Source: Mobula hypostoma
Taxonomy: Eukaryota
Length of the DNA: 64,000 nt
Direction: 5' to 3'
Assembly: GCF_963921235.1 (NCBI RefSeq)
Contig: NC_086107.1
Coordinates: 110,300,001 to 110,364,000, forward strand
Made by a program: the position numbers and the translations under genes. The notes under the pieces were generated by a model. That model did not search any database. It had not been told where the DNA came from and saw only the letters and a program-made list of their open reading frames with translations. This document shows positions 1 to 64,000 of the stretch, one piece after another. Position 1 is the first letter of the stretch. The number at the start of each line of letters is the position of its first letter.

Positions 1-368
1 AAGCTCCACAAAAGCACATTTTGTTGAAAGCCATATATTATTAAATGCGCTTGTGCATTCTATTTGATAAACCACAAGCATCACATCTTCTTGAGGATGT
101 GTGGCAATGTCGCAAAACATGCACATCTCTTTTGAGACGTTTGCCACAGTATTGGTACAGGCCATCCATTATTTCAAAGCTTTACCAATATTTGTACCTA
201 TGTTGTATCATTAGAGGTGTTGGATTGTGAGGTAGACAAGATGGCCATTTTGTTCAAACAGGGTGTGCTCCATTTTGTTCCTGCAGGGATCCAGCGACTT
301 GCAACAAGTCATTTCCATCACACAGATAGTTCTTATCAACTAGATCTCCTTCAGCGGAAAAAAAATAC

Positions 369-406
369 CTAGGCTTCTGACTAACTGCCATGTGCATTCC
401 GTCATC
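369..406 (-). other. Candidate small exon of unidentified minus-strand host gene
   Basis: Minus strand reads tgtttccatttcctttccttcaaatcacacgatcag|GATGACGG...AAGCCTAG|gtattt, in TE-free sequence. Splice motifs only. Confidence 0.3.
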
Positions 407-1315
407 CTGATCGTGTGATTTGAAGGAAAGGAAATGGAAACACACAAGTGATCATCTAAGCACCCTCAAGCACAAGCACGGCCTGTCCACAAATACCTTC
501 TGGGCTGTTTACAGTAATTATGCCGCAAGCAATAGTAGCGTATGTTAATTTCACTAAAGACAAAATATCGTCAATAGTTGAAACTAAATCTGTACCTTCT
601 TGCGAGTTATAATAGGGCTTTGAGGGAAAGAGAATTAATTGGCTATCAGTTCAGACTGAATTCAACTTATCTGAACAAATCTTCAAACTCCTTTATTTCC
701 TCAGTTTTAGATTACAAAAGTGATTCATGAATAGCAAGTACGGATTCTTCATCCACAGGTTGTTCATTAAGTAAGTGTTCAAAGTAAAAAGTTAGTCCAA
801 ATACATTTAAATTAATACCATTTCAAAAGCAGCATCATTCAGGAAACCAAATAAAGTGAAATAAATGTTAAAATAAACACCTGTTTGCATCGTAATCATG
901 TAAACATGTAATCCTGCTGCTAATCTACAAGATTATCAACTGTTCACATTAAGCAATATCTTGTTTTTGCAGTTTACAACCCCACCTATTCAGTGTTAGT
1001 GAAAAATGCTACCAAAATTTGAAGTCAATCCAATCTGATTTAGCTATCCCATAATGCATCAGTTGTGGACACAGCTCAATTGGTTCAATGGAAAATAACT
1101 GCAGTACCAATCTTTTTTCACTAAACAATGAACTGTCAATTATTCATCTTGCCCAGTGTCACCAATTATATCTAAGCTTGGAAAATGTTATATCAAAAAA
1201 AAATTCTCATTGTGTTCCTAATGTTCCAATAAACTTGCAGAAGAATGTGCCATAAAATGAATTTTAAAACTATTTTGTGCATTAGAGAAAACAACTGTAA
1301 AAATGCTGGACATAC

Positions 1316-1368
1316 CCATGAGGCAGGCCCCTGCAGCCATTTTGCAACCCAGTCAGTTCTCAGCAACT
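1316..1368 (-). other. Candidate 53-nt exon containing aaaATGG (YY1 motif / possible start, MAAGACLM)
   Basis: Minus strand: ttttttttctctgcag|AGTTGCTGAG...CAAAATGGCTGCAGGGGCCTGCCTCATGG|gtatgt; strong acceptor and donor. Confidence 0.5.
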
Positions 1369-1418
1369 CTGCAGAGAAAAAAAAGACCTCACCTTCCTTG
1401 AAGTCAGAGCACTGGGAA

Positions 1419-1665
1419 GGTGGGGGGAGGGGAGGGGAGGGGAAGGGAGGAGGGGAACGAGCTGGGTGGGGGAAGGGTGAGTATCTTCAATCTGATAGGT
1501 CTGAATAATCAGATCCACAGCCACCAATAGGGAGCTGCTCAGAGCTGAGCAATCAACAGCCAGCACTGTAAATTTTGCCTGGCAACAGACCGGGGCAAAG
1601 GAGGTGATTATATGGTAATGATGGGAAGGTATGGGGGGGGTGGGGGGGGTGTGGGGGGTGGGGAA
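1419..1665 (+). repeat. Two G-rich tracts (G-quadruplex-capable), about 1419-1478 and 1625-1665
   Basis: Runs such as ggggggagggggaggggaggggaagggaggagggg and gggggggggtggggggggtgtggggggtgggg. Confidence 0.7.
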
Positions 1666-3879
1666 GAGACATAGTTTAAATGTGAAGACAATTAACATAA
1701 GACAATGGCTTCAGCATATAATACAAATTGACTACAAAGGTGCAGTTATGAAAATCATCCAAAAACCTTCCTGTCCTAATAAATCTACTTCTGTGTGCTT
1801 TAGTTTTCAAAAGCTACAGTGATCAATTAACTTTGTTAGAGAAAAAAATCTGCATTCCTTTGCATGGAGATGTTGTACTGCATGCAAAAACTCTCACACC
1901 ACATCAAGTCTTCCCACACAAAAAAAGCTTTTAGGTCTTTAAATATGATGCAAGACAGACCATATTTGCAGACTCTGCAGCTGATTATCACATCAGACCA
2001 GCACAGTACCTACACTGAATGAATACAGGATGCAATTCAAAATACGACTTCCTCAAATACGCAGGCTCTCCCATGGCCTCACTGCCACCCAGTACATAGA
2101 GATTAAACTTGTGGGTCCTTGGGGCATGGGAGAGGGAAAAAAGCATGACAATGGAAATCCTGATAATTTTACATCCACCTATCACTGAGGAGGTTCCACA
2201 AAACCTTAAGTTTTTTTTACAAAATTGGATCATCCTTTATTTGGATACCCCAGGCTGCTTAATAAACAAGCTGTCAAAATATGAAGAATATTCTGCCATA
2301 CACTGCTCATTCTTCCTATCTAACTTTTATGGTAAATTTTACTAAATTAAGTTGTCACCATTGTGTTTCCTGTTACAAATCTCTCTTTTATATATTTGCT
2401 GCACTGAGGAAAGGCGGGCAAGTTCTGACATCTTCATCCAATGTAATTGACCTAATGCGCAAATAAAAAAAAGAATCAGGGAGATCTGATTCTACCATTC
2501 CCATTTTCTGAAAGGCACTGAAATTACATGAAATAATGAGTGATATTTATGGACCTATTTATTTTACTGTCCAAGGCTGTCAAAGTCCTACTATTCTACA
2601 TGACTCCATTAGTTCTGTATAATCCTCTTTTATAACCATTCAGGTGGCACCAGACACAAGATTAATCAGTCTAAAACTGAGCCTATTCAAAAGGTGCACT
2701 GTGAGAAGCTGCAGAGTGCAATCAGGAATTGAAATTTAAAGTTGGTGGGTTGTCAAATACATGCTTCATCACAGACTGTCTGTATCAGTTGACATGGAGG
2801 GAATAAACCAAAATGGTCATAACAGAATCTACAAAATATCATGAGTAAAGGTTTCAAAATAGGATTTAACCTGATCACCAGCCTTCTTCACTAAATACTA
2901 CAAATCAGTAGTTGTAATCTCTTGAATGATTTACATCACATAACGAGATAAGGACTTCGAATGGTAACCTAATGTTGCTTTTGCATACCGATCAACCAAA
3001 ACACAATTCTCAGCCACCAACACAGAGATAAATTAAAAGCAGTACAACACTACTGGCTCCAAACAAGTGAAAGGAATATTTTTTCCAATAAAACATCGCC
3101 TTAAAAAAAAGCTGACAAGATAAAATAAAGAAAGTGTCAGATAACCATGCTATCTTTTAGATTTCCACTCCCATTCCCTCCAATAAGACAACATGAACAA
3201 TTTTATGCTTTCCAATACGAACAAATATATCCACTGGGTGCCAATCGGTGCACCATAATTACTTTCCCCAAAGTCGTTTACTCAAATTGCAAGTCATCAT
3301 GACTGGCAACACAGAAATGCAGATTCATCTTTGGTGGACCACACCTATGTTAAAAAAATGAAAATGATATGAATTTTTGTAAATTATATGAAAATTCAAT
3401 AGTTAAATTATGAAAAATGCTACAGGGTAACTATTCAAAGTGCTGAGCGGTTCTGAAACCAGTGAGTTTTCATATATATTAAATACCTTAGGGTTCTGAG
3501 ACTACAGCTGCAATTGTAGCAGAGATCACATCAGTGTTAGAGGTTAGGTAAAGAAATGGGGAAAGATGCATAGAAATATGGATGAACAGACTAAATTAGA
3601 GGAAAATAGCCTGCCGTTCTGCATTACGTTGATGTTACGTACCATGTAATTGTCAGTGCCAGAGAAAATGAATCTGCAGAGTAATTTGAGCCCATTTAGT
3701 CTTAAAAATAGCATTAGATAACTATCAAGTCACTAACAATTAATGCAGTTAATATTGCACTCCATTCATCAAACAACACAAAATCTTCGTCCAATGGGTA
3801 GAATATTTGATGATCCCAGAAGATTCAAGTGTAATGTTGAAAATGTACTTCGGATTAGACAGTTATCACTTCACAATTT

Positions 3880-4855
3880 CAAAATTGTTTAAAGTACACA
3901 AGTGTAAAGGAGAGTGAAATAGTTGTTACTCCTGATTTAAAGCAGCACAATAAAAAACTAAAATAAAAAGCACAATAATAATCATCAATAAATATAAATA
4001 CATAAGGTAGTTTATGTATTTATGTGATAGCTTAGTTTGAGGATAAAGGGGAAGCCTTTTAGAACCGAGATGAGGAAAAACTTCTTCACACAAAGAGTGG
4101 TGAATCTGTGGAATTCTCTGCCACAGGAACAGTTGAGGCCAGTTCATTGGCTATATTTAAGAGGCAGTTAGATATGGCCCTTGTGGCTAAAGGGATCGGG
4201 GGTATGGAGGGAAGGCTGGTACAGGGTTCGGAGTTGGATTATCAGCCATGATTGTACTGAATGGCGGTGCAGGCTCGAAGGGCCAAATGGCCTACTCCTG
4301 CACCTATTTTCTATGTTTCTATGTTATATACATACACTGATTATATGTACATGAAGTGACGCCAGGCACAGGAGTGTCTGTACATAAGCTGACAGAAAAT
4401 GATCAAAGTAGCAACGATGGGGTGGGTTAGTGGGTGGAGGTGCTGATCAGCCTTGCTGCTTCAGCAAGGTAACTGTTGTTGAGTCTGGTAGTCCTGAAAA
4501 GCTGTGTAGCCTCTTCACAAAGACAGACAAACGGTCCATGAGCAGGGTGTGTGGGATCCTTCCATGATATTACTGGCCCTTTTCTTTATATACATCCTTG
4601 ATGGCGGGTAGTCCGGTGCCAGTGACGCGTTGGACTGTTTTGTCTACATATGGTAGAGCCTTCCTGTCTGCCACTATGCAGTTCCTGTACCATGCAGTGA
4701 AGCAGCTTGTCAGGGGGGCGTGCGCATCTGTAGAATGACGCCAGCATAGATGTGAATGGTCCAGCTCCCTTCAGCCTCCTCAGAAAGTAGAGCCATTGGT
4801 GAGCCTTCCTGCTTGTGTAGAATGCGTTATGGATCCACGAGAGGTTGTGCACTCC
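3880..4855 (-). mobile_element. Rex1/Babar-like LINE 3' fragment (tail type B), interrupted by CR1
   Basis: ORF 4586..4852 HNLSW..RKAHQWLYFLRRL..FYRC resembles the Rex1 RT C-terminus; 3' UTR matches copies at 27673-28180 and 62555-62970. Confidence 0.8.
4035..4325 (+). mobile_element. CR1 LINE 3' end nested in Rex1 3' UTR
   Basis: ttcttcacacaaagagtggtgaatctgtggaattctctgcc (FFTQRVVNLWNSLP), then gggccaaatggcctactcctgc and a (tttctatg)n tail. Confidence 0.9.
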
Positions 4856-5299
4856 CAGAACCTGAACTTGAAACTAGTAAAATTGACAAAAATTTTCCGA
4901 TACCCCTGTATTACCAAAGTCTCCACAATGCAGGCTTTATTAAGTAGGTGTTAGTTGGTTCCAGTAGAAAAGCTTGCATTTAGCACAAGCATGTTTACTG
5001 TAAGGAATGCTGTAACTACTTTAAATTGAACATCACAATTCATTCACTCATTGCTTACAAATAATTGGCTGACAAGGTAGGAAAATCCCAACTCTTAAAA
5101 TAAGAACTAGCTGCAGTAACAGAATGCCCAGTAGGATGTTTAATGTCCATACACAAAATTAATCGGAAAAAATATTTGAGATCTGAAATTTGCCTCCTCA
5201 GTGAAGTCAGCAAGTAGGATTTTTTTTAATATTTAAAAGGCAGTCCATTATCTGTACTAGGTGCTTGCACTGATTTTATTCATTTACACTCAATGAAAA

Positions 5300-5525
5300 C
5301 ATGGCAGCATACACTGGATTAATTCTTCTGTCAATAACTATTGGGAACTAATACGCAGTTTTATAGCATGTCCTGTACTTTATTTAAATGCAAAATTTGT
5401 TACTCAGTTAAAAGGTAATTTGTCTTTTTAACTATTCTCCTGAAACTTCAGCTAACTGGGTCAGCTGCTTAGTTGGACCAAAAGTACTGGTCCCGATGTG
5501 TCCCAATTAACTGAAATCCACTGTA
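5300..5525. mobile_element. One end of a Tc1/mariner-Tigger-like MITE
   Basis: Ends ...gtcccaattaactgaaatccactg followed by TA; partner TIR not found. Confidence 0.45.
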
Positions 5526-5929
5526 TATGAGGAAACAGGCTTCAAAAGGCCTATAGCAATACCTGTCCACAAGGATGGTCTAGTAGCCAAATAAAAATGC
5601 ACGAGAAAAGAAGGAAGGCGGAGCATGAATGCAGGGAAGAAATAAGTGAAAGAAATTTCAGTAACCAAGATTAATAGAGTATAGTTTTGGGTTCATTTCT
5701 CTTAAAACATTTATGGTTGTGCAAGATAAAAATCATTTTCCTGCTGCACATCTTGCAATCAAATGGAGGACACCCAGTTCTTAAATTATGTGGCACTTCA
5801 TGAAAAGCAAATAGCTGATTGACAATGATTCATCTACATCAAGGACATCCTTCCGAAAATTGAGTTAAAATAGAATCTGAACATAATTGGCAGCTCAAAC
5901 CAAGGTATCCAAGAAACACAGCATTTAAT

Positions 5930-6080
5930 CAACATCAGCAGAAACGTATGCTGTCACAAACTGTAATCTCATGCCCTAGCATATCCCTCACACTTCCATT
6001 ACCGCGAAACCCGGAATCGACACTGGATCAACGAGAAGTGTAGAAAGGCATGTAGAAATAACATCAGAGCATATATATAA
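5930..6080 (+). mobile_element. Old CR1-type LINE ORF2 linker fragment
   Basis: Translates loosely as IPHTSITAKPG..WINEKCRKAC, resembling CR1 post-endonuclease PW motif region. Confidence 0.4.
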
Positions 6081-6217
6081 CAGAATAGTTACAGCATCGA
6101 ACATATCCATTTACTTCCACTGCGTCTACTGACTCTCCACCAAACCAATTCATTGTTTCCACCCCTCTTCTCCCTTCAACACTGCCATCCATTTTTCCAT
6201 AGCTTTGCAAATTCTTC

Positions 6218-6420
6218 CTCTGGGTGCTCTGGTTTTCTCCCACATTCCAAAGACATACAGGTTAGGGTCAATAAGTTATAGGCATACTAGGTTGGTGCCA
6301 GAAGCACGGCGACTCTTGTAGACTTCCCCAGCACATCCTCCGACTGTGTTGGCTATTGATGCAAAAGAAGCATTTCACAATATGTTTTGACATACTTGTG
6401 ACAAACAAAGCTAATCTTTA
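6218..6420 (+). mobile_element. V-SINE 3' half with Rex1-like tail
   Basis: V-domain ggttttctcccacattccaaagac, then a tail ending gtgacaaacaaagctaatcttt shared with 8360-8462 and 10830-10950. Confidence 0.75.
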
Positions 6421-6439
6421 TAACCTTTTACTGATTTTC

Positions 6440-7100
6440 CTGAAGGTCTCAATAGGACCTACCTCCACTATGTATGAGGGCAGCACATTCCAGGTGCCAA
6501 TCATGCTTTGCGTTAAGTTTTTCCTCATGTTACTCTTAATTCACTTCCTTTTTTTTCAAAAAAAACCCTGTGACCTCTAGTCCTCAACCACTCCACCAAT
6601 AAAAATAGCCTCCCACTATTCACTCCTTCCAGCCCCTTCTATTTTACATACCATCTCTTTTTTCCTCCAAAGAAAACAGCTTCAGCCTCTCTAATATTTC
6701 TCTGTAATTGTTTCCTCTGGATCCTTTCCTGAGCCTTCACATGATTCCTATGAAGTGACCCAACTGCATACAGTACAGCAAATAGACTAGTACTTTGTGA
6801 AAGTTTCAAGCATGGTTGCTTTTATGCTGAACAATGACGAAACCCAGAAAGGTGCACCCATTATTAACCACTTTCAATAGCGCATGCACACATTCCCTCT
6901 GGTCTCTGCCTCTGCATATTATTCTATTTTGGCTTTCTTCATTCTCCCCAGAAAAATGCATCAGCACACATCTCTTTGCATTAAACTTCAGGTACCACAT
7001 GCAGTCTACTCGTATCCTGCTGCAATAGCACCAAGTGTGTCATAGACAATTTAGAAATTGTGGCTTGTACACCAGATCTGGGTTGCGTGTGTGACTATTC
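6440..7100 (-). mobile_element. Decayed CR1 3' fragment
   Basis: Minus-strand remnants such as KFNAKRC.LMHF and cctccaaagaaaacagcttcagcctctc. Confidence 0.6.
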
Positions 7101-7199
7101 CCAGCAATGGATGCTAAGTTCCAACATCAAGAGAAAATGCACCTAGTTTCACCTTGCATTCTTCTTGCACAATTCCTCTCAATCAAGGACCACTTGCTT

Positions 7200-7500
7200 C
7201 TATTATGGCCATGGTGGCTCTGAGGTTGCTGACGACGCCAATGAAGGAAACTTTGCCAAGATGGGGCAGGAGACACTTAACTGGACAGCTTTGTGGTCAG
7301 TTTGCGAACTTGTATATTCCCTCCATCGTTCATGCAAGGCTTCTGTGTGCTCCCAGTGCATTGCCACTCGGCTCTCAATGGCATTCTGAATATATATGCC
7401 AGAGGTTGTCATGAGTGGCTGTATTGCTTTTCAAGGTGGCTTTGAATACGTCCCTGAAACTTTTCCTCCGTAAACCTGGTAATCTTTTGTGACAGAACTT
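7200..7500 (-). mobile_element. Decayed RTE LINE 3' fragment
   Basis: ctctgaggttgctgacgacgccaatg...atggggcagg is the reverse complement of the RTE C-terminal C..C...IG..S.L.R motif region. Confidence 0.5.
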
Positions 7501-7721
7501 ACATGGACCACTTCAGGAGTAACAGAAAATTTAAAAATTGCAAAGGCTATAAATCTGATATATATATATATATTAAAAAAAAGAAAATACTGGAAATAGT
7601 CAACAGGCCAGGTTGCTCCCCTTGGGAAGAGAAACAAACTTGGCTTCTATTTTTCTAGATGCTCCCTCCTCTGCAAAATGCTTCCCACATTTTCTGCTTT
7701 ATCTTGAGAGACTGTACTATC

Positions 7722-8462
7722 TGGTTGGTACAGTGGCACTTTACAACAGCAGCGATCGGAGTCCATTTCCTGCCATTGACTATAAGGAGTTTGTATGTTC
7801 TTCCCATGACTGCATGGCTTTCCTTCGGTTTCCTCCTGCATTCCAAAGACGTACGCCTTAGGGTTAACAAGTTGTGGACATGCTATGTTGGTGCCAGAAG
7901 GTTCATGACACTTGCCCAAAGTAAACTTATTATCAAAGTACATATATCTCATCATATATAAGACAATAATTCATTTTTTGTGGGCCTACTCAACAGATCA
8001 AATAACTATAATAGAATCAATGGAAGACTGCACTAACAAGTGGACATCTAGTGTGCAAAAAACAACAAAACTGTGCAAATACAAAAGGGAAAAAAAAATA
8101 GAAATATCAAGAACGAGATGAAGAATTCTTGAAAGTGAGTCCATGGTTGTGGAAACAGTTCAGTGATGGGACATGTGAAGTTGAATGAAATTATCCCTTC
8201 TGGTTCAGGAGCCTGATGGTTGAGGCGTAATAACTGTTCCTGAACTTGGTGGTTAAGCCCTGGGGCTCCTTGATGATGCTTCCCTGTTACAACACTCTGT
8301 GTAGATGCGCTCAATCATGGGGAGGTCTTTACTCATGATTGACTGGGCTGTATGCACTTGAAGGCCGCCCCCAACACATCCTCAGACTGTGTAGGTCATT
8401 GACGCAAGCAATGCATTTAACTATGTTTTGATGTACACGTGACAAATAAAGCTAATATAATC
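7722..8462 (+). mobile_element. V-SINE with Rex1-like tail, split by a Rex1 insertion
   Basis: tRNA-like head remnant and V-domain (ggtttcctcctgcattccaaagacgtac); tail resumes at 8355 after a duplicated cacttg. Confidence 0.8.
7915..8354 (-). mobile_element. Rex1/Babar 3' fragment (tail type A)
   Basis: caaagtaaacttattatcaaagtacatat tail and gttcaggagcctgatggttgagg; flanked by cacttg at 7909-7914 and 8355-8360. Confidence 0.85.
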
Positions 8463-8847
8463 ATTTTTAAAAGGTGGCTCACCACTGAGCATTAAGTACT
8501 AGACTTACAAATGACATCCACAACCCCTAAACAAAAATGTTATGTGTTTTAATTGCAGAGATTTTCAGTGCGGCAGGTTTGCAGGTAATGAGGATGGGGG
8601 GAAAAAAGCTGATTTTAAAGAACTTATTTGAATCCAGCAGTTTAAAAGAAGTTTCTTTTACAATATACAGTTATTTGATGCATCAATATATAAATGCAAA
8701 TTGTTACTATTCATGATAAATTTAAGGCTGAGAAAAAAAGCTCAATTATCAAAGCTTTTGCACCTGAAAGCAGTAAAATCAAGCTGACAAAAAAAAAATC
8801 ACATTGTTATACTACTTTAGCCTTGCTAAATTATGATCCACAATGAA

Positions 8848-9900
8848 TTCTTCAATAGTCCTTCAGGCTCGAGGATGCCTTACTTCCTCTCCAGTTGTGA
8901 GTTCTGAGGCTGCCAATTTACACCAATGTGAGAATCGTCGACCCTTCCAGATGGACTGAGTGAAGGTGTATTTTCCATTGCTTGCACAACTCTTTCTACA
9001 TTCCAGTTCATGATCTAGAAGTTTTCATTCACTTCGTAAAGCTACTTTCTCTAATTTAAATGTTCAGGACCAGAAGTTCCTAGAAATTCATATACTTCAA
9101 GGAAGCGTTAAGCATATCCTTGAACTCTTTTTTTCCCACTGGCCACTAGGTAATCTGCTCCCAATGAGAAAGCATGGGATTAAGAGAAAGATGCAGTTGA
9201 CTCAATGTGACAAAATTACAAAGGCCTTTTTTTGTTGGGACTCTGGCCTGAGGAGAAGAAGCTCAGAGCGTTTCACATCCGCAATTTGGAAATTTTGCAT
9301 TACCAGCACTGGTTCTATTTTTCAAGTACCTGTTGTAGGTAGTTCAGATTTCATAAACTTATAGGAAGGCAGATATCACAATTGCTCAGTGGACCAGAGT
9401 CTTGTGCTCATGGGTCCACAGTCTTCATCTTCAAATTCCTCTTTCCCTGACAAGCTGATACAATGAAGAGTGGAGAATTCTATCAGTGACACTAACACTT
9501 ACCTACAGTTGGCTACTGCAATATGCAAAGTGGTCTATTTCCCACCCCCCCCCCACCCATTGTTGAACCTTTACTGTAAGAGGGCAGTCTAGTATAGCAG
9601 CACTGCCTGGTAAGAAACCTTGGTCTTGGAGATGTTGAGTATATGGACATCCTCTCAAATGCTTCAATGAACAAGTTTGACCATGTCTTGGAACACAATT
9701 ACAGAGTTTGCAGAGACACATAATTCAGCTCAGCCATAAGTACATTGAGTGAATCCACCACAAGCTGAACAGTTTTTCCCATTGGTTCTAAAGATTCACT
9801 TCACTCCCTTTGGGAAGTTGTTGGTGGCAAAGTTCTGTGGAGGTTGTAGGTGTGGCCAAGGGTGCTGGCCTATTCCACTCAAGCATCTCAGTAATATCCA
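8848..9900 (-). mobile_element. Decayed RTE LINE (RT C-terminus to 3' end)
   Basis: Minus-strand remnants FIEAFERM, LNISKTKV, IDHFAYCSSQL (cf. VDHFPYLGS.L); RTE-type tail near 8850-8890. Confidence 0.65.
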
Positions 9901-10344
9901 TATATAAAACATTGGTTCAGAGCAGACAATGGACCTCAGCTAGGTGTATGTAAGGCCAGACCTTCATTGGTTCATCTGAGTTTTGGTTTAATGAAAAGCC
10001 CAACAAGTGAAAGTCAGAAGCCAGGTGCCAGGATACAAGCCAAATGTGTAATTGGGCTTGCGAACTGGTAACCAGATGAGAAGCCAAGGAAGTGATGCTG
10101 GACAAGTGTGCGAGAATTAATTATTCACAGAAACAAGAAAAAAAAGATGTACTGTAGTGCAACTGAGTAGACACAAGTCCTTAAACTTCATGTTTCTCAA
10201 TTCTTGAAGAGAATAAAAAACCATTCTTTCTCATTAACTATAGGAAAATAGAAACTGAACATAATTGAAGACACTCAGACACATTACTGAATTTCAAGTG
10301 CTTTATTAGATTAGTAATTTTCTAGCTATCCTCTTTCCCTTTTC

Positions 10345-10435
10345 CTTTCCAGCTCCGAAGCATCCTGGCCTGAAACGTCGACTTTATTCATTTCCATAGA
10401 TGCAGAATTCCTCCAGCATTTTATGTGTGTTGCTT
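10345..10435 (+). mobile_element. Degenerate Penelope-type terminal repeat fragment
   Basis: ggcctgaaacgtcgact...ccatagatgc...ccagcattttatgtgtgttgc, homologous to 12451-12550; CTGANGA core lost. Confidence 0.7.
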
Positions 10436-10669
10436 ATCAATACTTTGGCTGCTTGGTTTGATACCATCTTCTTCCAAATGAACTTAGTAGTTTATTTATT
10501 TACTTGAAGATTCTGGGCATCACCAAAATCATTACTGCCTACTGCTAACTGCAACAGAGCCAGTGCTGAACTGCCTTCCTCAATCGCCACAACTCTTTCG
10601 TGACAACACATCTCACATGCAGTTAAAGAAGATGATCCAGAATGGAGGAAGCTGGGTAATAAATTTCCC

Positions 10670-10950
10670 TGTCAGCATGGTGGTCCACTGGGGAAGCTGG
10701 AGGCCCATTGTCTGTGAGCTTGCTGGAGAACCAGAGGCCTGTTCCGGGGTTGAGGGCTGTCTATATGGGAGGGAGGAAAGAGGCTTGTTCTGTTGTTGCT
10801 TTGTTGCTTCAGCTGTTCTGTTGAGCACTGCGGACATTCTACGTTGACGCTTGAATATTTGGCAACACTTGCAGGCTGCCTCCTTAGGATGTGCTTGTAT
10901 TTCACTGTAGGCTTTGATGTAGATGTGATAAATAAATGAAGCTGAATCAT
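10670..10950 (+). mobile_element. Non-autonomous retroposon fragment sharing the V-SINE/Rex1-like tail
   Basis: Tail ggcaacacttgcaggctgcc...gatgtagatgtgataaataaatgaagctgaatc matches the SINE tails; upstream part is unrelated to the V-domain. Confidence 0.55.
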
Positions 10951-12434
10951 TGATGTGAGTGAGTTCCCTGTACCTATTGTTCGTGCTTTTCTTGGTAGCA
11001 GTGGTGACTGCTTTTGGGAAGCATAGTTAAAATTATCTAGGCAGCACCGTGCTGCCTGAATTCTTCACAACTACATAAGCCGTCACTCTTCTCAGAGAAG
11101 CATACCACAAAGTCTTGGTAGAGTAATAAAGTTCAGTATCCACCACCAAGAATAAATCCTTCAACTCAAACTAATTCATCAAAATATCAATTGGTCTTCA
11201 GTACAAAAGGTTTAGGTTTTTAAGGGATTCGCCCCCCCCCCCCCGCCGCCATTTTAACAGTGTACAAACCAGTATCATATGAACTGAAAGCCTGCTCTAC
11301 AATTGCAAACCAGAAACTAAATATTCATGGGGAGTATGGGAGGGTAATCAAACAAATTTGGAGAGATTCATCCAAGGATTTCACATAATCTGTGTTTTTG
11401 AAAATCACTGCTTCTTATTTGCAATACAGTACAACTACATTCAATATCTTTTGAGCATGTGCCATTTATTGAGCGCCATTTAAAAACTGTACAGAGGAAT
11501 TGACCTTGGACCTGAAGGACAAAGCTTATGGGAAAAATAACTTGGCTGTAAAGTAAATGGAAGCATATCATGTGCAATGGAAATCAACCTTGTGCAGTAA
11601 AAGGATTTGCAGCTAGGTGCATAACCATGTGCTTCTTTCTTATAGTTCTCCTTTGTGTACCCAAATCCTTGCATTACTTCTACACTGCAGCAAGATCCAG
11701 CCTGCAAATGAAATTCAAAATAAATCCAACACATAAATCCATACAGTTGTGCTCTGCAGCTTCACTAATTCGATGAAGCCAATTCATGAAGTTTCTCCCA
11801 AGTACAAAATTACCCATTAAGAATACAAAACTTTGCATTGTTTGCACTGTATACACTAGGGACATCGATCTCTTCAAATCAGTGCTGCTTATTCATGTTT
11901 ATGGTGTAAAAAAAAATAGATATTTCACACTATTATTTGCTGCACACCAAGAACAATTCTATTGAGTTTCAATTTTGATTAGGTTAGTATTTCAACCAAA
12001 TTAAATCTACAATAAATACATGCAATTAATTATAACTCAAACTTTCCTTTCAAAAATGGTCATATTGCTTAAAATTCAGCAGAATAAAGAATGCATCCAC
12101 CGAGCTGTAATTTTCATGCATTTCAAATGAATCTTCACAACCTCATTTCAGAACTGTACACATTGGTAGTGTTGTTGATCTGCTTACTGGTGCATTTTGT
12201 ATCATATTAGAATATTTAGCACAGACTTTTTAAATTAAGTAGATTGGAAAACTTTTTTAAAAATCCATCAACCAAGATTAAATGTGTTTTGTTTTTAAAC
12301 TGTAACCAGTAAAACAAGTCCAAGATAGATCGTCTGAGATGATGCTGCTGCTTATTCTTTCCACTGCTGATCCCTCAATTGGGAGGGTGATGTGTGTTCT
12401 CCCAGCTGCCCCTTACTGATATCCACAATTAATT

Positions 12435-12590
12435 GCAGCAACACACATCAGGTCCTGACGAAGGGTCTCGGCCTGAAACGTCGACTGCGCCTCTTCCTAT
12501 AGATGCTGCTTGGCCTGCTGCGTTCACCAGCAACTTTGATGTGTGTTGCTCGAATTTCCAGCATCTGCAGAATTCCTGTTGTTTGCGTTG
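12435..12590 (+). mobile_element. Penelope-type mini insertion with 13-bp TSD and short 5' inversion
   Basis: TSD tccacaattaatt at 12422-12434 and 12591-12603; 12437-12450 is the reverse complement of 12537-12550. Confidence 0.85.
12451..12487 (+). ncRNA. Minimal type-I hammerhead ribozyme motif
   Basis: ggtc-CTGACGA-agggtctcggcct-GAAA-cg-TC-gact: complete core, stem II hairpin, palindromic ACGT stem III; predicted cleavage after 12482. Confidence 0.7.
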
Positions 12591-13274
12591 TCCACAATTA
12601 ATTCCTTGGTCTTGCTGACGTTGAGCGCGAGGTGGTTGTTGTTAAATCATTCAACCTTGATTCTAATTAATGTATTCACTCAGTGCTGAGCAAGGTCAAA
12701 CAAAGCCATCGTCACTGTAACGCGTTTCTCAAGCTTTCTCGTCGCAATGCCATAACTTGCATCCATAAATCTAAAGGTCTTCTTATCTTCCAATGTCAGA
12801 CCTCACCAACAGGAGAAAATATATGGATCACTTTCCGTATTCTGGGGCTCATCTCTCAAGTGAAAGTGTAGATGAAATTCACCACTTGTCTGCGTGCCTA
12901 AGAAAGTGGTGGCAGTTTACCTCAGTCTGGCATCAAGTTGTTCCTACACTTCAGAAACATGGGCATCCAAACACACAAGAGAAATACTTCCAAATCCATT
13001 TGCAGTGTAGATTAACTAATTTCAGGCCTTTCTCAGTACAACATCCTCATACTGAGATTCTAATTATACTCAGACATCATTTATGAGAGGGTCACATGAT
13101 TTGCAGTGTCTTCGTTAGACTTTCTAACCAGGCATGCCACTGAGCCTTAATGTAGCAATAAAAATATCAGAAACCAAAAGAAGATGCTTCCAGAATATTC
13201 AGAGCTTCCTTGGAAAATACAGCATCCTGAATGACTTGTCGAAATCCTCAGCCCACACCAATCAAAATGGAGGA

Positions 13275-13890
13275 GATTATTATGATTATGAGGACACGCA
13301 GTCTCTTTTTATTGTCATTTAGTAACGCATGCATTAAGAAATGATAAAATGTTTTTCCAGAATGATATCACGAAAACACATGACAAACTGACTTAAAAAC
13401 TAACAAAAACCACATAATTATAACATATAGTTACAACAGTGCAAAGCAATACCATAATTTGATGAGAACAGACCATGGCACAGTAAAAGTCTCAAAGTCT
13501 CTTGAAAGTCCCATCATCTCACGCAGACGGTAAACCTCCAGCACCGCCAACTTGCCGGTGCAGCATACTAGAAGCACCCGACCACAGTCCAACTCAGAGT
13601 CCGTCCGAAAAACTCTGAGCCTCCGACCCACCTCTTCGACCCCGGCCCCGGCAACAGGCAATATGCAAAGCTGAGGATTTGGGGCCTTCGTCTCCGGAGA
13701 TTCTCAATCGCACAGTAGCAGTAGCAGTGAAGCAGGCATTTCAGAAGTTACTCCAGATGTTCCTCTGCGCTTCTCACAGCTGTCTCCATCAAATCCAGAT
13801 TGTGCACGGCCCCTTAGTCAACACATATCGATATCAATTCGGAACGGCCGTGCGCGCGCTGTATTGCGCCGCCATCATCTCCTCCCTCCT
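13275..13890 (-). mobile_element. Non-coding ~620 bp retroposon, copy 1
   Basis: Colinear with 31061-31735; same 5' start and tail aatgacaataaa...gtcctcataatc. Confidence 0.85.
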
Positions 13891-13920
13891 TGAAACCTGA
13901 ATCTAGAGTCTCTTTATCCA

Positions 13921-14207
13921 AAGCATCTGTTAGTCTTGCGAGACCATGGATCTGCGCCTGGAAAGTCTTCCTGGGCAAGGTTGTATGGAAGACCGGCAGT
14001 TGCCCATGCTGCAAGTCTCCCCTCTCCATGACACCGATGTTGTCCAAGGGAAGGGCATTAGGACCCATACAGCTTGGCACCAGTGTCGTCACAGAGCACT
14101 GTGATTAAGTGCCGTGCTCAAGGACACAACACATTGCCTCAGCTGGAGCTCGAACTCATGACTTTCAGGTTGCTAGTCCAATGCCTTAACCACTTGGCCA
14201 CATACCC
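13921..14207 (-). mobile_element. tRNA-derived CORE-like SINE, copy 1
   Basis: Minus: tggccaagtggttaagg (A box), gagttcgagc (B box), gtgtccttgagcacggcacttaatc (CORE-like); near-identical to 30276-30573. Confidence 0.85.
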
Positions 14208-14477
14208 ACAGAACAATAAAGGAGCACACCATCGCCACTACCATTCTTCACATCAAGCAGCTCCTGTCCTGCAGATCCCACACAAGACTCATCAGCCATC
14301 TCAAAAGAAAAATCAGCATTCGGAAAGGAAGCAAGCTATCCTTGAAGTAATGTGCAAGATGACAATAATTCTGCTACAGAGCCCAGAATGCAAGCAATCA
14401 AACATTCTTAACTCCTCACTTATTCCCTTCTAAAGCTAAGGGAAGTTTGGCAACTTGGTGTTCCTGTTACTTTCAAA

Positions 14478-15297
14478 ACGGATGAGGTCCAGCACCTGGC
14501 CGCATGGTGTGCCAACAACAACCTGGCCCTTAACAGCCAGAAGACCAAGGAGATCATTGTGGACTTCAGGCATGCCAGGAGTCACACTCACGTCCCCATC
14601 TACATCAACGGAGCTGTAGTGGAGCATGCATCAAGCTTCAAATTCCTTGGTGTCCACATTTCTGAGGATCTCACGTGGTCCCTGAACTCCTCCATCCTGA
14701 TCAAAAAGGTGCAACAGCGCCTTTATTTCCTGTGGAGCATCAAGAAAGCTCACCTCTGTCCCAGGATACTGACGGACTTTTACCGCTGTACTATTGAGAG
14801 CATACTCACCAACTGCATCTCAGTGTGGTGTAGCAATTGTTCTGTATCAGACTGCAAAGCACTCCAGCATGTGGTGAAAACTACCCAGCAGATTATTGGC
14901 ACCCAATTGCCCACCGTTGACAACATCTGCCATAAACGCTGCCTGGGCAAGGCAAAAAGCATTATCAGGGATGCATCTCACCCTAACCATGGACTTTTTA
15001 CTCTCCTCCCATCCGGTAGGCGCTACAGGAACCTCCGCTCCCACACCAGCAGGCACAGGAAGAGCTTCTTCCCTGAGGCTGTGACCCTGCTGAACCTCAC
15101 ATCACAGTGCTAAGCAGTATTGCACCCATATTGTACTGTCTCAGTACTTTCATATTTGTGTGCTGTAGCACTTACTTTTTATTCACAGTTATTTTGTAAA
15201 TAACACTATTCTTTGCATTTCTGGTTAGATGCTAATTGCATTTCATTGGCTTTGTATCTGTACTCGGCACAATGACAATAAAGTTGAATCTAATCTA
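14478..15297 (+). mobile_element. Rex1/Babar-like LINE 3' fragment with uninterrupted RT C-terminal frame (14478-15113)
   Basis: DEVQHLAAWCANNNLALNSQKTKEIIVDFR...FKFLGVHISEDLTWS...QQRLYFL...FYRCTIESILT...LLPSGRRYR; tail aatgacaataaagttgaatctaatcta. Confidence 0.9.
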
Positions 15298-16814
15298 AAA
15301 ATGTAACCAGTATTTACTGAAACTGGATACATTTTGGCACTAAATTGTTTTAGAAGAAAGCACAAGGAATAACTCAATTTGGATCTTGGTGAAAATCAAC
15401 TGGTTTTGATAGTCAGCTCAAGGAATATTTAAAATCTATATATAAAGAGCTTCACTTTCTCCAACATTGCCAAATGCCTTTTGTATGATTAGTCTCTCAT
15501 CAGGGAGGAAAAGAATAGGTAAGCACTCTGCTTCCCAAAGTCTCTCAATCATTACAACCATTTGTTAAACCCTCTACGTTAAACTAATATCACACAGCAT
15601 ATCTTTTAAAATTCAGTCACTGAAAACGCTTTTATTTTATTGTCTACTCCCCTCCGACAACTGTTTAAAACAGTTGACCCTAAAGATGCATTAGTATTCA
15701 AAAATTTTTAAAAGGTATCTACATTAAAACCATTTCCTTATTAGACTGGATTTTAGAAATGAACTGTATTCTCCTTACAGTATCTTTAATTGTTTTTGTG
15801 CATTCCATAATGAAAGTTATGATATGAAGTCATTAACTTGCTCAAAATGGTCAATATTCAAAAACTATAGAATGAGCAAAAAAATGCAGTCAACTGGTCA
15901 CTGAATTATTATACATATTCAAATTTGCTGAACATTCAACCAATTAGCATTCAAGTGAAGCACATTAATGTATCTTACAATTATCTAATAAATCAAGAGT
16001 CAAAATTAAGTGAAGGTCATCAGACATTTAATGCATAGTAATACTGTAATAACTTCTTCATTACAAACTAATTTTGTGAAATTTTGTCTCCCTGCCTCAT
16101 TTTAACCTGAATATGTAAACTGATAAGTTTACTTCAAAATAAAACTGTCAATTACTAATCTGTTTGTACAAGCAAAAATCGAGCTTCAAAACAAACCAGA
16201 AGGAAACCTGTCCATTTAGGGTCATCCTTAGTGCAAAAGTTCAGGTTCTACAAAAAGAGAAGCACTTATAACTTTATTTGATCTTTTAAAATTTATCGAA
16301 GAACTCTGCACCAAATATCCAATAATTGCATTCAAATCATGGTATAATAAACACTTGAAAACAAAATACAACCAATCCATGTTTCCATTCATCATCCCCA
16401 CCCAAATCCAGTTTAAGAGACTATTGCAACTGCTATAGTGATACTCAACCGTAAGGGCCTTTCAAATGGCACTAGCAACATACAGCAACGTTTTGTGGGC
16501 AGCTCACAAAATGAGATAAACTTATTTTGAACTACAATCACTGCAATTGCCCAACAAGAAATGTACTTTTGAATCATCTAAACAAATTAACAATTTCACG
16601 ATCTCCTGAAGGACTCCGTGAACATGACTCCAGAATTGCACTTATGGGACCTTGAAGCAGACGATGGTCAGCCTTTTCTGGAAGGGAGAGTGGAAGAGCT
16701 GGTCGGAGCATGGAAAACTGTCTCTTCCATGGCAAACCCTAACCTCAGCCTCACTACTGTGCCAGCCAAGGTCCCCCCATTAGCTTGTCTGTCCCATTTG
16801 CCCGTGTTTGACCC

Positions 16815-17190
16815 ATCTTCCTCTCTTCTCACTACTACCAATAGGCAGAAGGTGCAGGAGTCATGGGTCCCACGCCACCAGGTTCAGCAGTTGTTACCCT
16901 GCAGTCATCAGCCTCCCACAACAGTTTCATTCTCTTCAGCGCTGAATTGACTCCGCAACCTGTGGACTAACTTTCAGCGATTCTGAAGATCATACGAGTT
17001 ATTTGTTTACTTTCTTTTATTATTTGCACGATTTGTTCTCTTTTGCACATGTTTGTCAGTCTTTGTTATGTGTTTTTTTTTGTGAATCCTATTGTATTTC
17101 TTTGTTTTCCTGTGTGGATGCCTGCCAAGCAAATGAATCTTAATGTTGTATAAGGTACATCTACTTGAATAATAAATTTGAACTTTGAGT
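16815..17190 (+). mobile_element. Rex1/Babar 3' fragment (tail type A)
   Basis: ctactaccaataggcagaaggtgcagg... ending aataaatttgaactttga. Confidence 0.75.
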
Positions 17191-17317
17191 TGTGTTATTG
17201 AAACTCAAGTGAAATGACAGTAGAATACTATAATTATCTTAAAACTTGGTGATATTCTACCAGAAACATTACTTTTGTGTGCTGGCTGCAATGACACAGT
17301 TTTCTCCCTAGAAGATG

Positions 17318-17567
17318 TTATTTATTTAGAGACAGTGCAGAATAGGCTGTACCACCCAGTAAGCCCCGATTTAACCCTATTAACAGTTGACCAATTAACC
17401 TTCTAATAAGTGTGTCTTTAAACTGTGGGAGAAAACCAGAGGACTTGGAGAAAACCCACATATTTCCAGGGTAGTCACAGAGATTCAACACCGAAGACGT
17501 TGGAAGTGAACTCTGACATGCCGAGCTGTAATAGCATTGCTCTAACCGCGACTTTACCATGGTGCCC
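17318..17567 (-). mobile_element. HE1-like V-SINE (CR1-type tail)
   Basis: Minus: gggcaccatggtaaagtcgcggttagagc head, ggttttctcccacagtttaaagac V-domain, (taaa)n tail. Confidence 0.8.
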
Positions 17568-17895
17568 AAATAGATGCCTGCATCTGGTTACAGGATAATG
17601 CCATTTCAGTTAAGTAGAGGATGTCAGATCCCATACACCTATAATCTATCCAGCTTTACTGGCTTTCCAAGAGAAGGTAAAACAGTAAAAGAAACTCTCC
17701 TCAATAATCCTGGTCTGCACTTTAATGCTTTGTAATAAGGCTTTCCCAACTACCACAGCAGAACAGCTAACAAAGCACATTATCAAAAAGATTTGGGCAG
17801 ATATGATAGGCAAGGAGCAAAAAGAGCTTCAACAATAATTTCCTAAGTGCATTAAATAACAAAAAATGAAATCTATGTGAGTATGATGATCAAAG

Positions 17896-18925
17896 CTAAG
17901 TTCAAAGTAAATTTTATTATCAAAGTACATATATGTCACCATATAAAACCTAAGGTTCATTTGCCTGTTGGCATACTCAGCAAATCTATAAAAACGTAAC
18001 TGTAACAGGATCAATGAAAGATCAACCAGAGTGCACAAAACAACAACTGCAAATATAAACAAATAGCAATGAATAACGAGAACATGAGATGAGATAAGAG
18101 TCCTTAAAGTGAGATCATTGGTTGTAGGAACATTTCACTGATGGACTAGTGAGTGTCATTATCCCCTTTTATTCAAGAGCCTGATGGTTGAGGGGTAGTC
18201 ACTGTTGTTGAACCTGGTGGTGATAGTCCTGAGGACTTGTATCTTCTACCTAATGGCAGCAGCGAGAAGAAAGCATGACCTAGGTGGCGGGGATCTCTGA
18301 TGATGGATGCTGCTTTCTTGCAATAGCGTCTCATGTAGATGTGCTCAATGGTTAGGAGGGCTTTATGCATGATGTACTAGGTCAAATCCACTCCCTTTTG
18401 TAGGATTTTTCATTGAAAGGCATTGGTGTTTTCACACCAGGCCATGATACAGCCAGTCAATATACTCTCCACTACACATTTATAAAAGTTTTAGATGTCA
18501 TGTTGAATCTCTGCAGACTCCAGTGCTTTCTCTGCAATTGTACTTACGTGCTTGCATCCTGCAGGTCCTCTAAAATAGTAACACCCAGGTATTTTAAGTT
18601 GCTAACCTCTCTACCTCTGATCATCCAATAAGGACTGGCTCTTGGACCTCTGCTTTCCCTCTCCTTTCAGTCTATAATCAGTTCCTTGAACTGTTGATGT
18701 TGAGTGAGAGGCTGTTATGACACCACTCAGCCAAAATTTCAATCTCTCTCCTGCATGCTGATTCATCACTTTTGATTCAGCCCACAACAGTGGTGTCATC
18801 AGCAAACTTGAATATGGTGTTGAAGCTGTACTTTGCCAGTCATAGGTGTTAAGTGAGTAGAGCAGGGGACTAAGCACACAGCCCTGTGGTGCACCAGTGC
18901 TGATGGAGATCGTGGAGGAGGGGAT
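17896..18925 (-). mobile_element. Rex1/Babar LINE 3' ~1 kb (tail type A)
   Basis: STGAPQGCVLSPLLYSL, KFADDTTVVG and KKAASIIRDP.H.GHAFFSLLPLGRRY motifs, with frameshifts. Confidence 0.9.
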
Positions 18926-19184
18926 TTTGATACCAGTGATGACTTTCTACAACTTCCATCAATTCTGGTTAGCATTTGATCAACTGGCCACAATACATTG
19001 TTCTGAGCAAAGATGGAAGTCATTGAAACAAAAGTAATTTCATCAATATTATTCTGCCTATTGCTTACGAATCCAAGCAATATGTATTTTGGGGCTTCAA
19101 TAAGTAGTCTGTGACCATGTGTTTTTCTTTACCTCATACAGTAATCAGTATCAAACAATATTAAGAAGGAAAAATTGAGCACAT

Positions 19185-19605
19185 TGAGTGCTGTCGCAGG
19201 AGAACAACATCCATCAAGGACCCCCACCATCCAGGAAGGTACAGAAGCAAGACCCACCAGATTCAAGAACAATTATTATCCCTCAACCATCAGGCTCCGG
19301 AACCAGAGGGGATAACTTCACTCACCTCAACACTGAAATGTTCCCACAACCTACGGACTCATTTTCAAGGACTCTTCATTTCATGTTCTCGATATTTATT
19401 ACTTATTTATTGCTACTTATTTTTCCTTTTGTATTTGTGCAATCTGTTGTGTTTTGCAGATTAATTGTTTTCTGTCCTGTTGGGTGCGGTCTTTCATTGA
19501 TTCTATTGTGTTTTTTTGCATTTACTGTGAATGCCCGCAAGAATCTCAGGGTTAGATATAGTGACATTTTCGTACCTTGATAATAAATTTACTTTGAAGT
19601 TTGAA
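19185..19605 (+). mobile_element. Rex1/Babar 3' fragment (tail type A)
   Basis: catcaaggacccccaccatccagg... ending gataataaatttactttgaagtttga. Confidence 0.8.
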
Positions 19606-19679
19606 ATAATTAAGGACATCATGTAAAGTGTTAAGACAGTATCTTTGTCATGAGAATAACCTAAGGCTACCCTAAGAAG

Positions 19680-22415
19680 GTTTGCTATGGCTATTGGGGA
19701 GAGTTTAAACTAGTATTGCTGGGGGCGGGGGGTGGGAACTGAAGAGATGGAGGAAGGGGCGGTTGGCTCACAAATAGAGAAAGCTTGGAGACAGTCCGAC
19801 AGGGAGGATAGGCAGGTGATAGAGAAGGGATACGCTCAGACCGATGGTTTGAGATGTATCTACTTTAACGCAAGAAGCATCATGAACAAAGTGCATGAGC
19901 TTACAGCATGGATCAGTACTTGGAGCTATGACGTTGTGGCCATTACAGAGACTTGGATGGCTCAGGGGCAGGAATGGTTACTTCGAGTGCCAGGCTTTAG
20001 ATGTTTCAGAAAGGACAGTGAAGGAGACAAAAGAGGTGGGGGCGTGGCACTGCTGATCAGAGATAGTGTCACTGCTGCAGAAAAGGAGGAAGTCACGGAG
20101 GGATTGTCTATGAGTCTAAGTGGATGGAAGTCAGAAACAGGAAAGGGTCAATATCTCTACTGGGTGTTTTTTTTTAATATAGACCACCCAATAGTAACAG
20201 AGACATCGAGGAGCAGATAGGGAGACAGATTCTGAAAAGGTATAATAAGAGTCCTCGTGGTGGAAGATTTTAATTTCCTAAATATTGATTGGCATCTCCC
20301 TAGAGCAAGAGGTTTAGATGGGGTGGAGTTTGTTAGGTGTATTCAGGAAGGTTTCTTGACACAATATGTAGATAAGCCTACAAGAGGAGAAGCTGTACTT
20401 GATCTGGTATTGGGAAGTGAACCTGGTCAGGTGTCAGGTCTCTCAGTGGAAGAGCATTTTGGAGATAATGATCACAATTCTATCTCCTTTACCATAGCAT
20501 TGGAGAGGGATAGGAACAGACAAGTTAGGAAAACGGTTAATTGGAGTAAGGGGAAATATGAGGCTATCAGGCAGTAACTTGGAAGCATAAATTGGGAATA
20601 GATGTTCTCAGGGAAATGTACAACAGAAATGTGGCAAATGTTCAAGGGATATTTGAGTGGCGTTCTACATAGGTATGTTCCAATGAGACAAGGAAAGGAT
20701 GGTAGGGTACAGGAACCGTGGTGTACAAAGGCTGTTGAAAAGCTAGTAAAGTAAAGAAAAGCTTACAAAAGGTTCAAAAAAACTAGGAAGTGATAGAGAT
20801 CTAGAAGATAAGGCTAGCAGGGAAGAGCTTATGAATGAAATTAGAAGAGCCAGTATGGACTATGAGAAGGTCTTGGCAAGCAGGATTGAAGAAAACCCCA
20901 AGGCATTCTACAAGTATGTGAAGAGCAAGACGATAAGACATGAGAGAATAGGACCAATCAAGTGTGAGTGGAAAAATGTGTACGGAACTGGAGGAAATAG
21001 CAGAGGTACTGAATGAGTACTTTGCTTCAGTATTCACTACGGAAAAGGATCTTGGTGACTGTAGGGTTGAAAAGCTTTCAGTATATAGACATGAAGAAAG
21101 AGGATGTGCAGGAGCTTTTGGAAAGCATCAAGTTGGATAAGTCTTCTGGATCAGATGAGATGTACCCTAGGCTACTGTGGGAGGCAAGGGAAGAGATTGC
21201 TGAGCCTCTGGCAATGATCCTTGCATCATCAATGGGGGCAGGAGAGGTTCCGGAGGATTGGAGGGTTGCAGATGTTGTTCCCTTTTTCAAGAAAGGGAGT
21301 AGAGATAGCCCAGGAAATTATAGACCAGTGAGTCTTACTTCAGTGGTTGCTAAGTTGATGGAGAAGATCCAGAGAGGCAGGATTTATAAACATTTGGAGA
21401 GGCATAATATGATTAGGAATAGTCAGCATGGCTTTGTCAAAGGCAGGTCGTGCCTTACGAGGCTGACTGAATTTTTGAGGATGTGACTAAACACGTTGAT
21501 GAAGGTAGAGCAGTAGATGTAGTGTATATGGATTTCAGCAAGGAATTTGATAAGGTACCCCATGCAAGGCTTATTGAGAAAGTAAGGAGGTATGGGATCT
21601 AAGGGTACCTTGTTTTATGGATCCAAAATTGGCTTGCCCATAGAAGGCAGAGAGTGGTGTGCCTCAGGGATCTGTTCTGGGACCCCCTTCTCTTCGTGAT
21701 TTTTATAAATGACCTGAAAAAAGAATTGGAGGGATGGGTTAGTAAATTTGCTGATGACACAAAGGTTGGGGGTGTGGAGGGCTGTCAGAAGTTATAGCGG
21801 GACATCGATAGGATGCAAAACGGGGCTGAGAAGTGACAGATGGAGTTCAACCCAGGTAAGTGTGAGGTGGTTTATTTTGGCAGGTCAAATATGATGGCAG
21901 AAAATAGTATCAACAGTAAGACTCTTGGCAGTGTGGAGGATCGAAGGGATCTTGGGGCCCGAGTCCATAGGACACTCAAAGCTGCAGCACAGGTTGACTC
22001 AGTGGTTAAGGTGGCATACGGTGCATTGGCCTTCATCAACCGTGGGACTGAGTTTAAGAGCTGGGAGGTAATGTTACAGCTATATGGGACCTGGTCAGAC
22101 CTCACTTGGAGTACTGCACTCAGTTCTGGTCACCTCACGACAGGAAGGATGTGGAAACTATAGAAAGGGTGCAGAGGAGATTTACGAGGAGCATACCTCA
22201 TGAGAATAGTTTGAGTGAACTCGGCCTTTTCTCCTTGGAGTGGTGGAGGATGAGAGGTGACCTGATAGAGGTGTATAAGGATGATGAGAGGCATTGATCT
22301 TGTGGATAATCAAGAGGCTTTTTCCCAGGGCTGAAATGGCTAAAACGAGAGGGCACAGTTTTAAGGTGCTTGGAAGTATGTACACAGGAGACGGCAGGGG
22401 TAAGTTATTGTTGTG

Positions 22416-22462
<47 letters not shown>

Positions 22463-22677
22463 TTTTTTACACAGAATGGTGAGTGCGTGGAATAGGCTGC
22501 CTGTGATGGCGGTGGAGGCGGATACGATAGGGTCTTTTAAGAGACTCCTGGAAAGGTACATGGAACTTAGAAAAATAGAGGGCTACGTGTAACCCCAGGT
22601 AATTTCTAAAGTACATGCTCAGCACAGCATTGTGGGCTGAAGCGCCTGTATTATGCTGTAGGTTTTCTATGTTTCTA
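19680..22677 (+). mobile_element. CR1 LINE, ~3 kb: ORF1 end, ORF2 endonuclease and RT, 3' tail; disrupted
   Basis: LRCIYFNARSI, DVVAITETW, DFNF.NIDW, LDLVLG.EPGQV, PGNYRPVSLTSVV, SQHGFVKGRSCLT, KFADDTK, tail ttttctatgtttcta; many stops, frameshifts and deletions. Confidence 0.95.
22418..22458. repeat. (TG)n microsatellite within CR1
   Basis: About 20 TG units, read directly. Confidence 0.95.
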
Positions 22678-23444
22678 ATACCCAATCTAGTTTGCAGAAA
22701 AAGTCAAGAGAAATGAAATGATAGAAGAAATGTTGAGGTGAAGTAAGAAACCAACAAATGAAAAATCAGAAGGCAAAAAGGTCTTCCCTGATCTGCAAGA
22801 CTCAGATTCTGCATAATCACCTGTGCTTAAATTATGAGTTATAACGAGCAGGAAACAAGGTGAAACCAAAGGACTTACTGTTACCTGCTGCATGGTGCTC
22901 ACCAGAGCAACAGAATAATTCAAAACTATTTTATTTGCTGCCTTTGTTTTACTTTAGAGCCTACATTAAATGAAAACCCAAAGTGGAGTATTATCTTTGG
23001 TAATGTTTGTTCATTGTTTCGATGAATTCTGCCAAATACCTGGGCAGGAAGTCCAGAAGATTGGAGCTTACAAGTAGTGATCATGTGTTTGACCTTCTCA
23101 TCTGTAGCACATCATCCTCGAACCTTCCACAGCAAGATTGCAATTATCTGTGTGTATTCAAAATGCTGAGGATCAATTTTTGTAGGCGAGCTAATATTTA
23201 TATTGGATCATCTTCTATCCGCCTGACCTGAGACCGGAGAATTGAAACAAACTGAGATATCCTGCACAAACCTAATAAAGAAGTCGGAAACACTTTTTAA
23301 AAATCCCAAGTATTTTGTGGAGATCTCTACAAGGTCAGAAATAATACAATTAAATGAGAAACACAGCTGTGAAGAGAGCTCAGGAACAAGGTGAGACAAA
23401 GGATGGTTTAGTCCCAAGAGCAAATTCTGCAGATGAATCTCAAA

Positions 23445-23600
23445 TAAAAGCAGAAAAGACCGGAAATACTCAGGTCTTGCAGCATCTGTGGAGAGAAAAA
23501 CAGAGTTAATATTTCAAGTTAATGATCTTACAGCATTCTACTTCTTTCTCCACAAATGCTGCCTGACTTGCTGTGCACTTCCAACACTTGTATTTAATGA
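23445..23600. mobile_element. Old Penelope-type inverted terminal-repeat pair
   Basis: gcagcatctgtggagagaaa ... tttctccacaaatgctgc inverted arms, homologous to other Penelope-type ends. Confidence 0.6.
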
Positions 23601-23971
23601 TTTAGTTCTTCAAGATAAAGGGCTTTAAGACTTGTTGTCTATCTACGCCAAAACAGAGTTATTGGCAACTAATACAAAACACCAAGTTCTAGTTGAAATA
23701 AGTTTGCCACAACTTTTCTTGAATTGAATGTGTAAGCATGATTTTCCTGTGCCAGACTTTCAGCAGCAGGCTGCCTTGAAATCTTTGTAATGGTCATCTT
23801 CTCATAATCAAGGTAGGTGTACTGTATGATGTACTGGTGAAGTGACTGAATAAATTAATTTGGTGTGCAATTTGCAGCAGAAGTTTAAGTGTCTGGTGTG
23901 TTTGCTACTTTTGCTAACCAGACTAAGTGAAGGCAGGCCACATTTTCAGCAGCAAAATTAATCCACACTAA

Positions 23972-24940
23972 GAGTTACAGAGCACTACAGCACAGAAACA
24001 ACCCTTCAGCCTTATCAAACCAGTGGCGGTCTGGTTTTATTTATCTGTAGCCCTTCATACCCATCTCATCCATGTACCTTTCCAAATATCTCTTAAATGT
24101 TAAGATTACACCTGCATCTACCACTTCTACTTGCAGCTCATTCCACACTAGCATCACCCTTTGAGTGAAGAAGTTCCCCCTCCGGTTTTCCTTAAATATT
24201 TCACCTTTCACCCCAAACTCATGACCTCTAGTTCTACACACACCCACCCTGAAATGAAGAAGCCTTCTTGCATTCACTCTTATCGATTTTGTATTCCTCT
24301 ATAAGATCTCCCCTCATTCTAGGAATAAAGTACTAACTTATTCAATATTTCCCTATTACTCATGTCCTCAAATCTCAGCAACATCATTGTAAAACTTCTC
24401 TGCACTCTTTCAAGCTTATTGATATCTTTTCCTCTAGGTGGGTGACTAGAAATGCACATACCCCAAATTTTGCCTCATTTTCAAGGAATTATGGATCTGT
24501 GTCCCTTTGTTCTAACACACACCTCAGTACCCCACCAATTCACTGTGGAAGTCTTACTGTTGTTCGTCACTCCAAAGTGCAACACCTCACACTTGCCTGT
24601 ATTAAATTCTGCCATCTTTCAGTCAATTTTCCCAACTGGTACAGATCCTGCTTGTTTTGATAGACGTACTCATTGTCTACTACACCCCCAATCTTGGTGG
24701 CATCTGCAAATTTGCCAATCCAATTTACCATATTACCATTTGAATCATTAACATAGATGGTAAACAATAACAGATCCAGCACTAATCCCTGCAGGGTACT
24801 ACTTTTGTCACTGGCTTCCAGTCAGAAACAATCTACTACCCTCTCTGGCCTCTTAGCCAAGCCAATATTGAATCCAACTGATCACTTCATTTTGAATGCC
24901 AAGCAACCTAACCTCTGGACTAGCATCCCATCCAAGGCCT
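23972..24940 (-). mobile_element. CR1 3' fragment
   Basis: RTRGHEF..KG..F...RGNFFTQRVMLVWNEL (ORF 24041) and LFTIYVND...IGKFADATKIGGVVD (ORF 24567). Confidence 0.9.
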
Positions 24941-25098
24941 CAATGACCAATTCACAGAAAGAAAATAGAACTTGGTGCTTAAGTGAAAATCATGTGCCCT
25001 CTTTCCCTTTGTCTGATATCAACATTTTCTTTCTCCTTTTCAGATATTCCTGGAAAAATCTAGGCAAGAATCGAGTCAGTGTTTAAAGAGAATCTTAC

Positions 25099-25158
25099 CA
25101 AAACAGATTTAGTTCACAGTTAATTGGTGTAACTATTGTTTTTCTCCAGTGTTCAAAT
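25099..25158 (-). other. Candidate 60-nt exon
   Basis: Minus: gttcatctctgtag|ATTTGAACAC...CTGTTTTG|gtaaga; strong donor, modest acceptor. Confidence 0.3.
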
Positions 25159-26068
25159 CTACAGAGATGAACTTCAGCAAAAATCATATGAAGTCAGAAA
25201 ATATCAGGAATTAAACACAAGAAATCATTGATTTTGCTTTATATTTGTGCGCGTAACAGCGTCCAGAAACTGGATTTTAAAGATGAGATATAGTTATAAT
25301 CTGAAGTATATGCATGCATTGGGTATTCCATGCATCAAGCTGGCAAGCCGCTTTCATGAAAGACCAGAACCAAGATTTTTAAAAAAGTATCGCACTGGTG
25401 GATTCAGAGATTTATTGCATCATGATGCAAAGCTTATTAAATATAGCACAACACACAGTGGTGCCAAGAAAAGGAAGTTTTTTTAAAAAAATGCATTCAT
25501 TCCTTCTATTACTAATGTACTGCCCATTAACCACATGCACCCAATCAGGAAATGCATTTTAAATTTGGTTCATTAAATGAGTTTAAATTATTTTGCAATT
25601 ACTTCCATCGGATCTTAATTAATGATCTGAACATTTGTTATCAATTTGGCAAGGAATCCTTTTAAATGTCATGGAATACATGGAATTTGGAAATGAAACA
25701 AAATAGAGGGAATGAATCTCAACATCTCACCCAATACTTCCATTTCAATTCAGTACATCAAAATTATCTAATAAAAGTTTCTGTAGGATTCTTCACAACA
25801 CTGCTTATACCGATACTGCAATACATCAAGATGACATTAAATTATGAGATCAAAATCGAGAGAGAAGTGCAGTTGTTGTACAATTAAACATTGGTTGTCC
25901 TAATACTGTACGATGTTAACATTTATTACAGTGAACAGTCCACATGATTGAACACAATGTCTGTACATTACTCTACAAATAAACACAACTCAAGAATTCA
26001 ATTTTCATCTGAGTGGTGCTTTCTCGCAATTTTGACCTCAATTTTGCAAAACACAAAAGGAATGTTAC

Positions 26069-26234
26069 CTAAGATTGCTACTCCTAAATCAGGCCACGTG
26101 ACTCATGCTGTAAACTTGTTAAGAGAGAACAGAAAGAGGCTCCAAAATGATGTTCATCATGTCTGGGTTCATACAAATCATGGTCAATGGAGTGTAATAT
26201 CAAATTGGTGCAGGTATCCTGGAACCATATTAAA
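26069..26234 (-). other. Candidate 166-nt non-coding (5' UTR) exon with several uATGs
   Basis: Minus: ttttgttttcttccctgtctatag|TTTAATATGG...CAATCTTAG|gtaaca; stops in all three frames. Confidence 0.5.
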
Positions 26235-26699
26235 CTATAGACAGGGAAGAAAACAAAATTCCATACACCCAAGCAGAATATATGCAACAGTATCACCTTC
26301 AATCATAAGACAATTGTCTGCATAATTTGTGAAGCTTCCTTTGTGTCACAGTGGAGTGGGAGAAAAATGTGACAAGCTTAACTTCTTGATTGAGATTCAA
26401 TTGCTACAGCAAATTTAGCTTGTTAACTTAATATCAAACAGCAACCATACCTTTTGATTTATTTCAAGCAGACCATTCAGTGTTTCACTTTGGTCCCTCC
26501 TGAAAGAAATTGGAAAATAATCTTAGAATCTTGCAAATAGCATTTAATGAGCAACATTTTTACAAGACATGTCTTATTAACATAGCAGTGCATTCAGAGT
26601 ACGTACTTTATGAATTTCTTTCAACCCAGTAACCATTATTACGGGGTGGTTAATATCAAACTTCACTAAATAATTTAAGGTTTCCAAAATATTTTTAAA

Positions 26700-26860
26700 A
26701 AAGCAAAATGCAGCAGATGCTAAAAGTTTGAAATAAAAACAGAAAATACTGAAAATACTCAAGTGAGGTAGCATGTGCAGAAAGAGTAAAAGTTTCAGAT
26801 ATTGAAATGTTAAATCTGCTTCTCTCCTCACTTGCTCAGTTTTTATTTTCAAGTTTATTA
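26700..26860. mobile_element. Old Penelope-type terminal fragment
   Basis: gcagatgctaaaagtttgaaataaaaacagaaaatactgaaaatactc resembles the reverse complement of the Penelope-type tail. Confidence 0.55.
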
Positions 26861-27597
26861 AATGTGGCATTTCAAATTGTTTTGTTCAATACTGGATAAT
26901 GGCTAATAAAGGGGAAAACTTCAAATTACTAGCAACCATTTTGCCCTTTCTATTGTCAAGAATTTTCAATAAGCTTTTGGTGCTTCAGGATATCCCTCAT
27001 AGTCAAATTAACTTATTATGTAGCTCACTTTCAAACATTTTTTAGTAAGTAGTATTTTAGACTAGAGGATTATTTAAAACTTGGACTACAAAAAATAATC
27101 AATTACAACTGTTACAAATATCAGAATTAATTTAAGTATTTATCACATCAATAAGAATGAAGGTTTGGGTTTGATTTTATTGAACCTTACTTCTATTTTA
27201 CTGAAGTGTGCAATGGTCAAAATACCCTATGCAGAGGTTTCAGGTGTGTATTTAATCACATGGTAGAAGTAGAATAAATATAACTTGCTTTAAAGTTAAG
27301 AAAACAAAAAAAAGCCTAGTGTTTTTATTAAACTGCTAATTGTTAACTAATTGTCTCCTGTATGTTTCCATATGGTCACCATTTTTCTATCATGGGCATC
27401 TTAGAAAACAGTTGTGGTTCAACAGCTTTCAATATGAACCAATAAGGCCAACTTAAAGGAACAGTGACTACTTAGCCTTGAGTAAAACTTTAATGTTTGA
27501 ATATATACCCCAGCAATTAGTCAACAGAAAGAGAATCAAAACTGGACAGCGTGTACAGCTAGAACCAGATCCAATTAGTCAATCATTTGTCAATCAC

Positions 27598-27991
27598 CAT
27601 CACTCTCCTATGATGTGAAATTTGTTTTGTGGCAGCAGGACAGTGCAAAGACACAAAATTACTACAGATTACCCATGAAGGATCCCACCCACCCTGCTCA
27701 TAGACTGTTTGTCCCACTCCCATCAGGTAAGAGGCCATGTAGCATCAATGCCAGGGCCACCAGACTCAAAAGGCACAGCTCGAAGGGTGGAAGGGCCTAC
27801 TCGATGCTGTATCTCAATAAGTAAATAAATAGTTACTTTCCCCAAGCAGCACAACTGATCAACACCTCCACCCACTAACTCCACCACTACTTTATTACTT
27901 CCTTTCAGTCACCTTATGTACAGCCTAGAGTCACTTTATGGCCATACTATACATATATATACATATATATACATACACACACACACATATA

Positions 27992-28046
<55 letters not shown>

Positions 28047-28505
28047 TTATCTATTTATTTATTTTCTGCATTTATCTATTTTTCTGTTTTTTCTGTGCTG
28101 CACCGGATCTAGAGTAACAATTATTTTGTTCTCCTTACACTTGTGTAAAGGAAATGACTAAACAATCTGGAATCTTGAAATAGTGCAAAAAAAAGGCACA
28201 AGATGGTGTTCATGGACCTTTGAGAAATCTGAAGCAGAGATAAAGAAGCTGTTTCTGAATTGTCTCCTGTACCTCCTAGTAATGAGATTAGAGAATGACC
28301 GGTCTGCTGAGGGTTTTTAAATGATGGATGCTGGCTTCTTGAGGCACTGCCTAATGAAGATGTCTTCAATGTTCGGTAGGTTGTGCCAGCGATGGAGCTG
28401 GCTGAGTCTACAAAACCCTGCAACTCTGTGCATTGGAGCCTCTACAGCAAGCTGTGATGCATCCAGTCAGAACGCTCCCCGTGGTACATCTATAGAAATT
28501 TGTGA
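27598..28505 (-). mobile_element. Rex1/Babar 3' fragment (tail type C), split by a type-B copy
   Basis: Tail gtgaaatttgttttgtggcagcag (as at 43035 and 48408); body resumes at about 28180 with gatggatgctggcttcttgaggcactgcc. Confidence 0.7.
27673..28180 (+). mobile_element. Rex1/Babar 3' fragment (tail type B), with SINE tail at 27772-27830 and (TA)/(CA)n at 27950-28042
   Basis: MKDPTHPAHRLFVPLPSGKR; colinear with 62555-62970, which lacks the SINE-tail insert. Confidence 0.85.
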
Positions 28506-29245
28506 AACCCCCTTTATACTGGGCTGCTCATTAGCCGCTCGCTAACAGTCACCTGACTCAGTGGTATTTCTCTGACTCTGTACATCTAGGGTCACCAAGA
28601 CTTGGATCTCGCCAAGCCTGTGAGGTTGGGGTGTCTTGCCCACCCGAACCCCCGTCTGTATGAATACTGTGCAATTTACTGCCCCCATGCAATCACCCAT
28701 CAGCAAGAAAAAACTACATACAACTATAAATTATATTTATGAATGTTAACAGTTATTAAAGAAAAATTCAGACAGAAAGGGCTCATCATAATTAAAAACA
28801 GTTAAATTTGCACAGAAGTTGGAGCTCATCTTGAAGTTGTTTTTAATTCATGCACTGGACCCTCGGACTGCATGAAAGCACACACCACATTCCGAATGTC
28901 ACTTAAAATCCATCTCGAACAAACGGGAGTATTGGTCCCTCCTCCTTGAAGCCATTCATCTGCACAAAGCACCTTGTGCGACAGGGATAGCATCCTCAGC
29001 CATCTTCTCTTCTGTCTTCTCCCAGCTCCCGCCAAAAAAAACCTCGACGCATGCCAGTGTCCGTCACGAAAACCTCTCCGCGTGCCATTTTCTAGAACCT
29101 TCTCCCAATTCCACCATCCTGATTTGCTGACACAACATTCCCAAGTTGAACAACAAAGCCCTCAGCCAACTCCATTAGTAATAAAAACTTGCCTGGCCAT
29201 TCAGAACACAGGGCAAGGTGGTTGCCATTATTTCCTTCCATAACA
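28501..29245 (-). mobile_element. Possible solo LTR
   Basis: GC-richer ~750 bp block bounded by TGT...ACA (28501 tgtga; taaca 29241-29245); no TSD found. Confidence 0.3.
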
Positions 29246-29527
29246 ATGGTAACTGTTATAGAGTACTTCACTGATGTAACTTGAAAAAAGTTCTAAAGTT
29301 ACCGAAAATCTATATAAATAGAAGTAATAAATCAATGTTTCTTATGAATGCTCTATCTATCCTGTCCATAACACCATCCTGGTTTCAATTATTTTGTTCT
29401 GGTCTGGGGTTAATAATTTCCTCTCACCCAAAGACAGAATCCTTACTAAAGGTTGGGAGGAATATACACAAATTGACAGGAGAATTTGTTTTATACAATG
29501 CTTTAGCTGATTAAATAGGGAATGCTC

Positions 29528-29950
29528 AAGAGTTCAAAGTAAATTTATTATTAGAGTACATATATGTCACCATATATAACCCTAAGATTCATTTTCTAGT
29601 GGACATACTTAGTAAATCCAAGAAAACAAAAAATCAACAACAGACTGCACCCAAAAGGATTAGCAAACAATGTCCAAAAGACAACAAACTACAAATACAA
29701 AAGAAAAACTGTAATAATAAATATCGAGAACATCAGATGGAGAGTCCTTGAAAGTGACTCCATATGTTGTGGGAACAGTTCAGAGATGGGCTGAGTGAAG
29801 TTATGCACTCTGGTTCAAGAGCCTGATGGTTGAGAGGTAATAACTGTTCCTGAACCTCGTTGCGCGAGTCCTGAGACTCCTGCACCTTCCTGGTAGCAGC
29901 AGCGTGATCTGAATAGTGGGGCTCCTTCATAATGGATGCTGCACTCTTTA
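29528..29950 (-). mobile_element. Rex1/Babar 3' fragment (tail type A)
   Basis: gttcaaagtaaatttattattagagtacatatatgtcacc tail; ggttcaagagcctgatggttgag. Confidence 0.85.
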
Positions 29951-30275
29951 GCAGATGTTAGGGAAACAACTCACCAAGTTAAACAAATCTGGCTTTTAAA
30001 AAAAAGGAATATATGTTGAAGACTTGAGTTTTACAGCACTGAGAAAACATGACCACTTGGGCAGACACAGGCATGTTTTGAAGCACAAGAATATACACTT
30101 TTAATAGTAAAGACATTTTTGTAACTGAGCTCAAGGTATAAGACAACAGGAGTCAAAATTTTGGTTGGTTTGCATAAAATATAATGAACATTTTTATCAC
30201 CATAAACCAAATTACCAGGCAATGTCAAACATCTACCAGGATAATGTAAGGCTGTGGTGTTTCAACTAATATATT

Positions 30276-30573
30276 GGCATCTGTTAGTCTCATGAGACCA
30301 TGGATTGGCGCCTTGAAAGGTTTCCAGGACACAGGCCTAGGCAAGGTTGTATGGAAGACCAGCAGTTGCCCATGCTGCAAGTCTCCCCTCTCCACGCCAC
30401 CGATGTTGTCCAAGGGAAGGACATTAGGACCCATACAGCTTGGCATCAGTGTCGTTGCAGAGCAATGTGTGGTTAAGTGCCTTGCTCAAGGACACACACG
30501 CTGCCTCAGCCAAGGCTAGAACTAGCGACCTTCAAATCACTAGACGAATGCCTTAACCACTTGGCCACGCGCC
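30276..30573 (-). mobile_element. tRNA-derived CORE-like SINE, copy 2
   Basis: Near-identical to 13921-14207; minus-strand head tggcgcgtggccaagtggttaagg. Confidence 0.85.
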
Positions 30574-30789
30574 ACTGATAAATGTGAGAGTATTGAAGAA
30601 TTTCTTTAATGCCAATATTGTCAACACTCCACAAAAAGGGAAATGCCATTCTCAACATCAAGATATTGCAATGTACTTTACATTTAATATAGATCACTTT
30701 AAAGGTAGTACATGAAATACAGTAGCTGTTTTTCCACACACATACCACATGCTCTTACAAACAGCACTGTGATAAGTGGTAATCAAGTT

Positions 30790-30950
30790 ATATTAACTGA
30801 TTAGAGCACATTGGCCAGAGATAATGAACCCACTTGTTCTTGAAAGAAGGTGAGGGGATTTTTTAAAACTGTTCTGAAGGCGTGTAATCAGATCGTCTCA
30901 TTCTTAAGACATCACATCTGACAATGCAGAATCACTCAGTACTGAATTTA
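30790..30950 (-). mobile_element. Ancient DeuSINE-like (SacSINE1/AmnSINE1-type) remnant
   Basis: gtctcattcttaagacatcacatctgacaatgcagaatcactcagtactg resembles the reverse-complement Deu-domain region as I recall it. Confidence 0.45.
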
Positions 30951-31060
30951 GAACTTCAACTTCTAAAAATCTGTTTTAACCAGATTCTCAACTGTACCGC
31001 AAGTGATAAGTTTTGTAAATCAATAAATTATATTTGGAGAGTTCTTCAAAATCCTACATA

Positions 31061-31735
31061 AAGGAGAGGAGGAGATAGCAGCACAATGCAGTTTGCAGTG
31101 GCCACTCTGGTGGTGATGTCTGTTATTTGTCAAGTAGGGTGCCGCGCACAATCCTGATTTGATGGAGATGCACGTGAGAGCACGCAGGAACATCTGGTGA
31201 AACTTCTGAAATGCCTGCTTCGCTGCTGCTGCTACTGTGTGGGCCGAAATCTCTGGAGCAGAAGGCCCCGAGTCCTTGGCTTTGCTTGTTGCTCAGCGGC
31301 TGGGGCGGGGTCAAAGTGCTCGGCAGAGGATGGTGCTCGGTGTCGAAGGGCTGGTCGGAGGCTCGAAGTTTTCGGACGGACTCAGAGTCCGCTGCGGTTG
31401 GGTGCTTCCAATGGTGCTGCATTGGCAAGTTTGCTGCGCTTGGAGGTTCATGGTAGGGAGTTTCTCCCTTCTATCGTCTGTGTGAGATGATGAGGCTATC
31501 GGGACTTTGAGACTTTTTTTTTACTGTGCCTATGGTCTGCTCTTTATCAAATTATGGTATTGCTTTGCACTGTTGTAACTATATGTTATAATTATGCGGT
31601 TTTGTCAGTTTTAGTCTTGGTTTGTCCTGTGTTTCTTGTGATATCATTTTGGAGGAACATTGTATCATTTTTTTAATGCATGCATTTCTAAATGACAATA
31701 AACGAGGACTGAGTGTCCTCATAATCTAATCTAAT
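31061..31735 (+). mobile_element. Non-coding ~675 bp retroposon, copy 2
   Basis: Colinear with 13275-13890; CpG-rich 5' half, T-rich 3' half, then aataaa, gaggac-tgagt-gtcctc hairpin and (taatc)n tail. Confidence 0.85.
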
Positions 31736-33124
31736 AACAGAGGTTGGTCATTTGAGATTATTACAAAGTTTACTGCACGTGGCTTACTTCTACCTCACTT
31801 ACCTTCTTATGTGCATAATATCCTTTTGCAAAGACCATCAACCTCCGTCTGTAAAACTTTCAGTTAACCCAATATGAATCACCTTTGAGATCATCCCAAT
31901 GTCTGCTCTGTAATCGTAATTAACCATAGAAAGGAATGGACAAAACATAACTCTTTCTGCTCTGACTTTCTTTTAATGGCTCACGCTGTTGCCTCAGTCA
32001 AGATAACTTCTTCCCTGAAATAGTCAGAGCTGCAGAAACCAGTGATAAAGTAATATCATTAAGCCCAATTCTGATGTATGGCAATTTAATACAAAAATTG
32101 GAAGTGGGAGTGAATACAAGGACAACAGACATCACAAACATAGCACTGTACAAGCTAAAAGCCAATTATGTTTCCCCACATTGATAGCCTGAGTAAGAAA
32201 AATGAAAGTTGTAAAATAATTACTATAAATGTTTTCTGTGGTCATATTACAGGCTCAGGATACCCATCTTTCAAACTGTTAGAAACCTGAAGACATGGAA
32301 TGTTGTGAAATAGGTTTCTCAAACATTTATCAAGTCGGCTGGTCTCAACCCATTACAATTCATGTTTAATTACTTCAAATTATCACTAATCTATTTGACT
32401 GTGAAGAATACCCATATCAGCGATGACCTTTATTTAAATGTTTTTTAAAAGAAAAAATTTCTTACATATCAACAGCTACCTCATGGACACTGAACAAGTA
32501 ATTGAAGTTCTTTTAAACTAGCTAGGTAGCTTATCCTTCTTGGATCTGCAAGTAACCAATTTTTCCAATGTCAAAATTAAAGTACTAAGTGCATATTAAT
32601 CTTCAAAGCATTCAGTTCTTTGAATTTTACATAGAGCATTAGTAAACATGAGATACTACTGGCACCTTGCAAAGCCTTGGCTTAATGCAAATACACTTGC
32701 AGCCAGTCAATACGTACTCAAATTAGAAGTGCTGTGGTGGCTTTGCTAAATTAGAAAAACATTACAATTCATTTCTATATTTACATTTTCTAATGATCTC
32801 TATCTGTGTAGCACACCTCAAATCACTAACTCAGAAAACTGACAATTCTACACTAAGATTATTTAACTACACTCTCTGAAGATTGTCACCTTGTCATGGT
32901 GGAGAGACTTTAGAGCTCCTCAGATCTCAGAAATGATGCTAGCTAGGATTTTTGCTAGATCTCCTTTGTCAGAAAACCTGAGTTCCATTTCATTGTCATA
33001 AGACATTGTTATGCTTCCAATAAAGGCATTACATTTGTAGTTATTTAGCTCCTAGATGTTCTAGTGATTCTAATCACACCAGTTGCTTTCTTTGTGCTGT
33101 TTTTTTTTCTTACTACAAAGATCA

Positions 33125-33620
33125 GTGAATACTGCCCAGTACATCACACCACTGAGTTCATCTACATGGAGTGCTGTCACAAGAAAGCAGCATCCATCAA
33201 GGACTCCCATCATCTAGGCCATGCTCTCTTCTTGCTGTTGCCATCAGGAAGGAGGTAAGGGAGCCTTAGGCTGCACACCACCAGGTTCAGGAAGTTATTA
33301 CCTTAACCATCAGTTTCCTGAACCAGGGAGAATAAGTTCACTCACCCCAACATTGAACTGATTCCACAATCCATGGACTCACTTTCAATGACTCTACAAC
33401 AGGTTGTCAATATTAAGTATTTTTTTTTCTTTTTTGTATTTACAGATTTGTTGTTTTCCCGTCTTTGTGTGCAGTTATTCATTGATTCTATCGTGTTTCT
33501 TTGTGCTTACTGTGAATGCCCACATGAAAGTAAATCTCAGCACAGTATATGGTGATATAATATACACACATCTCTATCTATACACACACACTTACTTTGA
33601 TAATAAATTTACTTTGAGCT
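33125..33620 (+). mobile_element. Rex1/Babar 3' fragment (tail type A)
   Basis: CHKKAASIKDSHHLGHALFLLLPSGRR; tail tactttgataataaatttactttga. Confidence 0.85.
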
Positions 33621-33639
33621 TTGCTGGTCTATTTAAAAG

Positions 33640-34075
33640 AGTCAGTTATGGCTGCCTTCAAGCCAGACCATCAGTTGTAGTTATTCTACAGCTCTATTGG
33701 CTAGTGCTAACAGGTTGCCTGTGATCTGTTCTCTTCTTTCATAACTTCAGCCCTGTTGTTTTATGGCACCGTTTTGGAGTCAGTTTAATGGAGGTTAATA
33801 TGACATACTGGGCAGAGGTCAGTCCAACAGTCATCAATACTTGTCACAGACAGGTGACAGATCCTTATGGTCCTTCTTTCAATGATATAATCCAACAGGT
33901 GCTAATGTCGGAGCAGGGCTAATACCTCAAGGTCCTGACAAAATAGGCTGCTGGTTGTGACAAAATCATTTTGCTGATCACAAAATGCAAGGATTGCATT
34001 TCGAGGCTGAAGTCATCCAGAAGGATCTGTTTTTTGTCCTTCATCTTGGGGGATGGACTTTTTGCTTGTTGAAGC
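33640..34075 (-). mobile_element. RTE endonuclease-region remnant
   Basis: Minus-strand remnants DKKQILLDDF (cf. ILLGDFN), HLLDYII and DDCWTD (cf. WTDH). Confidence 0.55.
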
Positions 34076-34828
34076 AGAAATCCTGTCTCATTTAACAGGA
34101 AACAAATTCAAAGTCCAAGGTTAGATCAATGTCATCAGATGAGTGGCACTATACTGATAATGCTTACGTTTGCTCACATTTGATGGCCGAGATCCATATC
34201 ATTGACCGACTTGTTCATCGAGGCATACAAATTAATGGGAAGTTCAACATCTGCAAGACTAAAGCTCCTCTCTCTACCTGTTCCTTGCTGTATTACACCC
34301 TGAAAAGAAACAGAAGCAGACTTCCCATTCCACAGATGCCACATTTCCGCAGTTACACTGACGATGAAATCCGCCATCACCAGTGTACCAACACAGTATT
34401 TGGTTCACCTAGGAAAATGCACTTTAAAAAAAAATCAAGACTAGAAACATGATACAAAATTAATCTACCAGGCATCAGTATTTCAAGCCTTAAAGTACTT
34501 GCTGTTAGTTCAACTCTCAAGCATATCAAGGCACTGGAAAGATAATACTAATATTGCCGCTGCTAAAAATATTTTGCATCTTCAGTGGAAGGTCAAACAA
34601 ACCATTCTTTCCCAGCCAACATCCCCAATCTAATTGCACTCTGTTGGCTCTATTGAGTAGGCTATGGTTGTGTGCCTAGCATCACAAAGCAAGCTATTCC
34701 CAACTGGCACAAATTAGATAACCAGGCAGACAAAATAAATTCAAGGATTTTCTCAAACGCTCCTAGCGAAAACAAGCACAGTAATCCCACTGACTCAGAA
34801 ATTTATCCAAAACTGTTCAAAGGATAAA

Positions 34829-34864
34829 AGTCCTGACGAAGGGTCTCGGCCTGAAACGTCGACT
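34829..34864 (+). ncRNA. Minimal type-I hammerhead ribozyme motif
   Basis: agtc-CTGACGA-agggtctcggcct-GAAA-cg-TC-gact; stem I agtc/gact; predicted cleavage after 34860. Confidence 0.7.
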
Positions 34865-34926
34865 GCACCTCTTCCTAGACATGTTGCCTGGCCTGCTACG
34901 TTCACCAGCAACTTTTATGTGTGTTG
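34831..34926 (+). mobile_element. 96-bp Penelope-type insertion with 13-bp TSD
   Basis: TSD caaaggataaaag at 34818-34830 and 34927-34939; nearly identical to 12453-12548. Confidence 0.9.
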
Positions 34927-35199
34927 CAAAGGATAAAAGGACCATTTTGAACCCAAAATGACCGATATGCGGAGTGTACATAGAAGTCCTATGTAAATGA
35001 ACTCAAGCTATCCAACTGCCCATTTCATTGGCCACCTTATGCTCCACCAGTCAATGGGTTGTCAGCATTTCCTACATTAATCACAGAACCCAGGGAGCTA
35101 GAAATGGGAGCAAGTCATCCACGTGCCAAGGGGTAATCTAAGAAAGAGGAGCATATTAAGGGCTCTTTATTTTGACAGTACTCGCTATAGATAGTAAAA

Positions 35200-36170
35200 T
35201 ATGATTGGATAATCACTCGATTCCTTCAGAATCCATACTCTGCCTTAAATAATCCCACTGACCACTCACTTGGCTGTACAGAACTCCAGAGATTCACAAC
35301 AGAGACATCAAATCCTCCTCTCACTCTTCGAAACTCCTGTAGATACAAGCCTGGACTGTCCAGCCTTGCATTATGAGACAATGAACCCTTCCAATACATT
35401 AACATCCTTCATTATTTAAAAGTTTCAATACTGCACTGTGTACTGGAGATTCCAAATGAGGCCTCACTTTTGTCCTGCATAACTGAAGCATAACTTTCCT
35501 GCTTTTGTATTTAATTCTCCTGCAATAAAAACATTCTGAAATAAAAATGGAAAAAACTGTAAAGGCTCAATAAATCAACCAGTGTTTGTGGAAAGAGAAA
35601 CAGTTAATGTTTCAAGTGAGACACCCAGCCAAAACCGGGCAAGATAGAAAACAAATTAGTTTTCGGCGGCAGAAAAGATGGGAGAGATGGTGAGGATGGA
35701 AAAAGATGTCTAAATGAGTGAATGTGACAGTCATAGGTAATTAAGCTTCTTTACCTGTATAGGCTGTGAATAGTAAGGTTTGAAACAGGCTCAGCAAACC
35801 ATTTTCATTTTTGAAGTGAAAATTCTTTCCCCTTTCCCAGTCACTTACAGTATCCACGTACATAGACAAAAATCTAGTATTAGGACAGACTGAGCTCTGT
35901 AACTTTCAACAATTAAATGTACTGCTTTAAAAAAATCCTGTAAAATTTCACATATTTTGCACTGTCCCACACAATCTTCCATTTGCTAGATGTTTGCCCA
36001 CTTATTTAACCTATCCATATCTTTTTGTAGCCCCAAACATCATCTTCACAAATTTCTTACCTACCTGTGTCATTTGCAAATTTAACCATCAGATTCACCC
36101 AATAAATCATGAGTTATGTGAACGTGTTAAATATGCCTGTGACACTGCTCATTATATCTTGGCAAACAGA
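35200..36170 (-). mobile_element. Old CR1 remnants with a Penelope-type fragment at about 35535-35700
   Basis: actccagagattcacaac, ataactgaagcataactttcc and gtcatttgcaaatt (KFA.DT) remnants. Confidence 0.5.
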
Positions 36171-36679
36171 AAATTCTATTTATTGAATCTGCTATCAGCT
36201 TAAAAAGTTAGTGCTCCAAAATGTCTTAATATATGCAGCACTGATGCATCATGATTGCATGAAACTTGCAAGGAAAATGCTTATTTAAAAAACAGTTGGC
36301 AATACATATCAGTCAACTCTAAGAAATTAATTAGTGTAACAATTGATCAAGGAACTTAGCTCCACCCGTGGTACGCAACCATGACTTGCACAAATTATTT
36401 TTACAATTATTCTCTATCCCCACTTCCCTCCAATACTTTCTCCATCTGCAAAATTTCACAATGGAGTACAAATACACTCATTGATTGCCGTCCATTAAAC
36501 TGATTGGGTACATTGCCCTAATTGCATTACTTTAGATTTTGATGATTAACTTCCACCATGGGACTTTATAGGGGTTTATAAAGTAGACATTAGCCCCCCA
36601 CAATTACTGCCCACTTGTTTCATAGACTTTAATTTCATCATTTATACTACACAATACAACCATTAGGAGACCAAACCAA

Positions 36680-37010
36680 CTGCTAATGTTTTCTGTTGCC
36701 TGATTTATTGCCCATTTCCAATATTTTATTCAAGATTTCCAGCTACTGCACTTGATCTCACAATTTCAACATTGACATATCATCTGCAATCAGCAAACCT
36801 TCACCTCTCAGTCAGCACCATCAGTTTGTAGCATTCAATCCTCTCAGCATTCATCCTAACTTATTCTTCACAATTCTTCATCTTCTCTGAAAATTGCTTG
36901 TTTTCTAACTTTGTCTCATTCCATTTAAAGGTCTTGGTTTGAATGTTAATGCTGTTGTTCTAGCCACATGCTGCCTGACCCAAGTATTTGCAACATTTCG
37001 TTTTATTACC
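36680..37010 (+). mobile_element. Old Penelope-type tandem terminal fragments
   Basis: aaaggtcttggtttgaatgttaatgctg...atgctgcctgacc; degenerate. Confidence 0.5.
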
Positions 37011-38271
37011 ATAGAGTAACTGCAATACAGCTAATCACATATTCAACCTTTCCCTATACTGTAACTTAAGTGCCCAAGTCCAGGCAACATCTTTGCTAAT
37101 TTTCTCTATTAATCATTTAAATAATTGAGCTAATTCTTCTAGCAAAATCAAATTCAGTCCTGCAGGCATACAATATCCTCAGTGGCTAAGTAAGCTGATG
37201 CAAAAAGCAGCTAAACGATGTAGTCCAAAAGAATACATACTTGACTTTCAATCCGATACAACATAATTTGGTTGTGGGAGTAGCAATAAGGTAGCAAGGC
37301 TGCATCCATTTCTAGATCATAATATGTTTCTAGTTTAGCTAGAAGGCTATCATCTTCATTTAGGAATAAAAGCTTCTTGGAATGTGAGGCAAGATAAATG
37401 TGTGACCACCTTCCAGCAAGGTGAACCACAGTAAGAAGTAGATTAATGAGGCTCAAGAACTTAACGCGGTTTCACTAACATTATAATTTCAATATTAACA
37501 TTTGTGGCATTCTGAAGAGGATGACCATACAATAAAAGCCCATCTAGTTTTTCCATGTGGGAAATTAAATTTTCCAGTGCAGCTCTTCTCGGATCCCTTC
37601 TCAAATATCATGTGGCCAAGAAAGCAGCACTTTCACAGGCACTTGAGACTTATAAAAATATTTCTTGGGAGTTAAGCAGTTATGGCAGAAGATGCTAGAT
37701 CATTCTTAAATACTTTATAAAAATGAAAATTTCATATAGTATTACAGGGAAGATTTTTAACTTTATTTTGTAATATAGTTAAAAGTCAAAGAGCTGGGTT
37801 CAGAAGCCACATAATCTTGAGACAATGATGAACTGCAGAAAACAATATTTTCACAATCACACTCCATTGCAAGATGCAGCCAGATCATTGAGTAGCAGTA
37901 TGTGCACTGCAACTTTATTAAAATAAAATCAGAAGAAAAAAATCAAATGGAATAGTAAATTAGTGACATTAAGGAATAACATGGGGGGGTGGTGAGGAGA
38001 AAGTCTCTGGAATCTACAACAATGATCAATCATTAAAAGTGAAATTATATAACAATGAACATAGCTTTGAACATATGACAATAAAGAAATGGATAATAAT
38101 GGTCATAAGATTTTTGATTTTAAGCATCTTATACACAAAACCTCTAGGTTTATTTATACTACACATTACCTTTGAGACAAAACTTCATCTTATTTGACCA
38201 GGACCTGTCATGCATTCATCCCACTTGTTACCTTTGTACTGATCAGTACAACATCTAATGTAGTTCAAAAC

Positions 38272-38941
38272 TTAGGACACTCAAAGCTGCTATGCAGGTT
38301 GACTCTGTGGTTAAGCAGGCATACGGTGCATTGGCCTTCATCAATCGTGGAACTGAGTTTAAGAGCCAAGAGGTAATGTTGCAGCTATATAGGACCCTGG
38401 TCAGACCCCACTTGGAGTGCTCAATTCTGGTCGCCTCACTATAGGAAGGACGTGGAAATCATAGAAAGGATGCAGAGGAGATTTACAAGGATGTTGCCTG
38501 GATTGAGGAGCATGCCTTATGAAAAATAGGTTGAATGAGCTCGGCCTTTTCTCCTTGGAGCGACAGAAGATGAGAGGTGACTTGATAGAGGTGTACAAGA
38601 TAATGAGAGGCATTGATCATGTGGATAGTCAGAGGTTTTCCCCATGGCTGAAATGGCTAGCACGAGAGGGCATAGTTTTAAGGTGCTTGGAAGTAGGTAC
38701 AGAGGAGATGTCAGAGCTAAGTTTTATACCCAGAGAGTGGTGATTGCATGGAATGGGCTGCCGGCAGTGGTGGTGGAGGCGGAAATGATAGGGTCTTCTA
38801 AGAGACTCCTGGATGGCTACATGGAGCTTAGAAAAATAGAGGGCTATGGGTAAAGCCTAGGTAGTTCTAAGGTAAGGACATGTTCGGCACAGCTTTGTGG
38901 GCTGAAGGGCCTGTATTGTGCTGTATGTTTTCTATGTTTTT
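38272..38941 (+). mobile_element. CR1 3' fragment, same subfamily as 19680-22677
   Basis: [28 protein letters not shown] and TRGHSFKV; high similarity to 21970-22677. Confidence 0.95.
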
Positions 38942-39129
38942 AAAAATCTGATCCATTCATTATCACTCCAGGTCAATGAATTAAACACAAGTGAAAAACT
39001 ACTGGTTTTCCTATACCTGGATAGAGTACCAGTATAGTCGATTACCACTGATGGCAGACATCTAATAATTAAAGACTGACCAATCTAGTAGAATTAACCT
39101 TTTGCTAATAAACATTCATTCAAATAACT

Positions 39130-39455
39130 TAACAAAACACTGGTTAGAATACACTTGAGAATATTATGTGCAGCTCTCTAGTCATGATAGCACTGGAAAA
39201 AGTGGAGGAAATTCACAAGGAGTTTGTATAAATTGGAGGGCTATAGTTTAAGAGAGATTGGATAGGCTGGGGCTCACTTTTTCTGGAGCACAAATCTTGA
39301 CCTGACAGATATATACCAAATTATGACCACATTTGAGAGATACTTAGATAGACATGGCAGTGAAGAATACTGCCTTGAATATAGGCAAATATGTTTTCAG
39401 TAGATGTGCAAAAGGATCAGCATGAACGTGCCCATTTCTCTGTTGTACGACTGAG
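39130..39455 (+). mobile_element. Old CR1 3' remnant
   Basis: acactggttagaatacacttgagaatattatgtgcag and gagagattggataggctggggc. Confidence 0.55.
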
Positions 39456-39704
39456 CCTAAAAAAAACTTATCTAGTAGTCAAAATAGGAGAATGAAGCAC
39501 AAATATCATTGAGAAGGACCAACTTTAATTTAAAAAGAAAACAAAATTAAAGTTTCCAGAGATTTGGCAATTTATTATTATTCACAAATACTCGTTCAGG
39601 ACACAGAAGAATGAAAAATGCTCACAGGTGTAAATGTGCAAAAGGTAGCTCACTTCTGCTTTTGTTTTGCTGGAGTTGGATGGACTTCATATTCTTCATT
39701 TCAC

Positions 39705-39980
39705 TTTAGTAATTTAGAGATGCTGCTCGGAACAGGCCTTTCGCACCGTGCCAACCAACCACCCCCAACTTAACTCTAGCTTAATCACAGGACAATTCAC
39801 AATACCAATTAGCCTACTAACCGGTACATCTTTGGACTGTGGAGGAAACTGGAGGACTCTCAGAAAACTTGTGCATTCCACGGGGAGAACTTACAGACTT
39901 CCTACAGATAACGTCAGAATTGAACTCCAAACGCCAACTCCTCAAGCTGTAATAGCATGGTGCTAACCTCTACACTACAG
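39705..39980 (-). mobile_element. HE1-like V-SINE
   Basis: tctttggactgtggaggaaactggagg V-domain; homologous to 17318-17567 and 53310-53510. Confidence 0.85.
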
Positions 39981-40175
39981 TTTACACTTCCCACCATCCT
40001 GTGTCAAAATGTGAACAGACTGTTTGGTTTCAAGATTGACATAAAAAACACTTTTTTTTAGCTCCTATACTTCAAAAAAGGAATAACCTGTGGTCTAGCA
40101 ATGATTAGATTTCCTGTTAAAACTATAAATACTTTTGAAAAATAAGGAAAGAACTGCAAATGACAACTGCTTTAC

Positions 40176-40640
40176 CTCAAAACTGAAAGATCAGTACTTT
40201 AAAAGGATAATTGTATAAAAAGAATGTTCTTTCTGAAATCACTGCAAATTTTGCTGCGCAGGGTATCTGAACATGCACACTGCACTAGTCATCTCTCCTC
40301 ACTTGACCGGTTTCAGCACTATGTAATACGTAAAAAAGCATGACAAATACAAGAGATGCTAATCAGCATCCGATTGTTGAGCAGTGTCTAATTGATCATG
40401 TACCCACAGACTCGGCTCAGTTCCGCAGCATGTGCTGCAACTCCACTTGCCATCTCTCACGCCCAACTCAGCTGCACTTCTGCTGCCCCAGGCATTAGTT
40501 CCCTTCGTCTCCTGAGACAGCTGACAGTTGCTAAGCAACCAGGCTAATAATTAGCTCAAAGCAGGCTAAACAACTGGGCAGAACGCCAGTAGTGAACAAC
40601 AGAAGAGAATAAAAACATTTCTCCAAATCTATTGGCAGGG
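40176..40640 (-). promoter_or_regulatory. Candidate alternative promoter/first exon with RFX X-box
   Basis: Palindrome GTTGCT-A-AGCAAC at 40527-40539, adjacent cagctgacag, minus-strand CCAAT near 40630, donor GAG|gtaaag at 40175; TE-free. Confidence 0.45.
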
Positions 40641-43091
40641 TAAGTGAACCAACATCAGTGCCCTCTCCCAGGCCGACATCTCCTGCATCGAGATTCTAAT
40701 CGACTCCCAAGAGCAAACCATGCAGTTCATATGTCTGACACCGGACTTGCAAAACAAATTTATCGTGAACTCCACTACAACAAAAAAAAGACTGAATCAT
40801 CTTCTCTGAGACTGTAACTAGCACAGAGATTTAAGGGAATCACAAACCTATGATAATTGAGAATGGTAAATGAGTATGGCACTGAGAATATAGTCCATTC
40901 CACAGAAATACAGAGAAGCCAAGTCTAAATGATGAAATGCACCATCTCTCCAATGATCCACTTTGAATCCCCCGCTTGTCTTATCTACAGTCCTACATTG
41001 GCTTGTCAGCCACCCAAGAACAAATGATTCTCAAATGATTCCCAGAGAAGCAAAAAAGAACACGCAAACTTGAAATATGAGCAATTATTGTTTAAAGAAA
41101 CCTCATTGGAAATATAGGAAAGATTCACTACCCCTTAGGATAAAATGATTCCCATTTTAGGTCCTATACGGCCTATCGCTAATTTGGAGACAGATTATAG
41201 AAACATCAATCTCCATCCATCCTGATAGATGTGACAATCTTTGAAAGTACTATCACAACATGGTCATTATTGCAATCTTTCTTGCTTATCTAATTTGAAT
41301 ATTGAGGAGCAGGAAAATAACTTAAGCAAAGATACTGTATTGTTTGTGAGATAATAAATCACTAACTACTACTAGTTCTACATAACAAAAACTGGAAAAC
41401 AGTTTATTGGGTTTCTGTCCAATTATCAGTGCAAGTTCCTACCATCTTCAAAACAAGAATGGATTTAAATATGTTTTTATAGGAAATATCATACAAGTGA
41501 GAATACAGATTTAGAAAAAGTGAGCAATATTAAATATTCTACAAAATTAATGATTATGTTGATTGGATTCTAGATCTCCAGATTATTAACCATTATCCAA
41601 TGCACACTTCTTAGAATATTTCTAGTCTATACCTGATCTGCTTCAAGCAGTAAGTAGCTATATATTTTGCTACACATCGCCCATGTCCAGACTGGTGCAA
41701 CATGAATCAGTCACTCAGAATATTGGAAGATCACCAGTTCAATGCGGAGGTGCAACTAATGAGCAGGATACAAACCTGATATTTAAAACAAAAGGGGTGC
41801 TGCAAATGTTTCAAATGTAAGATTAGAATACCTTCCAACATTAGTGAAGAGAAAAAAGTAAACATTGATACAACTGAAAAATAATGAAATTTACAATCAA
41901 GCATCAGCTTTCTTGAACGCTCAGCTAATATAACTAAAATACCCAGTCTTCAAAATAAGTCATACTAAACTAAATTTTCAGGTTAATGCAAAGACTATAA
42001 TTGAGCACCTGGGTTTACATTCCTTCCTGCATTATTTCCTCTGCCTCAGAAATTGTAAACATAATACTAGAAAAGTCAAAAACAGTAAAATATCATTATA
42101 TCTCGTAAATAAGAAAAACCGGACAAAGCAGTCGTTAAGGTTCAAAAAGGGAGGAGAGATATTCAATTTATTTCAATAAAGCAAAAGAAATTCAATACAA
42201 CTGCTCAAAATGATCTGTTTTATCTTATTATCACTTCAATTTGGTCCACACCAGAGCACCATAATCACAACCCTAAAACAGTGAAATAACCTCCTTCTAA
42301 TGCAAGCTTAAGACTTTAAAACTACTTATTAATGTTTTGAACAAAATCTACTGATATTTAAATAAGAAAAATAAAGGCAACACCTCACTATCAAAAGTAA
42401 ACTCAGTCTAAAATTGCCTAAACATGTCTTTTTCAGGTCACTCACTAGATCACTGCACATCTTGTAAATTCCAGGCATCTCTTTGACAGCTGGTTACATA
42501 GATTGATTGGAGAAAATGGGCAAGACAGTTTCTGCTCCTGATCACATACTATGATTATGACTGGAAAAATACAGATGTGGAATCAATATTTCCTATTTAT
42601 TAGACTGGCTCTATTTCAAGAGCAACTTTATACCTTAGGATTTTATATAACCTTGTTATATCTCTTCTGTAATCTATCCTTGAAGCTGGAGAATGCACTT
42701 TGAAGTTCCGTATCCCAATCCCTGAAAATTGTATAAAGTTGCATTAAGAATGTAGCATCCCAAGTCACCATTCCCAGCCAAATTAGTTATCTTTCAGCAG
42801 AATTAAATGACATTTGACAAATACACAAATTCTTTCCATTAAGAATTATCAACACTACTCCCTAAATATAATCCCAGTTAAATCAGCAAAAAAATAAGCA
42901 AAACACTAACATTGGGTCATAATTCAATGTGACCTAGTTGAAAAATGAAGTTGAATCTCTTGAGGGTGCTGATGCATACTTCTTATACCAGGACCAAAAT
43001 GAATCAGAATCATGTTTAATATTACTGACGCACATTGTGAAATTTGTTGTTTGTGGCTGCAGTAACTGCAATACATAATAACTACAATGTA

Positions 43092-43739
43092 TAGTCATCC
43101 CTCGGTATCCGCAGGGGATTGGTTCCAGGACCCTCAAGTCCCTTATATAAAATGGCGTAGTATTTGCGTATAATCTATGCACATCCTCCCGTATACTTTA
43201 AATCATCTCCAGATTACTTGTAATACCTAATACAATGTAAATGCTATGTAAATAGTTGTTATACTGTATTGTCTAGGGAATAATGACAAGAAAAAAAAGT
43301 CTGTACATGTTCAGTACAGACGCAACCATCGTAGCTCTTCTGGGAACGCTGATGCTGCCTCAGCATCAGCCGATGCAGATTCTCCTGTGATCTTTAAGTT
43401 CTTGAGGCTGTAGCGCCTTACATAGCTAGCCAGCCATCCCTTACTAGCCTTAAACTCCTCCCTCTCACTCACAACACGAGCAGCGAACAAACGAGACGCG
43501 AGGCAAACAATGCTCAAACAACGAGTGCTGGAGAGAGGCTGAGATCTGTGAAATGGCGGGAGGCTACAGCAGGGTATGCGTACACATCACTTCAATCGCG
43601 TGGATTCAGCGTAGTGCTCGGCATGCAGCAAATTCAAGTTTTGCTTTTTGGAACTTCCTGGAATTTTTTCTCCAATATTTTCGATCTGCAGTTGGTTGAA
43701 TCCGCAGATGCGGAACCTGCGGATACGGAGGGCTGACTG
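43092..43739 (-). mobile_element. TcMar-Tigger non-autonomous element, MER2-like, with transposase fragment
   Basis: 24-bp TIRs (tagtcatccctcggtatccgcagg vs cagtcagccctccgtatccgcagg), TA on both sides; internal FKASKGWL..Y.RRYSLKNLKITGESASADAEAASAFPEEL, a CENP-B/Tigger-type motif. Confidence 0.9.
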
Positions 43740-44878
43740 TAATTTACAGTAAGTAGATACATAAAAAAAAACTAAGTAATGCAAAAAGAGCAAAAAAGTG
43801 AGGTAGTGCTCATGGGTCCAATGTCCATTCATAAATCTGATGGCAGAGGGGAAGAAGCTGTTGCTGAATCATTGACTGTGTGTCTTCAGGCTCCTGTACC
43901 TCCTCCCTGATGGTAGCAATGTGAAGAGGGCATATCCTGGGTGATGGGGTCCTTAATGATGGATGCTGCCTTTGAGTTACTGTCAGTGTCGATTGTCAGC
44001 GATCAATTCTGGTACGCACTGGCTGAGGAAACCAACAATCCAGTTGCAGAGGGAGCTACAGAGGCCTGGGTTTTGGAGCTTGTTGATTAAAAATGAGGGC
44101 ATGATTATGTTGAATGCTGAGCTGTAATCAATAAACAGCAGTCTGACACAGGTATTCCTATTGTCTAAGTGACCCAAGGCCAAGCGGTGAGCAATTGTAT
44201 ACAATGCAGACCTATTGTGCAATAAGCAAATTACAGCAGGTCCCGGTTCTTGCTTAGACAGAACATGATTCTGGCCATAAGCAACCTCTCAAAGTACTTC
44301 ATCATAGTAGATGTGAGTGCAACTGGGCGATAGTCATCGAGGCAGCTCACCCTGTTCTTCCTGGGCACTGGTATGATTGTTGCCCTTTTGAAACAGGTGG
44401 GAACCCCTGACTGTAGCACTGAGAGTGAAGGTGTGTTTCAACACGGAAGCTGATTGGCACAGGTATTCACTGCCTTACCAGGTACACCATCAGGCCCGCC
44501 ATCTTGTGAGGGTTCACCCTCTTGAAAAATATTTTGTCTCCGAGGCAGAGATCACAGGGTCACCAAATGCTACAGGGATGTAGCTTTATTCTCCCTCCCA
44601 AGTGAACACATCTGGGAGTGAGCATCACAGACAGTCATGAGGTTAGGTTTTGCTTTGTAGGAAATAATGGCCTGAAAACCATCCCACAGCTGAGCTGCAT
44701 CTGATTCCATCCCCAACTTCGATCAAATTGTCTTGTCGCTCTTAAGGTAGCCTTCTGTGGGTTGTACCCAGACTTCTTCTATAGTTCTGGATCACCAGTC
44801 TTGAATACCACAGACCTAGCCCTCAGCAGGTTACTAATCTCCTGGTACAGCCATGGCTTTTGGTTTGGGTATATCTGG

Positions 44879-44953
44879 AAATACAAAATAATCTGCAGAT
44901 GCTGTAAAAGATCAAAGCAACACTTTCAGTACGCTGGATGAACTCAGCAGGTC
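44879..44953 (-). mobile_element. 75-bp Penelope-type tail insertion with 12-bp TSD
   Basis: TSD gggtatatctgg at 44867-44878 and 44954-44965; minus strand gacctgctgagttcatccagc...cagcatctgcag. Confidence 0.85.
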
Positions 44954-47900
44954 GGGTATATCTGGCATGTTCTTGAAGGCACACACTCATCCACACAGGT
45001 CTGGATGAAGTCCATGTCAACCGTTGCATATTCATTCAGATTTGAAGATTAATCCCTGAATATTGTCCAGTCCACCAACTCAATGCCGTCCTCTAAGTGC
45101 TCCTTCGCCTCCTGACTATACCTTCTTGGTTCTCACCACTTGTGCCGCGAGCTTTAGTCTTTGCCTATACACAGGAAGTAGAAGTACTGCCAGGTGATCG
45201 GACTTTCCGAAATATGAGAGTGGGACAGCACGGTAAGCACTCCTTGTGGTGGTATAACAGTGGTCAAGTGTGTGGCTCCTCTGGTTCCACGGGTGATACA
45301 TTGGTGGTAGTTGTTCAGAGACTTCTTCAAGCTGAACTGGTTGAAAATACCAGCAATGATAGGGAAGGCATTTGGGTGCTTTGTTTCATGATTGTTGATC
45401 ATAGTGCTCAGCTCCTCCACTCCCTGCATGACCTTGGCCTGAGGCTACCAAGATGGTGGCAGAAAACTCCCTCGGTAGATAAAATTTGACTGCTAGATGT
45501 TCCAGGTCGGGTGAGCAGGATTGAGACAGAACCACCATAATGAGTGAATCATAAAGCATACTCCAGCTTCTCTACCTTTAAAAGACTGAGATGTCCTGTT
45601 TTTGCAGGGAATAGTGAAGCCATCAGAATATCCCTGGTATGGTTTACTTAATTGAATCTGCATAAATAAACTAAGAATCATGCCAAAATAAACCTTACCA
45701 CAATCAATTTCTCAGTGAACATTATGTGTAATGCAAGAATGATGAATATATTCAATGGTTTGTATTGTTCCCCACCTGTAAACACTACTGTACCACACCG
45801 GCTAAAATAAATTTGAAATTTAAAACTTCAAAAGCATACTATTTATTCTAGTCTAATCAAATAAGTTTCCCAAGAAATGAAAAGCAAGCACGAAGTCTGA
45901 AGAAAATGTATTCCTTTTCCTCAGTTCTTAATATAACAAAATACATAAACATGCCTGTTAGCCAATTAGTGAATGCACTAAGAAAAATACATATTCCATC
46001 TTAAATTTGTCTGAAGCTTGTACAGTTTGGCAAGAAATGCAAAGTATGTAATCTTTTATAGCCAAAAGACCTGGCTAACGATGCAATTACAAAATTATTA
46101 ACAGGAAACTCAGTTCTTTTAGGACATTATTTACAAGTTTTTCAAAAAATGTTCTCCAAACAACTCGTTTCTTTTTTGAGTAAAAATAATAAAATCATTA
46201 CTGATAGCATTTTACTTGTCAGTCTATTTGGATCTATTCATTAAATCTATTCCCTTTTTCTAATCAATACAGAAACCTCGTTACTCCAGTATACCCACAC
46301 GTGAAATTCCAGTTATATTGTGCATGTGTCTGGCTCATAAGATGATAATCTAGACCTTCGTTTCACCTCTCTCTTATCGCTGGACACACAGAATACAAAA
46401 GATAAAACACAATCATTTCCCTTTGCTGTACCTTATACACACCCTGAGCAAAAATTATGAAAAATAACTGTACATGAACTATACTCAATAGACAATTTAT
46501 AGCATAAACATACGATTAGAGGTTTTCTCACAAGACCCGATTGTTCAACAATCTCCAAAGCTTCTGGAGTCGAAAAGAGAAGTTACTGGGTGATTTGGCT
46601 TGGGAAAGTCAATTGATATTTATGAAAATTAGAGCATTTTACACTCACATGGGTATAAATCAACCCTAGCAACTTTAAATCTTAATTCAAATGAGATGTT
46701 AAGTGACTAAAATCTGTGCTTATACTTATCAAGTGAGATGAGTATAAGCGAGATATTTGTTAATAAACACTCCAGCCAGAGGCAAATCAAGATGTGAAGT
46801 TCTGCCTTATGGATGACAAATGCAATTGCAAAGAATGCCATTCCAGAAAACAAGTTATTGTTAAAAATTTAGTAAAAACTACTGCAGCAGTCCAAAAATA
46901 CATCTTTAAAAAAAAGGAGCACAAATTCCTAACCCAGGATATCATACAGCCAATCATAACTAATGAAGTACTTGTATCCCACTTGACTGGTCAAAGGTGA
47001 CCTCTAGAAAATGTTACCAATTAACCAGTTTTGTGGGTTTATTTAAAATCTGATGCCAACATTGATTTTAATACTTGGAAGTGTTAACAGCTATAATATG
47101 TAATCTGCCTCTTAAGTGGATACTGGGGCTAGCTTTCAACTGTACCTGTACAAAAACCTAATTGTACATTGTCTTTTAACAATAACATTGAGTAAATGTT
47201 ACAGCTTTAGATAATATCTGACCGATGGCAAAATTATATTGTTATTATGGCATTTTAAATTGAAACATTCCATTAAAGTAAAAGCCTAAAGTAGATAACA
47301 GAAAAGTTGAAGGATCCTATATCATTAATGTTGAAAAGATAATTACATTATTTTAAATTGGTATCACTAAACCAAAGTATTATTATGTACCTGTTTTTCC
47401 AAAAATCAAAAATACTATTGATTTGAAATCAATGGTGAATAAAAATAGAAATGTAATTATTACTTTGAAATTTCACTTTGCTTATTTATTACTTTGGACG
47501 GCTATCAAAATGCCAATAAATAGGAATCAAAAACACATTTGTTGTGAAAAATGACAAAAGAAATATCCAACTTTAGCTCCTGATTAGTATTATGGAATAT
47601 TGCAGGCACTACATGTGCTTTCTGCAGTAGTTATTCAAATAATCGTGGATGGTGTCAACATGCACTGGAATATGAAATTATGAGTCAACAATGAATTATC
47701 ACTAAATGAGTACATTTACCGTACTGCCTTAGCCAAATTTCCCAGTTTCTAAATAAAACCAAATGTACTCAATGGTATTACAAATCATCCTAGAAGATTC
47801 TAAATACAAATTGACATTTTTAAAAATGGCTCTTAGTGTGTTTTGTTTTGGAATGGAGAATGAAGAAAAGGAAAACTCAATAGCACCAGAAGTTATTTTA

Positions 47901-48377
47901 AAAATTGTGTTTGGCTATACTACAAAACATTGGAAAAACAGAAGGCATGTCAAAGGATTCCCTAAAATATTCAAATATAGAGAGGAAGGTTACTAGCCAA
48001 AAAAATTGAGTCTATTCAAAAAGAATACAAAAGCAACATTGAGCATTCATGGATGACCAGGCCTTTGTATTATGGATGATTTGTGCAGCACATGATGAAA
48101 GAACATCACAGAGGAAGACTCAAATGAGAAGATCCTGGAGGCTTGAGAGAGATTGCGCTTTGAAGACGGCGTTGAGGATCTGGCACCAGCATAAACATTA
48201 TGCAAGATGAAAAGTGAGTGTGGTCAACTGGTAAAGTTAGTTTAAGAAAATTACTGACTAAAATATTAATCAAACATTAAAACTCTGGTATAATATTTAA
48301 ATACAAGACTTTATTGGTTGCAACATATAATAAAAAGTTAAAACATAAGTCTAAACTAAAACGTGTTAACTACATTA

Positions 48378-48680
48378 AGAATCAAATTTATTATCACTGG
48401 CACATGGTGTGAAATTTGTTTTGCGGCAGCAGTAAACTGCATTACATAACAATAACTAAATTACAGTAAGTATATATAAAAAATTTAATTAATTAAGTAG
48501 TGCAGAAAGAAGGGAAAAGATACGAGGTAGTGTTCATGGGTTCACTGTCCATCCTAATGGAATAAGCAATCTGATGGCGCAAGGAAAGAAGCTCTTCCTG
48601 AAACGCTGAGTGTGTCTTCAAGGCTCCTGTACCACCTCTTTGATGGTAGCCATGAGAAGAGGCATATCCTGGGTGACTTT
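48378..48680 (-). mobile_element. Rex1/Babar 3' fragment (tail type C)
   Basis: Colinear with 43000-43090 joined to 43742-43950. Confidence 0.85.
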
Positions 48681-48995
48681 CACCAGCCACCTTCTTCCCA
48701 TCACCTATCCCACCCCCTCCCTCTTCAGAATCCTATGATGGCTGCAAAACTATGGGAGAGTATCATTCATCTATCCATCATAAAGTCAACAGTATTCTTG
48801 GTTCTGGAGCTGTCTAGATTTCAAAATTTGCAGAAAATTCCTTTTCAAAATAAACTACTACTGAACAGCCCACTTTTGCACCATTCAACACAAAAAGAAT
48901 ACAGCTTTACCAGAACACAGTCTGGTAATGATTGACTAAACCAGTAATTGTCAATCCCCTCACCAGCCTTCCAAATGGCCACAGTTATCACTTAC

Positions 48996-49320
48996 CAGAG
49001 AGAAATAACAAGATACTGATGTGCACCAGTTGAGAATGGGTTAAGTCCTGTGAATTCACATAAACACTCAACCACATTAAGCGGTCTTCACTTGATTTTA
49101 ACAGCCATTTTCATAGTCCCAAATCCTAGAATTTTGATTAAGTAGGCGCTGAACCTCCATTTAGCAGCCATTTTGGTCCTCCTTAAGGGTTCCAGTAGAC
49201 TAAATTCAAAACAGTTTTTCAAGAAACATCGCAAAAAAATTCATGATATACAATCAGCAGGACATAACTATGTTTAAATTTAAGAGTTTACGCTTAAAAT
49301 TAGCAGAAAAACTAAAAAAT
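48996..49320 (-). other. Candidate 325-nt non-coding exon
   Basis: Minus: tgttttttcttttttttcag|ATTTTTTAG...TTCTCTCTG|gtaagt; a 95-nt upstream intron starts CAG|gtaagc at 49415; two AAAATGGCTG motifs inside. Confidence 0.6.
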
Positions 49321-49415
49321 CTGAAAAAAAAGAAAAAACATTGAAAGCAACAGGAGAGAAAAGCTGTCTGATGTTGGTTAGACATAAAAAGCAATAAATA
49401 TTTAATATTGCTTAC

Positions 49416-50000
49416 CTGCTTATAAAAGTTGATATGTGATATTTGCACTTCCTTAAATAAACCACAGAAACTTGCTCAAGGCATTTTTGCATGAGGGGGA
49501 AACAGCCACAACAAATGTCAGCCATTTTGAGGTTGCCGAGACACAGCAGCTGAGGTTACTGTAGCTTCATCCTCACTTACAGTGACTTCTCTACAGAGAG
49601 TTATTAGAAAATGGTTTCCTACCCTGCATCATCTCCCTTCAATGATTCATTCACTTTAGCTTTGGTGTGGGTGTGAACGTTGGGGCGTGTGTGTATATAT
49701 GTTACACAATATTCTTTGCCTGCTACAGTCAGATAGCTGCAAGCACACAACCACATAACAACAACAGGACTTACCAGCAGACAGCAAGCTCTGATTGTTG
49801 GGTGTGCAACTACAGCATAGCAGATGTGTCTAGAGGCGGCCCCACACTGACGTCAACTGCCTGTCAGTCACACTAGGCAATTAGCAAACAGGATTCTACA
49901 GTGCAAGTTTACTTGCTGCTTCCTGGCAATCCAGGCCAGAGATTCCAAGATGCCAGAGAGAGCCAGACGGCTATTAGAACCACCAGGCACCAGAGGGAGG
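49416..50000 (-). promoter_or_regulatory. Candidate alternative-promoter cluster with three consensus donors and a CRE
   Basis: Donors gtaagc (49415), gtaagt (49580), gtaagt (49774); TGACGTCA at 49848-49855; YY1 motif near 49520. Confidence 0.55.
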
Positions 50001-52954
50001 GGAAAAACAACAAAAGAAGCCCCACTTCAAGAACATACAGGAGGAAATTGCCAGAATGCAAGATCTGTCTCAGCCCTTGAACCCATTATTTGACTATATC
50101 ATGCACCATAATATATGAATGATTCCCATCTTTTCCAAATTACTTTTGTCTAAACACATTAACAGTCAATTATACCAAAATAAATAGGGATCCCCTCCCC
50201 CCCTCCTGCCCCCAATATCAAATCTCAGATCTTGACATTTTAAAATCAAGCAATTCTAAAAAAAACTTAAGAATGTTACCCTGTCAAGGTAATCTGAGGG
50301 TCTATCATCATAGCAAATGACACCCCAACCAACTTAAATCTCATCTACATCATACTCTCATCGCCGGCACAACAATCATTAACATTTTAAATCTAGAAGT
50401 TCAAACTATTACATTCCCCCTTTGTGTTGCATTTTCTTCTTACTGTATGAAGCACACAGCCAGCAGCACAATCTGCTTTTCATTTCACTGGATTTCACTG
50501 GTGAGAAAGATCACGTTCACAGCACCCCTTAGAACATCGTAACAATTGTAAAATATAGACTGTGGTCAACGTGCATTATCCTCTGTACATGCACGCGTCC
50601 TCTTTATATGTGATATTCTTTGAGATACCCATGCACTTTTTTTAAAAAGAATTCTGTTCAGGTCTCCGTTACACCTCAAAAGCAAAAAAAAATCAACTTC
50701 AGATAGCTTACTGCATCAAGGGCGATACAAGAGTTTAACGTTTCATTGCAAAATTGGAGACAAACAAATATGGAAAACTGTACTGGAAAGCTGCAAGGTC
50801 AACTGAAAGACATTGGTGAAAACACTGAAGGTCTTGGGATTTTAGTCGTCTGTGTGAGATAAATGTTGAAATATTATTGATATAATAACTAACGATCACA
50901 TTTCACAACAGCAGATCACCAAGAAATACAAATCTTAAATGAATGTCAAACTGAATAGCGAGTTTTCTATTAGAATGGGGGGCGGGGGAGGGTCTGATAA
51001 AATAGATGCATGTAAAGTAAATTTACTCAAAAGTATTTTTATCCTTTCCTTTTGTAAACAAAAGAAGACATTGCAAATGATAAATTTTTGCTGCAGATTT
51101 CATAAAACTACCAAAAACTGCACAAACCTTCCCCCCCGCCCCCACTGGGCATTTATCCATACCATTAGAAATTTCAAAGTAGAGAGTAAAATCTATATTT
51201 ATTAAACCTACCCATGAAAAATATTAAAGGTATTAGATTCACAGAAAATGAAAAAATATATATAACGTCCCTCTCTATTATGACACACATCACATTGCAC
51301 ACTTTTGATTTTAACAGCTTTCCTGTGAGATAATTACAAGAATAAAGATCCTCTTACACACTCATTTTTATGCATGAAGCAGACTAGATTAAAGTAGGTA
51401 GAGAAAGGAAGCACCTAAGGTTCTAAAGAGATTTCCAGTCACATGATTCCAGCTGTTAAACTCTTTGTATAATGGAGGAAGTCAGAGCACCAGCAGAGTG
51501 CACAAAATGGCTGCCTTGTCTGCACTGCAGAGAACTATCTCAGGGGCCCACATCATAAATGGGGAGAGGCCAAACTACCCACTTACTTTACTTTTGGTTA
51601 GTCTTGAATTTAATAAGCACTTAAAAAAACTAGAATATTCAAGCTCTTCTGTTCCAAATTTTTATTTCACTCAATGTAATTCACAAACTGAATGCAAAAG
51701 GATGCATTTAATTGCAGTGTAATCACTATTTCTCCTGACCAGTGGGGAATGCCACAGCAATGAAAGATTTTCATTATTACTACAGAGTTAAACTAATACA
51801 GCCTTTTGCTCACTGTTCTATAGCAGAAAGGATTATTTTGCAAAATTAATCTTCAGCATGCCAACTATCAGCCATTTTCATTGCACAAGAAGTTTAATCA
51901 AGGTATTTTGCAAACAACTGCTCCGCATATTTTTTTTCTATTTCAAAATGGCACAGCTGTTATATTAGCTATAGTTTGTAAAATTTAATATTTAAATAGT
52001 TGCAGATTAATACAGTCCATTAATGCCACCGACAGTTGTAAATATCAAATAAACTCAAACCCAAAAGGGGCCTCTAGAAATAGAAACACTCCATATCAAT
52101 TGTTTCAATGAGACGGCGACAACTAAATGTGCATTATTGAGTAACATGATTACTATACTTCACACATATTATTTTAACGAGTGAATACTTAAAAAAGGCA
52201 TCAATCTATCATACAAATCAAAAATTAAAAGAAACAAGTTAATTTGCAATATTTCAGAAGACGCAAGTGTCACAGACAGAGAAATTCATTGCTCATTCTT
52301 ACGTGACTTTGAGAGGGCAGCTAAGTCACTTTCTGGAACCAGTTCTGGTGAAGGTACTCCCTATGCTGCGGGGGAGCGGGGGGGTGGCATGTTCCATGAT
52401 TTTGACTTGAAAGAACGTATTTCCAAGGCACCGCACTTCTCCCTAATTTTTCCTGATAGTGGAATCCAGAAAGAACCCTACATTTTTGCCTGAATCTTGA
52501 AATTTAATCAAATAGAAGTTAGTTTTTCAGTCACTTGGTCTAATCACACAGCATGGAAATAGATGAGCAATGTACTCATCAGGTTCTCAAATTCTGTAAC
52601 TGTGTCATTCAATGGAAAGAAGGGATTTTAATGTGTAGGCACCACTTGTATAACCATCTTTAGCTTTAATGACCAACAGCAAACTTCTATTCAATCAAAT
52701 AGTGTTAATCTTTTGTGTAATTTTTAATATTATTCCCAGATTGTATCATTTCCTCTAACCCATTTATTTTCTTATCCTTCCAACCAAAAAGGGAAAACCT
52801 CACTGAAATTTACTACTAATCCAGCGACTAGAAACTTATACACAACTTATTATATAGCACAGTCTCCCACATTCTTGAGTTACTTGTTCTAAATGTTAAA
52901 ATTTACAACGTTATCAAACATGAATTAGTTGTGTAGGCTATTTAGCTTCCGTAC

Positions 52955-53290
52955 TTGCTCCCAAAGGCCGCACAGTTCCAGGTACCTACCTGGGTTTGAT
53001 CTTTACTCTGGGTGCTGTCACTTGGTGTTTACATTCATTTTCATGGTTACATTGATTTCCTCAAGGGTCTCAGGTTTCTTGCCAATTTCAAAACAAGCAC
53101 TGGTTTCTTAAATGGCTACTGAAATTACCCCTTCATGTAGTTAATGGCAAAAAGGGTCAAATGAGAATTAAAGGGAGGGAGAGAGAGAAAGTTGCGACAA
53201 TACAGGGAAAGCGGTTAATGGTATTACACCCTAAATGCCAGCATGGAAACAAAGAACAAATTGACTTCCTTCTGCATTAAATATAATTCC
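52955..53290 (+). mobile_element. Old V-SINE remnant
   Basis: cctgggtttgatc B-box-like; caggtttcttgccaatttcaaaac degenerate V-domain. Confidence 0.5.
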
Positions 53291-53309
53291 ATAAGATGAT
53301 GCTTAATTA

Positions 53310-53510
53310 TTATTTTTAAGAGATATAGCATGGAATAGGCCTTTCTGGCCCTTCGAGCTGCACCGCCCAGCAACCCCCAACAACCCTGATTTAACGCTAC
53401 CCTAATCACAGGACAATTTACAATGGCCAATTAACCTACCTGGTACATCCCTGGACGGTGGGAAGAAACAGGAGGACTTAGAGAAAACCTACACATTCCA
53501 TGGGGGTGTC
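53310..53510 (-). mobile_element. HE1-like V-SINE 3' part
   Basis: gatatagcatggaataggcctttctggcccttcgagctg...ggacaatttacaatggccaattaacc. Confidence 0.8.
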
Positions 53511-53529
53511 ATCTTTCTGTGCAACCGTA

Positions 53530-55760
53530 CGTCCATAGACTTTTAGTAATAAAAGGAAATCAACCAATCTGTCTTGATTATACTCATGTGACAGAACCTC
53601 CAGAACCCTAATGAATAGAAATTTCCACTGCCTTTGGGCAAAGAAGAAGCATCCCTGAACAGCCAATTTCTTATTTCGAGACAGTCGCCAACCGCCCTGA
53701 ACAACTCAGCCAAAGAAAAAAGAATCAATTCCACATTTACCTTGTCAAAGCTAAAGAATTCTGCATGTTTGAATAAGATTACTTCTCACTCTAAATTTAA
53801 GACCATACAATAGTAATTTACTTAGCATTACCTCATACAACAAACCTAACACCCCAGAAATAAACTTTTATCATATTTTATCTCTTGTAGCATAGAAAGA
53901 GATCCCTCCAGTCCAGCAAGGCCACAACAACCATCAGGCACCCATATACACTAATCCCAATTTCCCTTTCACATTCCCCATTAGCCTACACATCAACACA
54001 TTTATTTTTGCCAAGCAAGAGGAAACAGAATCTGTAAAAACCCATCTGGGTTTTTCTTCCTTGGGTTAGGAGACCACATCAGTACAAAATATTCCTGATG
54101 CAATCTCACCAGGTCCCTATACAATTAGAGTAAATAACCTACGCTCTTGCTCTCAAATCCTCCAACAACAAATAGCTGATACCACCTGCTTTCTTGCTTG
54201 CTGTACCTCTATGGTGACTTCCTGCCATTCATGTACAATGATACTCAGGTCCTTCTGAACACCTTCAACTTTCAATCCCTCGGCATTGCAATAAATTCTG
54301 AACTGCTGGGTTTCCACAACCTTTCACCGATGGACCCCAATAGCCACAGGCCTCCCAATCCAAATGTGGTCCTTTGACTACTCCTCTGCTGTTTGTCCAC
54401 CAACCAGTCTTCATCCAGGCCATTGTGATCCTCAATCTAAGGTGGTTAATTTTACTTAACAATCTTGGAAACCTCCTGGAAGCACAGGTACAAACATTGG
54501 CTCAAAAAGGCATTGGTTACCTGATTTACGCTGCTTGTTACAACCTTAAAAAATAGATTTGTCTCATCTTTCATAAATCCACATAGAAACTAAAGGAATT
54601 GAACAGTCAAAGTATCTTGTTTCCACTTCTTTACAATAAATTTGAGCCTTTCTCTTTTAGAGACTAGAAATAGCACAGCAGAAATTAGCTAATTTTATCT
54701 CCCAGGTCTCAGCCCATAGCCCTGCAAAAATGGGCATCTTTTAAAAACAATTAAAAATGTTTCTGAATCTCACATGCCCAGATCACAATTTCCTTCATAT
54801 CCTTCTATCCAGCTATATTCTTCTGTTTATTGTCCTTGGCCTGCAAAGATGTTCAACACCTCAAATAAAATCTCCCCTCAGCTCTCCTTACTCCAAAGAA
54901 AGCAACTTCAGCCTTGCAAATCCCTTCCCATAACATTTACAGCCTTGTTTAACAGCCTTTAAAAATTTCTGCAGTGTCTATTGTGACTAAAACTATTCCC
55001 TAGACAAGTTTTAATTCTGCAGCCATATTTGAATCCAATTTGCGATCCAAACCCTACAATCATATGCCCGTATCTTAATACCATCCTCCATGGAGCCTTA
55101 CCGAACAGCATCTGAAAGCTTTGTATCGCACATACTACTTGTGCTTTCTTAGTGAATTCTTTGAAGAGTCAATAGACTGGATAAACAGGAGTCCTTCTGA
55201 AATACTCATTTATAGCTTGCCTTCCTGGGATTATGTTATTTTATAGTTTAACAAGGACTTTGGTGTGATAACATTGGAGGGTAAGATACTAACTGATTCA
55301 CACTAAGATTAGTCATTTTGACCTTTTCTGCACCATTCCTTTTCCATTGCCCAAATGTGTTATTAAAAACAGTAGGAATGGATAAAGTACAGTATTTTCA
55401 TTATACAAATTGATTATTGAGACAGGATTATTATTCTTTGAACCAGTTTAGGCCTGAGCTCATGAATTTATGAAGACAAGAAACTGATCTCACTAAAAGA
55501 TACAAGCCTCTTAATGGAACTTATGAAGACAGATACAAGTACGTTTTCCCCGGCTGTGTGTCTAGAACCAGGGCTTAAGGTCTGGACATAACTGGCTGGC
55601 TATTCTGGATAGATGAGAAATAAGAAATTTCTCTTAAGAAATGTTTGACATTCTCCATCCAAGCACACAAAGGAGGCTCAATAATTGAACATATTCAAGA
55701 GATACAGTAGATTGACATACTTTTGAATTAAGGGATGTGGTTTAGTGTGACACTGTTAAT
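53530..55760. mobile_element. Cluster of old CR1 remnants (minus about 53530-55200, plus about 55440-55760) with a SINE remnant near 53885-54050
   Basis: Degenerate CR1 3' motifs (tctcccctcagctctccttactccaaagaaagcaac; tctagaaccagggc; ggaggctcaataattgaacatattcaag). Confidence 0.55.
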
Positions 55761-55917
55761 TACCTGTTTACTACCAATCAACTTCAAAAAAATCCAAACG
55801 AGACATAGGTTAGTCATTCAAAGGCTATTGAATAAATCAAGTTTACTTCTGTAGTCCATGACTGTGCATTCAAGACCCATAGAGAATACACCTCGGCCTC
55901 TGGTACTACATAATTTA

Positions 55918-56052
55918 GTAACACGTGCAAAATACTGAGAGGAACTCAGCGGGTCAGGCAGCACAGCATCTGTGGAAAAGAACAAACAGTTGACATTTCG
56001 GGCTGAGACCCTTCATCTAGATTTCCAGCATGTGCAGAATCTCTTGTGTTTA
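55918..56052. mobile_element. Penelope-type inverted end, hammerhead truncated
   Basis: Minus arm gatgaagggtctcagcccgaaatgtcaactg...atgctg joined to plus arm atttccagcatgtgcagaatctcttgtgttt. Confidence 0.75.
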
Positions 56053-56544
56053 CTATATCACTTGCAAGTTTGTAAAAATCAAAATTGGGACTCCACCCTA
56101 TCAAGACTTTGTCATTTACCACAAGAACGTTGAATAACATACAGTTTGTGATCTATATGCCTTAAATCAACTAAGACATCACTGAAGATTCCATTCGAAA
56201 AACACATGCAACCACCCAAGGCAGCTCCATATTTGGGAACTCATTTCTGGAGTCATAATGGACATCACTGAGACAAGCATCATGCAAAAGCAGAACTGGG
56301 ATAGATCACAGGAAGGTCTCAACTCACAATCTCTCCCAAGTCTCAACTTAACATGCCATAGCAAAATGGGAAAACCTCTCTCATCTGACCACAGAGCTAA
56401 AGCAACAGGCAGGTCACGTCTCATTACCCAATTATGCTCTTACAAAGAGCAAGATTTACCTGCATGTACTGAAATGTGTTCAAAAATGGAAAGACATCAA
56501 TGAGAGCTGAATATGAAGAATGCAATGTTGGAAAAAAAAGTAGT

Positions 56545-58165
56545 CAGAGTCTTAGAACATTACAGTATAGAACCAAGCCCTTTGGCATATCTAGTTTGTG
56601 CCGAACCATAACTCTACTGAGTTCAATTGACCAGCACCTGGACTACAACCCTCCGTATCCCTCTCATACCTTTCCAAATGTCTTAAATATTGAAATTGAC
56701 CCCGCATCCACCATTTGCGCTGGCAGCCTGTTCCACACTCTCACTATCTTCTGAGTGAAGAAGTCCCCCCTTCATGTTCCCTTTAAACATTTCACCTTTC
56801 ACCCTTAACCCATGACCCACAGTTGTAGACTCACCCAACCTCAGTGGAAGAAGCTTGTATGCATTTACCCTGTCTATAACCCTCATAATTTTGTATACCT
56901 CTATCAAATCTCCCCTCAATTTTCTAGGTTCTAGGAAATAAAGTCCTACTCTATTCAACCTTTATTTATAACTCATGTCCTCAAGTCCCTGTAACACCCT
57001 TATAAACGTTTTCTGTACTCTTTCAATCTTGTTTACATCTTTCGAAAAGGTTGGTGACCAAATTTCCATACAAAACTCCAAATTAGGTCTCACCAACACC
57101 TTATACAATTTCAACAAAACTTCCTAACTTCCATACTCAATATATTAATTTTTGAAAGCTAATGTGCCAAAAGCTTTCTTATGACCCCATCAACTGTTAA
57201 CGACACTTTCAAGGAATTATGGATCTGTATTCCCAAAAATTGCACTCCTCAGTGCCCTACCGCTCACTGTTAAAGTCCTCCCAACGTGCAACATCTCACA
57301 ATTGACTGCATTAAATTCTATCTGCCATTTTTCAATCTGGTCCAGATCCTGCTGCAAGCTTTGAAAGTCTTCCTTAGAAACTTTCCAAGGGAAGACTACC
57401 ATCAGGAAACTTTCTGATCACATATGACAAGCTCTTTCCATCTAACCCTTTTAAAATATGGGAGTCCCAATCAATGTGGAAAATTAAAATCACCTACTAT
57501 CATAACCTTATGTTTCTTGTGACTGTCTGCAATATCTCTATGAATCTGCTCCTCTAAATCCCACTGACTGTTGGGTGGTCTATACTGTAATCCAATTAAC
57601 ATGGCCATACCTTTCTTATTCCTCAATTATAACCATAAAGCCTCTCCAGTTTGTCCTGACTGAGGACTGTGGTGACATTTTCTCTGACTAGTAATGTCCC
57701 CCCTCTCACTGTAACATCTATAACAACTGAATCCTGCCAGTCCTGCCCCTCCTGCAACCAGGTCTCACTAATGACTACAATGTCATAATTCCACGTGCTG
57801 ATCCATTCTACAATACTCCTTGCAATGAAATATACGCAGCTCAGAAAATTAATCCCACCTTGCTCAACCTTTTGATTCCTGACCTTGTATGTAGGCTTAA
57901 CATCTTTCTCCACAACCACTCCATTATCTGTATAGTGCTCTGTACCCACCCCCCTGCAACTTTAGTTTAAACCACCCATGCAGCACTAGTAAACCTTCCC
58001 ACTCATATATTAGTCCCCCTCCCGTTCAAGTGCAAACCGTTTCCGTTGTACAGGTCCAACCTTCCCTGGAAGAGAACCCAATGATCCAAAAATCTAAAAC
58101 CCTCCCTCCTGCACCAACTCCTTAGCCACATGTTAAACTAATGATCTTCCTACTTCTGGCCATAT
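56545..58165 (-). mobile_element. CR1 LINE with large internal deletion (ORF1 end, endonuclease start, 3' RT end)
   Basis: LSCVYFIARSI..WNYDIVVISETWLQEGQDWQ (ORF 57623) and [13 protein letters not shown] (ORF 56683). Confidence 0.9.
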
Positions 58166-59818
58166 AATGTCTGATTACTTCTCAACAGTATTAGATTGTA
58201 TATGGAGTAAATGTGATGACCATCAGAAAGAGCAAGCTCACTAATATATTTATCAATGTCAGGACGTTATCAACTGGTGCTGAACCTATGATGTGTACTT
58301 TCAAATAACAATGACTCAGGCGTAACATAATTTTGCCCTGAAATAGCCTAAAAAGGATTTAAGGGTACTGATACAAATCTATCCGGTGCCAAAAATTGTA
58401 AAACAATTTTGTTTCAAACAAACTTTAATTGGTATATTACTTATGTATACATTTTCTTTAATTTTATATTACACACATTTCCATGGTAATAGGTTTCAAA
58501 CAAAATACAGGAAGCGAAGAAGTAGATATTCAATAAACCAAGGATCACACTACATGCATATGGCAGGCAATCGTTTGAGAATCCCAAACTCTACTTCACA
58601 ATAACCAAATTCAAAACAGTGTGACAGTTGTGAAGCCAGTTTCAATAACTTAAACGCAAATGAAATTGCTCATAAAGAAAATGATATGAAAAGATCAAAT
58701 CTATATAAAATTATAGCAACATTCAAATCATAGTACAGGGATTTGTTGTGGAAGATTTCACGAAAAGTTAAAATATTGTTAGTCCCCATGATATCTGCTT
58801 TTAAAGCAAATTGCTTCAGCAAGTCCCAGGCACCTCTTTATATGAAAAAAAATCGACATATTTTATTCAAAAGATACATTTCAACCACTGAAATTTTTCT
58901 TTTCAGATGCAGTTCATGGAGAGCTCAGTAGAGTGATTTCACACCATTTTCAAAATATTAATACCACACTACAGCACGTGAAGTGCACATAGAAAACCTG
59001 AGTTTGAAGATGGTAAGGGGGGAAAAAAAGTGATCAGGTGAGGACCAGGGGGGGAATTAGGATTAAAAAGCAAAACAGACAGCACTGTATCAGGTCGATT
59101 GTGAGAACATGGCAAGTATGTGTGCGGCTGACCTATCACACATTAATCAACTGGGTCTCCTTTTCGCAGACTTTCAAGTGCACACTTTTTTTTGTCTTGG
59201 CAGGCGGGCTCAGGTCCATCACTCCCATTTTGCAAGTTGTCCAGCGTGTACAATTACTGAGATGACTCAGTAAAAACATTTAACCAACTACTCATCATTC
59301 TTGTTCTACCCATACATAACAGTGACCATCGTGAAATCATTGAAGTTGTTTGTTTGCTGACGTTACTAGAATTTCTATTGAAAGAAAAATCGACTCAAAT
59401 CCTTGTATGCTCAACTGAAGCAAAATGTCAAATATGATTGAAGAGGTGACGGTCATGTAAGTTTGGATCAACTAGAGAAGTGCAAAACAACACTGTAATG
59501 GTGATTTCTCCAAGCATATCCAATAAATATCAGGCTTATATGCAGTTTCTGCATGTGTGCTAACATCACTGAGCAATGGTTGCCAGTAGCTGCTTGCATT
59601 GTAATGCCCTTTATAAAGAAAGAACATTAGAAAGGCAACAATATGCATCAACCAGAATAATCCATACAAAGGAAATTTTAAAAATTTAACAGGGATTATT
59701 GTTCAAATTCATTACATCCAGTCAACTATGTCATATTTACCTCCTGCATTTATAGCCAAATAATAGAATTCCCTGTGTCGGAATAAGACCGTAAGACCAC
59801 AGCAAGTTGGATACCCAC

Positions 59819-59951
59819 CTGAGGCAGCAGGCTCATTCTTTGTGAAACACTGCTGTCAACCTAGATGGAAGACATTGCACAGAAAGCTGAGAAAAGTAAC
59901 CTCATAGCTCTTCTGCAACCTCAATAGCAATATGCTGATACTTCCATTTTG
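59819..59951 (-). other. Candidate 133-nt exon
   Basis: Minus: ctctttatttacag|CAAAATGGAAG...GCTGCCTCAG|gtgggt. Confidence 0.4.
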
Positions 59952-59985
59952 CTGTAAATAAAGAGCTGGGGTTTACCTCAGTTCT

Positions 59986-60307
59986 TTTTTTTTTGGCGTG
60001 TGCCTGCGTGTGTGTGTGTGTCTGCGTGTCCGTGCGTGTGTCCATGATGATGGATTTTTCATGGCTTTTTACAAGGCGGAGAGAGAGAGAGAGGGAGAGA
60101 GAGAGAGACTGTGTGGCGTGCCATTCCTCACACTGATATTTTTCGCAGTATTTTCCCTTTTGTTTTTTTACGAAGTCGAGTTGCGATCTCGACACTCAAC
60201 CCAGCACGGATGGAAAGTGCACTCGGGAGCGGACCTGACTAGTTTCGAACTCGGGAACCTCCGCTCCCGGGTCCGGCGCCGATGTTGTTGCGCCACCAGC
60301 CGGCCCA
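59986..60307 (-). mobile_element. Young tRNA-derived SINE with poly(A) tail and 16-bp TSD
   Basis: TSD ggtttacctcagttct at 59970-59985 and 60308-60323; T10 run; head ggccggctggtggcgcaa, B box gagttcgaaac; CpGs intact; internal (GA)n and (GT)n. Confidence 0.85.
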
Positions 60308-60569
60308 GGTTTACCTCAGTTCTACATCTAAAATAGAGAAAAACAAATATAATGCAATGTCAATTCAGATGTAAAAAGCGAGGCCTGGAAGTATGGATGA
60401 GGCACACATATTTCAAGGGAGATTCAGAAATGAACTGTAAAGTATAACGAGTTATGGGTTCCTTTGGATTGAAAGACATATCAAAGAGGAGATCTTAAAA
60501 TGCAGAAAGCAGCAAATTCTGATGACACTGGAAAACCATCCTATGCTGTATCAGATATAATACGTCTCT

Positions 60570-61340
60570 CACATTTGCTCACTATAAACGCAAGTTGTGA
60601 GGAGGTACAAGGTCTACAGAGAGATATAGGCAAGATAAATGAGTGGAGGTGGTGATGGTAGGTGGAGTCTAAAGAAGGAAACTTGATATTAAAAAGCTTC
60701 AGAAGAATGAAGTTGCAAGAAACTTAGCAATCAAGAGGAATTCTGCTGTCCGTGTCCATAACACTAATATGTACAGCAATTCAGTAGGAAGGCAAATGGC
60801 ACATTGATCTCCACTGCAAAGAAACTGGTGGCCAGATTGATGCATTGTTACACCTGTACAGGATTTGCACAAACCACACTTGGATAGACCCATGCATCAT
60901 CTTAGCTTCCATTTCAAAGGACAATGCAATGAAAGGAGCATCCGAATGAGACAACTGCACTTTGAAGATGATGATGATGATGATGATGGGCATGAACTTC
61001 AAAGAATGAAAGGCCACTTCTGTGAAGCACCCACTTCTAAAAAAAAATTAACAGGATGGGTAAAGCAGCCACTCCTCTTGCCTCTAAATAGGAAGTACAA
61101 TCTCAGGATAAATAGCCATTTTGGACTGAGATGAAACATTTCTTCAGAGGCACAAAAATAGTTGGAGTTCTCCTCCAAGACGGTCCTGGATATTCAGTCA
61201 TCAATTATTGACTACTTCCAATTGGTTTTTGGATTCTAAAGCAATAAAATATGGAATCAGGCAGGGATGGGGACTTTAGATAAAGAAACAGTGAAGATAT
61301 CGAATAGTATACAGTCTACTCCTTGTTTCTCTTATGTTAA
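60570..61340 (+). mobile_element. Old CR1 3' remnant containing (GAT)n at about 60967-60987
   Basis: ctacagagagatataggcaagataaatgagtgg (LQRDI..INEW); ccattttggactgagatg; ctactccttgtttctcttatgtt tail. Confidence 0.6.
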
Positions 61341-62554
61341 GAGGGTACAGTGCACCAAGGGCTGCACTGAAGTGACAAACAAAACCTTACACTGAGCTTT
61401 GTTGATTTTAGTTGAGCAACAAAAAGCTTGGGAAGGAAAAGGATTTCAATAGACTTTATAAAAGAGAAAGTAGAGTAAAAAAAATTCCAGAACTTCCAGG
61501 CTTCAAAGAAAGTCATATTTTGCTACCTGGCAAAGTAGCCTCATCACTCAGCTACCTCTAGAAGGAATTCTTATGATTTTAGTATTTAAAAATCTTTAAT
61601 ATCTTGTAAATCAAATTTACAAACAGGAGGTTTTGGAAGGAGAATTAAGGGATTTTGTCCCTTATTCGATCATTTCCAGTAGCTTGATACCACACAAAAA
61701 TCAGATCTTTCAAGTCTTGGATCCAGTTGCAAGTGAAACAGGCTTATGGTATTTTACCCAAACACTGCAATTAAAATAAGCAAGCTTATTGGTGTGGCTG
61801 TAGATTCCCTGCTTGTTCCAGTTTACATCTCAGGCCCTTCCCAGTCACAGTTCTGGAGTTGTCTTCATATTCTCCATATATCAGCCTCTCAGATTGAGAA
61901 TTACCTCTTCTTTCTCAAGACAATGGAAAACCACGAATTCAAACTCTTAATTCAGCTGACATAAGGGATCATCAGTTTAGTCCCAGCAGACAGCAATGAA
62001 GATGTTAGAACTATGCCAGTACAGTCATCATGAACAGGGTTTACACTTAAATGGCATCAACGGCAGGTACAAGAACATTCACAGACACACCAAAAGATTG
62101 GAACAAATTGTCCCTTTTTTCCTTTGTGACAAGTACTGCTGAACATAATTATTATGCAATTTCAGATGCCTTCAAACTGGGTGTGCCGTCAGCAAACTTT
62201 ATATGAATCCTTTACCTTTTTGGGAGATAATAGTAACAGAAGCAAGGCAATATTCATTACCCATCTCTGACTCTCTGCTCACTCAATTCATTGAGGTGAA
62301 GAGCAAATAAATACCTTTATCACAATCATCTGCAGAGAAAACTGGAGAAAAAGGGGCCAAAGTTCAGAAAATGACTGCACTTTGAGAAAATGTTACTTCA
62401 GCTCAATGGCCTTCAAGTTCCTTCTATTCAAAAACTGTGGGCCAAACGCACAAATTTCCAGATGTAATTAATTCAATTTCACAATATTCCTTCACGGTTG
62501 GTAGATCAACACAAATTAATGTTTTAAAATGTGTAATATACATACAGAAAGGGC

Positions 62555-62970
62555 CACTAACATCATGAAGGATCCCATCCACCCTGTTCAATGATTGTTG
62601 TCCCACTCCCATCAGGGAGGCCACGTAGCTCCATGCCAGGGCCACCAGATCAAAAAGTTACTTTCCCCAAGCAGTATGTCTGATCAACACCTCCACCCAC
62701 TAACCCACCCCATCACACCCACAACTACCACTACTTTTTCATATCCTGTCAGTCACCTTATGTACAGACACTCCTGTGCCTAACGTCACTTTATGGATAT
62801 TGAGTGTATGTAAGCTATTACATGTATATGTATTTATATATTTATTGTGCTTTTTTTTATTATTGCATTCTTCATCTTCTGTGGTTTTTTTTGGTGCCAC
62901 AATGGATCTGGAGTAACAATTACTTTGTTCTCCAGATACTTGTCTACTGGAAACGACATTAAACAATCTT
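62555..62970 (+). mobile_element. Rex1/Babar 3' fragment (tail type B)
   Basis: catcatgaaggatcccatccaccctg...cccactcccatcaggg; tail gacattaaacaatcttga. Confidence 0.85.
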
Positions 62971-64000
62971 GAAACACTATGTTACTTTATGAGTAGTCAG
63001 GTGATAATCAACGTGAAAAATTGCTGTAAACACCATTTTCACCAGTATCTGTAAAAGTGGACCATTGTATTTGAGCGGTGAATTCACCTTAGACGTCATT
63101 CTTCAAAAACCTTTCACAGTTACCATCTCAGATCAGTAAAAGGCATATTTTTATTTCAGATTTTTATCACGTTTACTGCAATATTTGGGGAAAAACTTGG
63201 CATAAAAATTAAAAATGGTTCAATGCTGTGATATAGCTTTAATTTCCTGAAGATTGCGGCACTGAGCAGAACCCAAACTCCTCAAAAAAATGTCAGTTGT
63301 ACATCTCGGAGAGACTTCTTTTGGATGAGTGAGGGATTTTTTAAATATTTGCCACACAAGGGATTTGGATTAATCTCGAGAGATTTGCAAGATTAAAAAC
63401 CAACAGCAGGAATAACTGATCAAATTTAACATTCAGTAAAAGAATCAGATTTTTTGTTTCTCTCGCCACATGCATATACTTTATTTCATAAAATATACAT
63501 AAGGTTGTGCAGATTGGAGTCAATTTCTCAAATGACCCGTATCAGATGTATTCCCACAAATGAGGTACTGTACAACACAGGTTTTCATGCTGTTCAGAAT
63601 TTTTTTACTGGAACTAGTGAGTGAAAGATAATCAAAAATTAGGTAAGTATTCCCCCAGGACATGTATTTAACAGGCATGCAGTCCATTCGGGTGCATATG
63701 AACATTCAAAATTGCAAAATCAATAAATTATTAACACTGATGCATCAAGTCAAATCTAACTGCACTGTGCAAACACTCTTTGTTAAAAATCACCTGCTCA
63801 CAAGCACACATGGGCAGACGATGTAGAATTCTAAACATGGATTGCAGCTACAACAATGCAGCAGGAAAGCAAGTGCAGCAACAGCTGCATGCATTCATTT
63901 GTTGTCTTCTTCCCCCTAAGGAGAAATGTGCCCACGTTGGTGGGGAGGGAAGGGAAATAAAGCTGAACTCTGCAAACTTCGGGGGGGGGGAATCTATCTG

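Follow-up and report, generated by a model that had tools for sequence, protein, structure and literature searches.

Structure of the element and of its insertion site

The window, i.e. the whole 64-kb stretch of Mobula hypostoma DNA that was analysed, contains a 648-bp element (43092-43739) with a TA on each side, inserted in the 3' tail of a decayed LINE. The features of the locus, in order of position, are:

43006..43089, minus strand: distal part of the 3' untranslated tail of the host LINE, severed by the insertion (81% over 79 bp to 48378-48452)
43090..43091, no strand: left TA target-site duplication (sequence; empty-site paralogue)
43092..43115, minus strand: left terminal inverted repeat, 24 bp, which is the 3' end when the element is read in the direction of the transposase (21/24 to the right repeat)
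43116..43331, minus strand: non-coding 3' region of the element (38% GC, counted with the repeat)
43332..43469, minus strand: transposase remnant of 46 codons, stop-free, covering the end of the second helix-turn-helix (HTH_Tnp_Tc5) and the linker (residues 131-176 of P0008)
43470..43664, minus strand: internal non-coding region, CpG-rich (12 CpG in 195 bp), with no blastx match to 396 proteins; probably the 5' untranslated region of the parent element
43665..43715, minus strand: 5' subterminal region, defined from the sequence
43716..43739, minus strand: right terminal inverted repeat, 24 bp, the 5' end of the element
43740..43741, no strand: right TA target-site duplication, defined from the sequence
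43742..45450, minus strand: decayed Rex1-like host LINE, with its 3' tail, the end of the reverse transcriptase ORF and a reverse transcriptase remnant (upstream limit approximate)
48378..48676, minus strand: 3' end of a paralogous LINE that lacks the insertion (empty site), about 5 kb away

The empty-site paralogue is decisive evidence for a real insertion. Indeed, both flanks of the element match this single uninterrupted sequence (81% over 79 bp and 77% over 223 bp) and, once the element and one TA are removed, 240 of 276 aligned columns are identical through the site, with 4 extra bases at 43086-43089. The end of the host ORF (43827-43943) matches a reverse transcriptase ORF located elsewhere in the window (14412-15110) and bearing PF09004, which places the element behind the ORF, in the LINE tail. 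The reverse transcriptase remnant of the host lies at 43983-44288 (Pfam RVT_1, E 0.013, under the cut-off). A sequence-only reading of this DNA had proposed an insertion into the 3' untranslated region of a Rex1 element: the insertion at a LINE 3' end is borne out by the paralogue, and the host is presumably a Rex1. A Pfam scan of the 64 other ORFs of the window returned LINE domains only (5/64) and no host exon. A GUB_WAK_bind match at 42937-43197 (Pfam E 0.0026, far under the cut-off) was dismissed as a chance match.

The two ends of the element pair at 21 of 24 positions, with mismatches at positions 1, 7 and 13, so that the outermost base of the left repeat is unlike that of the right one. 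The best 23-mer inverted match within 42500-44500 scores 21, a value reached by none of 30 shuffles (two of which reach 20), and the inverted repeat taken alone is thus only modestly above chance. No other site in the window resembles the left repeat at up to 6 mismatches, and no second copy of the element was found within these 64 kb. The TA target-site duplication and the short terminal inverted repeats, which are 8-33 bp long in the pogo/Tigger elements described in PMC9219625, are both features of this group.

The element contains 27 CpG sites, with an observed/expected ratio of 0.80; the ratio is 0.29 over the window and 0.26 in the host LINE. None of the 96 other 648-bp tiles of the window reaches this value (median 0.24, highest 0.67). 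The difference from the host LINE suggests that the element is younger than its host. The sequence-only reading had already described a TA-flanked 648-bp element with 24-bp terminal inverted repeats and mostly intact CpGs, and the present analysis agrees with it on each of these points.

It is extremely improbable that mammalian DNA was joined into the ray assembly by contamination or misassembly. The insertion is exact, TA-flanked and located in a LINE whose empty paralogue lies 5 kb off, and the interior of the element is identical at 41 of 46 residues to a gene product of the Mobula cluster. Furthermore, old mammalian transposon copies lose CpG, and the ratio found here is unlike theirs.

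An autonomous Tigger would carry a complete transposase ORF between its repeats. In this copy, residues 131-176 alone survive and the catalytic domain is missing. The 270 bp on the 5' side (43470-43739) gave no blastx match to the 396 proteins and probably represent the 5' end of the parent. The copy is thus made of a 5' end, 46 codons and a 3' end, which implies two internal deletions and excludes self-mobility.

Transposase remnant and its full-length relatives

The remnant is identical to P0008 at 42 of 46 residues, and to P0002 and P0024 at 41 of 46 each. Its Pfam PF03221 match (E 0.0015, 18.9 bits) is below the cut-off of 22.2 bits. A Tigger transposase fragment had been proposed at 43311-43517 from the sequence alone; the fragment is real, and its homology extends over 43332-43469 only, i.e. 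46 codons.

P0008 (Logan) is an intact Tigger transposase of 611 aa, and P0002, of 607 aa, is encoded on a JGI contig of 2,416 bp. The two proteins are 96% identical and both frames are open. P0002 shows the domain architecture PF04218/PF03221/PF03184, and both proteins have the catalytic triad D194-D308-D341. The resulting DD32D spacing, seen in these relatives and deleted from the element copy, falls inside the DD29-36D range given for Tigger in PMC7386202. The sequence-only reading had suggested that this copy could point to the autonomous parent of MER2; its remnant does lead to a full-length transposase, through the identity to P0008 and P0002. At residues 48, 132 and 174, P0002 and P0008 are unlike all four ray sequences and the skink sequence; at 132 and 174, the window remnant agrees with the rays. 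These two proteins hence belong to a sister lineage and are not the ray parent itself.

The element shares with Tigger/pogo transposons the TA duplication, the 24-bp inverted repeats, the CENP-B-type double helix-turn-helix and, in its full-length relatives, the DD32D triad, as far as these are described in PMC7386202 and PMC9219625. Tigger names are polyphyletic, according to a warning in PMC7325037. It is almost certain that the element is a Tigger/pogo deletion derivative native to the ray genome. A protein of the P0002/P0008 type is the candidate parent transposase, and the full-length element may bear these ends.

None of 21 candidate stretches from viral contigs and none of 190 from GTDB proved to be the DNA of P0002. 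A metagenome search yielded 77 loci, all of them distant relatives (on average at most 61% to P0008). The best match was 74% in a profile search of 1.84 billion representatives and 80% in a search among shorter proteins.

The next relatives are proteins of a skink (Tiliqua, 73%), Logan/ENA proteins, and proteins of whipworms (Trichuris, 66-68%). The mammalian relatives found, from elephant, dugong and opossum, are at 59-63%, and that of donkey at 59%. In a FastTree phylogeny of 52 rows, from which the window fragment was omitted because of its shortness, the rays fall in a single clade with P0002/P0008, skink and whipworms (support 97), and the four ray sequences cluster within it (92). Mammalian Tigger proteins sit in a separate clade (100) together with lizards. 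This grouping of rays with a skink and whipworms conflicts with the host phylogeny; paralogy among Tigger families could give the same picture.

Among 428 proteins, 18 are at least 80% identical to P0008, namely P0008 itself, P0002, the window fragment and 15 ray isoforms, bearing in mind that protein databases miss decayed copies. No mammalian protein among the 428 reaches this level, the best being at 63%. The absence of a mammalian member would be expected if MER2 alone had survived in mammals, yet it gives no support to this view.

Fusion with a GTF2I-like gene in rays and age of the family

Transposase residues 1-191 open GTF2I/GTF2IRD2-like RefSeq models of Hemitrygon akajei, Hypanus sabinus, Mobula hypostoma and a second species of the Mobula cluster. 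In brief, (i) these N-termini are 83-89% identical to P0002/P0008, (ii) the GTF2I repeat was confirmed in the ray fusion models, with the transposase domain in frame with the host domain, and (iii) the fusion junction is common to all four species, directly before the GTF2I start. The window remnant matches this fused transposase N-terminus at 41 of 46 residues. Of 21 listed isoforms from the four species, 18 start with transposase sequence (15 with about 190 aa and three with 50 aa) and three are without it. The fusion gene lies outside the window and is known here from RefSeq protein models.

Identity between the fusion proteins is 99.5% for Hemitrygon-Hypanus and 84-87% between dasyatids and Mobula, and is similar in the host part. 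The simplest reading of these protein sequences would be one capture before the dasyatid-Mobula split. The junction shared by four species indicates that the Tigger family is native to these rays and predates their split. In PMC7614867, the ancestor of living pelagic stingrays is placed in the Late Cretaceous, and on that dating the family would have been present in rays by the Late Cretaceous at least.

Ray GTF2I-like models that have a transposase DNA-binding region in frame, with some isoforms lacking it, resemble known host-transposase fusions such as GTF2IRD2 and SETMAR (bioRxiv 10.1101/2020.05.07.082677). The survey described in that preprint began with tetrapod annotations, whereas the ray fusion lies outside tetrapods.

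Comparison with MER2

The family relation proposed here concerns MER2, a non-coding repeat of eutherian mammals. In line with the sequence-only reading, positions 43092-43330 and 43665-43739 are presumed to be nearly identical to the MER2 consensus (about 95%, by eye). We take 43116-43331 to belong to the long MER2 block and 43665-43715 to the short one, so that the presumed match would cover the AT-rich interior and not the ends alone. The alignment would include a single deletion, of some 28 bases and close to the left end, and repeat positions 7 and 13, which are asymmetric in the ray element, are presumably the same in MER2. Lastly, the long block is taken to end 1-2 bases from the start of the transposase homology (43331/43332), where the internal junction of MER2 would also lie. 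This shared breakpoint, if true, needs explaining by a shared precursor, a deletion hot spot or a composite origin.

In the last case, a MER2-like miniature element would have picked up 334 bp from a Tigger when gap repair switched templates, and the remnant need not be that of the MER2 parent. A breakpoint common to two independent deletions would be a rare event, and the coincidence of the presumed block end with the junction of MER2 therefore speaks for such a composite. Nevertheless, this origin is improbable, since gap repair copies from homologous templates and its donor would normally be of the same family. Moreover, a match of 239 + 75 bases leaves 31 of the 345 MER2 bases unplaced, which makes the shared breakpoint itself uncertain.

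MER2 is 345 bp long and is listed under Mariner/Tc1 in Repbase (PMC1914374, PMC5753468). In the tables available from PMC1914374, it is represented in human by 8,377 fragments that are 18.5% from the consensus (an unlabelled column, read as a median), and MER2 rows (11 of 11 matches) are given for human, chimp, rhesus, cow, rat and mouse, with no row for dog. The MER2 row names no parent subfamily, whereas those of Tigger1 and Tigger2 do, and MER2 activity is placed around the time when the mammalian orders under comparison diverged. The parent-derivative pairs named in the available part of PMC5753468 do not include MER2. MER2 and the ray element share the TA-flanked, non-autonomous Tigger type and a similar probable age (PMC5753468, PMC1914374). 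The likely ages of MER2 in mammals and of the family in rays overlap broadly.

The two differ in that the ray copy, of 648 bp against 345 bp without coding sequence, keeps 46 transposase codons, extends 195 bp further on the 5' side, is CpG-rich and lies in a ray genome. It is thus not filed as MER2 itself but only as its likely kin. Given the presumed match, on which the assignment depends, the element likely belongs to the same family as MER2.

The presumed identity to MER2 may have been overstated: the family would then be native to rays, its ends resembling those of MER2 at clade level only, with no link between mammals and rays. In keeping with this, no mammalian transposase found exceeds 63%, and related transposases are widespread in reptiles, nematodes and mammals. 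This reading is nonetheless unlikely. In the 77 more distant loci, many of them partial, the only DNA matches to the element are in the coding remnant, with no repeat at up to 6 mismatches, which argues that such ends are not conserved across Tiggers generally. None of six short motifs of the repeat type was found in the supplement of a survey of 383 Tigger elements (PMC9219625), which includes no myliobatiform. The presence of the AT-rich interior in the presumed match also counts against a resemblance of the ends alone. Viral contigs, GTDB genomes and paper texts contained no match (0) to a 22-base motif taken from the 3' region, and plasmids and phages none (0) to the element; MER2 is not expected in any of these collections.

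Elasmobranch genomes are slow-evolving, which would count in favour of vertical inheritance of a MER2 family from the ancestor of jawed vertebrates, with losses in other lineages. Tigger elements are also present in nearly all vertebrate classes (PMC7386202). Such inheritance is still highly improbable: mammals and rays split about 473 My ago according to the tree file of PMC7070016, human MER2 copies alone are about 18.5% from their consensus, LINE paralogues within the window differ by 13-23%, and the five chondrichthyan Tiggers of PMC9219625 carry other terminal repeats. Horizontal transfer, which the sequence-only reading had proposed as possible, follows only if the MER2 identity is correct. 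Neutral non-coding DNA cannot keep an identity of about 95% over some 473 My when LINE paralogues of one window are already 13-23% apart, and the presumed match would thus imply a horizontal crossing. If the element and MER2 are of one family, horizontal transfer is very likely. Nothing points to a direct transfer from mammal to ray, and the involvement of a third host is no less likely.

Proposed origin of the family

The element probably arose by deletion within the autonomous family that also gave rise to MER2, a family that would have spread by horizontal transfer. This interpretation depends on the presumed MER2 match. A possible course of events can be set beside the observed anatomy, the empty site, the transposase kinship and the presence of the family in myliobatiform genes. 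The ancestors of stingrays and devil rays would have harboured an active parent of perhaps 2.4 kb, encoding a DD32D transposase of 607-611 aa of the P0002/P0008 type. Through two internal deletions, in an order that is conjectural, the copy would have been reduced to its 5' and 3' ends with 46 codons between them. It would then have been bound at the 24-bp ends by transposase acting in trans and inserted into a TA of the older LINE tail. The same family, or a very close sister, may have entered early placental mammals, where a 345-bp deletion product was amplified as MER2 and the parent left no recognised copy. Between hosts, if the MER2 match holds, the family would have moved horizontally, probably in the Cretaceous and probably via other hosts.

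A more inclusive scenario is put forward tentatively, as one that falls somewhat short of being probable. One Tigger family would have entered early placentals and myliobatiform rays at a similar time by horizontal transfer, MER2 being all that remains of it in mammals, whereas rays would retain deletion copies and the GTF2I-like fusion, and an intact transposase of the P0002/P0008 type would survive in a living host.

Relation to known systems and significance

Horizontal transfer of Tigger elements is a known kind of event; what would be new here is a named candidate parent for MER2 and a ray fusion gene. Tigger transfers between Eutheria and Chondrichthyes, i.e. the same kind of event between the same two host groups, are claimed in PMC9219625. 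As presented there, they are based on coding distances of 0.65-0.70 between mongoose and two sharks, and concern elements with other repeats, without MER2 and without a myliobatiform, whereas the ray case is based on a putative non-coding identity. Transfers detected in mammals or birds are rare: in PMC7070016, 24 of at least 975 inferred transfer events involve these groups, in a tree with only two chondrichthyans. Tigger7 and MER44A-D (PMC5753468) illustrate deletion products moved in trans by the transposase of their parent; in the case of MER2, the candidate parent was found outside mammals.

No report linking MER2 to a ray, a transfer or a parent, nor any of a Tigger-GTF2I fusion, was found among titles and abstract openings, a scope that leaves out subscription papers, Repbase Reports and Dfam; the supplements of the bioRxiv preprint could list fish fusions. 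The main text of PMC10162687 contains 0 mentions of Tigger or MER2. Repbase or Dfam may already hold the parent under another name.

MER2 accounts for about 8,400 human fragments and has no parent in the sources cited. A coding relative would name the transposase likely behind its spread. If the proposed relation is true, the enzyme behind thousands of human MER2 copies could be named and assayed. A well-dated transfer between mammals and rays would, if true, lengthen a short list of cases, and the ray fusion gene, if true, would extend transposase capture to cartilaginous fishes.

Other content of the window

The window contains further decayed LINE copies, which carry matches to reverse transcriptase, endonuclease or PF09004:
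4430-4930, decayed LINE copy
14062-15113, decayed LINE copy
19714-21486, decayed LINE copy
No host exon was recognised in the 64 window ORFs scanned.

Breakpoints and left flank of the Tigger copy

Compared with the empty paralogue, the LINE 3' end lacking the insertion, the occupied site has 4 additional bases immediately left of the left TA (window 43086-43091 region), which are possibly a repair footprint left by an earlier excision, or else alignment noise. The putative long block resembling MER2, a eutherian non-autonomous repeat, would end near window 43331-43332, at most 1-2 bases from the start of the transposase homology; MER2's internal junction presumably lies at the corresponding point, a coincidence that, if true, calls for an explanation.

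Relatives of the transposase in other hosts

Several proteins are related to P0008, the intact Tigger transposase closest to the element's remnant. Among them, (i) a skink protein and two relatives (P0031, P0032 and P0006) share 73-74% identity with it, the second catalytic aspartate being substituted in P0031 and P0006 and an N-terminal extension of 187 residues being present in P0031 and P0032, and may represent a domesticated squamate copy; (ii) afrotherian Tigger-derived open frames (P0035, P0422, P0046 and P0425), from elephants (with a KRAB domain), dugong and manatee, are ~62% identical and may be a domesticated gene from another Tigger clade; (iii) many sister-clade transposases (60-69% identity; P0042, P0052, P0067 and others) are encoded by the whipworms Trichuris suis and T. 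muris, which are parasites of mammals.

Candidate GTF2I-like fusion models in rays

RefSeq GTF2I/GTF2IRD2-like gene models from four rays (P0003, P0018, P0005 and P0024), at loci outside the window, begin with 183-191 residues of the element's Tigger transposase, including both HTH domains. The transposase/GTF2I-like junction is identical in position across the four species, and between the Hemitrygon and Hypanus models the transposase part is 99.5% identical and the host part 95.6%. These models are candidates for a host-transposase fusion in rays.
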